The notes under the pieces are model-generated. The model saw only the letters and a list, made by a program, of their open reading frames with translations. It was not told the origin of the DNA and searched no databases. From the sequence record OR836606.1: a DNA stretch of 64,000 nucleotides; one strand, 5' to 3'. This document shows positions 1 to 64,000 of the stretch, one piece after another. The position numbers and the translations under genes were made by a program. Positions within the stretch are counted from its first letter, which is position 1, and each line of letters starts with the position of its first letter.

Positions 1-1
1 C

Positions 2-1192
2 GCAGGAACTTCTAAAGCCACCGGTCTAGAGACTATTCAAGAAGCTATAGATAGAATACCTAAATATATACCTTATGGAAAAAATTGTTATATTCGAGTC
101 TATGGTAGTTATAATAAAGATGAAAGTCGAGTAGGTATATTTGGATTTAATGGTGGTGGAAGCTTAACTATTGAGTTATGGGAGAAAGCTAGTATAAACA
201 CTAGATTTTATCTAAGAGGTAATAGTTGTTATGTGGCATTTATAGGTACTGATGGTCGAGCTTATAATAAAATTACTGAACCTGATGAAGAATATCCTTA
301 TGTATTCCTTATATCTGGGTGTAGTTATGTTTATATATATAAAATATCTCTAGGGAATTTAGGTACTAGGAGTTCAAACGCTATAGTTTCTTCAGAAGGT
401 TCTAAAGTTCGTATAAGGGATATGATGGTATATAATAGTCATATACCTTTTAAAACAGAGTTAATGGGAAGAATATATTCAGGCGGATTAATTTACGGTA
501 AATCTAAAAGTTATTCTTACATTGCCGAATCTGGCTCATTTATTCATTTATATGGTGAATGTGCTGGCACTTACGGTGGAGTTCCCGAAACTAAATCTGC
601 TCACGGTAGTTCAATACTGAAAGATTCAGGTGTTGTTTTCAATAGTGATAAAGCTGTTACTACTCCACCCGCACCTACTTCTAAGACAGTCACTTCATAT
701 GAAACTAAATCATTCTCAGCTTTAAGTGCAGCTCACTATGTAACTAGTGGTTTCTGGAGTCAATGGAACCCTGGTTATGCAATGGGTGGACGTTGGGGAA
801 CTATGCCTGGTGAGATGGGTATATGGATCTTCCCTTCAACTATGAAATCTACGCTTAAAGGTAAAGATATTACTAAAGTACAGATTACTATAACACGTGT
901 TAATGGTATAGGTTTATGGGCACAAGAAATTTCTGGACAATTAAGAATGCATAAACATACTTCTAAGCCTTCAGGTGCTCCATCATTCTCAAACGAATAT
1001 TATACATTCAAGCTTGTTGGAGGTAAGACTAAGACATTTGATATTACAACTAAGTTTAAATCATTACTTAAATCAGGTTCATATGCTGGTTTTGGTATTA
1101 AATCTCCTTATACACAAAGTTATTATGCGGCTTATTCTAAGACTTGTAAAGTAACAGTAACTTATAAAGTTACTAAGACTGTTTATGTCTAG
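2..1192 (+). CDS. C-terminal part of a tail spike/fibre-like virion protein (5' end outside window)
   Basis: Frame is open from base 2; TIQEAIDRIPK resembles the start of beta-helix spike domains; G/S/T/Y-rich; sits in the virion block. Confidence 0.55.
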   Translation, partial: AGTSKATGLETIQEAIDRIPKYIPYGKNCYIRVYGSYNKDESRVGIFGFNGGGSLTIELWEKASINTRFYLRGNSCYVAFIGTDGRAYNKITEPDEEYPYVFLISGCSYVYIYKISLGNLGTRSSNAIVSSEGSKVRIRDMMVYNSHIPFKTELMGRIYSGGLIYGKSKSYSYIAESGSFIHLYGECAGTYGGVPETKSAHGSSILKDSGVVFNSDKAVTTPPAPTSKTVTSYETKSFSALSAAHYVTSGFWSQWNPGYAMGGRWGTMPGEMGIWIFPSTMKSTLKGKDITKVQITITRVNGIGLWAQEISGQLRMHKHTSKPSGAPSFSNEYYTFKLVGGKTKTFDITTKFKSLLKSGSYAGFGIKSPYTQSYYAAYSKTCKVTVTYKVTKTVYV

Positions 1193-1206
1193 AAAGGTGG
1201 CACATT

Positions 1207-1950
1207 ATGTCTGATTATGAAAATATATATGGAGAACTTGTAGAGACTAATGAAGATGATATTTTAATTAACGAAGATCAATATGTCATTACTACGGACG
1301 GAAAAGAAAATTATACTTCCGTCTATAGTTTTGACGATTATTCAAATACTGTTATTAATAATGATCAAAATTTTGTCGATAATGAAAAAGAAATTATTGA
1401 TGAAGAAGTTAAAGAAGAAATTAAGAATGACGACCCAAGAAATACACATCTTTTAATAGTTTTAAATCCTGAAAGTATGACAGTTTTCCAAATTTCATGT
1501 ATAAATAGAATGACACTTGAGAATAATGTAATGGGTATTGGAGATTATTTTGATGATGAAGAGGAATTTTATGAAATTAATACAATGGATAAAGAATCAT
1601 TTATAGTTGTTGAAAAAGATGATGAGTATAATATAAATACTATTAAACCCGGAACTATTTTAGATCCTAAAATTATGGAAAAAGATGTTTCATATGAATT
1701 CATAGAAGATAATAGAGTCAGTTCTAAAAATGAAGTTGATGATCTCAAGAAAAAACTTGAAGAATCAAATAAAGAATTATTATCTACTAGAGAAGAATTG
1801 ATAGAAACTCAAAAAAGACTGGTCGAATCTGAGAAAAAGGCATTACAGTCTTTAAATTCAGTTAAATATGCTGAAAAGATGAATGTAGATATTACAATGC
1901 AATTATTACAGCTTCAAATGACACTCAATCAAGTCTTAGATGATAATTAA
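1207..1950 (+). CDS. Hypothetical acidic protein with C-terminal coiled coil, probably tail-fibre associated
   Basis: 247 aa ORF, RBS-like AAAGGTGG upstream, heptad-rich C-terminus, directly follows the spike gene. Confidence 0.55.
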   Translation: MSDYENIYGELVETNEDDILINEDQYVITTDGKENYTSVYSFDDYSNTVINNDQNFVDNEKEIIDEEVKEEIKNDDPRNTHLLIVLNPESMTVFQISCINRMTLENNVMGIGDYFDDEEEFYEINTMDKESFIVVEKDDEYNINTIKPGTILDPKIMEKDVSYEFIEDNRVSSKNEVDDLKKKLEESNKELLSTREELIETQKRLVESEKKALQSLNSVKYAEKMNVDITMQLLQLQMTLNQVLDDN

Positions 1951-1987
1951 AACATTAGTTTATAAATTAAAAAGGAGTGTTTTTAAT

Positions 1988-2326
1988 ATGCCATATTTTG
2001 TTTTAGATCCTCGTTCTTACATGGTAATTTATCATGCAGGACTTGTTGTTAAAGGTACTATCACTTTAGATGAAGTTACTGAAATAATGGGATTAAGAAA
2101 ATACGTTATTGAAGTTTTAGAAGAAATGGGTTATAATTTCGAATCAGGTAAAATCGAAGAAACTGAAGTTTTAGAAGAAATTGATCCTATTGAAGCGGAA
2201 CATATGGTTGATGAAGCTGTAGAAGATTCAGAAGTTCAAGGGATCGGACGAGCTACAGAAGTAGACCCTCAAGAAGAAGACCTTGAAAATCCTTCATCAG
2301 CTCAAGGCGGAACTTTGCCGCATTAG
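1988..2326 (+). CDS. Small tail-module protein with acidic tail; its last codons are duplicated downstream of omegaRNA cassette 1
   Basis: AAGGAG RBS before ATG at 1988; in frame with track ORF 1940..2326; ends GGTLPH*. Confidence 0.6.
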   Translation: MPYFVLDPRSYMVIYHAGLVVKGTITLDEVTEIMGLRKYVIEVLEEMGYNFESGKIEETEVLEEIDPIEAEHMVDEAVEDSEVQGIGRATEVDPQEEDLENPSSAQGGTLPH

Positions 2327-2428
2327 TTTTAATAACGTTAAATAACATGACAATTATTAAGTTACAATAACCAAGTAACTTAAATCACAAGGGGAGGGCT
2401 GAGCCCTTAGACATATAATAGTGTCAAC

Positions 2429-2611
2429 ATGGTTATCTGATGTGAAGCGTTTATATGACTCATATATATATAAGAAGATTATAAATGAATTGATCTAAGC
2501 TAATGTATCTTAGTACAGAAACCGAAAAATCCAGTTTAAAACTGCTACAACAATTAAGTTAATTGATTTTAATTATATTGTTGTAAAATGTTTTAAACGC
2601 TATGAGATTTT
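2429..2611 (+). ncRNA. Stand-alone TnpB omegaRNA scaffold, copy 1
   Basis: Near-identical to the reverse complement of 53616-53807, which lies directly 3' of tnpB (shared ATGGTT.TCTGATGTGAAGC, GAATTGATCTAAGCTAATGT, AGTACAGAAACCGAAAAATCCAGTTTAAAACTGCTAC, TATGAGATTTT); no tnpB adjacent. Confidence 0.8.
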
Positions 2612-2774
2612 ACAGCTGGAACTTTACCTAATCAGTAATTCTTATCAACGTTAATTAAATAAAGAAAATAGAACATATTTATATGAAAGTTATTTACATA
2701 AATATCTTTCATACAATTTCTTTGTTCTTGTCTATCTTTATTCTTTTTTCTTTTAATTTTGGCAAAGTCTTCAA

Positions 2775-2812
2775 AAAGTCCCTAACATTCTTAATTGAGT
2801 GTTAGGGACTTT
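2775..2812 (+). terminator. Rho-independent terminator-like hairpin
   Basis: AAAGTCCCTAACATTC / GAGTGTTAGGGACTTT inverted repeat followed by T-rich tract. Confidence 0.7.
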
Positions 2813-2898
2813 ATTTTAACCCAGAAATTTGTAAAAAGCATCAATTCTATTAAAGAAACAAAGTTTTATAATAAAAAATAGGATGTGAAAAATAAATT

Positions 2899-3396
2899 AT
2901 GAAGGATGATAATAATAAAAACAATAATAGAGAAGATAATTTAAGTGTTGAAGAAGCAAATAGTTTAGTTATTAGATTCTATTATTTTCTTAAGCAGTTT
3001 AAATATTATATAACTCCTATTTTCTTATCTGTTTATTCTTTAGTTTATGGCTTCCAATTTGTTTTTCGAACAAGAGAAGCTTATAGAACATCAGATATTT
3101 ATGTAGCCATTTCCCATTTTATGGACTTAAGAACCTATGGTTTATTTTTAATTATTGGCGGATTATCCATATCAGCTTCACTATTCTTAGATAATTTTAT
3201 GACTAAACCTTTAATGACTATAGGTGCGTTTATTAACTTCGCTCTATTTTTAATATATGCTATTATATCTATGGATATTGCAGGTATGCAATCAACTATA
3301 ATTTTAAAAATTTTCATCTCTTTTTTAAATTTCTTCTTTGCAGTATTTACAATTCTTGAAATGAGAACGGAATCTATTATAAATGGAAGAAAATAA
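2899..3396 (+). CDS. Multi-pass membrane protein in lysis region
   Basis: 165 aa with about four hydrophobic segments, upstream of holin. Confidence 0.65.
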   Translation: MKDDNNKNNNREDNLSVEEANSLVIRFYYFLKQFKYYITPIFLSVYSLVYGFQFVFRTREAYRTSDIYVAISHFMDLRTYGLFLIIGGLSISASLFLDNFMTKPLMTIGAFINFALFLIYAIISMDIAGMQSTIILKIFISFLNFFFAVFTILEMRTESIINGRK

Positions 3397-3940
3397 TAGA
3401 AGATTGTATGAAAATAATAGATCCATAACTGAATTAGAATTACTAAAGTCAAATAATTCATTGAAAGAAGAAATTGAGGAGAAATTTGATAAAAAAATAG
3501 ATGAAGTTAAATCCGAGAGTCGAAAAATGAGTAGCACTTTAGTACGTGTAGAAGTATTACTTGAGAATATGGGTAAAAACACCGAAGAAATTAGAAAAGA
3601 AATGAAAGAAGATAGAGAAAATAGAAAAATTGAAGAAGAAGAAAGAAAAAGAAGACATTATGAATTAGAGTCACAGATACATTCTGTTAAACAGGAATTA
3701 AATCAAAATGTTGAACAAGTTGAAAGAAAAATAACTAGTGACATACAAGATTTAAGATTAGGTTTAGACAGTAAACTTAATATAGAAGACTTTGAACTTG
3801 AGTTTAAAAAAATTGAAGAAAGTTCTAATGATGAAAAAGATAGTAAAACTTTTAAAAGAAATTTATTTGTCAATGTAGTATCTTTAATATTGGCTCCTTC
3901 AGTAATCTTAGATATAATTAGAAGAATATTTGGAGGATAG
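3383..3940 (+). CDS. Coiled-coil protein with C-terminal transmembrane segment (lysis-associated)
   Basis: E/K-rich heptads, hydrophobic C-terminus LFVNVVSLILAPSVILDII. Confidence 0.6.
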   Translation: MEENNRRLYENNRSITELELLKSNNSLKEEIEEKFDKKIDEVKSESRKMSSTLVRVEVLLENMGKNTEEIRKEMKEDRENRKIEEEERKRRHYELESQIHSVKQELNQNVEQVERKITSDIQDLRLGLDSKLNIEDFELEFKKIEESSNDEKDSKTFKRNLFVNVVSLILAPSVILDIIRRIFGG

Positions 3941-3955
3941 ATTTAAATATTTATT

Positions 3956-4513
3956 TTGATAAAAAGGAGAAATGTTAAATTGAAAAAAAATTTAAAAATT
4001 GGTAAAGATAAATATATTAATGTATTACTTAGATTTAAAAATAAAGCGTGGACAGCAGCTTTATTAATTCAATTAGTCAACGTAACTATTTTCTTAATTC
4101 GTGCTTTTGGTGGAGAAGTTTCTGGTGATACTGAAACTAATATTTTAAGTATCGTACAAGTTTTAGCAGGTGTCTTATCTAGTTTAGTTGGTCGTTTTGT
4201 AGATAGTACAACTGAAGGTTTAGCTGACTCTGAACGTAACTTAGTTAAAAGTAGTCCTACTACAAATAGTGAAAAATCCCTTCAAGCAATGGACTATGAC
4301 GGTAAAATTCTCCCTCCAGTGAAGCCTTTTTTGGAGCAAGAGAGCAACCAAGAAACTACAAACTTACCAAAGGGTCTAGAAACTTTCGATAATGAATATT
4401 TAGAACATCAAGTTTTTGTGGAAGATGATGAAGGATTAATTGAATCAGTTGTTAGAGCTGATGCTAACTACAATCCTGAAATTTTAGGTGGAGGATCCGG
4501 CGGTGATCTTTAA
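3956..4513 (+). CDS. Holin, phiLC3-like family, with long acidic C-terminal tail
   Basis: LRFKNKAW...two TM segments...VDSTTEGLADS matches the RFKNK..W / DPTT.G.SDS pattern of LC3-type holins; true start may be a TTG near 3980. Confidence 0.75.
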   Translation: MIKRRNVKLKKNLKIGKDKYINVLLRFKNKAWTAALLIQLVNVTIFLIRAFGGEVSGDTETNILSIVQVLAGVLSSLVGRFVDSTTEGLADSERNLVKSSPTTNSEKSLQAMDYDGKILPPVKPFLEQESNQETTNLPKGLETFDNEYLEHQVFVEDDEGLIESVVRADANYNPEILGGGSGGDL

Positions 4514-4623
4514 CGGCAATATTTTTATTAACGTTAAATAACATAACAATTATTAAGTTATAATAACCAAGTAACTTAAATCATAAGGGCGAGCTGAGTC
4601 CTTAGGCGCATAATAGTGTCAAC

Positions 4624-4802
4624 ATGGTTCTCTGATGTGAAGCATTTATAAAGATCTTTCTATTAAATTAATAGGAATAACTTTATAAATGAATTGATCT
4701 AAGCTAATGTATCTTAGTACAGAAACCGAAAAATCCAGTTTAAAACTGCTACACAATTTTTAATTATATTGTTGTAAAATGTTTTAAACATTATGAGATT
4801 TT
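4624..4802 (+). ncRNA. Stand-alone TnpB omegaRNA scaffold, copy 2
   Basis: 5' half (ATGGTTCTCTGATG...GATCTAAGCTAATGT) identical to the IStron copy on the minus strand near 53727-53807; same TATGAGATTTT end; no tnpB adjacent. Confidence 0.82.
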
Positions 4803-4847
4803 ACAGCTGGAGGATCTGCTGAAGATCAATCAAATTAATATATTTTA

Positions 4848-4880
4848 CGGTAACATTCATTAAATTGAATGTTACCGTTT
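4848..4880 (+). terminator. Rho-independent terminator
   Basis: CGGTAACATTCA / TGAATGTTACCG 12-bp stem followed by TTTATTTT. Confidence 0.75.
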
Positions 4881-4933
4881 ATTTTATAAAAAATTTTAAT
4901 ATACATATAACGTTATTATTATAAATATACACT

Positions 4934-5596
4934 TTGCTAAAGGAATTGAATAAAAAAATGCCTAAAAAGAAAAAAGAAGTGCCCAAAAAAATATTAAATA
5001 AAATTGAAGAAGTTAAAAATTGTAATATTGAGTATAAAAGTGTAAATGATAATGAAATTATTATTTTTATAGATGGTCATGAAGTTTATCAATATCTTAG
5101 ACATAGAAAAAGCGGAATGAGAACTTATGATCCTTTACACACATATAAAAAAGAATTAAAGAAAAGAATGAAAGAAGAATTAAAAGATAGTTATATAAAG
5201 GATATTATCAAAAATAATTTTGAAAGTCCTATTGAATTTGAATTAATTACAGAAAGAAATCCTTGTAATAATACTGATTCTATAAAGCTTATACTATTTA
5301 AACTTTTAGGATTAATTAAGAGAACAAATACTCCTGATGTTGATAATTTCCAAAAAACTACATTCGATGTTATGAATGAAATGTTTTGGAAAGATGATGC
5401 ACAGATATTTAAAGTAACTTCTCTTAAAAAATACTCTAGTGATTTCAAAGATAAAACATTTATACATATCAAATATGTAAAAGATGATCTAGAAGAATCT
5501 AAAGGTAGAATGAATAAAGTATTATTAAATAAATATAAATTATTAATAGAAAAAATAAAAGAGAAAAGAATGGAGAATAATAACAATGAGAAATAA
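4934..5596 (+). CDS. rusA: RusA-like Holliday junction resolvase
   Basis: PDVDNFQKTTFDVMNEMFWKDDAQI matches the RusA catalytic PDxDN..K...D......DD.QI motif. Confidence 0.8.
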   Translation: MLKELNKKMPKKKKEVPKKILNKIEEVKNCNIEYKSVNDNEIIIFIDGHEVYQYLRHRKSGMRTYDPLHTYKKELKKRMKEELKDSYIKDIIKNNFESPIEFELITERNPCNNTDSIKLILFKLLGLIKRTNTPDVDNFQKTTFDVMNEMFWKDDAQIFKVTSLKKYSSDFKDKTFIHIKYVKDDLEESKGRMNKVLLNKYKLLIEKIKEKRMENNNNEK

Positions 5597-6092
5597 TAAA
5601 AACGTATTGGTTAATGAAGAAAAAGATATTAGAGATTTACAATTAATAATGAGAATTAGAAATAATATTATGAATTATATTGATTTAGAAAATACAATTG
5701 ATATTATTCGTGATGTTATTAATAAATCTGAAAATTTTAAATTTAGATCCGAGGCGGCAGAAAAACATATTGATGTTAAAAAACCGACATTTGTTATTAA
5801 ATTAGATGATGAAAATCTACATGCTAAAAATAAACAAAGCTTTCAGGGAAGTAATGATGAATATGAAGACTATTTAAGACAATACGAAGAAGATGTAGCT
5901 GATAAATTAGACAAAGAAGTATTGAAATATATTGGTCCAGCTATTTTTGATTCTATTAAAGAAGATACAGAATTGGATGAATTAATGAAAAATAATGAAA
6001 TTGAGATGAAAGATTTAATGGTTACTAATATTTATGTATATAAATTATCAGATCCATACACAAATGTGATCAATCTTTCATTATTCGTTTAA
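5586..6092 (+). CDS. Hypothetical protein
   Basis: 168 aa ORF overlapping the rusA stop. Confidence 0.6.
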   Translation: MRNNKNVLVNEEKDIRDLQLIMRIRNNIMNYIDLENTIDIIRDVINKSENFKFRSEAAEKHIDVKKPTFVIKLDDENLHAKNKQSFQGSNDEYEDYLRQYEEDVADKLDKEVLKYIGPAIFDSIKEDTELDELMKNNEIEMKDLMVTNIYVYKLSDPYTNVINLSLFV

Positions 6093-6154
6093 TTAAAATC
6101 ATAAAACATCAACTTATTATTTAAATAAAAATGAAAGTTTGGTGAAATTTAATA

Positions 6155-9151
6155 ATGGAAGATAAAGAAAAAAATCTTCTTCAAATAAATGAAGAAATAA
6201 ATTCTATTAAATCAAAAATCAATTCTTTATTACAAGAACAAGATAGCATTAAAAATCTATCAGAAGATAATAAAAATAAGATTAATGTCTTAAATACAAA
6301 TATTGATTCTTTAGATAAAGAAAATGATAATTTAATAGAAAAATTAAGAAATTTAGATGGTAGTCATGATATAGATTTAGATTTATCTAACTATGTTACA
6401 CTTGATACATTAAAAACTGAATTAAGAAAATATCAAAAGTTAAGTATTGATTATATTGATAGTATTGCTGAAAGTGGATGGGATTCTGATATTAAGGGTA
6501 ATCTAGATTCTTTAAATGGAAGAGTTTCATCTAATGAAGAATCTCTATCTGTAACAATGTCTAAAGTTAATAAGTATGAATCATCTATACAATATTTAAG
6601 TACTAAAGTGGAACAAACTGCAGAATCAATTAAGAGTATAGCTACTGATTATACTCTTAATGAAATTAATGATAGTATTACTAAATTAGAATCATTTAGA
6701 GAACAGACAGCTAGGGTTTTACAAGACACGGTTACTAGAACTGATATAGATACAGTTAAGAATAAAGTAACTGAATTTGAAAGTCAGGTATCTCAATTCG
6801 CAGACTTAATAGAGCAAACAGTTTCTAAATCTGAAATTGATGGCATTGTTATTGGCGGTAAAAACTTATTAGAGAATTCTTTAGCTGTTTCGGGTAACTG
6901 GTTATTAAAACCGGATACTTTAAGCTCATCAAATCCAGATGCTTTAACTTTTGGACAAGACAATGATGGTAAAAGTTATTTTACCATTAATACTGAAGGT
7001 ATTGAAGGACAAGTAGGTGCTCAAAGTTATAATGGTTTTAAATTGGAATACAATGAGACTTACACTATTTCATTTGATTTTAGATCAGATACATTTAATA
7101 GACTTGATTATTGTTATTTTATTGATCCTTCTGGAAATTATTCTACACCAATTGCTGAAAAGTATTTAGATATTGATGAAGAATGGCATAGATATTCATT
7201 TGTATACAAACAAACACTGACTGGAAGAAATAATACTAAATTACTTCTTGGAGTGGATACCGACCTTAATGGTTTGAGTGGTACATTTGATATTGCTAGA
7301 GTTAAAATTGAAAGAGGTAGTGTTTCTTCCGACTGGACGGCTGCACCTGAAGATTATGATAACATGCTAGAAAACTATAATAAAACTATTAATGATAAAA
7401 TAGCTAATATCGAAAAGAATGCTGTAGGTTTAGGGGATACTGTCACTGAGGCGTTTAAAGATGGTATCATCTCTAATGCTGAAAAAATTGCTATTGATAA
7501 ACAGAAAAATGTTATTGATAAAGATAAAGCTGAGATAGATAAAATTTTTAATACCCTTTATCCTAATAAAATGATGTCTAATTCAGTAAAAACAGATTTA
7601 AAAAATAAATATGATTTATTTAATGAGAAATACAATATATTAATACAAGATATAACTAATACTATTAGTGACGGTATAGCTAATCAAGAAGAAGTAGCTC
7701 AATTTAATACTAATTACTTAAGATATAATGAAGCTCAATCAGATATTAAAGATTCTATTCAAAAAGCCATTGATAGCATTTCTAATGGTTATGCTGTTAC
7801 AGAAGCTAGTAAAATTACTGTTGGCGGTATGAACTTAATTAGTGTTGGAAATATTACACCTATTGGTTCTGCATCTTTAACTAAAAATAATTATTTAGAA
7901 TATGGAGAACTTAATGTAGCTTTAACTGCTAATGGGCAAGGTATTAAATTTAAATTAGATAAAGTTAGAAGTAGACGTGAACATACATTAAGTTTCAATT
8001 TAGAAAAGAAAACTGGTACATTAACTAACGTTGATATTAATATACCTAATTCAACTATAACTAATATTTTTGTTAATGGCGTTGCTAAAGGTCAAGATTC
8101 ACGTAATATTACTTTTGATGACACTTCTGCTTTAACATTGATAGAAGTGACATTTATTCCTAATGATTCATTTACAACTGATACATTAATTAATATGGTT
8201 ATTAATAAAAACGGAAATTTTCCAATGTCAGTTGATGTTGAAGGGTTAAAAGTTGAAGAAGGTAATAAATCTACTGCTTGGCAACCATCTATTAAAGATA
8301 GTAATGCTAGAATTACTAATATGGAAAGTAGAATTACACAAACAGAAAATAATATCGCTTTAAGTGTTACTAAAGAAACTTATAATGCTGATAAAACTAA
8401 GATAGAAAAAATGGGGTCTGCATTATCTCTATTAGCTGATGGTATTACTATGTCATCATCATCTAATAATAAATTGTCGACCTTTGATATTGACCCTAGT
8501 AGTATTAAATTAAAATCTAATATGGTTGATATTAATGATGGTGATGTTATTATTTCTAATGGAAGAGCTACTATTAAAGAAGCTGCCATTACTAATTTAA
8601 TGTCTAAAAATATTGTAGTTCAAACTATGTTGGATGCTATGGGAGAAGTTAAAGGTGGTATTACTATCAAACGACCTGATGGAGGTTATTTAATATATAA
8701 CGGTATGCCACGATTTACTACATCTTATGTGCGTTCAGAACCAGGGGTCCAAGATTTAATGTCTAATGGTACTCCTAGATTTAAAAATGTTGGCAATGCT
8801 TTTATGTTTAGCGATAAAACTACAGGTAACTATTTTAGACGTGTTATGACACTATATGGTCAACATGAAACTAGATGGTTACACATAGGTATTTGGTATG
8901 CCACTCCTCAATGCGGAATTGATATTAAAGTGGATTCATTTAATGATCAAAATGGAGTGTTCTTTGATAAAACTGTATCTATACCTAAAGACGCATCAAC
9001 TAGCGTAACTAAAACAAAACATAAAGAAATTATTGTAGATATGGGTATTCCGGCACAATCTATAGCTTCTATAGCAATTCGTGCAAGAGTTAAACCGGGT
9101 GAAAAAGGTAATGCTTGGATACTTAACTCATACGTTTATGGTAGAAACTAA
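6155..9151 (+). CDS. Tail fibre / receptor-binding-like protein with coiled coils and two carbohydrate-binding-type modules
   Basis: Two IGGKNLL/VGGMNLI ... K(I/V)E.G...(S/T).W modules typical of Bacillota phage tail-tip proteins; 998 aa. Confidence 0.7.
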   Translation: MEDKEKNLLQINEEINSIKSKINSLLQEQDSIKNLSEDNKNKINVLNTNIDSLDKENDNLIEKLRNLDGSHDIDLDLSNYVTLDTLKTELRKYQKLSIDYIDSIAESGWDSDIKGNLDSLNGRVSSNEESLSVTMSKVNKYESSIQYLSTKVEQTAESIKSIATDYTLNEINDSITKLESFREQTARVLQDTVTRTDIDTVKNKVTEFESQVSQFADLIEQTVSKSEIDGIVIGGKNLLENSLAVSGNWLLKPDTLSSSNPDALTFGQDNDGKSYFTINTEGIEGQVGAQSYNGFKLEYNETYTISFDFRSDTFNRLDYCYFIDPSGNYSTPIAEKYLDIDEEWHRYSFVYKQTLTGRNNTKLLLGVDTDLNGLSGTFDIARVKIERGSVSSDWTAAPEDYDNMLENYNKTINDKIANIEKNAVGLGDTVTEAFKDGIISNAEKIAIDKQKNVIDKDKAEIDKIFNTLYPNKMMSNSVKTDLKNKYDLFNEKYNILIQDITNTISDGIANQEEVAQFNTNYLRYNEAQSDIKDSIQKAIDSISNGYAVTEASKITVGGMNLISVGNITPIGSASLTKNNYLEYGELNVALTANGQGIKFKLDKVRSRREHTLSFNLEKKTGTLTNVDINIPNSTITNIFVNGVAKGQDSRNITFDDTSALTLIEVTFIPNDSFTTDTLINMVINKNGNFPMSVDVEGLKVEEGNKSTAWQPSIKDSNARITNMESRITQTENNIALSVTKETYNADKTKIEKMGSALSLLADGITMSSSSNNKLSTFDIDPSSIKLKSNMVDINDGDVIISNGRATIKEAAITNLMSKNIVVQTMLDAMGEVKGGITIKRPDGGYLIYNGMPRFTTSYVRSEPGVQDLMSNGTPRFKNVGNAFMFSDKTTGNYFRRVMTLYGQHETRWLHIGIWYATPQCGIDIKVDSFNDQNGVFFDKTVSIPKDASTSVTKTKHKEIIVDMGIPAQSIASIAIRARVKPGEKGNAWILNSYVYGRN

Positions 9152-9169
9152 TATTTAATTAGAAAGGAC

Positions 9170-9637
9170 TTGAATATTTTGTCAGAAGAAAAGAATGAAG
9201 AAAAAATTATGATGGATTTAGCAGTAACAGTGGACGATGAAGGAAATATACTTGATTATGAGACTTTACAATATGAAGATGAACCTACAACTCTTCATTT
9301 AAAAACTAAAATTCCTTTCATTTATCAAGATCAAATTGATAAGTTTTACGTATATATGGAAGGTTTTAAACCAGTAGTTAAATTAAAAGAAAATGAGACT
9401 ATTGATGAAAGTAGATTGATGTCAGAAGAAGAAGCAGAATCATATTTACAGCGAAAAAAAGAAAGAGTTAGACACATGAATATGATGAGTAAAGAACTAT
9501 CTAAAGGAGTGGATACTAACTTTAGTGGAACTTATGGTGGAGATGATTTCAAAATAACCGGAGATAAGACAAACCCTTTAGATGGTCTTGATGCTTTTGG
9601 AAGAAAAATAACTGATGATACAAACTATTTCAGATAA
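9170..9637 (+). CDS. Hypothetical protein (possible fibre chaperone)
   Basis: ORF directly after the fibre gene, AGAAAGGA RBS. Confidence 0.55.
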   Translation: MNILSEEKNEEKIMMDLAVTVDDEGNILDYETLQYEDEPTTLHLKTKIPFIYQDQIDKFYVYMEGFKPVVKLKENETIDESRLMSEEEAESYLQRKKERVRHMNMMSKELSKGVDTNFSGTYGGDDFKITGDKTNPLDGLDAFGRKITDDTNYFR

Positions 9638-9650
9638 AAAAGCAGTATTA

Positions 9651-9684
9651 ATCCCCTAACCTTAAATTAATAAGGTTAGGGGAT
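9651..9684. terminator. Bidirectional terminator between convergent genes
   Basis: ATCCCCTAACCTTA / TAAGGTTAGGGGAT perfect 14-bp stem at the strand switch. Confidence 0.8.
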
Positions 9685-9710
9685 ATTTTAAAGATTAATT
9701 AATTTTTAAT

Positions 9711-10235
9711 TTAACCAAAGATACGATCTAATGTTTCTTCTAATGATTCTTCATCGTCATCTTCTTCTTCGTCTTCATCTTCTGAAGTGATTTTACGTAC
9801 GTCTTCTTCAGGGTGTTCAGTAGATTCAGGTGATTTTTCTGAATTCATATTGTTAGTTTTTGTAGTTTGTTTAGTAACATCCATTTCTGGATTTTCATTT
9901 TCTTCAAATAAACGATTTAATTCTTCTTCTAAAGAATCTTCTTCATCTTCTGACTCTTCATCATCAGATTCTTCTTCATCATCGGATTCTTTAACTGGTT
10001 CTTCAGTATCTTCATCATCAGATTCTTCTTCATCCTCTGATTCTAAGATACTATTAAACTGTTCTTCAACAGAATCTTCTTCTGAATCTTCTTTAGAATC
10101 TTTAACTTCCTCTTCTTCTGTTTTATCTTCATCAGATGATTCGATAATACTTTCGAATTGTTCTTCTAAAGCTTCTTCTTGAGATTGTTCGTATAAAGCT
10201 TCTAATTCTTCAGTTAATTTATCATATTTTTCCAT
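9711..10235 (-). CDS. Highly acidic low-complexity protein with repeated short helical motif
   Basis: AAAGGAG RBS; very D/E-rich; four (S/A)(L/V)EE.(F/L)..(I/L) units. Confidence 0.7.
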   Translation of the reverse strand: MEKYDKLTEELEALYEQSQEEALEEQFESIIESSDEDKTEEEEVKDSKEDSEEDSVEEQFNSILESEDEEESDDEDTEEPVKESDDEEESDDEESEDEEDSLEEELNRLFEENENPEMDVTKQTTKTNNMNSEKSPESTEHPEEDVRKITSEDEDEEEDDDEESLEETLDRIFG

Positions 10236-10433
10236 AAAATTAAATTCTCCTTTTTAAAAATTCTATATTATTTGATATAAAATTTATGTTCTTAAAATAA
10301 ATAAATATTTGCGACTAAGTGCATGATACATTATAAAAATTATTAATATAAATTAGTTTATATTTTTAGAAAAAAAAAATAAAATAATTCATATAGCTTA
10401 AGGAAAATTTCCTCAAACTATATGAATAATGTT

Positions 10434-11144
10434 TTAAATGAAAGTATTTTTTACTTTCTCTTTCTTAACTATATTCTGAAATTCTTTTTCGTCTATGAAA
10501 TCTAAATTATGTGTTAACATTAGTGAGTAAGTGAATGCATTAAATATAGTACTATTTATATAATAATCTTCTCCTAATTCTAATATTATTCTTAATATAG
10601 ATATTGGATCTTCATCATATAAATTTCTAATTTTTATTTTTATTGGTTTATTATTTCTAGTTTTACTCTTTTTAATAGTAAATACTTTTGTATATTTATC
10701 CCTTATATAATTTATTTCTTTATGAATGTCTTTTATTAAAATATTAGCTTGTTTTCTTTGTTTTTCATTACTACTTATGAATTCCAATTCTAAATCTAAT
10801 TGATGTCTTGTTTCTTCTAGACTTTTATATTCGCTATTAGAAATATCTAATAAATTTTTCTTTATATAGTGTATATTTAGTATATCATTAGAAATATATT
10901 TATTCAATAAACCATTATAACTACCTGGCAAAGAATCTATTAAATCTACAATAGTACTAGGTTTTATTTCTGTTTTAAGATATACGAATTTATCATCCTT
11001 AAATTGATACTTATCGAATACATTAAATACTTTAGGAATTCTTAAATATACATATTCATGATACCTATACAAGCTATTGAGTTGTTTAAAACCTAAAGGT
11101 ATAACTTTATCTCCTAATAATTCTTTATTAGCTGAAATCTTCAT
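10434..11144 (-). CDS. Hypothetical protein, EKEYK..F tail family
   Basis: ORF ends FIDEKEFQNIVKKEKVKNTFI. Confidence 0.65.
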   Translation of the reverse strand: MKISANKELLGDKVIPLGFKQLNSLYRYHEYVYLRIPKVFNVFDKYQFKDDKFVYLKTEIKPSTIVDLIDSLPGSYNGLLNKYISNDILNIHYIKKNLLDISNSEYKSLEETRHQLDLELEFISSNEKQRKQANILIKDIHKEINYIRDKYTKVFTIKKSKTRNNKPIKIKIRNLYDEDPISILRIILELGEDYYINSTIFNAFTYSLMLTHNLDFIDEKEFQNIVKKEKVKNTFI

Positions 11145-11157
11145 AGTTAATTTCTCC

Positions 11158-11817
11158 TTAAATAAACATCTCTTTTGTCATTATCTTTTTATATTCTTTA
11201 TATGTTATCTCTTCTATAAAATTTCTATGATCCAAAAGAATATTTATTTCTTCATTAAATTTTTTATAATCATCTGCATATACAGATATAGTGTCTATTA
11301 TAAATTCTATTATCTTTATATAATTAATGTAAAATAGATTTTTAATAAATTCATCTATCTTATTTTTATCTATTAAAAATATTAATGTCATATCTAATAC
11401 ATGATTATTGTCTTGATCTAAAGAAACTGATTTTAAAAATTCTAAATTAAGTTCATTAACACTATCTATAAATTCTTTTTCATTTTCAATTAGATCATTA
11501 TAACTTTTTAAACTAAAATACATATTCATTATATATTTATTCTTGGATGATCTACTTATAAAGAATTCTAATTTACTATTAAAGAAATCCATATGTACTA
11601 TTTTCATATTTTCTTGGTTTAGTATTTCAAATACTTTTCCAGCAATATATTTAGATACTAGTTCCATATTATTGATTTCTTCATCAGTATTTATTAAGTA
11701 TATAGATCTATCTTTATCATTGCTATTATTGAATAACATTTTATGACCATTATTAGTCCTTTTATGATAGAAGATATTTACATTCTCTTTGTTAAAACGA
11801 TATAAATAATTATTCAT
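11158..11817 (-). CDS. Hypothetical protein, EKEYK..F tail family
   Basis: ORF ends EITYKEYKKIMTKEMFI. Confidence 0.65.
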   Translation of the reverse strand: MNNYLYRFNKENVNIFYHKRTNNGHKMLFNNSNDKDRSIYLINTDEEINNMELVSKYIAGKVFEILNQENMKIVHMDFFNSKLEFFISRSSKNKYIMNMYFSLKSYNDLIENEKEFIDSVNELNLEFLKSVSLDQDNNHVLDMTLIFLIDKNKIDEFIKNLFYINYIKIIEFIIDTISVYADDYKKFNEEINILLDHRNFIEEITYKEYKKIMTKEMFI

Positions 11818-11892
11818 AAAAGCATCTCATCCATTCTAAAATTATTATATAATAAAAAGTTATTATACAATAATTTAGTGAGATGCTTTTAA

Positions 11893-12723
11893 TTACTTAA
11901 ATGATTCTTTTATTACCAATTTTTTATATTCTTTTTCATCTATGAATGTAATTTTTTCTTTATCTTTATTAATAATATCATTAAAGCTTATACCGTTTAA
12001 TGTTTCTAATAGGATTTCTTTATTATACAAATAAAAATTAGAATCAATTAAATTCTTATTTTCTATATTACTTTCTATATTACTAAAATTATGAAAATCA
12101 TAATTTAATATTTTATATTTTTCATTTATCATTAATTCAGATATTAGATTTTCTAAACTAATATCATCATCTATAAATAAAAATTCTGAATTAATATTAA
12201 GAACATCTTGATACCTTAAATAAGATTTTATTAAAGATTCTATATTACTATATTTATCTTCATTTTTTATATAGTCACTATTATGCTTATCTGATAAATT
12301 ACCTTTATATTTCTTTTTAAATTTTTTACTAAAGAATTTAGAAATTAATATATAAAAACTAAAACTTTTATCATATTCTACATACAACACAACTATTCTA
12401 TTGTCTATATCATTTTTTATATTTCTAAATAATTTATTTTTATATAATTGAATAACTTCATTAACTTTAATCTTTCCATTAAGCTTGTTAGTAGAAATAT
12501 TCTTTAATATTCTCACTGGCACTATTAATTCTCTGTCAGCAAAATAAAATGAATCATCCATATGATTAGAATTATAATCCAATATAAATCTTATAAATTC
12601 CATAAAGAAATCAAAAGAACTTAATTTTTCATTATAAGGTTTAATCATATCCAATTTTAATTCAGATGTATTAGCTTTGGTTAAATGCTCGTTTATCTTA
12701 AAATATTTCATTATCCTTTTCAA
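11893..12723 (-). CDS. Hypothetical protein, EKEYK..F tail family (start may be 12711)
   Basis: ORF ends FIDEKEYKKLVIKESFK. Confidence 0.65.
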   Translation of the reverse strand: MKRIMKYFKINEHLTKANTSELKLDMIKPYNEKLSSFDFFMEFIRFILDYNSNHMDDSFYFADRELIVPVRILKNISTNKLNGKIKVNEVIQLYKNKLFRNIKNDIDNRIVVLYVEYDKSFSFYILISKFFSKKFKKKYKGNLSDKHNSDYIKNEDKYSNIESLIKSYLRYQDVLNINSEFLFIDDDISLENLISELMINEKYKILNYDFHNFSNIESNIENKNLIDSNFYLYNKEILLETLNGISFNDIINKDKEKITFIDEKEYKKLVIKESFK

Positions 12724-12730
12724 CTCTCTT

Positions 12731-13261
12731 TTATTTAAAATTTTCTTTGATTAAATGTTGTTTATAATCATTTTCATTTGTTTCTTTAATATGAAATTGA
12801 TAAAAATCTAAATTATTTCTATTGAATAACATTTTATCAAATATATTACTATAATCTATATCATAAGAAAAATCAAAGTTGTAATCAATATAAATGTAAA
12901 GCATATCTTCATTTAATCTCATAATTTTTTCATGTATATATTCTTTAATTTCATGAAACTCTTTAAAATTAGTTTTCTTATCTTTATTATTTTCATTCAT
13001 GAACAAAACACTGGTTATTTCTTCTATATAGATTGGTGGTTTTTCCATGGAAAAACTTAATAACTTTTGTTCTTCATTTTTATCATATACAATAATATTA
13101 ATCATACTAGAACTAGGTATTTTTTCAATATAATAATTAAGCATATAATCAAAATAGGATTCTATAATTTTAGAATTACTTATTTCTTCTTCATTTCCTG
13201 AAAATTTAAATACATCATAATCGCTTTTATTATTTAATTTAAATCTAAAATATCTATTCAT
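12731..13261 (-). CDS. Hypothetical protein, EKEYK..F tail family
   Basis: ORF ends ETNENDYKQHLIKENFK. Confidence 0.65.
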   Translation of the reverse strand: MNRYFRFKLNNKSDYDVFKFSGNEEEISNSKIIESYFDYMLNYYIEKIPSSSMINIIVYDKNEEQKLLSFSMEKPPIYIEEITSVLFMNENNKDKKTNFKEFHEIKEYIHEKIMRLNEDMLYIYIDYNFDFSYDIDYSNIFDKMLFNRNNLDFYQFHIKETNENDYKQHLIKENFK

Positions 13262-13309
13262 TTTTTTACCCCTATTCTATTTAAAGTTTTCTTTTACTAA
13301 CTTCATACA

Positions 13310-13921
13310 TTAGAAGAAACTCCTTTTAATTAATTTATTTTTATATTCTTTTTCTGTTATATTTTTTATTCCATTCATATTATTCATTAATCTATATAAA
13401 CTTTCACTTGCAATATTATAGAATACAAATTCATTTGTCAATGTATATCTACTGATGTATTTATTAGTCTTAATCTTAAGAACATATAAAGATAAATAAT
13501 AATTATCAGACTCACATTCTTCTAACCCAAATGTTGTAAATTTAATAGTATATATATTATTTAAATCTTTCTCATTTATATTATCTTTAATAAATTTGAA
13601 TAAGTATTCATAATCCTTATTTATTTTTCTTGATTTAATGTTATTATTTGGATTAATATTGTCATATACTTCGGCAAAGTCTTCATTAATATAAATTTCT
13701 GAATTATTATAACTATGAACGCTTCTTATTTCTATTTTTAGTTTTTTACATAAATCATTATCATCCATGTTATCATTATAAAATTCTTTTAAATACAATT
13801 TAAATAAAATCATATTTAAAAGACCTGATTCAATTTCTTCATTTTCTTGTTTGTGTAAAACGACATTATTTAATTTATTATTGTCAATTAAACCTGTATA
13901 TTCCAATTCAAAATAATTCAT
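13310..13921 (-). CDS. Hypothetical protein, EKEYK..F tail family
   Basis: GGAG RBS; ends NITEKEYKNKLIKRSFF. Confidence 0.65.
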   Translation of the reverse strand: MNYFELEYTGLIDNNKLNNVVLHKQENEEIESGLLNMILFKLYLKEFYNDNMDDNDLCKKLKIEIRSVHSYNNSEIYINEDFAEVYDNINPNNNIKSRKINKDYEYLFKFIKDNINEKDLNNIYTIKFTTFGLEECESDNYYLSLYVLKIKTNKYISRYTLTNEFVFYNIASESLYRLMNNMNGIKNITEKEYKNKLIKRSFF

Positions 13922-14004
13922 ATTATCCTTTTCATCTCCTCTAAGTAAAAAAATTAAAATAATATAGCTGATATCTTTAACAGATATCAGCTATATTTAA
14001 TTTT

Positions 14005-14298
14005 TTAAATTGCATTTTTATAAATAGTTTGTGGTACATATTCTTCATCATAATCATGAATAGTTAATAGAACACCTTCATGTGAATATTCTAATGTGTA
14101 CATGTTTGTTTCATCATTCTCCTCTGATATTACATAAGAGAATACACTTGAATCTCCATTTAATCCTAATTCTTTAATTAATTCATCTTCAAAAGCTTCA
14201 TCAACACCAAGTTCATCAGATTCTACAACTTCAAATTCTCCGTCAATTTCAGTTCTTACTTGAAAATCTCTTAATACTTCTTCATTTAATTTTGTCAT
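14005..14298 (-). CDS. Small acidic hypothetical protein
   Basis: AAAGGAG RBS, first gene after early-type promoter at 14359. Confidence 0.65.
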   Translation of the reverse strand: MTKLNEEVLRDFQVRTEIDGEFEVVESDELGVDEAFEDELIKELGLNGDSSVFSYVISEENDETNMYTLEYSHEGVLLTIHDYDEEYVPQTIYKNAI

Positions 14299-14393
14299 AA
14301 TATAAAACTCCTTTTAATTTTATTAAAGATAATATTAATAATATTTATCTTCATTATTATAATATATAATTAATTTTCCATTTAATACTTTCA

Positions 14394-14879
14394 TTAATCT
14401 AAATAATAAATTCCTTCCGATATATCAATATCATATTTCTTTAAGTCTTTATCGTTTACTAATTTATTCTTAGCTTTAACTTGATAATCAAATCTATTGC
14501 TGATTATCCCTTTTTTATTTACTTTTTTATTAATATTATGATCTGAAATTCTTACCAATTTAAAATTATTATTTTTTACATATATTGATAAGGATATTTT
14601 ATTTCTAGAGAAGTTAACTATATAACCGCTTCTAGCTAATTCATTAGTTAAATTACCTTTTACTTTACCTAATGTTAATATCGTTTCTTTTGTCTTTCCA
14701 TTAATAAATTTATTACTTATATTTTCGCCTTTCATCACGTGGTCATTTATTTCTTTAATTATATTCATTGTATTATAATCATTTTTCTGTGAGTAGTCTA
14801 GAAGAAAGAATATAATATTTTCCATTCCTTCTTCATTGACTGGAAAGACCTCCCCTTTTTCATTCTTTAAATAATTCAT
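14394..14879 (-). CDS. Hypothetical protein
   Basis: ORF with GGAG RBS. Confidence 0.6.
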   Translation of the reverse strand: MNYLKNEKGEVFPVNEEGMENIIFFLLDYSQKNDYNTMNIIKEINDHVMKGENISNKFINGKTKETILTLGKVKGNLTNELARSGYIVNFSRNKISLSIYVKNNNFKLVRISDHNINKKVNKKGIISNRFDYQVKAKNKLVNDKDLKKYDIDISEGIYYLD

Positions 14880-14898
14880 TCCTAATCATCTCCTATAT

Positions 14899-15240
14899 TT
14901 ATTCAACCGAGGTTTTAATCTTTTTTAATTTATAACTACTTAATTCTAATTTCATATAAAAACTTTGTATCATTCTATAACTTAATTTAAATTCTTCTAA
15001 TAATTCTTTATTAATAGTTTCTTCATCAATATTAAGTACTTCATTTAAAGTAAATATATCTGAAGCAACTACAATTAAAGAATCTGCTAAACAATCAAGA
15101 TTTGTCGTTTCTTTGTTATCTTCATTTACAGTGTAATTTAATTCTTCATCCAACAAATCTATACATTCTGAAATAACAATTAAATCACCATTTATTTTGT
15201 CATGCATTCTGTCTAAAACTTTTTTAGTGTCGTTTAACAT
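14899..15240 (-). CDS. Hypothetical protein
   Basis: ORF with AGGAG RBS after promoter motif at 15280. Confidence 0.6.
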   Translation of the reverse strand: MLNDTKKVLDRMHDKINGDLIVISECIDLLDEELNYTVNEDNKETTNLDCLADSLIVVASDIFTLNEVLNIDEETINKELLEEFKLSYRMIQSFYMKLELSSYKLKKIKTSVE

Positions 15241-15301
15241 ATCTAATTCATCTCCTGTATTTTAATTAATTTCATTTATATAATATATATTTAATTATTA
15301 T

Positions 15302-15772
15302 TTAAATGTAAATGTTTTTATTGTAATTATCTTTACCTAATTTATCACTTATATTAATGTCAAATATCAGTTCTCCAGATATTTCTTTATTAATACTATT
15401 TAAATGCTTTATCAACATCATTGTTATAGAATTATTGTATGTTAAAGTTTCTACAATAGTATATATTGTAAGATAACCATTTACACTGTTTTTCTTTACA
15501 CTTCTTTTTAATTTTAAATCTTTTTTATCTATTAAAGTACCTTCATCACTTTTTAATAATTCTAAAATACTATTTATAAAATTATCTGCCTTACTAAATA
15601 ATTCATTTTCATAATTAACTATATAAGTGTGATTTGGTTTTATTTCTTTTTTCTTATTTATACTAGTTAATGACTTGTATATAAAATCATTTATAAAATT
15701 TTCAGTAACCTCGATTGGTAACTCTAGATTATTATTTATCAAGCTGTCTATACTTCTTTTTTTATTTCTCAT
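15302..15772 (-). CDS. Hypothetical protein
   Basis: ORF with AGGAAGG RBS. Confidence 0.6.
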   Translation of the reverse strand: MRNKKRSIDSLINNNLELPIEVTENFINDFIYKSLTSINKKKEIKPNHTYIVNYENELFSKADNFINSILELLKSDEGTLIDKKDLKLKRSVKKNSVNGYLTIYTIVETLTYNNSITMMLIKHLNSINKEISGELIFDINISDKLGKDNYNKNIYI

Positions 15773-15791
15773 TATTTTTATTCCTTCCTAG

Positions 15792-16250
15792 TTATTTAAA
15801 GTTATTAACAACTATTGACTTTTTATATTCTTTTTCAGTCAATTCTGTTAATAAAGAATTTATAATTTCATCATAGAAATCACTCATGACTGATTTTATA
15901 CTTTCCATTATTATTTCTGTTAATGTGTATTCTTCATCTTTTATAATACCGTTTATCTCAATATTATCTTTATCACCTAAATCTAAATAATAACATTCTA
16001 AATCTTTAGATTCTAATTCAGATTTAAAACTGTCTAATGATATATATGATTCTAATCCATTTCTAATAACGAATTTATCTTCATTTTCATTAAAGAAAAT
16101 CATTAGAAATTTCTGTCTTTCATTACTTAACATTGTAAAAGACCCTATAGAATCGATTTCTTTTAATGCCAATTCCTTAATTGCATCTTCTTCATTATCT
16201 GCTTTTAAGAAAAATTCTTTACCCGTCACTACACCTTTAAAGTATCTCAT
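15792..16250 (-). CDS. Hypothetical protein, EKEYK..F tail family
   Basis: Ends ELTEKEYKKSIVVNNFK. Confidence 0.65.
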   Translation of the reverse strand: MRYFKGVVTGKEFFLKADNEEDAIKELALKEIDSIGSFTMLSNERQKFLMIFFNENEDKFVIRNGLESYISLDSFKSELESKDLECYYLDLGDKDNIEINGIIKDEEYTLTEIIMESIKSVMSDFYDEIINSLLTELTEKEYKKSIVVNNFK

Positions 16251-16268
16251 CTTTAATTTCCCCCTTAT

Positions 16269-16733
16269 TTAAATTTTATCTAATACGTTAGCTAGATATT
16301 CATTATGATTAAGTTCAATTCTATTTTCTTCAGGAATTTTATCTTCTATATCGTCTACGAAACTATCAAACATATTATCAAGAAGTTCAATAAATTTGCT
16401 ATCTGAACCTTTTTCTTTATATCTCTCTAAATATAAATTTTTATCTGAACGTTTAGGATAAACTACTACAAAATCTAAATTGGAATCAATTAATTCTTGA
16501 ATAACTTCTTTATGTGTTGATACAAAAATATAATCCATTACATTTTTATAATATAGACTCTTAATATAATGAATATAATTCTTTGGAAATCTAGGGTCTT
16601 TAACTTTTTTTCCATCTTTGATTGACCATGAAAAACTATTTAAATCAGAATCAGATGTTTTTAAAAATGTGATATTATTTTTAATATAAGATTTGCCTGT
16701 ACCTGGGAATGCTGCGATTATTTTAGTATTCAT
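16269..16733 (-). CDS. P-loop NTPase / nucleotide-kinase-like protein
   Basis: N-terminal IIAAFPGTGKS Walker A. Confidence 0.65.
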   Translation of the reverse strand: MNTKIIAAFPGTGKSYIKNNITFLKTSDSDLNSFSWSIKDGKKVKDPRFPKNYIHYIKSLYYKNVMDYIFVSTHKEVIQELIDSNLDFVVVYPKRSDKNLYLERYKEKGSDSKFIELLDNMFDSFVDDIEDKIPEENRIELNHNEYLANVLDKI

Positions 16734-16768
16734 TTTTAACTTCTCCTTTAGTGTTTAAATTATATTTT

Positions 16769-17269
16769 TTAAAATGCAATATACAATTTCTTAGCTTGTT
16801 TATTACTAATATTGTATTTTTCTCGTAGATCTTCAACTTTATCCATTAATAGATTAATTGTATCTAAATCAAGTTCATAACTCTTTTTATTTTCCTTTTT
16901 AAAATATTCATATTCAATAACAGATTTAATAATTTCACAAGCTCTTTTATCATCTGATTTTTTAATCATGAAATTCTCTAACATATCTTGAACGTCTTCA
17001 TTAAGTGTATACTTGATTTCTTTTTCATTATTAACTTTAAAAATTAATCTTATTTTTAATGACGGATCATAGAATTTTTCTATTTCCTTAAATTCAGCTT
17101 TATTATTTTCAAATTCCCATTCAGATAATAAATTATCTTTTAAAAATCTTAAATTGATTAATATATCTTGACTTAACATTTTTAACACCGTCTCTTCCAT
17201 ATATTTTGTTTTCATTAATTCTTGATTAATAATATCTTGGTTAATTTCAATATTTTTATTTTTTAACAT
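16769..17269 (-). CDS. Hypothetical protein
   Basis: ORF with AGGAG RBS. Confidence 0.6.
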   Translation of the reverse strand: MLKNKNIEINQDIINQELMKTKYMEETVLKMLSQDILINLRFLKDNLLSEWEFENNKAEFKEIEKFYDPSLKIRLIFKVNNEKEIKYTLNEDVQDMLENFMIKKSDDKRACEIIKSVIEYEYFKKENKKSYELDLDTINLLMDKVEDLREKYNISNKQAKKLYIAF

Positions 17270-17341
17270 ATCCGTTTCAACTCCTAATTAAGTAATTAAA
17301 TAATCCCAATGAGGATAATTCATCTCATTGGGATATAGTTT

Positions 17342-17860
17342 TTAAAGCTCTTTAAATCTATTAAATAATTCATTCAATTCTTTATCATCATATTGTCTAA
17401 CGATATTATCAAATGATTTTTTCTTTTCTAACTTCTGTAATCTCAATCTCATTAATTTTTCAATTTTTTCTTTTTCCTTTTCTCTCTCAATATCTTCAAT
17501 ATAATCATTAATATCATCTTTAATAAAAGACAATAAGTATTTATATTCGACTTTTTCATCTTGATTAATTTTTCTATAATTTAAATCATCTGCATCATTA
17601 ACATAATCTGATTCAATAAAATCATCTTCATTCATTATTTTATTAATTCTTACTGGTTTAATAGCGTTAGCGATATCTTCTGAAAGATCAAGAATAGAAT
17701 TGCTATCTTTATGATTAAAATTAGATACAATTGCAAATCTTTCCAATTCTAAATCATTTTCATCTCTAATAAGTCTTTTAGGCACTTTATAAATATATTC
17801 TCTTCCTTGAAACTGTCTATTACTTTGAAACTGTACAATTGCATAAAATTCTTTTGTCAT
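17342..17860 (-). CDS. Hypothetical protein
   Basis: GGCGGAG RBS, follows promoter motif at 17922. Confidence 0.65.
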   Translation of the reverse strand: MTKEFYAIVQFQSNRQFQGREYIYKVPKRLIRDENDLELERFAIVSNFNHKDSNSILDLSEDIANAIKPVRINKIMNEDDFIESDYVNDADDLNYRKINQDEKVEYKYLLSFIKDDINDYIEDIEREKEKEKIEKLMRLRLQKLEKKKSFDNIVRQYDDKELNELFNRFKEL

Positions 17861-17932
17861 AATATTACTCCCGCCTTTTATTTTTTTTTTTAAGTAATAT
17901 TAATTAATATTACTCATTTTTATAATATATAT

Positions 17933-18637
17933 TTAAATTTGAGATAATAAAAAGTATATAGTTAGTAATGCCATTAATATGTGGTAACAATATAATTTTA
18001 TATTTATTTTTTCAGAATATATTTTTTCAATAATTTTATCTAAAAAAAGACTTATTGATTCTTCATCATTATTAAATTTGCTTTCAAGAAAATCATCTAA
18101 TGAAAATACGTTATCATTATTGTCATTTAAATTAACTATTGCTATATTCTGTCTAACTATATTCTTTTTTAAGTCTATATTTTTATATTCTCCGTCAGTC
18201 TGAATTACAATTTCTATTAATTGTAATTCAATTTTAACTAATGGAATTATTAAATTAATTATTACGATAAATATAACAAAGTATAAATCATTAACTATTT
18301 CATAATGGTAATTTATTATGAATAAAGAATAAAATAATGATGTATATACTATAATATCATGAACTTTAAGAAATTTATTTAATAAAAAGTTAATTATTAA
18401 CAATAAGAAATAAAATAAAGCATACTGTATTTCAATATTTATTCCATATACATCGTAAAATATAATAATTATTATTGGAAATAATAAACTAAATGCAAAA
18501 AGTGATGTGGAAAAGAATTTTCCTTTTAATTTTTCTCTATATATGCTCACTAATATTTTATATATCGCATTAAATGAAAAAGTAATTATAATTAAAAGTA
18601 TTAAAGCTAATGAAATTTCATACAAAATTAATATCAT
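17933..18637 (-). CDS. Multi-pass membrane protein
   Basis: Five to six hydrophobic segments. Confidence 0.6.
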   Translation of the reverse strand: MILILYEISLALILLIIITFSFNAIYKILVSIYREKLKGKFFSTSLFAFSLLFPIIIIIFYDVYGINIEIQYALFYFLLLIINFLLNKFLKVHDIIVYTSLFYSLFIINYHYEIVNDLYFVIFIVIINLIIPLVKIELQLIEIVIQTDGEYKNIDLKKNIVRQNIAIVNLNDNNDNVFSLDDFLESKFNNDEESISLFLDKIIEKIYSEKINIKLYCYHILMALLTIYFLLSQI

Positions 18638-18715
18638 CTCTCTTTCTTGTCTTTATAAAAAAAAAAATAATTAATAGTCATGAATCTACTTGAAACGATT
18701 CATGACTATAGTGTC

Positions 18716-18961
18716 TTAAATTCCTTTTGTTATTTTGAAAAATAATGAAAACGTATCATCAAATTTAGGATCTACGTTAACTACTTTGAGTAAATTTTCA
18801 TTAAATTTTTCATATACTTCTATCTCATCAAATTCATTTAATTTGATGAATTTAGGGCCTGAAGGAACGCTTACAATAAAACTATCATAGACGTTAGTTA
18901 ATTTCAATTCTGAAATAAATTTGTAAAATAAATATTCAATTTCTGTTTTTGTCTTAATCAT
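18716..18961 (-). CDS. Small hypothetical protein
   Basis: AAGGAG RBS. Confidence 0.6.
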   Translation of the reverse strand: MIKTKTEIEYLFYKFISELKLTNVYDSFIVSVPSGPKFIKLNEFDEIEVYEKFNENLLKVVNVDPKFDDTFSLFFKITKGI

Positions 18962-18984
18962 TATAATTCTCCTTAATATGTTAT

Positions 18985-19437
18985 TTATTCGAGATTTACC
19001 ATTATTTCAGATTCTATTTCTCCAGAATTATTAATATTTTGTACTAATCCTTCTTGGGAAACTCTAAAATTGTAAGAACCATGTCCGCTTTTATTATTTG
19101 CTGAAATAATCCAATCTCCATTTTCATTTTGAATTGGCTCTTGGAAAGTTATTAGATCTTTATCAAAACCATCATACATTTCATTTAATCCGGCAAATAA
19201 ATAATCAAACACATTATCCCTATTTACTTTTTGTTCATTGTTTTCCATTCCATTTTGAACTTGAGTTTCCATTTCTTCTTGATCATTGGAGGAATTTTCT
19301 GAATTCGAAAATTCCTCCTCTTTATTATCTAAATTGTTATTTAATTGAGTTTCTAATTTTGCATATCCAAATAATCCTGTTGATACCAATACGGACAATA
19401 CTGCTAATACAGATAACACGCTTAATAATTTTTTCAT
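18985..19437 (-). CDS. Membrane-anchored/exported protein
   Basis: MKKLLS + hydrophobic anchor, low-complexity N/E/Q stalk, small C-terminal domain. Confidence 0.65.
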   Translation of the reverse strand: MKKLLSVLSVLAVLSVLVSTGLFGYAKLETQLNNNLDNKEEEFSNSENSSNDQEEMETQVQNGMENNEQKVNRDNVFDYLFAGLNEMYDGFDKDLITFQEPIQNENGDWIISANNKSGHGSYNFRVSQEGLVQNINNSGEIESEIMVNLE

Positions 19438-19461
19438 AATAAAATAATTTCCTTTCTCACT

Positions 19462-20064
19462 TTATTCTTCAATCATATCTTCTTCAGCTACTTCACTTCT
19501 AGGACCTTCGCCTGGTTGAGGAAGTTCTCCTCTTGCTTGTTTTTCATATATTTCCATTTGCTCTTTAGGGATATTAGGATTATATGATTCTTCTCTTTCT
19601 ATTTGTTCCATTTCTCTATCTGATGCTTCAATTGCTGCTTGAACTTCTTCCTCGCTTAATTCATATTTTTTATGAAACTCAGGATCAAGCATTTTAGGAG
19701 AAACTGGCTGGAATTTACCTTCTTTAGCTAATCTATCTAATTCTGGTGTCATTTCATCTGTTGTAATAATTCCATCTCCATTCGTATCAGCTTTACGGAT
19801 TTCTTCATTTATACTTTCTGTATCATCCGCATTAACTTGATCTTGTTGATTATCACTATTGTCTACTTCTTGAGCTTGATCTTGTTGTGCAACTTCTTTA
19901 TTGTTATTTTCTTTTTTATCTTCTTTTTTGCTTACTTCTGTTTTATCTTGTTTCTTACTATCGCTATCGTTTAATCCTTTAATACTACTATAACCAAATA
20001 ACCCTGCTGCAATAATAACTGCTACCAATGCGATTGACGTTAATACATCTAATAATTTTTTCAT
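19462..20064 (-). CDS. Membrane-anchored/exported protein with EF-hand-like loop
   Basis: MKKLLD + anchor; DTNGDGIITTDE fits the DxNxDGxIxxxE EF-hand pattern. Confidence 0.65.
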   Translation of the reverse strand: MKKLLDVLTSIALVAVIIAAGLFGYSSIKGLNDSDSKKQDKTEVSKKEDKKENNNKEVAQQDQAQEVDNSDNQQDQVNADDTESINEEIRKADTNGDGIITTDEMTPELDRLAKEGKFQPVSPKMLDPEFHKKYELSEEEVQAAIEASDREMEQIEREESYNPNIPKEQMEIYEKQARGELPQPGEGPRSEVAEEDMIEE

Positions 20065-20129
20065 AATACAAAACTCCTTTTAATTTTAATATAGAGTGGA
20101 TCATAGAAAATAATCCACTCTTTTTAATG

Positions 20130-20237
20130 CTACTTATTATCTTTGTTAAACCAAATTTCCTTCATAAATTTAAAACAACCTGTAAATTTCATTAAAGCAA
20201 GTAACGCTATAATTGTAATAAAGTTTTCTAATAACAT
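20130..20237 (-). CDS. 35-aa membrane peptide (not in ORF track)
   Basis: GGAGATGAAAAGGAT RBS region; MLLENFITIIALLALMKFTGCFKFMKEIWFNKDNK*. Confidence 0.5.
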   Translation of the reverse strand: MLLENFITIIALLALMKFTGCFKFMKEIWFNKDNK

Positions 20238-20270
20238 ATCCTTTTCATCTCCTTATAAATTAATTAATTT

Positions 20271-20462
20271 TTATAATTTTCTTTTCTTGATAAATTTCTT
20301 TCTATATTCTCCCACTGTGTAGTTAATTAGTAAAGAAATTCCTGATAACATTAATCCAAGTGCTAGAGATTTACCTTCTACATATCCTAATACGTCTCCA
20401 ATTATAAATCCCAGTATAAATACAGACCAAAACACAATCCATGGTTTAATTTTGATTTTCAT
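20271..20462 (-). CDS. Small two-TM membrane protein
   Basis: Hydrophobic 63 aa; similar layout to neighbour 20446..20691. Confidence 0.55.
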   Translation of the reverse strand: MKIKIKPWIVFWSVFILGFIIGDVLGYVEGKSLALGLMLSGISLLINYTVGEYRKKFIKKRKL

Positions 20463-20691
20463 AATTATTTACTTTCACTCCTTTTCTTTTTTCTCCTATA
20501 AAATGATTAACAGCTACTGTTAATAAAGTTGTCATAAATGCAATATTCAGAGCTAAAAAGAATTCCATAGTTAATAACCCTAATGTAACTCCGATTAACA
20601 TTCCTAATGCAAATGCCCATTCTGTTTTTAATCTAATTTTTCTCATTTTAATTCCTCCATTTATTATTGAATTATTAAATCTTCTTTCCAT
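20446..20691 (-). CDS. Small two-TM membrane protein (likely start MRKIRLK near 20646)
   Basis: GGAGG RBS before MRKIRLK; hydrophobic core. Confidence 0.55.
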   Translation of the reverse strand: MERRFNNSIINGGIKMRKIRLKTEWAFALGMLIGVTLGLLTMEFFLALNIAFMTTLLTVAVNHFIGEKRKGVKVNNYENQN

Positions 20692-20966
20692 AAATTATGT
20701 TTTTCTTTACCTTGAAAAGATTGATGTAATCTTCCAGCTTTTGCATAATCACTATTATCTTTATATTCTTTAACTTTGCACTTTTTGACATTTCTTAAAT
20801 ATCTTTCCATTCGAATGTCAAATTTTAATTTATCTATTTGTTTCATTAGATACAATTTTCTTTTAAATTCTTTCTTTGTAATTGACTTATCACTAAATTC
20901 AATTTCTTTATCTAATATTACTTGTAATTCTTTTTTCAGTTGTTTAATTTTTTCTTCTCTAACCAT
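20664..20966 (-). CDS. Hypothetical protein, paralog of 22215..22508
   Basis: Both share D(Y/F).KAGRLH near the C-terminus. Confidence 0.6.
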   Translation of the reverse strand: MVREEKIKQLKKELQVILDKEIEFSDKSITKKEFKRKLYLMKQIDKLKFDIRMERYLRNVKKCKVKEYKDNSDYAKAGRLHQSFQGKEKHNLWKEDLIIQ

Positions 20967-20967
20967 T

Positions 20968-21174
20968 TTAATTACTCCCCCATTTTCTTAATCCAAAAGC
21001 CGAATTGTCGAAACTTTCTATAATTGAATCTATTTCTCTGTAAGTCTGTTCAGATGGATATCTCGCTTTATCTGAATAATTGATTAATAATTCCTCTTCG
21101 TTAATTTCCTTTTCGTTTACAAATTCAATTCCACTTAAAAATTCTAACATGATAATTTCTCCTTTTGATTTCAA
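20968..21174 (-). CDS. Small hypothetical protein
   Basis: AAAGGAG RBS before MLEFLSG. Confidence 0.55.
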   Translation of the reverse strand: MKSKGEIIMLEFLSGIEFVNEKEINEEELLINYSDKARYPSEQTYREIDSIIESFDNSAFGLRKWGSN

Positions 21175-21271
21175 TTTTATTTTTTGTTTGGATCATAGAA
21201 AATTATAGACTTAATGAACTTGATCCATATCCATTAAGTCTCTTTAAAACAGTATCCTTTTCAACTCCTAA

Positions 21272-21418
21272 TTAATTATTAATGATACTATTTGCTTTAT
21301 CGAATACTTCTTTCTCTTCGATTTTTGCTAATGTGTACTCATCAATTTTATTGCTCACTAATCCTAATACAATACCTGCCGCAAATCCCAATACTGATTT
21401 CAATACTAAGTTTTTCAT
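21272..21418 (-). CDS. 48-aa membrane-anchored peptide (not in ORF track)
   Basis: AAAGGAG RBS, first ORF after promoter at 21481; MKNLVLKSVLGFAAGIVLGLVSNK... Confidence 0.6.
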   Translation of the reverse strand: MKNLVLKSVLGFAAGIVLGLVSNKIDEYTLAKIEEKEVFDKANSIINN

Positions 21419-21506
21419 AATAATTTTTCTCCTTTAATTTTTATTAGAAAGAATTAATGATAATCTCTTTCTTCATTATTATAATATATAATTGAAAATC
21501 ACGTTG

Positions 21507-22163
21507 TTACGCTTTTTCAAATTCAATTGATTTACTAGCAATTAACTGCTCTATAATGATGTCGATATCTTTACCGAAATATTCTTCTATTAATGCATTA
21601 TCCCATTTTTCGTAATTTTTATCTTCAAAGTATTCAACATCAATATCCATATAAAATAAACTAATAATTAATTCTCTAAGGTCTTTAATATTATTAATAT
21701 TTTCCATTTCTTTATTTTTTAAAGTTTGTTGTATAATATAAAAATAATATAAACCGCTTTGCTGTTCAGGACTCTTATTGTTAATTTGAATAATTTCATT
21801 ACATAATCTTATAATATGCTTATGAGTTAATTTCCATTCTTTTTTATTTAATAAAGATTTAACATTTTCTTCTACAATATTTCTAGGATTAAGTATTTCA
21901 TTTTCCATAATTCTCATTAAGAATTTTAAAGAATCATTAACTGAAATAACATCCAATCTGCTTAATTTACCATTATATTTTTCGATAGCTTTTTCTCTTT
22001 CTGATTTCATAAACATTTTAACAAATTCATTACCTTTAATAATATGCTTCTGATTTCCTACATATACAAAATCAATATAATCAATTCCTTTTTGATAAGA
22101 GTCTTTAATTCCTGTAAAGTCTAATTTTGATTCCTTAAGATTATTTTTATTTACTTTTAGCAT
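21507..22163 (-). CDS. Hypothetical protein
   Basis: AAAGGAG RBS. Confidence 0.65.
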   Translation of the reverse strand: MLKVNKNNLKESKLDFTGIKDSYQKGIDYIDFVYVGNQKHIIKGNEFVKMFMKSEREKAIEKYNGKLSRLDVISVNDSLKFLMRIMENEILNPRNIVEENVKSLLNKKEWKLTHKHIIRLCNEIIQINNKSPEQQSGLYYFYIIQQTLKNKEMENINNIKDLRELIISLFYMDIDVEYFEDKNYEKWDNALIEEYFGKDIDIIIEQLIASKSIEFEKA

Positions 22164-22214
22164 AATAATTCTCCTTTATTATTTTATTAAATTATTAAAT
22201 ATTCTGTATTTCTC

Positions 22215-22508
22215 TTATTTCTGATATTTTCTGTGAAGTCTACCTGCTTTAGAAAAATCATCTGTTCCTTTGTAAATATTATCTCGATCTTTAACCTTTG
22301 CTATATGTTTTTCTCTATCAAAAGTACTCTGATTTACTATTTCATTAATTTCTTTAATTAATCTTTCTTTTTTCTTGTGAAGTCTTTCTTTTACTGTACT
22401 TGATTTAGTTAACCCTATATCAGAATACACGATTTTTAATTCTTCTCTTAATTCCTCTAATTTAGTTTTTTTATTCATTGTGTTTAACTCCTTTTTTTGT
22501 TGGATCAT
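22215..22508 (-). CDS. Hypothetical protein, KAGRLH family (likely start MNKK near 22478)
   Basis: AAAGGAG RBS; KAGRLH motif. Confidence 0.6.
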   Translation of the reverse strand: MIQQKKELNTMNKKTKLEELREELKIVYSDIGLTKSSTVKERLHKKKERLIKEINEIVNQSTFDREKHIAKVKDRDNIYKGTDDFSKAGRLHRKYQK

Positions 22509-22520
22509 AGAAAATTTTCA

Positions 22521-22796
22521 TTAAAATTTAGTCGCCTTTAGATAAATATCATGAGAAGTTTTATTAAATTTAAATACTTCTCCTGAAACATTTACCATTT
22601 TAATTTCATCATTTTCTTCTCGATCAATTAATTTAATAATTAATTTCTTCATTTTAGGAAAATAGTCAGTTAAAGATAATGGAATACCTTCAATACTTTC
22701 TCCTACAGTATCAGATAAATTGTCAATACCTCGATCAATAAATCTTTTAATTTTCTTCTCCTCTTTTGATAGTTTTTCGTTTTCAAAATTAGTCAT
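22521..22796 (-). CDS. Hypothetical protein
   Basis: AAAGGAG RBS after promoter at 22855. Confidence 0.65.
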   Translation of the reverse strand: MTNFENEKLSKEEKKIKRFIDRGIDNLSDTVGESIEGIPLSLTDYFPKMKKLIIKLIDREENDEIKMVNVSGEVFKFNKTSHDIYLKATKF

Positions 22797-22889
22797 TTTA
22801 ATTTCTCCTTTATTTTATTAAAGATATAATTAATATTATCATATCTTCATTATTATAATATATAATTAAAATACCGTATGTTACGCTTT

Positions 22890-23237
22890 CTACATCTTTA
22901 ATATTTGTTCTATAATATTTAATTTTATATCAACATATGATTTTATTGACATAAATATTATAATTAACAATAATGAAAAATAAAATAACTTTCTATTTTC
23001 ATTTTTAATTTTATTTTTAATAATATTACCTTTAATATATTTTAATAAAAATAAAGATATGTGAAAAGCTGAAAACCCTAATCCTAAAGAAACAATCGTT
23101 ACATATGAGAATGCTATCAGAATGTTAAATACCATTAATATATTCCTCCTTTCATAATTATAATATATATCTAAAATAACATTAGTTACAAAAAAAAAAG
23201 AGAATAATATTAGGATAATGATCATTAATTTGATCAT
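22890..23237 (-). CDS. Membrane protein
   Basis: Three hydrophobic segments. Confidence 0.55.
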   Translation of the reverse strand: MIKLMIIILILFSFFFVTNVILDIYYNYERRNILMVFNILIAFSYVTIVSLGLGFSAFHISLFLLKYIKGNIIKNKIKNENRKLFYFSLLLIIIFMSIKSYVDIKLNIIEQILKM

Positions 23238-23248
23238 TATCCTAATAT

Positions 23249-23968
23249 TTATTTTTTTCTTTTAAATATTTCTACTATAACAGTATATATGTTAATATTA
23301 AATATTTTAAACATCATTACCGTTAAATTCCATAATAGTAAAAATATTTGTACAACTATAATTAAATACATACTATCAATTTTATTATTAAAACTATTAA
23401 ACTTAATTACATCCATATTTATAACTAAGAGTGACAAAAATAGAGGAAATAAAGTAAAAAATGTAGAAAAAGTTATTTTCATATATTTATCTTTACTATT
23501 TAAATAGTCAACTGCGAAAAATAGTGAAGTTAATATTAATAGAATTGATATGATTAACATAATAATCATATTAAATAATAATGAATCAGATATTAGCAAT
23601 GCAATTAAAAAGATATTCAATAAAATGAATATCTTTAATGAACTTTTCATTCTATCAAATATAAATAATGAAGCATCTAGAATAACATAAATTATTAGAC
23701 TCACTATAATTAAAGTGAGTATTTTAAACGGATGATATACCAAATTACCATATTCAGATAAACTATTAGTTGCCAATTTAAGTATAATTATAGTTATTAT
23801 ACTTAAATAACTTGTAAAAGCTACTGGTGCTACATCGTATATATCATCTTTATTATTTTTAATTTTCGTATAAGTATAAAAATAATAAAATAAGTAAATT
23901 GATATTAAAAAGTAAGGTATATTTAATATTAAACTTATGAAATTTAATTTAAAAATTTCTTCAATCAT
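23249..23968 (-). CDS. Multi-pass membrane protein
   Basis: About seven hydrophobic segments; AAAGGGG RBS. Confidence 0.6.
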   Translation of the reverse strand: MIEEIFKLNFISLILNIPYFLISIYLFYYFYTYTKIKNNKDDIYDVAPVAFTSYLSIITIIILKLATNSLSEYGNLVYHPFKILTLIIVSLIIYVILDASLFIFDRMKSSLKIFILLNIFLIALLISDSLLFNMIIMLIISILLILTSLFFAVDYLNSKDKYMKITFSTFFTLFPLFLSLLVINMDVIKFNSFNNKIDSMYLIIVVQIFLLLWNLTVMMFKIFNINIYTVIVEIFKRKK

Positions 23969-23983
23969 AAATATTAACCCCCT

Positions 23984-24613
23984 TTATTCTTCTGATTTAC
24001 TAAAATCATTAATAAAGTTATAATCTACCATCATATCTCTAAAATATTCATTAATAATTTTATTTTGTCTATCAATAATATTGATATTTGTAATACTAGG
24101 TTTTATTCCTAATAATTTTTGATTAGTTGTTTCAGATTTATAAATATCATTTAGTCTTTTGTTCATAGCTGTAATATCTAAAGATATTAAATCTGAATTT
24201 AACTTTTCAGAAGTGATATTAACTGGAATAATAAAATAAATATTAGTCTTTACAATTTTATTATTACCATCTTTTTTACCTGTATATATTATATTGATTT
24301 TATTGTCACTAATAAGATTAGAGAAAGTTATTTTTTCTAAAGCTTTAGCATTTGAATTTTTAAAATCTGCATCTAAATTGTCCATATAGTTATAAAATTC
24401 ATCTTGTCTAATAATATGACCTGAGTGGAAGTCATATCTCATTTTAAATCTCTTTATTCCCTTATTAAAATACTTAGGAACGTCATCAATATTCTTTATA
24501 TCATGCGTATAATCTATTTTAATTTTTTTATTGAATGTAAAATTCGATAATAGCATATATATGTTATTATCATTATTTTCAAATAATAAAAATTTATCTC
24601 TCATCTTAATCAA
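23984..24613 (-). CDS. Hypothetical protein
   Basis: AAGGAG RBS. Confidence 0.6.
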   Translation of the reverse strand: MIKMRDKFLLFENNDNNIYMLLSNFTFNKKIKIDYTHDIKNIDDVPKYFNKGIKRFKMRYDFHSGHIIRQDEFYNYMDNLDADFKNSNAKALEKITFSNLISDNKINIIYTGKKDGNNKIVKTNIYFIIPVNITSEKLNSDLISLDITAMNKRLNDIYKSETTNQKLLGIKPSITNINIIDRQNKIINEYFRDMMVDYNFINDFSKSEE

Positions 24614-24633
24614 TCTCCTTATATTAAATTTAT

Positions 24634-25134
24634 TTAAGATATTATGTTATTGAATCCGTTATAAAATTTTAATAATTTGAAAGACATGATTAAAATAGAA
24701 AGATTATTATAGAATTTAATATATAAATCTTTCACTTCTTCATTATAAAAATCATCTTTATTAATTTGATCAATAATTTGATCTAAAGATATTTCTAGAA
24801 TTAAAGATTCCTTAAAATCTTTCATAGTTGAATTATCTTTAACATCTTTAAGATTTTTTAATAGAAAATCAATATTATCTTTATCTTTTTTAATGTCTAT
24901 ATTTTTGCTAAAAGCATCTATCATTCCATCTTCAATAGATTTTAAATTCTTTAAAGATGAATTAATATTTATAGATAGCATCATTAATATTTTTTCTAGA
25001 TTATTTTTACTATCTGCATTTTCTAATAAAGATGTTAAAATATTCTTGTGACTAAATTCATCTAATCTACTTTCTGTGTGGAAATCTGTTAAATCTTTAA
25101 AAATGTCTTCTAAACTAAAAATTTCTTTTGTCAT
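24634..25134 (-). CDS. Hypothetical protein
   Basis: AGGAG RBS after promoter/hairpin at 25168. Confidence 0.6.
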   Translation of the reverse strand: MTKEIFSLEDIFKDLTDFHTESRLDEFSHKNILTSLLENADSKNNLEKILMMLSININSSLKNLKSIEDGMIDAFSKNIDIKKDKDNIDFLLKNLKDVKDNSTMKDFKESLILEISLDQIIDQINKDDFYNEEVKDLYIKFYNNLSILIMSFKLLKFYNGFNNIIS

Positions 25135-25167
25135 ATCCGATTCACTCTCCTAGTGTAAATAATATTA

Positions 25168-25210
25168 GAGGTAATGGATATTATATCCATTACCTCACTT
25201 TTATAATATA
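25168..25210 (-). promoter_or_regulatory. Early-type promoter motif (TATATTATAA) followed by leader hairpin
   Basis: Minus strand TATATTATAAAAGTGAGGTAATGGATA...TATCCATTACCTC; same unit recurs at 30960, 50275, 63954. Confidence 0.65.
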
Positions 25211-25217
25211 AATTTAT

Positions 25218-26270
25218 TTATTGATTAAACTTAATTGGTTCTGATAATTTTATTTTATCTTTTGAAACTCCAAAATCCTTTTCATCTTTAAATTCGTTAT
25301 AATATATATTGGCATCATTTAAAATTACTGGTAGCGAATTACCGAGCATTCTCTTACTACGATAATCAGTAATTTTAACATCTCTATCAGAATAAATATT
25401 TATATTCATATTAAGTATACCTAAACTATTTAAGTAGTTTAATACAAATTTATAACCTTTTCCATTATTAGCTATAAATATATCATTATCATTTATTTCT
25501 TTATTATACACATGATTAAATATCCCTAATATATCAAAGAAACCTTCAGCTATATGAATATTATATACCCTTCTATCTAATCTTAATTCGTTTTTAATTG
25601 AATAAAATCTAGTACTTTCATCAGCTAAGTTCTTAAATATTTTTTGTTTAAAATGTTTCTTCCCATTAGTCCCAAATGTATTATTATTCATTAGTCTGCA
25701 ATTAATAGTGTTCTTATCATTTAGCATATAACTAAAATAGTTATTGTTAAGATTATTTATTTGATATTGATTATCTATATCAAATTCATTATTTTTATAA
25801 AAGTCTTCTATATTTAAAATAATTTTATATAGTTCAATATCCTTCTCATCTATGTTAATACCCAATCTTTCATTAATATAATTAATCTTACTTATTTCTA
25901 AATCAGTATATTTATTTGGATAGTAATTTAATTCTTTTGTATTTCTATTAATAAAAGATTTACCATATTTTTTATTCATATTAGAAATATATTCATTATA
26001 TTGATTATTAATATAGCTATTTATTTCTATATTACCGCTATTTAACATAGATAGAACTTTATTGTTCATGACTCCAGAAGCATTACATCTTTGACAGAAG
26101 TATTTAAATGGAGTTTTATTTTGAATATATAAGTGTGTTGAACTTTTAGATTTTTTAGAATCTCCACAGAAAGGACATCGTATCATTGTTTCATCCTGTG
26201 AAGTTGTTAATCTACATGGGTTTACTTCTTTTTTTAAATGATGATATAAAGTTAAATCATATTTGGACAT
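25218..26270 (-). CDS. DNA primase-like protein (Zn finger + Toprim)
   Basis: CPFC...CQRC zinc finger, IAEGFFD and YSDRD Toprim motifs. Confidence 0.75.
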   Translation of the reverse strand: MSKYDLTLYHHLKKEVNPCRLTTSQDETMIRCPFCGDSKKSKSSTHLYIQNKTPFKYFCQRCNASGVMNNKVLSMLNSGNIEINSYINNQYNEYISNMNKKYGKSFINRNTKELNYYPNKYTDLEISKINYINERLGINIDEKDIELYKIILNIEDFYKNNEFDIDNQYQINNLNNNYFSYMLNDKNTINCRLMNNNTFGTNGKKHFKQKIFKNLADESTRFYSIKNELRLDRRVYNIHIAEGFFDILGIFNHVYNKEINDNDIFIANNGKGYKFVLNYLNSLGILNMNINIYSDRDVKITDYRSKRMLGNSLPVILNDANIYYNEFKDEKDFGVSKDKIKLSEPIKFNQ

Positions 26271-26288
26271 TTATTATCATCTTTTCTA

Positions 26289-26930
26289 TTATAAAATTTT
26301 TAAAATAAATTTGAAAAATTTATCAAAGATAGTTTCTTGGTTTTTACCAACTTCATGAATATTTTCTTTATCACGATATTCTTTACCAGTTTCTTTATCT
26401 TTTTGAATATTACTCATTTTTTCTTTTACCTGTTCTACTTTTTCTTCGGTAACATTAGATACTTTTTCTACTACAGGCGATTCTTTTACTTTTTTAACTG
26501 TTTCTTCAGTTTTTACACGTGTTTTACTTTTAGGTTTAACTTCTCCACGTAAAATCTTTTTATATTCATTAAATGTAGGATAACCTACTTCAGCAAAGTA
26601 ATAGTTATCGTCTGTAAGTGCTTTAAATGTAGGATGCTCACCACGTCTAATATGCGTGATTGAATGTGATTTACGATCAATTCCAAATTTAGCTTTAAGT
26701 TCTTTTAAAATATAAGTATTTCCATGCCCTTTATCAATTAATTCTGCAATGTAATGTACTTGTTCTTTAGTTAATTTTTTATAAGATCCTTCTCTTTTAA
26801 CTTCTTTACTCATTTTAACTTCATCCTTTTCTTCTTTTAATTTTGGTAAAACTATAATTTCTTCGTTATTTCTTTCTTCTAATTTTTTCTTCTCTAATTT
26901 CTTTTCTTGTCTTTTGTTCATAAACAGCAA
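26289..26930 (-). CDS. Hypothetical protein with putative HTH
   Basis: KLTKEQVHYIAEL...SITHIRRG resembles the small HTH seen beside phage endonucleases. Confidence 0.5.
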   Translation of the reverse strand: MLFMNKRQEKKLEKKKLEERNNEEIIVLPKLKEEKDEVKMSKEVKREGSYKKLTKEQVHYIAELIDKGHGNTYILKELKAKFGIDRKSHSITHIRRGEHPTFKALTDDNYYFAEVGYPTFNEYKKILRGEVKPKSKTRVKTEETVKKVKESPVVEKVSNVTEEKVEQVKEKMSNIQKDKETGKEYRDKENIHEVGKNQETIFDKFFKFILKIL

Positions 26931-27013
26931 TCTCCAATCGTATTTATTTAATTTTATTTCTTAAAAATATATGATAAGAATAACGATCTAATAAGACCGT
27001 TATTCCAAGAAAC

Positions 27014-28485
27014 CTATTTACTAGCTTTTATACTCACATTTTTTGATTTAGGATTATTTAATAAATAAACCGCAATCTGCGAGTCTTTATTAAGTGAATA
27101 TGTTCTATTAAACAAACCATCATTATATGATATTAATTGATTGACTGGATCTTGTACTTTTAACATATCATACTGCTCTTCTGAAAATAAAGCTATAATA
27201 TTTAAAGTATCACCATCATAATCGGCACCCATTCCAGCTAAGATATTGTTACTAATACCTACTACAGCAGAATCAATATCATTAGTGATATCTTTAATTT
27301 TTAATATTTGAACTGAAGATTCTGAGATTGAAGGGTTCTTTTCATTAGACTATATCATTATCTTTTACTAAGATATATACTATTTAGTCGTTGAACAACT
27401 TATATTAAGTTGATGCTGATTAATTTTAATAAATCTTTTCAGCAATTAAGTATTATTAATTCATTAATATATTACTATATTAAGCCGCAACCCATTTTAC
27501 GGTTCAAAATTACTCTCATACCGCCTTCAGTTTTATTAACTAATTCTTTCATGTACTTATATACTTTAGGATTAAAGTTATCCAAAGCTTTACCTAATAT
27601 TTCTTCCGCTTTAGGTAATGGAATATTTTCTGTTACATACATTAAATTAGCCAATAATGGTTTATATATTTCTAAGAAGATTGTATAATTCATTCTAATT
27701 TCATTTAATTTTAAGTCAGGTGCTGGAACAATTACTGAACGAGCTGAATATCCTACTCGACTACCCATAATTAATTTACGAATAGTTCCCATTTTACCTT
27801 TAATATTCTCATTAATAATGCGCTCATAGATATTCATATTATCATCTTGAATTTTATTAAGTAAATTTAATTTCTGCAATTCAACTGAATCATCTGTATA
27901 ATGCTCATCTAATTCTTTAAGACTATTACTATGAGCAATTAATAAATTAAATTCTTTATTGATCTCTGAATGTCTAAATGTCTTAGTTGCCTTATTAACT
28001 GTGGCTGGTCTTAATTTAGGACTAAATACGGTTACATAATTTTGAAATAATGTTCCATTTAAATACCACTGAACAACCCTATTGTAATCTTTAGTTGAAC
28101 GTTTATCACGTTTAACTTCTTCTTTAAGAATTTTTAAAAAGTTCTTTCTAAATTCAACTAAACCAATATATGAATTATGATCATCTTCCGGTTCAATTAC
28201 ATTGCCATTCTCATCGATAGGTTTTTCAGAACTAATAATTTCAGCAAATCTTTTTCTACCTATTAGTTTTTTAATTCTATCATATCCTAAAGGCGTAATA
28301 ATATAGTTATTGCCTAAATAAATTATAGCTTCATTTGTAATATTATCTATATCTGAATCAGGTCCAAAGATTTTCTCACTGAAGATACCGTCTTCAGTGA
28401 AATCACCTTTCTTATCAATTGATTCATGATTAGTCACTACTGGTAATTTTGATAAATCTTTATTCTTAAGTAAAAATCTAGCCAT
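27014..28485 (-). CDS. RNA polymerase beta-prime-like catalytic subunit, spliced: join(28485..27499, 27337..27014)
   Basis: SARSVI and VILNR|NPSI join in frame to GADYDGD (cf. RpoC NADFDGD) once intron 27338-27498 is removed. Confidence 0.88.
27338..27498 (-). ncRNA. Minimal group I intron (161 nt)
   Basis: P/Q/R/S motifs TTAATTGCTGAAA, AATCAGCATC, GTTCAACGACTAAATA, GATATAGTCT; P1 CCGU/GCGG with U-G; P10 AACCC/GGGUU; terminal G; removal restores frame. Confidence 0.88.
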
Positions 28486-30107
28486 TACTCATCATCCTCT
28501 TCTACAATTTCTTCAATATCTAATATTACTTCATTATCTTCAGATTCTTTTTCTAATTTATCTAAATTGTCTGTATCGATATTTTCTCTGATGTTAGGTT
28601 TATTTTCAAAATAGAATGAACCATTTTCACCAGGATCTTTAACCTCACAGAATGGTGTCAATGTACGTGTAATACCTGGGTTATTTGAAGATGTTGCTAT
28701 TAAATCAATTCTACCAAAATAAGTATTATTTATATTAATAGTTCTAATAGATGGTTTACTAGTATCAACGGCAGTTTGCGGTCCTGCTTTAGTCATTTTA
28801 AGTATTCTAGTAAATAAGTCAATTGTATTAACTGCATTGGAATATCTGATTCCTTCAGATGTTCCTATAGTTTTTAATAAGAAGTCACGAGGAACACCTG
28901 AAAATAATCCTTTAAGATTTTTAATCGTACGCTTCTTATCTGTAAAATTAATCATACGATAAGACGTGTCAGAGTTCTTTCTATTTAATGGATAAGTTAA
29001 GTATTCTAATACTCTTAAACGTTTGTTAGCTAAATCTGTATTATCTAATAAATTAAGATTGTCAAAGTTTTTAAACATGTATTTAACTACATGATAAGTT
29101 GATTCTTTATCTTCCGGTTCTAATCTAGAAATATTTTTAGTACGATTATCTAATATACGATCAAATGATAAAATCATAGAATTAGCTTTTTCAATTTTAG
29201 TATCAACATTAGTAGAACCGCTAAATACGGATCCTAAATTCTTAAGCCAGAATTCTTTGTCATATACTTTATCTAATCCCACTCTCATACCTTTAAATAA
29301 ATCTTTAATACATAAAACCATAGAAGTTTTATATCTATCTTCTTGATCTAACCATTTCTTATCAACTTGAATAGTTATTTTATTATTAATTCTAAAATAA
29401 TAGTGGTTATCATCTTTTTCATCATTGGTATCTATTAACTTACAATATTTTTTAATGTCTAAGAATTCAAATGTTTCATTCAGACCCATTTTAGCAATAA
29501 AGAATAAAAAGGCTGGAACAGGTTTATTTTTATTAAACACTTCTAAGTATAATGTTCTACCTCTTAACTTCTTAGGCATTTTTTTATCATCATCAATGAG
29601 TTCATCCTTTTTAGAACCATTTACTGATAATGGTTGTAATAAGTTTTTCATTACTACTGTACTCGCTTTAGGTTTATAGAATTCAGTATCAGCTAATTGT
29701 AATATAGGGAAAAATTTATTATCGTTAATATAATAGTACTGACCTTCTATAAGTTCAGGAAAATCTAATTTATGCGTATATAATTCTTTTTCTCCTTCAG
29801 CCGACTCGAACTCTACAGTAATTTGAACTTCTAATAGTTTTGATTCTTCTACATTGATTTTTCTAAAATCTCTTGCTTTAAACTGTTTTTCTGTCATTTG
29901 ATTATACTCATATACTTCACTTGGAGGAACAACTTTACAATCAATAAATTTTACACCTTTAATAAATTCTACTGATTTGTAAATATCAGATATGATATCT
30001 TCTAGATTTTCATTTTGTCTAAAGTATATTGCATCTTCATTAAACGGTTCTTTTTTACTTACTTCGTCTTGTATATTCTTCGTAATTTTTCTTAAATAAC
30101 TGCCCAA
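28485..30107 (-). CDS. RNA polymerase beta-like subunit, N-terminal part
   Basis: NTYFGRIDLIATSSNNPGITRTL parallels RpoB [23 protein letters not shown]. Confidence 0.8.
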   Translation of the reverse strand: MGSYLRKITKNIQDEVSKKEPFNEDAIYFRQNENLEDIISDIYKSVEFIKGVKFIDCKVVPPSEVYEYNQMTEKQFKARDFRKINVEESKLLEVQITVEFESAEGEKELYTHKLDFPELIEGQYYYINDNKFFPILQLADTEFYKPKASTVVMKNLLQPLSVNGSKKDELIDDDKKMPKKLRGRTLYLEVFNKNKPVPAFLFFIAKMGLNETFEFLDIKKYCKLIDTNDEKDDNHYYFRINNKITIQVDKKWLDQEDRYKTSMVLCIKDLFKGMRVGLDKVYDKEFWLKNLGSVFSGSTNVDTKIEKANSMILSFDRILDNRTKNISRLEPEDKESTYHVVKYMFKNFDNLNLLDNTDLANKRLRVLEYLTYPLNRKNSDTSYRMINFTDKKRTIKNLKGLFSGVPRDFLLKTIGTSEGIRYSNAVNTIDLFTRILKMTKAGPQTAVDTSKPSIRTININNTYFGRIDLIATSSNNPGITRTLTPFCEVKDPGENGSFYFENKPNIRENIDTDNLDKLEKESEDNEVILDIEEIVEEDDE

Positions 30108-39942: not shown

Positions 39943-42900
39943 TTATTTACTTTCTTCAATAATTTCTTTAACTAAATTATTTATTTCTTGAGGTTTTAAA
40001 TCATTGATATCATCTACATTTTCATATTTTTCCATTAAGAATTCTAATTGATCTTCATTTAAATCCATAATACCTAGTAATTCATCTTCTTCAGGTTCAT
40101 CAAATGTCATACTAACATTTAATGGGCTGAAGTAAGCATTAAGTACTTTAGTATTATTATTTTGAGTTCTTTTTTGTATATCTTTTGTATTGATCTTAAA
40201 TGGATTACCTGTATATAATTCAACTAATAAACGTTTACGCATATCTGGATTATTTGAGTACATATTCGTTAATTGATTGATTGCTTTGATAGAGCCACCG
40301 ATCATCATATTAGTTGTTTCCATTTCACCGATGCGGAGCGGATTGTTGTTAATTCTTGACAAATATTTCTTGGACATGTGTATTAGCTTCATGCATTTTG
40401 CATAAAGATTAGACTATATCATTACCATTTAAGGTAGAATATATTTAGTCGTTGAACAAGCCTTACCGACTTGATGCTGATTTAATTAATAAATTATTCC
40501 AGCAATTAATATTACTTTTTTATATTATTCTTTCGAATAATACCGGACACAAGAAATTTATCCGGAGTTCTAGTAGGTCGTTTATCTTATATTAATTTTA
40601 ATACAAGACAGACTATATCATACTCATTATTATGAGTGAATATATTTAGTCGTTGAACAATTTTCATTGATGCTGATTATTCTTAATAGAACTTTCCAGC
40701 AATTAATATTCTTTTACTGAGACATCTACATATCCCACTGTAATTGTTAAAGTCTAATGATTTTGCACTGATTTTCTTTACGTTAATCTATATAATTTAT
40801 TATATAGAACAGACTATATCTTATACTTTTGAAGCATTAATATATTTAGTCGTTGAACAGTATTTAACTGATGCTAATCAATTTTATTAAATCGTCCTAG
40901 CAATTAATATTATAATTATAAATTATATTTCTATAATAAACGGCAAATTTTTACCTGATGGCGTTATTCATATAATACATTTATTATATGACAGACTATA
41001 TCATAATCTATTAATATAATAGATAATCTTTATTTAGTCGTTGAACACTTAATTGTGATGCTGATTATTCTGATAAGAATTTTCCAGCAATTAAAAGATT
41101 TTCGAATGAATCTTTGCAGATACATAGGAGACATCTAATTTGATTCTCATGTTTTAATTTAAGGTGATACAAATCTCCAACCATAAATGTTCTATTACTT
41201 ACGTCTAATCTATTTTTCTTAATATTATATTTATTAAATACGTATCTTAATTGTTCTGAATCAATATTACCAAAAAATGGTGCTTGGTGTAGCACAATAC
41301 CTTCTTTAATAATTTCATCAATAGCTTCTTTAGTTTCAGATAAATCTAATTGATTAAATAATTTAACATAATTGTCATATGAAATTTTATCTACATCTTT
41401 AATATATCCTAATAGATATTCTTTCTGTTGATTAATATCATCTAATTTACTTATACGATGTCTTATTACATTTGACACATGATTTAACTCTAATTCAATT
41501 AAAGCTGATGGATTACCACGGTTAATGATACCCATATTATTATGAATTAAATCTACTCGTTTACTAATTGGTGTTTTAGTAGAATCTTTAGTGAAATCTT
41601 CTCCATCGAACTCTGTGATCATTGGCATTTGATCATCAGGTACAATTTCAGCCACAACGCCTTTGCCGCCATCGAGTCTTCAGCAAAGATCGCTAATCTT
41701 TGCCCGTTCTCTTATGAACTGCTCTAGATTTTCTCTAGAAGACGAGACTATATCTTCACCCTAAAATTTAGGAGAACTATGTTTCCATTTAATAGAATTA
41801 CATTAAGCTAATATCACTTAAAAACTAACCGCTTGGCTGTACTCTACTCATATAGTAATTTTCTTCATTATAATATATACCATTTTGTATATACATTATA
41901 TTTTCACCATACTTATCGATAGTCGTTGAACTAATTAAATTATTGTCTAATATTTCATTCATTAATTTTCTTAATGTATCTAAATATATAGTTCCTTTTA
42001 TTCTTATCATATTATAATTTTTATTTTTTATAATTAAATTTTTAGTATCATCTATTAATACACATCTATTATAATGATCCCAACCTTTTTTAACTTTACT
42101 GTTTTTCCCACCCCAAGGTCGAAAATGTTGATTTCCATCAACTTCAATTATTAAATTTAATTCAGGGATATAAAAATCATATTTATAATACTTAGATTTA
42201 GATACATTTAGATTATTGTTTATTTTAAAATCATATTCATATTTTAGATTATTTGTTTTTAATATTTTAATAATTTCTCTTTCTGCTTTAGAAAAACTTC
42301 TTTCTTTATAACAAAAAGGACATCTTATTCCACCATTAACAAAATTTTTCCTCGTTGTTGTACTATATACTTTTCCACATTTTTTATGTTTTAAAGTTAT
42401 AGGAATTGTCTCTTTTACATATTCACCAAACATCTCATATTCACCATTAGAAACTTTTTCAATATCTTTTTTACAAGATTCCGTTGTCACTTCATAACCT
42501 GAGCATCGTTTACATATTGTTTTTACTCCATCTTTTCTTTTTCTTTTTAAAAGAGTTGTAGGAGATATATTTACAATATGTCCACATTTATGTTTAAATT
42601 TCATAGACTTACTGAATCCTTTATAATCTTCTTTATTAAATGTATATTCTCCTGGTAAAAATTTATTTAGTTTGTATTCAAGATTTTCTGGTGTTTGATT
42701 TTTAGTATAGAAACAATTGGGACAATAACCATGTTCATTATCTCTTTTAAATGTATGAGGTTTGGTTTTAAATTCTAAACCACAATCTAAATGTTTAATT
42801 AATGTAGATGTATCTCCGTTAATGTATTCTCCAAGAAGTACATAATTTTTATTATTTAAAATATTTTCAAAAATTCTTTTATTTTCTTCTCTTTTCATTT

Positions 42901-44221
42901 TAATCATTCCTTTCAAAAAGAAATGAATATTAGACAATTTTAATTAGCTGCTGATTAACCATTGCAAAAATACTTAGGTTTTTCAACCATATATTATCTC
43001 ATTTATTATCTTCAACTTTTCAGTAACCATAGAGGTTAAATGAGCTTTAGGCAGTCCCAGCAATTAATAGTTTTTTAATAGCATGTTACCATACTATGAG
43101 ACCTAGTTTGATCTCGTTGTGATTTTCGATCCATGAACTAAAGGTTTCTTTTCTAAAACTTTAACTCTGAAAATAATCTTATCAAATTGATTGTTATCGT
43201 AAACTAATTTAGCGTTATCATCAATATATCCTTTGAATTTATTATGGATTCTAATTAAGTCATTACTAAATTTCTTTTTACGTACAATATCATCTGTAAC
43301 AGTTACAAATGTTTTATAGAAGTGTCTCAATTCTTTAATATATTTAACAAATTGCTCTGAATATTTTTGATTTTCTAATTTTTCAATATCTTCATTATTA
43401 AGAACATCAATATCAATAACTTTACCGTGAACTTTATAAGCATTATCGTCTTCTAATGTTTTAGTAAGCATTTCATTTTTGAATTTATGAATAATCTCAT
43501 CATAATTCAATCTACGAGTTGCACACAATATTCCATTTTGAACTTCTTCTCCTACATCTGGAAATGATTTATATTCTTCTTCATTACCATATAAATTTAA
43601 TGGAATATCGTTTGTATTAATAGTAATATTGATTACATTCACAAAATAACTTGACATTTTCTCTGCCAATGATTCTGATACTACAATTCCGTCTTCATTC
43701 GTCATACCTTTGAACGGTAAGAATACGGAAGTTGCATTAGCTCCATATTGAAAGTTATTATCTTCATCATAGTTCTGGTCTTTAAATAATACAGTTTCTT
43801 TACTAACCGTATCTCCAACTTTCAATTTATCAATTTCTTCATTATTATATTTATTTCCAAACTTCTCTGCTAAATGGTTAGCTTCTTCTCTAATAATTAC
43901 ATCATATTCATCATTATCTTTGTACTTAATTAAATAATATTTAACATACTTATTTTTTTCAAACTTATAAATAACTTCAAAATCTCTATCAGCTTTCTTA
44001 TATCCAGTTGAATATTTACCCACTTGATTTTCAAAACCAGTCTGAATTAAAGGCGGTTCAGCACCAGTTAATTGAATACATTGACCGATATGAGACGTGA
44101 ACATTTGAGATCTGTTACCATTAGTTCTATTAACATTAGGCATTAATAGAGGTTCTGATAAAAACTCATGACTTCGATTAGCTTCAATTTCTACCATTCT
44201 TTGTGTCTTCTCTTTTGTCAT
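39943..44221 (-). CDS. RNA polymerase beta-like subunit, C-terminal part (probably non-virion RNAP), six exons: 44221..43111, 41672..41143, 40961..40953, 40775..40732, 40578..40560, 40374..39943
   Basis: Spliced product reads KITTR-Y-GGKGVV...YHLKLKHEN-PSG-KISAKSLDFNNYSGI-PTRTPD-SKKYLSRINNNPLRIGEME, colinear with RpoB GDKLAGRHGNKGV...YMLKLNH...ARSTG...GQRFGEME. Confidence 0.88.
40375..40559 (-). ncRNA. Minimal group I intron D (185 nt)
   Basis: P/Q/R/S core; P1 CCGGAU/GUCCGG; P10 CAAGAAA/UUUCUUG; terminal G. Confidence 0.88.
40579..40731 (-). ncRNA. Minimal group I intron C (153 nt)
   Basis: Core motifs; P1 GGGAU/GUCUC; P10 CUAC/GUAG; terminal G. Confidence 0.88.
40776..40952 (-). ncRNA. 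Minimal group I intron B (177 nt)
   Basis: Core motifs (P variant TTAATTGCTAGG); P1 GGU/GCC; terminal G; frame restored. Confidence 0.82.
40962..41142 (-). ncRNA. Minimal group I intron A (181 nt)
   Basis: Core motifs; P1 GAG(A)AU/GUCUC needs one bulged A, so the 5' splice site is slightly uncertain. Confidence 0.8.
41673..43110 (-). mobile_element. Group I intron (1438 nt) carrying an endonuclease ORF
   Basis: P1 GAGAU/GUCUC; ATTAATTGCTGGG, GTTCAACGACTA, GATATAGTCT; removal gives R-Y-GGKG. Confidence 0.88.
41825..42937 (-). CDS. Intron-encoded putative homing endonuclease (Zn-ribbon repeats + DUF559/PD-(D/E)xK-like domain)
   Basis: Repeated KH..CG...C..C units; YDFYIPELNLIIEVDGNQH nuclease motif; 3' end overlaps the intron core. 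Confidence 0.75.
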   Translation of the reverse strand: MSNIHFFLKGMIKMKREENKRIFENILNNKNYVLLGEYINGDTSTLIKHLDCGLEFKTKPHTFKRDNEHGYCPNCFYTKNQTPENLEYKLNKFLPGEYTFNKEDYKGFSKSMKFKHKCGHIVNISPTTLLKRKRKDGVKTICKRCSGYEVTTESCKKDIEKVSNGEYEMFGEYVKETIPITLKHKKCGKVYSTTTRKNFVNGGIRCPFCYKERSFSKAEREIIKILKTNNLKYEYDFKINNNLNVSKSKYYKYDFYIPELNLIIEVDGNQHFRPWGGKNSKVKKGWDHYNRCVLIDDTKNLIIKNKNYNMIRIKGTIYLDTLRKLMNEILDNNLISSTTIDKYGENIMYIQNGIYYNEENYYMSRVQPSG

Positions 44222-44291
44222 ATCTTAATACACACTCCTATAATAATGAATATATTTGTGGAATAATATGCTCTTACTATTCCACATTTTT

Positions 44292-44299
44292 ATAATATA
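44292..44299 (-). promoter_or_regulatory. Early-type promoter motif upstream of RNAP beta-C gene
   Basis: TATATTAT on minus strand followed by GTGGAATA...TATTCCAC-type hairpin. Confidence 0.55.
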
Positions 44300-44375
44300 T
44301 ATCTTAACCAAAATTTGAATTAAGGGATTCCAATGAAGTATATTATCTTCATTGGAAATATCCCTCTTTTAAAAA

Positions 44376-45677
44376 TTAATCTTTATCTACTTCTATAGCA
44401 TTCTTATCAGAATCATAATAATTGCCATCTGAACCTAGCCAAATATCTTCTTCTTTATTAACTAGTTCAACTAATTCTAATTCTTCATTATCTAAACTAG
44501 ATTCATGTTCAATATTAGCTAAGAATTTTTCTTTATAGATACCTTTAATATAATTATCAAAGTATTCTTTAAAATCTTTATTTTCATTATATTTGTCTAA
44601 GAAAGTTTTAAGAGTGAAACTAACATCTTCATAGCCATCAATACGATAAGCTCTTGGGTTACCTTTAAGCATTTTTTCACTTTGTAAAAATAATAGATTT
44701 GATAAAGCATTATTAAAACCATTCTTTTGTTCAAAGATTAAATCAAATTTAGCACCAGCTGCATTTGAACGTGATTTAATAACTTCAACTGTATTGATAA
44801 AACCTTTAACTCCGTATTTAGCTTGATTAGAATTACCTTCTGGATCTAAAGCTTGTGATGGACTAATCTTAAACATATTATTTGCCATATAGTTGATTGC
44901 TTTACCACCTGGTAATGCTTCACCTTGTTTAAGATAATTTAATTCTTTAGGTGTAGCTGCATAAGGATTAATATCAATTTTAGTTGTAATGTGATTAATT
45001 AGAATAAGCATAATATTAGCTGAATTCAATGTAGATGAACCGATAATACGTTTAATGAATGTTGTATTATCTTTAGCTTGTTTGGTCGCATTCATTTGAC
45101 CACCCTCACCATCTTTATCATCAATCTCTTTAGAAGCCATTGTGGCAACAGAGTCAATAATAACTACTGTTGGAGCCATGAATGAAACTTTCTCTCCAGT
45201 TTCCGGATCAATTTTATCTGTATGGATAGTGAATTCTTCTTCATTTTCCAGTTTAGTATCACGTATACCACGAATTAACTGATCCACTGAATCTAAACTA
45301 ATCTTTTTATTTAATTTAATGTATTTTTCTTGTTTCATTTCCTTAGACCAACCTGTTACTTGATAAATACGTTCATCAGTAGTCGCATCTTCAAAGTCAT
45401 AATGAATAACACTTGAATTTTCATATTTTTCAACAATTCTTGCTGCCGCTTGAATGGCAAGCGTTGTTTTACCTGAACCTGATCCACCAATAAAGGTAGT
45501 TACTTTACCGCCCATTAATCCAATACGTTCATCGTCTGTAACAGTGTTCAAGAAACCATTTCTATAATCTAATAAATTAATCCCTGATTCATACATAGGC
45601 GTATAATTATCTTCTTTCCCATATACTGATGGATTTGATTTAATCAAATCATTAATTTTGCTCGTTAATTTTGACAT
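44376..45677 (-). CDS. RecA/UvsX-like recombinase
   Basis: GGSGSGKTT Walker A, VVIIDSVA Walker B, LPGGKAINYMA. Confidence 0.85.
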   Translation of the reverse strand: MSKLTSKINDLIKSNPSVYGKEDNYTPMYESGINLLDYRNGFLNTVTDDERIGLMGGKVTTFIGGSGSGKTTLAIQAAARIVEKYENSSVIHYDFEDATTDERIYQVTGWSKEMKQEKYIKLNKKISLDSVDQLIRGIRDTKLENEEEFTIHTDKIDPETGEKVSFMAPTVVIIDSVATMASKEIDDKDGEGGQMNATKQAKDNTTFIKRIIGSSTLNSANIMLILINHITTKIDINPYAATPKELNYLKQGEALPGGKAINYMANNMFKISPSQALDPEGNSNQAKYGVKGFINTVEVIKSRSNAAGAKFDLIFEQKNGFNNALSNLLFLQSEKMLKGNPRAYRIDGYEDVSFTLKTFLDKYNENKDFKEYFDNYIKGIYKEKFLANIEHESSLDNEELELVELVNKEEDIWLGSDGNYYDSDKNAIEVDKD

Positions 45678-45873
45678 TTAACATTCACACTCCAAAAAAT
45701 ATTTAATACTATAACGTTATTTATTATACCAAATTTTTTATAAAAAAGCTAGAAATTTTCCTTAGAAATTAAAAGTTTTTTCTAAGTACATAAAGTCAAT
45801 ATTCACTTATAAAATAAAGAAATTAAATTTAAATAAAAAGATGCAGTAAGTGATATCATTAATATAGTCATAA

Positions 45874-46197
45874 TCATCTTCTCCGATCTTTAATCAATTT
45901 AAAATTATTATCTCTACTTTCATGTACAATATTTCCATTCCAATCAACTTTATCAATTTCATATCCATAATCTTTAAATCTCTTATCATTTTTAAATCTT
46001 TTAATTTGATAATTTAAATAACTTTTAGAATCAGCTTTAATGTAAATCAATTTAGCATTTTTGTTTGCCATAGTATATCTAGGTAGATTTTCTGTTGTAT
46101 TGATATTTTTATCTTTATTTTCTTTATTTAATTTACGAATATAAAATGGTAGCACTGTTAGTAGTGCTACCATTAATGTTATAGTTATTAAAAACAT
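45874..46197 (-). CDS. Small membrane-anchored protein
   Basis: N-terminal TM; GGAGG RBS. Confidence 0.6.
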   Translation of the reverse strand: MFLITITLMVALLTVLPFYIRKLNKENKDKNINTTENLPRYTMANKNAKLIYIKADSKSYLNYQIKRFKNDKRFKDYGYEIDKVDWNGNIVHESRDNNFKLIKDRRR

Positions 46198-46276
46198 TTA
46201 AATTTCCTCCATATTAATAATAAATTTTACTCTGTTCTTTATCAATTTTCTTATTTAAAAGTACTTTAAATATTTA

Positions 46277-46666
46277 TTAAATTTTCAAATCATATAATTT
46301 TTCTATTATATTTTTATTATTTCTTAATAATTCTTTTTCTTCATTACTTAATTCAAGATAATTATCCTTAAAAATTTCTTTAATATTATCAATACAAATA
46401 TCAATATTTTTGTTAATTTTTATTTTCTTTAAATTAGTTGAATATAAATAAATACCTCTATCAATATTTACAACTCTTTCATTTTCTTTAAGAAGATCTC
46501 TCATTGCTGAACTAATTATAGTATGCTTAAATTCTAATCCATATTTTTCTTTAATTTTATATTTTATTAAAATTAAAGGAATTTCTTTATTTTTATTGTC
46601 TTTTAATATTTCTAATGCCAAATCTTTAAATTCGTTAGTTGGAAATTTTTTATCTATATTTAACAT
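46277..46666 (-). CDS. Putative winged-HTH protein
   Basis: ISSAMRDLLK...RGIYLY wHTH-like pattern. Confidence 0.45.
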   Translation of the reverse strand: MLNIDKKFPTNEFKDLALEILKDNKNKEIPLILIKYKIKEKYGLEFKHTIISSAMRDLLKENERVVNIDRGIYLYSTNLKKIKINKNIDICIDNIKEIFKDNYLELSNEEKELLRNNKNIIEKLYDLKI

Positions 46667-46884
46667 GAATGATCATTCCTTTTATTATTTTATTCTTCTA
46701 AATCAGCTACTCTTTCTTCTAATTATTCATACTCAATATCAGAAACATCTCTTTTTACATGTTCCCAATAATATTACAGTACTTAACAATAATCTTTTCA
46801 TTTTAAACCCCCCTTATAATAAGAGTAATGACATATAATTTGTCATTGCCTCATCTTTATTTAACTTATATATTTTTTAACCTT

Positions 46885-47274
46885 TTATAGATTATAAAAT
46901 GCTAGTAAAACATCTATCGTTGCTAAAAATAAACTTAACATGTAAATTACATTGTAAAATTTATTACTCTTACTAAAATACTGATTATCTCTCATCAATT
47001 TAAATAGAAAGAATACAAATGTTCCTCCAAATATAATTATCGATAATAATGATACTTGAGCCGATATAATATTTTTAGATAATAATATTAATGATGATAG
47101 AAATAGAATAAAATTAATAGCCATTAAGAATTTCATTCTATTTCTTATTTCTTTTTCAATTGGAATCCAAAAACTATTTTTAAATTTACCCATTCTTCCT
47201 AAGTTACTAAAAATAAAAACTAATACTAATAGTAAATCTACCATTAATATAATTAAAACCATTAAACTTTCCAT
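46885..47274 (-). CDS. Four-TM membrane protein
   Basis: Hydrophobic segments. Confidence 0.6.
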   Translation of the reverse strand: MESLMVLIILMVDLLLVLVFIFSNLGRMGKFKNSFWIPIEKEIRNRMKFLMAINFILFLSSLILLSKNIISAQVSLLSIIIFGGTFVFFLFKLMRDNQYFSKSNKFYNVIYMLSLFLATIDVLLAFYNL

Positions 47275-47293
47275 ATCTTCTTCACGCTCCTAA

Positions 47294-47971
47294 TTAAAAT
47301 ACTTCAAGATCATAATCTTTTATTAAAAAATTAGATTCAATGCTGTGGATTGAATAAGTTGTTGGTAAAAATTTTTCTTCAACATTACCTCTTAAAAACC
47401 ATATAGCTCGATAGAATATTGAAGAGAAGTATCTTATATTATCGTCATTACCTAGAATTTTATCTTTTTCAATCTTCATTTCTTTCACATCAAAATAAGC
47501 ATTTATTATATCATCTTTAGTGAATTCAGGAATAAACTTACAAATTGTTAAATATAATATAGCTGAAACTTCAACAGTGTATCTTTCTCTATTTTTGCTA
47601 GTTATTTTTTTATTTCTTATTTCATCTAATCTATCCATTAATTCTTGTTCGTAAGTTTTTGTATCCGTAATCTGTATATTTCCATGCTGTCTTCTATTTA
47701 TTGCTTCTTCATCCAATTCTTTATAATGACTATGACTTGCAGGAGCTATTGAACCAAGATTATATATGCCATTATAAACATCACTCAATCTTTCCTTCAT
47801 TGCACTCTTTTCATTAAAATTCAATTCATTATAAAGTTTATCAAATTTCTCTTTGACTTCATTAACATCCTTATTAACAAATCCTACGTGACCATAATGG
47901 TTAACATCCATAGATTGTTGACTGTAAATTTTATCTAGAACATCATCAAGTTTATCTAAATCTTTACTCAA
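47294..47971 (-). CDS. Hypothetical protein
   Basis: AAAGGAG RBS. Confidence 0.6.
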   Translation of the reverse strand: MSKDLDKLDDVLDKIYSQQSMDVNHYGHVGFVNKDVNEVKEKFDKLYNELNFNEKSAMKERLSDVYNGIYNLGSIAPASHSHYKELDEEAINRRQHGNIQITDTKTYEQELMDRLDEIRNKKITSKNRERYTVEVSAILYLTICKFIPEFTKDDIINAYFDVKEMKIEKDKILGNDDNIRYFSSIFYRAIWFLRGNVEEKFLPTTYSIHSIESNFLIKDYDLEVF

Positions 47972-47978
47972 AGAACTT

Positions 47979-49142
47979 TCACTCCTTTCTTCCTATTTCA
48001 GAATAATTTTTATATTCTTCAATATACTCCATTCTTTTTTCTTCCGCTAATTTATTACGAATACTTTTCATAAATTTCTTTTTATCTCTATAATTCATCA
48101 TATAATTAGTTTCTATTAAATTCGACCAATGATTCTTATCTATATTTCTTTCCACTTTATTTCCTTCAAGGTAAATAAAATCATCATTTTCCCTTTTAAC
48201 ATCATTGTTTAAATAATTTAATAATCCTTCAGTATTAAAAGGTACTTTTTCAACTCTTGTGTCTTCAAAATGTAATCCTATACGCTTATCTTCTATAGGT
48301 CCCGAATTGTAAGATTTAAAGTCAAATATTATTTTTTTATTTCTACCATATGAATTTGAATTTAATATTTGTAATTCTCCGTCATCTAATATATAGAAAT
48401 CTAATGGATGATATAAAAACCTTCTTCCGTCAAAATATTGTAAAGCATCCAACTCTTCACCAAGTTCCATATCTTTAATATAAACGTTTTCTTTTTCATC
48501 TATAATAGTTATATAATAATCACCATGTAAATTAATTAATCCAATTAATATTTTAGTTCCCAAAAATGAATATTTATAAAATACATTTAAATCATCTTTT
48601 GTATACTTGAAACCATCTCTCTCTAATCTTTTTAAATCCTCTATGTTAGTTTCAAGTAAATCTTTAAAATCTTCTATGATTCCATTCTCTTTGTTAATTT
48701 TAAATTTATCATCTTTTTTGTACACTAAAGAGAATGACAATAAATCTAAGGTTTTATCATAAGACTTTTCTCTAGTAAATAAATCCACAGCATATTTATC
48801 TTTAATATCATTTCTTTTATCTAAAACAGCTGAATAAACATCTGTAACAATCTCTTTATAGAATTCCATTTCAGGATGACTTAATAAATAATGTAAAGCA
48901 TAGTATCTCTCTTTACCATCAAAAGTATTTTCTAATTTATAAGAATCATTTAATTTTTCCATTATTTTAGTTTCATTGATTTCAATTAATTCTTCTGTAT
49001 CTTTAAGTTTTAATTCATTTTGTGAAACTCTTTTTTTCTTTGTAATTAACTTATTTCCATTATAAATCGCCATTGCAGAACCTCCTACAATGGCGATACC
49101 AGAAAATGAATAAAGTAAAATATCTAACATGTAATAATACAC
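47979..49142 (-). CDS. Membrane-anchored hypothetical protein downstream of telA
   Basis: N-terminal TM (SFSGIAIVGGSAMAI). Confidence 0.6.
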   Translation of the reverse strand: MYYYMLDILLYSFSGIAIVGGSAMAIYNGNKLITKKKRVSQNELKLKDTEELIEINETKIMEKLNDSYKLENTFDGKERYYALHYLLSHPEMEFYKEIVTDVYSAVLDKRNDIKDKYAVDLFTREKSYDKTLDLLSFSLVYKKDDKFKINKENGIIEDFKDLLETNIEDLKRLERDGFKYTKDDLNVFYKYSFLGTKILIGLINLHGDYYITIIDEKENVYIKDMELGEELDALQYFDGRRFLYHPLDFYILDDGELQILNSNSYGRNKKIIFDFKSYNSGPIEDKRIGLHFEDTRVEKVPFNTEGLLNYLNNDVKRENDDFIYLEGNKVERNIDKNHWSNLIETNYMMNYRDKKKFMKSIRNKLAEEKRMEYIEEYKNYSEIGRKE

Positions 49143-49146
49143 CTTC

Positions 49147-50247
49147 TTACATTTCTATTTTCTTATTTTCTAATTCTTTTTTATCTTCCTTAATTTCTTT
49201 AAGTTCTTCATAACCACGTAATCTTTCGTTATAAGCTTCTTCAGACATACGTTTTAAATCTTCTGTCATCTCAATCATATTATTTTGAGTTTGTTTAAGA
49301 ACATCAATGTCAATAAATGATTTATTAGATTCATTATACATTTGAACTGCATTATCTTTAAGGATATTGGAGTTACTTAATAAAATATCAGAAGTCGCTT
49401 CTCTAATAGCTTTGTTAGTTTTAATTGATTGTTGTTGCTGAATCAATACTACTGCTTTAGTTAATTGAGATTTCCAGATAGGGATACTATTTACTAAAGA
49501 ATTATTAATATTCTCTTTAAGACTATAATTAATATTCTTAATCATTTCTAATTCAAATACATTTTGCTCAGCTAAAGCTAATGAAGTACTTAAGTCATAA
49601 ATACGTTTATCAAGATTATCTAAACCTTGTTCTTTATCAGATACTAATTGAATTTGATTTTGTCTTTTATCATTTTCTTCAATATTTTCAACTTCATCAA
49701 TATCTTTTTGAATTTCATCTTTCAATTCTAGTTTTTTATATTTAGCGGCTTCAATATATTCACTCAAGCTCTCATAGTAATCTTTATTGGATTGAATTAA
49801 ATTATCTAAATTTTTATTTGCAGTATCAACTGAAGAACTGCTTTCTTTTAATTGTCTTTCAATGAAAGTCATATTATTTGAAGCTGAATCAACTTTAGAT
49901 AATTCTTTACCGATTAAATTTTCTTTACCTTTATTAAACATAGATTTAATTTTATCCATGAAACCTTTTTCTTCTTGTTTCATATTTTCATCAATCTTTT
50001 GTGGGTCATATGAGTTAAATACTTCTAACATATCATCTAGTACTTTATTAATCTTTTCATTAGAATCGTTCTCTTTAATATTCTTTAATACTTTATCTGA
50101 TTCTTTAGATAATTTATCTTGTACTTCATGTCCATACTCAATAATAGTTTTCTTATCAAGTATATTAATTTCATCAACCTTTTTAAAAACCTCCGGTGAA
50201 ATGTTCTCTCTGCTCATTAATTCATTTTTATTATTTTCCATATCCAA
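49147..50247 (-). CDS. telA: TelA-family toxic anion resistance protein
   Basis: IIEYG.EVQ..LS...,KRIYDLSTS,SIPIWKSQL,IDIDVLKQTQ match the TelA pattern. Confidence 0.8.
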   Translation of the reverse strand: MDMENNKNELMSRENISPEVFKKVDEINILDKKTIIEYGHEVQDKLSKESDKVLKNIKENDSNEKINKVLDDMLEVFNSYDPQKIDENMKQEEKGFMDKIKSMFNKGKENLIGKELSKVDSASNNMTFIERQLKESSSSVDTANKNLDNLIQSNKDYYESLSEYIEAAKYKKLELKDEIQKDIDEVENIEENDKRQNQIQLVSDKEQGLDNLDKRIYDLSTSLALAEQNVFELEMIKNINYSLKENINNSLVNSIPIWKSQLTKAVVLIQQQQSIKTNKAIREATSDILLSNSNILKDNAVQMYNESNKSFIDIDVLKQTQNNMIEMTEDLKRMSEEAYNERLRGYEELKEIKEDKKELENKKIEM

Positions 50248-50274
50248 TTCATCTCCTATTATTTAAATATATTA

Positions 50275-50319
50275 GAGGTAATGACATATAATATGCCATT
50301 ACCTCATTTTTATAATATA
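50275..50319 (-). promoter_or_regulatory. Early-type promoter + leader hairpin
   Basis: TATATATTATAAAAATGAGGTAATG...CATTACCTC on minus strand. Confidence 0.65.
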
Positions 50320-50325
50320 TATTTA

Positions 50326-64000: not shown

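Follow-up and report, generated by a model that had tools for sequence, protein, structure and literature searches.

RNA-guided homing by TnpB is established for bacterial transposons but only postulated for phages (PMC13565253), in which intronless homing is known from the free-standing homing endonucleases Seg and Mob of T-even phages (reviewed in PMC13565253). In the IStron of C. botulinum, a TGGG/TCGG pair provides self/non-self discrimination through position -3 (10.1101/2023.11.20.567912), and degenerate IStrons have been found always to retain splicing (PMC4227781). Known IStron derivatives keep the intron, so that the host gene survives through splicing.

The window analysed here, the first 64 kb of the Staphylococcus jumbo phage LY01 (OR836606.1), contains two cassettes of about 300 nt without open reading frames (Table 1), which apparently kept only the guide RNA of their parent TnpB transposon-intron and aim it at the cassette-free host-gene alleles of sister phages. 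The cassettes would have discarded the intron, and the interrupted gene would survive by means of a duplicated, mismatched end, a layout that looks like a natural "home-and-rescue" gene drive. What is new here is a variant of known TnpB/IStron biology. Of the original prediction for these loci, the omegaRNA nature of the cassettes, the ancestral state of the gene ends on the guide side and the derived state of the live ends have stood up, and the idea of a recoded gene end supplied by the cassette holds only in part.

Table 1. Features of the two cassette loci and of the parent element in LY01 (positions in the 64-kb window)
Feature	Position	Strand	Description
Gene 1	1988..2326	+	Small acidic protein; homologue of MarsHill_050; ends GGTLPH-stop (ancestral GGTLPNQ-stop)
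Locus 1 live end	2306..2326	+	GGCG at TAM position, diverged target copy GAACTTTGCCGCAT, stop TAG
Cassette 1	2327..2618	+	Left-end remnant ~2327-2389 and putative omegaRNA scaffold ~2390-2618; ends CTG
Guide-template 1	2619..2638	+	Displaced ancestral gene end GAACTTTACCTAATCAG TAA
Gene 2	3980..4513	+	Holin, Phage_holin_1 (Pfam PF04531, PHROG); ends GGGSGGDL-stop (ancestral GGGSAEDQSN-stop)
Locus 2 live end	4487..4513	+	Intact GGTG, 18-nt diverged target copy GAGGATCCGGCGGTGATC, TTTAA
Cassette 2	4509..4809	+	Left end 4509 to ~4580 and putative omegaRNA scaffold ~4581-4809; ends CTG
Guide-template 2	4810..4838	+	Displaced ancestral holin end GAGGATCTGCTGAAGATCAA TCAAATTAA
Terminator of holin gene	4847-4878		3' of guide-template 2
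Parent IS607-type IStron	53608..55607	-	Splits gyrA; group I intron, tnpB and omegaRNA
Group I intron core of parent	55141-55532	-	RF00028 full-length match, 29.9 bits (under the gathering score of 50), E = 1e-5
tnpB of parent	53824-55044	-	Pfam TnpB domains
Parent omegaRNA scaffold	~53608-53850	-	Terminates in CTG
Parent guide-template	53588-53607		Start of gyrA exon 2

Parentage and build of the cassettes

As far as sequence comparison can tell, both cassettes are internal-deletion derivatives of LY01's own IS607-type IStron in gyrA, the empty site of which reads GATGGTG-ATATACC in MarsHill. The TnpB of this parent carries the Pfam domains OrfB_IS605 and Cas12f1-like_TNB, and its RuvC D/E/D triad and zinc finger (CxxC pairs) are intact when aligned to ISDra2 TnpB (8BF8/8EXA). 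A homologue of the IS607 serine transposase TnpA was found neither in the window nor elsewhere in LY01 nor in phage Machias; for LY01, recombination driven by TnpB is then the route of spread that is left. In both phages a GGTG stands directly ahead of tnpB, but its reading as a carried TAM is rejected, as it is the ribosome-binding site.

Both cassettes retain about 70 nt of the parent's left end and the entire omegaRNA scaffold (about 225 nt), and lack the ribozyme core and tnpB. Cassette 1 shares 82% identity over 232 nt with positions 53842-53616(-) and cassette 2 shares 90.6% over 192 nt with 53807-53616(-), including an identical run of 87 nt, while the left end of cassette 2 matches 55618-55541(-). 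The homologous region of the parent spans the tnpB stop codon and the sequence downstream of it, and it is this match of the 3' ~225 nt to the sequence directly following an intact tnpB that bears out the proposed omegaRNA type of the cassettes. The two are 84% identical to each other and share one common internal deletion junction.

Predicted folds of cassettes 1 and 2 reach z-scores of -3.5 and -3.45, respectively, and among the four scaffold copies 25 of 126 paired columns are variable versus 81 of 132 unpaired ones, a count with some circularity, as that alignment also served to predict the structure. Neither cassette contains an ORF of more than 36 amino acids, nor does cassette 1 contain a conserved one. 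Rfam searches returned nothing at gathering thresholds in the whole window and only noise around the cassettes at E <= 10, with no Intron_gpI match in the cassettes even at that level. Splicing by the mini-cassettes is rejected, since they have no ribozyme core. With right-end scaffold homology, a target that follows a conserved TAM and a cognate TnpB with intact RuvC, the minis would belong to the omegaRNAs; devoid of intron core and tnpB and flanked by target duplicates, they would not themselves count as IStrons. Two other classes were considered and dismissed: a CRISPR array, as there is no repeat-spacer array (the terminal hairpin has a sub-threshold match to CRISPR-DR50 on the opposite strand, 23 bits against 47, E = 2.1), and a diversity-generating retroelement, as T>C, T>G and C>G are among the substitutions, which are therefore not confined to template adenines, the repeats measure only about 20 nt and the neighbouring ORFs scanned contain no reverse transcriptase domain.

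The element family is known from LY01 and from one full-length relative in Machias. No second genome with the cassettes came to light: in a blastn search of 50,697 phage records the only matches were LY01 itself and the right end of the Machias tnpB. When IMG/VR, GTDB genomes and JGI metagenomes were scanned for exact patterns, there were no matches or only 18-mers expected by chance, and relatives of the parent's TnpB protein in IMG/VR and metagenomes were absent or only about 30% identical.

Guide templates, TAM and gene ends

Each cassette had been described as bracketed by an imperfect direct repeat of the upstream gene's end, and the quoted sequences are indeed present at both loci, both pairs in register with the cassette boundaries. 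At locus 1, GGCGGAACTTTGCCGCATTAG (2306-2326) on the left and GCTGGAACTTTACCTAATCAG (2615-2635) on the right are identical at 15 of 21 positions without gaps, and at locus 2 GGTGGAGGATCCGGCGGTGATC (4487-4508) and GCTGGAGGATCTGCTGAAGATC (4806-4827) agree at 16 of 22; in trials with random 21/22-mers from the window, identity this high comes up at a rate of ~3e-5 for each pair. The interrupted gene at locus 2 codes for the holin, and PHROG and Pfam give no informative match for gene 1.

A check named in advance, that cassette-free relatives should end like the guide-side copies, turned out as expected: the MarsHill genes end in GGTLPNQ-stop and GGGSAEDQSN-stop, and from TGGA on they do not differ from the guide-side copies. 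At least 20 nt after the CTG of each cassette are identical to the cassette-free MarsHill allele, where they follow GGTG. Guide-template 1 is identical in MarsHill and Madawaska, preceded there by GG(T/C)G, and guide-template 2 is identical in MarsHill, Madawaska and DC4 after GGTG and has one mismatch in PALS_2 and S6. The guide-side copies are the ancestral gene ends. In the window neither guide has a further match with three or fewer mismatches. Over the 150 nt that follow each cassette on the right, identity to the MarsHill group is 98-99%, and conservation among cassette-free phages is equally high; since these flanks are highly conserved in all relatives anyway, the identity of the guides to MarsHill is no proof of selection. 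The flank identity profiles show no clear co-conversion tract.

At each of the four sites known for this element family the target comes after GTG (CAAGGTG, TTAGGTG, GATGGTG and AAATGTG), and all elements of this family end in CTG; from these four sites we infer that the TAM is GTG. The arrangement of CTG and then target in LY01 versus GGTG and then target in the relatives is the geometry to be expected of a TnpB guide and its TAM. The protective mismatch had been placed at the first base after a shared AG. The mismatch exists, G on the TAM side versus C at the element end in position -3, but the AG boundary does not, the motifs being GTG and CTG.

The live ends differ from the guides at both loci only from position 8 onward. 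At locus 1 there are 4 mismatches in 17 positions (8, 11, 12 and 15) and a T>C change at TAM position -2, a GGC that is also natural in cassette-free Madawaska and PALS_2, and the stop codon TAG sits within left-end-like sequence. At locus 2 there are 5 in 18 (positions 8, 10, 11, 13 and 14), and the TTTAA that provides the stop codon represents the first bases of the cassette left end, as aligned with the gyrA IStron. Because neither the TAM nor target positions 1-7 are altered there, immunity at locus 2 would rest on the mismatches between positions 8 and 14. Both left copies are unique, and GGGSGGDL ends none of the other homologues found in a search of 5.8 billion proteins, which agrees with the view that the live copies are derived.

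Candidate mechanism and alternatives

We infer that the best reading of these loci is RNA-guided homing, or the killing of rival phages, by the intact TnpB acting in trans. On the fuller statement, that the minis are non-autonomous, guide-RNA-only IStron derivatives through which TnpB cuts sister-phage alleles with homing or rival damage as the outcome, our judgement is evenly divided. After a single internal deletion had taken out the ribozyme core and tnpB and left the ~70 nt of left end and the complete scaffold, the mini-element would have occupied two more sites, each directly after GTG in a late gene, with 20-29 nt left to the stop codon. Read-through from the host gene would transcribe each cassette into an omegaRNA whose ~18-nt guide is the displaced ancestral gene end, and the intact TnpB of the gyrA IStron would take up both omegaRNAs. 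In a mixed infection TnpB would then cleave the corresponding gene of sister phages where it has no cassette (GGTG plus target, perfect in MarsHill), and the cut would be repaired by recombination off the LY01 allele, by which the cassette is copied in, or the rival would simply be damaged. LY01 itself would be protected in two ways, by CTG instead of GTG ahead of the guide template and by live gene ends with 4-5 mismatches from position 8, together with the change at the TAM position of locus 1. A point against this reading is that relatives such as phage S6 are reported to have uracil-containing DNA, on which TnpB may or may not act. Since these S. aureus jumbo phages can be cultivated, the system is open to direct test with LY01 and either MarsHill or Madawaska.

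How much of this would be expected of inert relics, that is, of decaying MITE-like IStron remnants joined by illegitimate recombination near insertion-tolerant gene ends, the duplication being a repair scar and the "guide" functionless? Just two copies are known, from one genome, with no transposase and with promoter-like sites not above shuffled expectation; the right flanks are highly conserved regardless, and the Machias relative has a messy left junction and has lost its gene body. However, the minis have diverged by 16% and have kept their scaffold stems, with indels in the loops, both retain the exact CTG end beside an exact TAM-adjacent target, the same unusual architecture recurs at two loci and an intact cognate TnpB persists in LY01. 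On balance we think the relic explanation unlikely.

The evidence of guide and TAM serves equally well a competition weapon without homing, in which the target range of TnpB is widened to the holin and gene 1 of rivals, lowering their yield, and copying is incidental or absent. A precedent is an intron-encoded endonuclease reported to mediate interference competition between jumbo phages (PMC11620839). Against such a restricted role stands the long homology on either side of the predicted cut (84-99% identity), because of which copying from the LY01 allele is likely after a break, and the two outcomes are not mutually exclusive; the restricted version appears improbable to us.

How, then, would the interrupted genes keep a functional end under the homing reading? 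As the minis cannot splice, a diverged duplicate of the target would preserve the near-native C-terminus. Such a duplicate, in the form of diverged direct repeats, flanks both intron-less minis and is absent from the flanks of the splicing-competent parent in gyrA. An unambiguous duplication covers no more than the 7 nt that follow the TAM; the rest of the left copy can be a mutated copy of the target, the recipient's own diverged allele, or in part the left end of the cassette. The cassette had been thought to supply a recoded C-terminus, of which a part may indeed be cassette-borne, but each left copy is locus-specific, so that it is not a fixed part of the mobile unit. The GC shift of the left copies had been read as recoding, and this too holds only in part, since the GGC at locus 1 and the Gly at the Glu position of locus 2 are natural in cassette-free relatives. 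As most changes at locus 2 are not synonymous ones (Ala>Gly, Glu>Gly) and third-position divergence from MarsHill (3/6 and 3/7) is not clearly above the genome-wide level of LY01, adaptive recoding is not demonstrated.

It is also conceivable, if improbable, that most of the left stretch is no target copy, and that only 7-9 nt (TG+GAACTTT, TG+GAGGATC) were duplicated by microhomology or at a TSD-like junction. The perfect match ends after 7 nt at both loci, MAFFT aligns TCCGGCGGTGATCTTTAACGGC of mini-2 with the gyrA flank and left end TCAGATGGTGTTTGTTAACAG, and CTTTGCCGCATTAG of mini-1 aligns with CTTTAACGGCAATAT of mini-2 about as well as with the target. The remainder would then be cassette left end and former flank, into which the gene runs and stops, its resemblance to the old C-terminus being due to chance or weak selection, and we give this second part no better prospects. 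That locus 1 retains Leu-Pro in frame and locus 2 Gly-Asp (as in the PALS_2/S6 allele) would be expected by chance in fewer than 1e-3 of cases jointly, on a rough estimate. Moreover, the locus 2 copy keeps GATC at target positions 15-18 and stops exactly at the first left-end base, its 18 nt equalling the ~18-nt guide reported for IS607 omegaRNAs. Pure IS607-type transposition is rejected, as it would require two different "left ends" each matching its own target over 7 nt, with a joint chance of ~4e-9.

With regard to the origin of the duplicate, we speculate that after cleavage by TnpB the stub on the TAM side, about 14-18 nt long, was kept and joined to the cassette left end during repair, and that it then gained changes near the junction until self-cleavage ceased. 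That the loci represent a natural, multiplexed and split RNA-guided drive, in which one IStron TnpB powers satellite guide cassettes and the substitute end arises systematically from the retained cut stub, is a tentative proposal that we hold to be possible but doubtful. If the drive reading is true, a transposon lineage that lost its transposase and its intron would still be able to colonise coding genes of phages, and to do so without killing the phage.

Relation to known systems

Some integrating elements restore the 3' end of their target gene upon insertion, among them prophages in tRNA genes and, in icd, e14 and phage 21. Like the LY01 cassettes they substitute a gene end with sequence differences and leave the original end as a displaced fragment; they differ in using site-specific integrases and att-site homology, and their displaced fragment is not known to have a guide function. 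PATE-type derivatives of IS200/IS605 elements, which carry only an omegaRNA, are bacterial chromosomal elements mobilised by TnpA (reported by Meers et al.), and they resemble the minis in being short and ORF-less, in keeping transposon ends and guide-RNA scaffold, and in depending on a TnpB encoded elsewhere. To our knowledge, neither rescue of an interrupted gene nor target duplication has been described for them.

The parent element in gyrA shares with the C. botulinum CboIStron (IS607 group B; 10.1101/2023.11.20.567912; survey PMC4227781) the order of group I intron, tnpB and omegaRNA, the insertion after a G-ending motif, the element end that differs at position -3 and the use of the 3' flank as guide, and here too a copy without TnpA would be kept up by TnpB. 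The GTG/CTG pair of LY01 parallels the TGGG/TCGG self/non-self device, although its core is TG (GTG/CTG) and not GG (GGG/CGG). In contrast to the degenerate IStrons of the survey (PMC4227781), which keep splicing, the LY01 minis dropped the ribozyme and kept the guide RNA. If our reading is true, selfish elements would have, in addition to introns and inteins, a third means of residing in a coding gene.

As with Seg and Mob, a phage nuclease is proposed to cut the sister allele in mixed infection, with the donor immune through substitutions in the site and flanking markers co-converted. Recognition in LY01 would however use RNA guides, one protein serving several loci through separate guide cassettes. 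If true, this would be a step towards CRISPR-like logic, in that a single nuclease is directed at competing genomes by several guides, each encoded separately. Finally, the synthetic HomeR and recoded-rescue CRISPR drives (PMC7968924) have a matching layout, in which the target gene is followed by a cleavage-resistant replacement of its 3' end and then by a guide cassette, with the nuclease coming from elsewhere (split drive). They are engineered and fully synonymously recoded, whereas the LY01 layout is natural, imperfect and only 14-18 nt in extent, and would, if the reading holds, be their natural counterpart.

The cassettes and their parent element in gyrA

The window is identical to the first 64 kb of the Staphylococcus jumbo phage LY01 (OR836606.1; 258,897 bp, host S. 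aureus), with the same coordinates. Nine related jumbo phages are present in the phage collection: MarsHill, Madawaska, PALS_2, S6 and UFV_DC4 (DC4) at about 91% identity, SA1 at about 80%, and AH12, PB50 and Machias at about 70%. The repeats that the original prediction had quoted as bracketing the two cassettes, one behind gene 1 and one behind the holin gene, are present, with ungapped identities of 15/21 (locus 1) and 16/22 (locus 2), for which the chance is about 3e-5 per random window segment. The cassettes themselves are 84% identical and colinear from end to end, internal junction included; neither contains a conserved open reading frame or matches an Rfam family.

Positions in LY01 unless stated otherwise, and boundaries of the four sites of the element family
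Feature	Position (strand)	Size	Target side	Element end	Guide-template start
Locus 1 repeat, live end / guide-side	2306-2326 / 2615-2635		CAAGGTG	ACAGCTG	GAACTTTACC...
Locus 2 repeat, live end / guide-side	4487-4508 / 4806-4827		TTAGGTG	ACAGCTG	GAGGATCTGC...
Insert with first tnpB, splitting gyrA	55607 to 53608 (-)	2.0 kb	GATGGTG	TTAACTG	ATATACCG...
Machias versus PB50	270446-274478 (Machias)		AAATGTG	GTAACTG	GATTCC...
Terminators downstream of cassettes	about 2777-2817, 4847-4878				
TnpB proteins (two)	53824-55044, 62341-63483 (-)				
gyrA	52796-58362 (-)				
Conserved stretch downstream of gene 1	about 2640-2770	150 nt			
ORF in conserved stretch	2683-2805	40 aa			
Perfect run, mini-2 / parent right end	4624-4710 / 53807-53721 (-)	87 nt			
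Stretch upstream of first tnpB	55099-55129 (-)	31 nt			
omegaRNA 3' stem	53619-53649 (-)				

The first tnpB lies in the gyrA insert, and the corresponding MarsHill sequence is uninterrupted (GATGGTG|ATATACC). In an alignment to ISDra2 TnpB, the product of this tnpB, TnpB#1, retains the zinc-finger cysteines as well as Asp/Glu/Asp of the RuvC site. Toward its 5' end the insert matches the whole length of the group I intron model RF00028; a search of 601 nt gave 29.9 bits and E = 1e-5, a score below the Rfam gathering score, the conserved core strings being nonetheless present, and the intron-like region also resembles non-coding DNA adjoining IS607-type genes in Listeria phage LPJP1. Since a tnpB-bearing split of gyrA coincides with this intron match, the insert is, judged from its sequence, a tnpA-less IStron of the IS607 type (group B). 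No homologue of the IS607 serine transposase was found in the window, nor anywhere in LY01 or Machias. LY01's relatives among the jumbo phages of the collection lack one too; the homologues in the collection come from eight phages of 135-142 kb that also infect S. aureus and might supply transposase in trans.

Besides the IStron, which separates codons 914 and 915 (MarsHill numbering), the gyrA of LY01 holds a second, different selfish insert in its N-terminal part, an intein that includes a LAGLIDADG domain. Just upstream of the first tnpB, a 31-nt stretch is about 90% complementary to the omegaRNA 3' stem; its pairing with the right end could draw the 3' splice site close to the intron core and compete with the omegaRNA fold, and a comparable competition has been reported for other IStrons. 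The second tnpB is from another family, with the full set of three Pfam TnpB domains and a right end unlike that of the first; its insertion is LY01-specific, being missing from all relatives, and the window holds no mini copies of its element.

By homology, the 3' portion of each cassette (about 225 nt) corresponds to the final 24 nt of the first tnpB plus the next 210 nt (82% identity for cassette 1, 90.6% for cassette 2), and the first 60-75 nt resemble the first 80 nt or so of the parent IStron, the match falling exactly at its left junction. On account of this homology at both ends, the cassettes are internal-deletion derivatives of the parent (mini-1 and mini-2) that have kept the whole guide-RNA scaffold and lost the ribozyme core and tnpB. 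The predicted scaffold fold is stable in both (z about -3.5), and unpaired columns hold most of the variation and indels (81/132, as against 25/126 paired), counted over four copies (two minis, parent and Machias) with the structure predicted from the same alignment. That the minis are inert relics seems to us unlikely. The perfect run shared by mini-2 and the parent suggests gene conversion between element copies inside LY01; despite this run the two differ in the first hairpin, and the identity of mini-1 to the parent is just 82%.

Comparison with empty sites shows the same boundaries at all four sites of the family: GTG, the presumed TAM, at the end of the target side and CTG at the end of the element. 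This boundary pattern is like that of group B IStrons, which insert after xGGG and end in CGG, except that the core is TG, not GG. In the C. botulinum IStron, TAM (TGGG) and element end (TCGG) differ at -3, blocking self-cleavage (10.1101/2023.11.20.567912); the GTG/CTG difference lies at this same position, and it is the mismatch after a shared AG already noticed in the original prediction. The Machias orthologue of TnpB#1 (89% amino-acid identity) has an irregular left junction: compared with PB50, a lipoprotein gene has lost its body and only its last 30 nt are left as guide-template (one mismatch to PB50), the intron is absent, and codon 3 of the lipoprotein gene is joined to the tnpB ribosome-binding site. 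Because the left junction is irregular here too, untidy left and legitimate right junctions are a trait of this element family.

Displaced and present gene ends

Cassette-free alleles had been predicted to end like the displaced, guide-side copies. Both MarsHill gene ends are exactly equal to these copies, with GGTG in front (locus 1, CAAGGTG GAACTTTACCTAATCAGTAA; locus 2, TTAGGTG GAGGATCTGCTGAAGATCAATCAAATTAA). Guide 2 is also matched perfectly in Madawaska and DC4, and with one mismatch each in PALS_2 and S6. At locus 1 two target mismatches occur in each of PALS_2, S6 and DC4; S6 and DC4 retain GGTG, and PALS_2 has GGCG, as does Madawaska. The GGCG variants and the target substitutions in PALS_2, S6 and DC4 could be ordinary polymorphisms or guide-resistance alleles. 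The more distant SA1, AH12, PB50 and Machias have other AT-type gene ends, and none of the holin homologues found in a search of 5.8 billion proteins has the GGGSGGDL end outside LY01. It is from these alleles and homologues that the guide-side copies are recognised as ancestral, as had been proposed, and the live ends, 5' of the cassettes, as derived and so far unique. Within the window neither guide has another match with three or fewer mismatches. Among LY01 and the MarsHill group, identity is 96-98% in the conserved stretch downstream of gene 1 and lower in the flanking coding sequence (84-95%); the stretch includes the 40-aa ORF and lies ahead of a terminator.

With positions numbered from the first base behind G(T/C)G, live ends and guides are identical through position 7; mismatches follow at positions 8, 11, 12 and 15 at locus 1, which has GCG where GTG is expected, and at positions 8, 10, 11, 13 and 14 at locus 2. 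The locus 2 copy is 18 nt long, the length of the IS607 omegaRNA guide (roughly 18 nt), and ends exactly where homology to the parent's left end (TTTAAC...) starts, the stop codon being supplied by the left end. Plain IS607-type insertion was rejected, as it needs two different left ends, each copying its own target.

Beyond position 7, the sequence favours either a target duplicate that mutated afterwards or the recipient phage's own naturally diverged allele. In line with the latter, GGC at locus 1 and Gly at the locus 2 Glu codon both occur in relatives, and third-position divergence from MarsHill (3/6 and 3/7) is not clearly above the overall level of LY01. MAFFT places mini-2 TCCGGCGGTGATCTTTAAC against the gyrA flank and left end, as if the stretch were partly cassette-borne, but Leu-Pro and Gly-Asp are kept in frame and GATC is kept at target positions 15-18, which speaks for the first two readings; a mostly cassette-borne stretch is improbable. 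The locus 1 T>C and A>G changes (2306-2319) fall at complementary positions in a small hairpin (GGTGG..TTACC to GGCGG..TTGCC) picked up by a terminator scan, which may be coincidental. To call the live ends recoded, as originally predicted, is thus fair for the outcome; carriage of the substitute end by the cassette and selection to escape cleavage are only possibilities.

A possible route of spread

No promoter stands out in the cassettes, which would be transcribed by read-through from late genes. TnpB#1 would load their RNAs in trans and cut GTG-flanked cassette-free alleles of co-infecting relatives, the break then being repaired from the LY01 allele via flanks that are 84-99% identical. 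As no IS607 serine transposase homologue was found, nuclease-driven recombination is the only element-encoded route of spread. A role as a weapon in competition without homing is possible but has little probability. Both splicing-incompetent minis have a duplicate and the splicing-competent parent has none, which argues that the duplicate matters by preserving the gene end. It may derive from the TAM-proximal stub of a TnpB cut, retained and linked to the left end, with later cycles of cutting and repair scarring the TAM-distal part until cleavage ended; this would account for the copy lengths and for all mismatches lying at position 8 or beyond.

Relation to known elements

The basis at present is one genome and two loci, and interest would be high if the function were confirmed. 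Searches of the literature on TnpB with phage homing or competition yielded no account of this architecture, and in the literature covered TnpB homing from phage to phage is raised only as a theoretical possibility (PMC13565253). The parent is a new group B IStron with a TG core. The minis fall outside the IStron definition, as ribozyme and tnpB are missing and the target is duplicated, and fit a broader class of non-autonomous omegaRNA elements. The IStron derivatives described in that literature always keep splicing (PMC4227781), whereas the minis are without a ribozyme core; IStrons are described as not duplicating their targets, whereas both minis are flanked by a diverged target repeat. 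The closest functional analogy to the LY01 cassettes is an engineered home-and-rescue drive (PMC7968924).

Follow-up and report, generated by a model that had tools for sequence, protein, structure and literature searches.

In ISDra2-type elements, the 5′ portion of the guide RNA (omegaRNA) overlaps the 3′ coding end of tnpB. The IS607-family IStrons CboIStron and CseIStron, which combine a group I intron with tnpB, carry the guide RNA in their right end, where multiple stem-loops and a closing helix adjoining the guide are found, and they show a G-rich TAM, to which the motif at the terminus of the right end is similar, though distinct (10.1101/2023.11.20.567912; PMC13521648). The omegaRNA of such an IS607-type IStron contains five stem-loops, the 5′-most of which (SL1) is not needed for cleavage (PMC13521648). 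Derivatives that are short and non-autonomous, with the ends retained but no ORF, have also been described, either as ORF-less IStron-end derivatives in C. difficile (fig. S3 of 10.1101/2023.11.20.567912) or as PATEs, which are of the IS200/IS605 type, have palindromic ends and are mobilised by TnpA-Y1 (10.1101/2023.11.20.567912).

The window analysed here comprises positions 1-64000 of the Staphylococcus jumbo phage LY01 (OR836606.1, 258,897 bp), which together with its relatives (MarsHill, Madawaska, PALS_2, S6, SA1, AH12, PB50, UFV_DC4 and Machias) belongs to the AR9-like phages. Two direct repeats of ~290 nt (~2328-2619 and 4524-4810, 88% identical) are present in this window as nuclease-less guide-RNA cassettes, hereafter cassettes 1 and 2 or the orphans, and a third, partial copy of the repeat forms the right end of an IStron that interrupts the phage gyrA (55607-53608, minus strand). 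Both cassettes start with a shared leader (2333-2428 and 4529-4623), which we consider rather likely to be a 5′ region of composite origin in two IS607-like TnpB elements, related to IStrons, that have lost tnpB by internal deletion. The cassettes would keep a complete and structurally constrained omegaRNA gene, probably used in trans. The features needed to follow this proposal are:

53608-55607, minus strand: IStron in gyrA, with a group I intron, an intact tnpB and an omegaRNA right end
55044-53824, minus strand: tnpB of the LY01 IStron, intact, 406 aa
2333-2390, plus strand: part 1 of the cassette 1 leader, with the shared 16-mer and the orphan-specific hairpin A, probably a left-end remnant of the parent element
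2357-2365/2375-2383, plus strand: stem of hairpin A in copy 1, perfectly paired (RNAfold)
2389-2408, plus strand: hairpin B, predicted conserved 5′ stem-loop of the omegaRNA, in which the final tnpB codons and the stop survive as a vestige (stem 2389-2393/2404-2408, RNAfold)
2410-2425, plus strand: hairpin C, predicted conserved omegaRNA 5′ stem-loop, 5 nt before the core helix (stem 2410-2414/2421-2425, RNAfold)
4529-4623, plus strand: leader of cassette 2, with hairpins A (4553-4579), B (4585-4603) and C (4605-4620)
4553-4561/4571-4579, plus strand: stem of hairpin A in copy 2, perfectly paired (RNAfold)
53843-53825 and 53824-53810, minus strand: hairpins B and C of the IStron, as far from the core helix as their counterparts in the orphans

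The LY01 guide RNAs are similar to those of CboIStron and CseIStron in their location in the right end, in their multiple stem-loops with a closing helix adjoining the guide, in their 5′ peripheral stem-loops, a type that can be dispensable, and in a putative G-rich TAM accompanied by a similar but distinct motif where the right end terminates; the group I intron and tnpB are likewise combined in the gyrA element. The TAM-like motif of LY01, GGTG(G), is similar to two sequences of IS607-type IStrons, their TGGG TAM and their TCGG scaffold end. Unlike those elements, however, the two LY01 cassettes lack the intron core and tnpB and reside in a lytic jumbo phage without tnpA, the LY01 TnpB is distantly related, and the TAM-like GGTG(G) is deduced from four junctions. 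In comparison with PATEs and the ORF-less IStron-end derivatives, the cassettes are also short and non-autonomous, with ends kept and no ORF, whereas they differ from PATEs in that the left end is recognised by a weak similarity, no transposase is found in LY01, and the whole omegaRNA gene is retained and embedded in a late operon.

The TnpB of the gyrA IStron shows RuvC and zinc-finger motifs, with the expected Pfam domains present, and it is only distantly related to characterised TnpBs, the best matches outside its family being ~30-40% identical. A scan with one genome per species retrieved only relatives of ~30% identity, and a word search retrieved the metagenomic IStron L035; the family is found elsewhere only in Machias (89% aa identity, no intron) and L035 (64% aa). 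The LY01 genome contains six tnpB genes of three families, five of them in the two families other than that of the IStron, and these paralogues were ruled out as a source of the leader, since neither their 3′ ends nor their right ends are related to it. One gene of the second family (tnpB 62350-63483; element 62090-63622, minus strand) has a right end terminating in TATATAGCAG, after which a short peptide is encoded that is similar (E-I-E/R-I) to the C-terminus of the gene preceding the element. Neither a serine Resolvase nor a Y1_Tnp transposase domain was detected in LY01 or Machias, the two genomes searched, so that any spread of these elements must use nuclease-stimulated recombination.

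The two copies of the leader are ~86% identical when aligned, share an exact 16-mer at 2333 and 4529, and are predicted by RNAfold to form hairpins A, B and C in both cases, in agreement with an earlier note on this DNA. Folding z-scores of -1.9 (copy 1) and -3.0 (copy 2) were obtained for the leader, and of -3.9 (cassette 1) and -3.7 (cassette 2) for the whole cassettes, which fold far better than their shuffles. Between both copies of the leader there are 10 substitutions and one indel, and the five substitutions mapping to stems (one in A, one in B and three in C) all preserve pairing. The three in hairpin C had already been pointed out; those in A and B, each from G-C to G-U, behave in the same way, hairpin A being tested by just this one substitution. 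An enumeration of all the single changes in the leader stems indicates that pairing is kept by 17.5% of all changes and by 53% of transitions, and the chance of five pair-preserving changes out of five is 0.0004-0.04, depending on the assumed share of transitions. The evidence that this provides for selection on the predicted leader structure since the copies diverged is modest but real, and a leader constrained in this way is probably part of functional guide RNAs.

Five members of the family (both orphans, the LY01 IStron, Machias and L035) could be anchored on their invariant first core helix, where GGTT.TCTG pairs with CAGAAACC. Two adjacent hairpins, 1-2 nt apart, are located 4-5 nt upstream of this helix in all five. 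The stem of hairpin B is of the AAGGG/CCCTT type in the orphans, of the GGGG/CCC type in the LY01 IStron and Machias, and a 7-bp AGGTTGT/ACAACCT stem in L035, and that of hairpin C is formed by GACAT or GGCGC with GTGTC in the orphans, by GATTTT/AAAATC in the LY01 IStron and Machias, and by GTTTTA/TAAAAC in L035. The occurrence of B and C in every member with different stem sequences indicates that they are ancestral 5′ stem-loops of the omegaRNA, kept by compensatory change, and not an orphan-specific structure. The previous description of the three hairpins as absent from the IStron copy therefore stands for the first ~58 nt, with hairpin A, but not for B and C, which have equivalents in the IStron, Machias and L035. 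In the IStron and Machias, the final six tnpB codons together with the stop make up hairpin B, and hairpin C begins at the stop, an overlap like that of ISDra2-type elements, whose omegaRNA is of a different family and fold; in L035, instead, both hairpins are found just after the tnpB stop codon. In alignments, the orphan hairpin B still corresponds to the region of the tnpB stop. Since SL1 is dispensable in a related IStron, conservation of B and C does not prove a need for them, and by analogy their role may lie in processing or stability rather than in catalysis. The conserved B-C stem-loops would define where the guide RNA of this TnpB family begins at its 5′ side.

Downstream of the leader, the cassettes contain the following features:

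2431-2611, plus strand: core omegaRNA scaffold of cassette 1 (RNAalifold consensus), 91% identical to the IStron right end
2612-2619, plus strand: right-end terminal octamer, ending in CTGG, common to both cassettes
2620-2639, plus strand: guide of cassette 1, the natural sequence after GGTGG in sister phages
4626-4810, plus strand: core scaffold and terminal octamer of cassette 2, the core 97% identical to the IStron right end
from 4811, plus strand: guide of cassette 2, located by empty-site alignment
2306-2332, plus strand: junction region of cassette 1, compared with the empty sites of MarsHill, PALS_2, S6 and SA1

The RNAalifold consensus of the core comprises 60 pairs, 12 of them with compensatory (covarying) changes. 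The orphan cores are 91-97% identical to the right end downstream of tnpB in the LY01 IStron (measured from the core helix to the GATTTT end), 92-93% in Machias and 75-78% in L035. A sharp step follows in the 45 nt with hairpins B and C, where identity to the IStron falls to 62-71% (62% for cassette 2), although the orphans are 88% identical to each other there. The earlier note was right in sensing a separate module. The simplest account would be a descent of the orphans from another lineage within the family, with a later recombination that homogenised their cores with that of the resident IStron. In the case of cassette 1, the apex of the long stem-loop (~2456-2479) has lost pairing and 9 nt with respect to cassette 2, the IStron and Machias, which could be either tolerated variation or early decay. 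This degraded apical stem, together with the lack of tnpA in the phage, which leaves the ends without a transposition role, and with the presence of the cassettes in a single genome, would be expected if they were inert relics, that is, decaying right-end fragments left by deletions, carrying a functionless leader whose inherited structure has not yet been eroded. We regard this explanation as doubtful, because all five stem changes in the leader preserve pairing, the core helices of cassette 2 are all intact and its core is nearly identical to an active-looking IStron right end, and both cassettes lie within late units and carry guides identical to alleles of the sister phages.

Those guides can be read from the empty sites. 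GGTG(G) is found directly 5′ of the guide-matching sequence at the four right-end junctions compared (site 1, site 2, gyrA and the Machias locus versus AH12; empty alleles of MarsHill, PALS_2, S6 and AH12), and it is from these four only that it is taken as a TAM-like motif. As the natural GGTG(G) precedes every right-end junction, the guides starting at 2620 and 4811 correspond to uninterrupted alleles of the sister phages. Comparison with the empty site of MarsHill gyrA reveals that the IStron is a simple insertion after GGTG. In the case of cassette 1, the junction at 2306-2332 consists of a G-rich TAM-like motif and 6 nt identical to the natural target, followed by diverged sequence that provides the last codons and the stop (2324-2326) of the ORF 1988-2326. 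Two observations bear on the reading of this diverged upstream copy of the target as an escape from self-targeting: PALS_2 naturally has a GGC variant of the TAM codon, and the diverged stretch also aligns to the 5′ end of the other cassette.

Several other observations were made at these sites. The IStron begins and finishes with the same TTTGTTAAC repeat, and short direct repeats of the natural target flank both cassettes (2306-2322 with 2612-2625, GG plus AACTTT, at site 1; 4490-4512 with 4803-4816, GG plus AGGATC, at site 2). Past the repeat of cassette 2, the bases at ~4497-4512 match site-1 sequence of the PALS_2/S6 type (GGCGG...ATCTTTA), which suggests that cassette 2 was copied from a site-1 cassette with its 5′ flank. 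In Machias, an intron-less TnpB element (L021 1740-3221 vs L046 120-500) takes the place of almost all of a 127-aa gene present in AH12, with a canonical right junction (natural GTGG) and a left side that is a deletion reaching a terminator. Moreover, a 43-nt stretch 87% identical to the omegaRNA core at 2467-2511 occurs in sisters without cassettes (L048, MarsHill 170583-170625; S6 123551-123593; PALS_2 249640-249682), at the start of a small ORF with an RBS and an ATG, and it may be a relic, a source or a coincidence.

The origin of the 5′ part of the leader is the weakest link of the argument. The best match of part 1 is the first ~80 nt of the IStron, beginning at its very first bases, although the similarity is weak: cassette 2 scores 25 against the IStron start (null 12.1 +/- 2.6 over 3117 windows of the LY01 genome, one of which equals it) and cassette 1 scores 16 (p=0.03). 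When the first 60 nt of the IStron are used as the query, the border of cassette 2 ranks second genome-wide, but it is not outstanding with 30-40 nt, and other windows of this AT-rich genome score nearly as high, which argues against a left-end origin. In the IStron and in cassette 2 alike, a stop codon is found two codons after GGT G, and the match runs out close to a CACCA motif, ~77 nt from the element start (within 55607-55520, minus strand), which could pair with the GGTG exon end in the manner of an internal guide sequence. The first 20-30 nt of part 1 also resemble the natural site-1 sequence (for cassette 2, p=0.004 against LY01 and not significant against MarsHill), which makes the origin of those bases ambiguous. 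The region 2317-2390 was also considered as a degenerate 3′ coding end of tnpB and rejected, as it aligns locally to the 3′-terminal ~135 nt of each of three tnpB genes no better than shuffles do (p 0.4-0.97), with homology only from hairpin B onward. Considered as ORF-less derivatives of an insertion sequence, the cassettes thus have a clear right end and a modest left-end similarity, with copy 2 among the top one or two windows and copy 1 at the p value given above. Part 1 is probably left-end debris of the parent element. Its closest resemblance is to the 5′ end of the IStron itself, so that an internal deletion explains the anatomy of the leader more simply than a new module does. The earlier note had named a leader that is the 3′ end of a tnpB ORF or a piece of an intron as grounds for giving up its reading, and this is largely what was found.

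The leader was not found elsewhere by blastn in 50,697 phage records, in five whole sister genomes (where a match in AH12 is low-complexity AT-rich DNA) or in plasmids, nor by exact patterns in IMG/VR, where 19 matches to the 16-mer are unrelated, or in metagenomes; in the collections searched, the cassettes are carried by LY01 only. No match to Rfam was obtained at the gathering threshold or at E<=1-5, a result that is uninformative, since Rfam seems to be without a model for this omegaRNA lineage.

With regard to expression, late promoters of phage AR9 follow the consensus AACA-N6-T[A/G], and examples with non-standard spacing have been reported (PMC5312081). The signals around the cassettes are:

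1951-1962, plus strand: AR9-type late promoter consensus upstream of the ORF 1988-2326, which would co-transcribe cassette 1
2857-2868, plus strand: AR9-type late promoter consensus upstream of the operon 2899-4513, which ends in cassette 2
~2776-2815: terminator hairpin downstream of cassette 1, annotated as a terminator in MarsHill
4847-4878, plus strand: natural terminator of the holin operon, downstream of cassette 2, annotated at the same place in MarsHill

Both cassettes are therefore located between the stop of a late gene and a natural terminator and need no promoter of their own. There is no terminator between the upstream ORF and the cassette, and the promoters upstream and terminators downstream suggest that the cassettes would be 3′-UTR extensions of late genes, mirroring the way in which normal omegaRNAs ride on the tnpB mRNA. 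A scan of the leader for sigma-70-type promoters gave no site, with a count no higher than in shuffles, and the exact AACA-N6-T[AG] consensus is absent from both leaders, where only the variants AACA-N7-TA at 2344 and 4540 occur.

The motif TAACGTTA of the leader had been proposed as a phage promoter element, and it does recur upstream of rusA and of the gene 44376-45677. However, its five occurrences (1.15 expected) include the two cassette copies, which leaves four independent sites and a marginal excess; one site lies within the gyrA coding sequence, and the motif departs from the late promoter consensus of the AR9 type. Upstream of rusA and of the gene 44376-45677 (433 aa, minus strand), it is part of a longer ATAACGTTAT context (4900-4925 and 45705-45730) that is missing from the leaders and precedes each of the two start codons by 40-50 nt. 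The rusA copy of ATAACGTTAT is conserved in MarsHill, and the sequence may represent a variant of a phage promoter element.

Transcription from the N7 variants would start 1 nt before hairpin A, and late promoters with irregular spacing are on record; hairpin A is, moreover, orphan-specific and perfectly paired, and the stem substitutions preserve pairing. All of this could be expected if the leader had evolved as a stand-alone expression or stabilising module, with an internal phage promoter just before hairpin A, which would protect the 5′ end, for example against a 5′-3′ exonuclease; the guide RNA would then no longer depend on the upstream gene. Such a module seems improbable to us, given that the N7 motif is short, frequent in AT-rich DNA and of non-consensus spacing, that consensus promoters are already present upstream without any terminator separating ORF and cassette, that a single substitution tests hairpin A, and that TAACGTTA is off the promoter consensus; a promoter or stabiliser role for part 1 is possible but unsupported. 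In a bolder form, which we would call a long shot, the orphan cassettes would be evolved stand-alone guide-RNA genes, in which a variant late promoter and a 5′-terminal hairpin A allow TnpB-independent expression and 5′ protection, whereas B and C mark the site of processing or loading, so that the one TnpB of the phage could be armed with extra guides against sister-phage alleles. If true, such cassettes would be an intermediate found in nature on the way from omegaRNAs bound to a transposon to free guide genes, and would act as a guide-only homing or exclusion drive.

The most likely pathway, that of internally deleted elements, implies a left end joined by a deletion to the last tnpB codons and the right end. 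The 5′ ~58 nt of the leader (16-mer and hairpin A) would most likely be a left-end leftover beside the deletion breakpoint, and the 3′ 40 nt (B and C) would be ancestral omegaRNA stem-loops that overlap the last tnpB codons and stop in intact elements. Transcription would start at the promoter at 1951 or 2857, continue through the ORF or ORFs and the cassette, and finish at the natural terminator, and the transcript would fold into a complete omegaRNA. Finally, the single matching TnpB, that of the gyrA IStron, would plausibly process and load the cassette RNA in trans, this IStron being the likely source of a TnpB acting in that way. The analysis shows the sequence anatomy, the conservation of structure, the preserved pairing of the substituted stems, the empty sites and the placement within transcription units, while we infer the left-end origin of part 1, transcription, processing, TnpB loading and any cleavage. 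The idea of a dedicated module that replaced the tnpB coding region is not supported: the 3′ 40 nt of the leader are ancestral omegaRNA stem-loops, hairpin B retains a vestige of the tnpB stop, and no promoter was found in the leader. The leader is nonetheless structured, as had been suspected, and its stems appear to have been kept by selection since the copies diverged.

A last point is related to the meaning of these cassettes for the phage and for the TnpB family. What was suspected to be a new RNA module becomes a testable and mostly familiar one. The cassettes of LY01 suggest that a complete guide gene can survive, structurally selected, without its nuclease gene, in the late operons of a lytic jumbo phage that lacks a transposase. 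If their RNAs are loaded in trans, LY01 would offer a compact natural system for guide-only homing or for phage-phage exclusion by TnpB.

Follow-up and report, generated by a model that had tools for sequence, protein, structure and literature searches.

That introns occur in the RNA polymerase (RNAP) genes of AR9-like phages, as the original prediction for this locus stated, is borne out both by the literature on AR9 and by the GenBank records of phages Machias, MarsHill and Madawaska, in which the gene for the beta subunit of the non-virion RNA polymerase (nvRNAP) is joined from 6, 4 and 3 exons, respectively. In the Bacillus jumbo phage AR9, group I introns are reported to interrupt RNAP and other genes (Lavysh et al. 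2016). Multi-intron RNAP genes were also predicted in MarsHill-like phages (Korn et al., bioRxiv 10.1101/2020.12.14.422802), the exons being derived from protein alignment only and the intron structure being left undescribed. Our own mapping of the nvRNAP beta gene placed three minimal introns within ca. 630 bp in Machias, with exons of 20, 64 and 44 nt, and a 22-nt exon in MarsHill, while phage AH12 has six introns and exons of 20, 64 and 44 nt. As a whole, these three phages possess between three and six introns in this gene, and exons of 20-64 nt.

Packed group I introns are also described in orf142 of Staphylococcus phage Twort, where three of them lie in one small gene and exon skipping is reported to occur (Landthaler & Shub 1999); this gene resembles the present one in its short internal exons and in the possibility of alternative joining, and differs from it in phage family, gene and intron family. 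Concerning organelles, the mitochondrial cox1 and rnl genes of fungi and placozoans are intron-rich, with exons that may be as short as one or a few nucleotides (PMC5436844, PMC12308204). They share with the present locus the dense self-splicing introns in conserved genes and the exons shrunk to a few bases, although these introns are organellar, large and mostly ORF-carrying, and the single-base exon case lies between group II introns (PMC12308204). Finally, gp210 of phage PhiPA3 is an HNH intron endonuclease in the RNAP beta gene, for which interference with co-infecting intron-less relatives was tested (Birkholz et al. 2024, PMC11620839).

The locus analysed here belongs to the Staphylococcus jumbo phage LY01. 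The window, i.e. the whole stretch of 64,000 nucleotides under study, is 100% identical to nt 1-64000 of OR836606.1, and the gene lies on its minus strand. LY01 is AR9-like: both are uracil-DNA jumbo phages whose two multisubunit RNAPs are encoded by intron-interrupted genes, the AR9 chain 7s00_C being the orthologue; however, the orthologous region of AR9 is uninterrupted in tblastn, and blastn with the third array intron (I3) found no copy of the mini-intron family in AR9 or PBS1. With Machias, MarsHill and Madawaska, LY01 shares the gene, the mini-intron family and the presence of tandem introns with micro-exons, and its insertion sites at CDS positions 1647 and 1711 are common to Machias and AH12. 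It differs from the former three phages in having its own set of sites, a still shorter exon of 9 nt and an array of four minimal introns within 768 bp, and in lacking a split-gene annotation. The LY01 array is thus an extreme, unannotated case of something known in relatives, its novelty is modest, and the locus reveals neither a new kind of element nor a new regulatory principle. As for the proposal that the novelty resides in intron density and exon size, it holds only in part, given the introns and exons mapped in Machias, MarsHill and AH12 and the 6-nt exon that LY01 itself has in another gene.

Exon-intron map and predicted spliced product

The exon map rests on anchored extraction and on a spliced alignment with the 2142-nt allele of PALS_2; PALS_2, S6, DC4 and SA1 served as intron-less reference alleles for base-level mapping. 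The features are listed below from 5' to 3' of the gene, the covariance model (CM) scores coming from a model whose training set of 17 introns includes the four array units.

44221-43111, minus strand: exon 1, nvRNAP beta gene (C-terminal half); 94% nucleotide identity to PALS_2 CDS 1-1106/1111
43110-41673, minus strand: endonuclease-carrying (HEG) intron, 1438 nt; boundaries from the intron-less allele, T at -1, last base G
41672-41143, minus strand: exon 2, 530 nt, YGGKGVVAEIV...LKLKHE(N); 94% identity to PALS_2 CDS 1112-1637
41142-40962, minus strand: intron I1, 181 nt; CM 111 bits, E 1e-18
40961-40953, minus strand: micro-exon 1, 9 nt, CCATCAGGT (Pro-Ser-Gly); matches PALS_2 CCGTCTGGT
40952-40776, minus strand: intron I2, 177 nt; CM 119 bits
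40775-40732, minus strand: micro-exon 2, 44 nt, KISAKSLDFNNYSG and two bases of Ile; 86% identity to PALS_2 CDS 1648-1691
40731-40579, minus strand: intron I3, 153 nt; CM 127 bits
40578-40560, minus strand: micro-exon 3, 19 nt, ACCTACTAGAACTCCGGAT, encoding (I)PTRTPD; 95% identity to PALS_2 CDS 1693-1711
40559-40375, minus strand: intron I4, 185 nt; CM 127 bits
40374-39943, minus strand: last exon (E6), SKKYLSRINNNPLRIGEME... to the stop codon; 92% identity to PALS_2 CDS 1714-2142

Against the intron-less alleles, the sizes and coordinates that had been predicted for the four tandem minimal introns (181, 177, 153 and 185 nt) and for their micro-exons (9, 44 and 19 nt) proved exact. The HEG intron lies 530 nt upstream of the array. 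Exon 1 ends with ...GSKITTR and the first base of Tyr, the 5' splice site following GAGAT. All five LY01 introns of the gene are preceded by T and terminate with G, a terminal base also found in all 13 introns of relatives whose junctions were set by intron-less alleles. Micro-exon 1 shows two differences from PALS_2, both synonymous, and is identical in AH12 and Machias; the differences in micro-exon 2 are all synonymous except for one I/L, and those in micro-exon 3 are synonymous only. The intron units are far above chance expectation: the exact 12-mer GTTCAACGACTA occurs 10 times, always on the minus strand, and 12 matches were found with up to two mismatches, vs. 2.7 expected.

Once the six exons are joined, a stop-free product of 714 aa is obtained, with 97% identity to the PALS_2 protein and a single gap. 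Removal of the four introns and of the endonuclease intron therefore restores, as had been anticipated, a colinear C-terminal half of the beta subunit, with the exception of one extra codon at I1. As judged from sequence comparisons, the gene codes for the C-terminal half of an AR9-type nvRNAP beta subunit. The orthologue in PALS_2 gave matches to 7s00_C, the AR9 nvRNAP chain (E 5e-143, residues 13-665), to phiKZ 7ogp_C and to bacterial beta subunits, and a tblastn search with exon 2 retrieved RNAP beta subunits in 21 phage records, AR9 and PBS1 among them. Matches to the NCBIfam rpoB models were below their cut-offs and the separate exon pieces gave no match in Pfam. Within the gene, the array falls where conservation is highest, close to the active site, the micro-exon residues adjoining the GEME motif. 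In GenBank, the LY01 record has four separate CDSs at this gene, each labelled 'hypothetical protein', and no join, in agreement with the prediction that the micro-exons escape annotation; in this record, an essential subunit of the LY01 polymerase thus stands as four hypothetical proteins.

The HEG intron (43110-41673) contains an ORF at 41825-42937, which matches PHROG 559, 'HNH endonuclease' (1e-48), and more weakly Pfam DUF559 (17 bits, below the cut-off), with no match in NCBIfam. This ORF probably codes for a member of a homing-endonuclease family, possibly of the HNH type. The intron displays a P1 GAGAU/GUCUC, predicted as a hairpin, an extended P5 region, and an R box (41920-41931) situated within the 3' end of the endonuclease ORF. 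In PhiPA3, too, an endonuclease-bearing group I intron interrupts a jumbo-phage RNAP beta gene at conserved residues, and interference with co-infecting intron-less relatives may, by analogy, provide the rationale for the LY01 HEG intron. However, PhiPA3 is a nucleus-forming Pseudomonas phage with a single intron, and the four LY01 minimal introns are devoid of endonuclease.

Group I architecture of the mini-introns

The secondary structure was made by hand, and the sequences were then re-aligned with the CM. In the 17-intron alignment, the boxes TTAATTGCTGG, AATCAGCATC, GTTCAACGACTAAATA and GATATAGTCT show little or no variation, while the segments between them all fold as hairpins despite their differing sequences, giving the core helices P3, P4, P5, P6, P8 and P9. 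The catalytic-core columns are intact in all four array units, which score 111-127 bits (E <= 1e-18) with a CM that counts them in its training set; no match was found in the intron-less loci. Paired cells amount to 91% vs. 33-47% in slid controls, in an alignment fitted to the model. Double (compensatory) changes were observed in 24 of the 30 pairs, a level reached by none of 500 shuffles, although these counts lean toward the structure, since the alignment was fitted to it, and many of the aligned introns are close kin, so that not all double changes are independent events. RNAalifold applied to a MAFFT alignment, in which the variable hairpins are misaligned, recovered only P4, P7 and P8.

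P7 (GACUA/UAGUC), the putative guanosine-binding site, pairs in all 17 sequences and never varies, thus carrying no covariation information, whereas P3, which spans P7 as a pseudoknot, co-varies in at least six forms. The P1 guide also co-varies with the end of the exon (GGAU/GUCC, GAAU/GUUC, CCGU/GCGG, GAGGU/GCCUC, CUGU/GCAG and CGAU/GUCG). Among the array units, I1 has a P2 with a GCAA loop and P3 AAUCUUU/AAAGAUU, and P1 is GGU/GCC in I2 and GGGAU/GUCUC in I3, the latter lacking P2. I4 combines P1 CCGGAU/GUCCGG, a 7-bp P10 (UUUCUUG/CAAGAAA) and a P2 with a GAAA loop. An own P1 with a U-G pair, which had been attributed to every intron, is found in I2, I3, I4 and the HEG intron; in I1, the U is present, but either a bulged A is needed or the guide G is bulged.

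Searches with the Rfam model Intron_gpI were negative, both over the whole window at the gathering score and over 39800-43300 at E <= 10. We read this as a limit of sensitivity, not as evidence against introns. Rfam likewise finds no introns in DC4 according to the DC4 paper, DC4 being without the mini-intron family. ORF callers and Rfam thus miss introns and micro-exons, whereas a simple CM recovers all 33 copies present in LY01. The array consists of four tandem minimal group I introns, whose splicing is predicted from their anatomy. A twintron arrangement was rejected, the units standing side by side with coding micro-exons between them that match the intron-less allele.

Predicted splicing of the array and the first junction

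Very probably, the array represents four independent, ORF-less mini group I introns (153-185 nt) derived from a mobile family, which could splice independently and do not act as a regulatory device. On the pre-mRNA, each intron would fold into its own P1-P9 core. Its 5' splice site would be chosen by a guide of 3-6 nt that pairs, through a U-G wobble, with the last bases of the exon or micro-exon before it, and the intron would be released by two guanosine-initiated transesterifications ending at the terminal G. The micro-exons appear to be just long enough to accommodate P10 for the upstream intron and P1 for the downstream one. As P10 and P1 draw on separate bases, none of the five splicing events need depend on another, and together they would yield one colinear subunit of 713/714 aa.

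The junction of I1 is uncertain, on account of an extra codon and of its irregular P1. The rule-based junction, ...CATGAGAAT joined to CCATCAGGT, adds an Asn (KHE-N-PSGK) that is absent from 12 out of 12 homologues, which read KHE-PSGK or KHE-P.., and P1 opposes GAGA-A-U to G-UCUC, the guide G being bulged and the U-G wobble absent in the minimum free energy (MFE) fold. Consequently, of the two junction peptides put forward in the original prediction, GIPTRTPDSK is colinear with the homologues, while HENPSGKISAK contains the Asn that they all lack. Two other in-frame junctions, after U41149 (KH/PSGK) and after G41146 (KHE/PSGK), were also considered; both are without a U-G pair.

It is conceivable, though on balance we doubt it, that I1 is damaged or non-canonical, and either splices after G41146 (CATGAG joined to CCATCAGGT, with exact colinearity KHE/PSGK and an intron of 184 nt) or splices poorly and constitutes the weak link of the gene. 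The bulged guide G in the MFE fold of the P1 region would agree with this, as would the absence of the extra codon from every homologue, AR9 and two distant Logan contigs included. These contigs, found by protein search, carry introns that are different and larger, and whose sites partly coincide with those seen here. In one further LY01 intron, that of the vRNAP beta' gene, the U-G pair likewise lies 1 nt off the junction required by colinearity. However, I1 begins with CAAAUUAG, which aligns with CAAACUAG at the beginning of the HEG intron, and for the latter the intron-less allele confirms the junction. The +3 junction of I1 is in frame and gives the full 714-aa protein, and LY01 is a propagated isolate, so that the gene must work. 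A U at position -1 is near-universal in group I introns, which also counts against a non-canonical site. Further copies of I1 were sought by exact-pattern scans of IMG/VR and by a related-locus search in viral contigs, both without any match, and by a metagenome scan, which returned one contig ending before the region.

Much less likely is the suggestion that the four introns must come out in a set order, or so inefficiently as to be limiting, and thereby time or throttle nvRNAP production. Five splicing events per essential subunit would make the yield the product of five efficiencies, and two ribozyme cores 9 nt apart may clash sterically. Isoforms are conceivable as well, as skipping all three micro-exons remains in frame (690 aa, no stop), and exon skipping by phage group I introns has been reported, for Twort orf142 and, at 47%, for a Bastillevirinae polymerase gene. 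Yet the P10 and P1 bases are separate in every micro-exon (CATC and GGT; CCTAC and CCGGAT), and pairing thus imposes no order. Moreover, close relatives with 94% identical exons carry 0, 2 or 3 introns at other sites, which makes the array dispensable and evolutionarily labile, and the mini-intron family sits at 33 places, structural genes among them. No evidence was found for the ordered splicing that had been proposed to gate RNAP output.

That the units are non-splicing repeats or decayed remnants, the C-terminal half of beta being made as separate polypeptides or being a pseudogene, would fit the four hypothetical proteins of GenBank and the Rfam result, but is extremely improbable given that the 9-, 44- and 19-nt pieces encode PSG, KISAKSLDFNNYSG(I) and PTRTPD in the right frame and sequence, nearly all differences being synonymous, that the core columns are intact in all four units, and that the micro-exon residues fall in a conserved region beside GEME.

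Distribution and probable mobility of the mini-intron family

With the CM, 33 mini-intron copies of 146-185 nt were counted in the 259 kb of LY01, some of them in structural genes; PALS_2, S6, DC4 and SA1 have none. With blastn and I3 as query, the family was found at 33, 29, 28, 19, 11, 9 and 0 places per genome. Concerning the second vRNAP-beta intron, its 3' end was set by the intron-less allele of DC4. The nvRNAP beta gene has about ten insertion sites, whose occupancy differs among phages with 82-94% identical exons. LY01 uses sites at about 1111 (HEG intron), 1638, 1647, 1691 and 1711, of which 1638 and 1691 occur in no other record.

The affinities of the array introns differ between their parts. 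I2 shares its site with introns of AH12 and Machias, and in its 5' part it most resembles AH12_s1647, i.e. the intron that AH12 has at 1647. The core of I3 is 96% identical to that of a MarsHill intron at a different site (CDS 1093); the I4 core is 95% identical to that of another MarsHill intron (CDS 1754), whereas in its 5' module I4 most resembles the intron that occupies its own site in AH12. The mobile family would thus repeatedly invade conserved sites in essential genes, the array being the local result, and catalytic cores may pass from an intron at one site to an intron at another, the P1-P2 targeting module remaining tied to its site. The family may have moved by means of a trans-acting endonuclease, reverse splicing or recombination between copies.

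We tentatively propose, as a possibility somewhat short of an even chance, that LY01 has undergone a burst of a miniature, ORF-less group I family comparable to MITEs and absent from sister phages with ca. 94% identical exons, with near-identical cores (95-96%) and site-specific P1-P2 modules, in which insertions pile up in active-site codons, leaving exons down to 6-19 nt, and at least two copies have displaced U-G pairs. If so, this phage would offer a natural system for ectopic intron transposition and for ribozyme crowding on one transcript. To our knowledge, characterised group I ribozymes are of ca. 200 nt or longer, and the LY01 RNAs, if they self-splice, would be among the smallest natural ones. 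The related phages form a natural series, with 0, 2, 3, 5 or 6 introns in the nvRNAP beta gene at about ten sites, suited to the study of intron gain, loss and relocation, of marker exclusion between co-infecting jumbo phages, and of how small a functional group I ribozyme can be. LY01 also holds several other tandem arrays, and it illustrates the extent that the crowding of introns can reach in a virus, with five introns in one gene, a 9-nt exon at this locus and a 6-nt exon in another gene of the same genome.

Exon-intron map of the RNA polymerase gene

The analysed window corresponds, with 100% identity, to nt 1-64000 of Staphylococcus phage LY01 (OR836606.1; genome of 258,897 bp), a member of the AR9-like, S6/MarsHill-like jumbo phages whose recorded host is S. 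aureus YZ4, of pig farm origin. In this record, the region of interest carries four seemingly unrelated CDSs (43103-44221, 41825-42898, 41065-41655 and 39943-40377), all designated "hypothetical protein". An uninterrupted gene, annotated as RNA polymerase beta subunit, is present in phages PALS_2, S6 and DC4 (2142 nt) and SA1 (2136 nt), with ~94% identity to the LY01 exons. For the PALS_2 orthologue, a full-length match to the AR9 non-virion RNA polymerase (nvRNAP; 7s00, chain C) was obtained (E = 5e-143), with further matches to phiKZ and bacterial beta subunits, and the interrupted stretch LKLKHE-PSGK-SAKS...NNNPLRIGEME aligns to LKHEPHSKFSARS...PVRIGNME of AR9. No Pfam family was recognised in the separate exon products of the LY01 gene, which partly accounts for its failed annotation.

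The alignment of the intron-less PALS_2/S6/DC4/SA1-type gene to LY01 was the decisive test of the predicted array, and provided the following map.

Exons (E), mini-introns (I1 to I4) and homing-endonuclease (HEG) intron of the LY01 nvRNAP beta gene, in transcript order, from alignment to the intron-less allele
44221-43111, minus strand, E1
43110-41673, minus strand, HEG intron, 1438 nt
41672-41143, minus strand, E2
41142-40962, minus strand, I1, 181 nt
40961-40953, minus strand, 9-nt micro-exon CCATCAGGT
40952-40776, minus strand, I2, 177 nt
40775-40732, minus strand, 44-nt exon
40731-40579, minus strand, I3, 153 nt
40578-40560, minus strand, 19-nt exon
40559-40375, minus strand, I4, 185 nt
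40374-39943, minus strand, E6

All introns of the gene are preceded by T and terminated by G. The intron and micro-exon sizes and limits of the original prediction agree with this alignment, and the colinear RpoB C-terminal region that it expected after intron removal was recovered: the joined exons encode 714 stop-free amino acids, 97% identical to the PALS_2 protein. Compared with PALS_2, the micro-exons display only synonymous differences and one Ile/Leu exchange, as is predicted for a translated sequence. The feature is real, correctly delimited and at present unannotated in the LY01 record; the structural reading was right, one junction, that of I1, being doubtful.

Group I architecture, junctions and splicing order

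Four boxes, TTAATTGCTGG, AATCAGCATC, GTTCAACGACTAAATA and GATATAGTCT, which we equate with the classical group I intron elements P, Q, R and S, are common to the four ~180-nt units on the minus strand. In the window, the exact 12-mer GTTCAACGACTA occurs 10 times, on the minus strand only, and 12 matches were found with up to two mismatches, vs. 2.7 expected. I1 to I4 were aligned with 13 further copies, nine from the same gene of MarsHill, Machias and AH12 and four from elsewhere in the window. Among these 17 introns the core boxes are invariant or nearly so, while the inter-box segments P2, P5, P6, P8 and P9 always form hairpins despite their differing sequences. P3 exists in at least six compensating versions (e.g. 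GAAUAU/AUAUUC, AAUCUUU/AAAGAUU, AUACU/AGUAU and UUUCU/AGAAA), and P7 (GACUA/UAGUC) is paired in all copies without any variation. In the model-fitted alignment (30 matches), standard pairs occupy 91% of the pair cells vs. 33-47% with slid partners, and 24 of the 30 pairs changed on both sides, values attained by none of 500 shuffles; these figures are generous, given the structure-fitted alignment and the relatedness of many copies. The covariance model (CM) gave I1 to I4, all among its 17 training sequences, 111-127 bits, and no match at the intron-less loci. None of these introns was detected by the Rfam Intron_gpI model.

Guide sequence and exon end likewise co-vary from site to site (GGAU/GUCC, GAAU/GUUC, CCGU/GCGG, GAGGU/GCCUC, CUGU/GCAG and CGAU/GUCG). 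A P1 with a U-G pair had been claimed for each intron, which holds for I2 (GGU/GCC), I3 (GGGAU/GUCUC) and I4 (CCGGAU/GUCCGG); concerning I1 (GAGA-A-U vs. G-UCUC), the guide G is bulged in the minimum-energy fold and the U-G wobble is absent. P10, expected in most introns, can be drawn in all four, weakly in I1 and I2, with 5/6 bp in I3 and 7 bp in I4.

Applied to I1, the U/G rule gives ...CAT GAG AAT|CCA TCA GGT, i.e. KHE-N-PSGK. This originally predicted HEN|PSG junction is the one we somewhat favour: the start of I1, CAAAUUAG, can be aligned to that of the upstream HEG intron, CAAACUAG, for which the intron-less allele defines the junction, and the three additional nucleotides keep the frame. 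Against it stand the irregular P1 and the additional Asn, absent from all other sequences compared, which read KHE-P: PALS_2 and SA1 (read directly), the uninterrupted alleles of S6 and DC4, MarsHill, Madawaska and PB50 (spliced alignment, this region being uninterrupted), Machias, AH12, AR9 and two 68%-identical Logan contigs. Splicing at a non-canonical site after G41146, which would restore exact colinearity, is a less probable alternative, and any other outcome appears improbable.

Anatomy, colinearity and structural covariation of the array were established; each intron would self-splice on its own, through the standard guanosine-initiated reactions. Within each micro-exon, distinct bases were read as pairing in P10 of the upstream intron and in P1 of the downstream one: CATC vs. 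GGT for the 9-mer, and CCTAC vs. CCGGAT for the 19-mer. No particular order of removal is thus dictated by base pairing. Nothing was found in favour of ordered splicing gating RNAP output, a proposal that is left unsupported. Conceivable costs are steric hindrance between two cores that lie 9 nt apart, and mis-pairing between near-identical cores. The computed skipping of all three micro-exons keeps the frame (690 aa), so that aberrant isoforms could arise, as has been described for introns of other phages. On unspliced RNA, translation would end 2-25 codons into each intron.

The same gene in related phages

Across the alleles compared, the nvRNAP beta gene is an insertion hot spot.

Intron sites in the nvRNAP beta gene (PALS_2 CDS coordinates)
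LY01: ~1111 (HEG), 1638, 1647, 1691, 1711; 5 introns
MarsHill: 1093, ~1115, 1754; 3 introns (annotated 4-exon join)
Madawaska: ~1115, 1754; 2 introns (3-exon join)
Machias: ~1115, ~1627 (HEG), 1647, 1711, 1754; 5 introns (6-exon join)
AH12: 525, 1093, ~1627 (HEG), 1647, 1711, 1754; 6 introns (unannotated)
PB50: 525, 1093, 1754; 3 introns

In Machias and AH12, three minimal introns lie within ~630 bp, where the exons measure 20, 64 and 44 nt; one exon of MarsHill has 22 nt. Dense introns with tiny exons are therefore of a known kind, of which the LY01 array is a new, extreme case, distinguished by two new sites (1638 and 1691), an exon of 9 nt and the densest succession of introns to date.

Two Logan contigs (ERR10857033_7543 and SRR15442457_778), ~68% identical in this subunit, share the 20-nt exon TAAAACATGAGCCTTCTGGT with Machias and AH12. 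Their introns, also group I, are larger (about 330-365 nt) and differ from the mini-intron family, at or adjoining sites ~1115, ~1627 and 1647, and at 1757 in place of 1754; unrelated introns therefore make use of the same insertion sites.

As for the origin of the introns, cores and targeting modules have different nearest relatives. The I3 and I4 cores are 96% and 95% identical to the MarsHill introns at sites 1093 and 1754, respectively, while the P1-P2 module of I4 has its nearest relative in the AH12 intron that occupies I4's own site, 1711. I2 matches the intron carried by AH12 at the same site, and the nearest relatives of I1 are the site-1115 introns. These relationships are compatible with either relocation to ectopic sites whose exon ends are similar (GGAU, GAAU or GGU at many sites) or recombination between copies via the long identical boxes. 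The ORF of the HEG intron matches the PHROG "HNH endonuclease" (1e-48); by analogy with PhiPA3 gp210, its product may target intron-less relatives during co-infection.

Mini-introns and other elements of LY01

By blastn with I3, the family is confined to six Staphylococcus jumbo phages, with 33 places in LY01, 29 in Machias, 28 in AH12, 19 in PB50, 11 in Madawaska and 9 in MarsHill, and no copy in PALS_2, S6, DC4 or SA1. Over the whole LY01 genome, the CM found 33 strong copies (≥91 bits). Micro-exons of further arrays were checked against the intron-less PALS_2 or DC4 alleles.

Further mini-intron arrays of LY01 (L014 to L016, genome pieces outside the window)
50691-51020, minus strand, tandem pair in virion RNAP (vRNAP) beta, 146 nt (51020-50875) and 166 nt (50856-50691); intron-less DC4 allele
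50874-50857, minus strand, 18-nt exon ATTTACACGTTAAGAGGT between that pair, in the region homologous to the nvRNAP array
L014 17687-18033, tandem array with 16-nt exon, vRNAP beta' piece; intron-less allele
L014 23948-25232, array of four copies; CM
L015 12792-14161, tandem array; CM
L015 13222-13830 (genome ~176620-177230), vRNAP beta' catalytic-motif locus; intron-less allele
L016 19675-20313, tandem array; CM
L016 27206-27988, tandem array; CM
L016 27799-27804 (genome 240999-241004), 6-nt micro-exon TACGAT (Tyr-Asp) between two mini-introns, prohead scaffold/protease gene

Both junctions of the 6-nt exon follow the U/G rule and P1 pairing (CUGU/GCAG and CGAU/GUCG); Madawaska has only the downstream intron, whereas LY01 has both. 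The vRNAP beta' locus reads ...YAG(A), large intron, 14 nt CGTTAGGTGCCGAT, mini-intron, 9 nt TTTGACGGT, mini-intron, GATATG..., the 9-nt exon encoding F-D-G of the catalytic ADFDGD motif. Thus, the 9-nt nvRNAP exon is neither unique nor the smallest in LY01, which narrows the novelty first claimed for density and exon size. The P1 U-G pair of the large intron (GGAGU/GCUCC) lies 1 nt past the junction required by colinearity, a mismatch similar to that of I1; a rule-based junction would therefore shift the frame, pointing to the choice of a non-canonical site or, alternatively, an error in the sequence.

In a beta'-like gene, a 161-nt mini-intron (27338-27498, minus strand) lies upstream of an ADYDGD catalytic motif (about 27215), its probable junction ...LNR|NPSISESS being deduced from frame, P1 (CCGU/GCGG) and terminal G. 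The top-scoring copy (60009-60186, minus strand; 132 bits by CM) begins inside the 3' end of ORF 60168-60530, which has HNH-endonuclease PHROG matches, and is followed downstream by a second endonuclease-like ORF (59368-59799).

The gyrA gene is split at 53824-55590 (minus strand), between flanking ORFs 55600-58362 and 52796-53617. Its N-terminal ORF encodes 920 aa and also harbours an intein bearing a LAGLIDADG domain. After it come, in order, a group I core of larger size (R box, 55286; S box, ~55170), a TnpB/OrfB_IS605 ORF (53824-55044; Cas12f1-like_TNB, 7e-19) and the GyrA C-terminal beta-propeller ORF. The arrangement resembles an IStron, in which a group I intron and an IS605-type element are fused, here within the gyrase gene of a phage. 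The window contains a second TnpB ORF, at 62341-63483. Also present are a metallo-beta-lactamase-fold ORF (61182-62000, minus strand), with a sub-threshold match to the anti-Pycsar Apyc1 family (3e-7; 30 bits vs. a cut-off of 50), and a TelA-like ORF of the tellurite-resistance family (49147-50247, minus strand; 1e-56).
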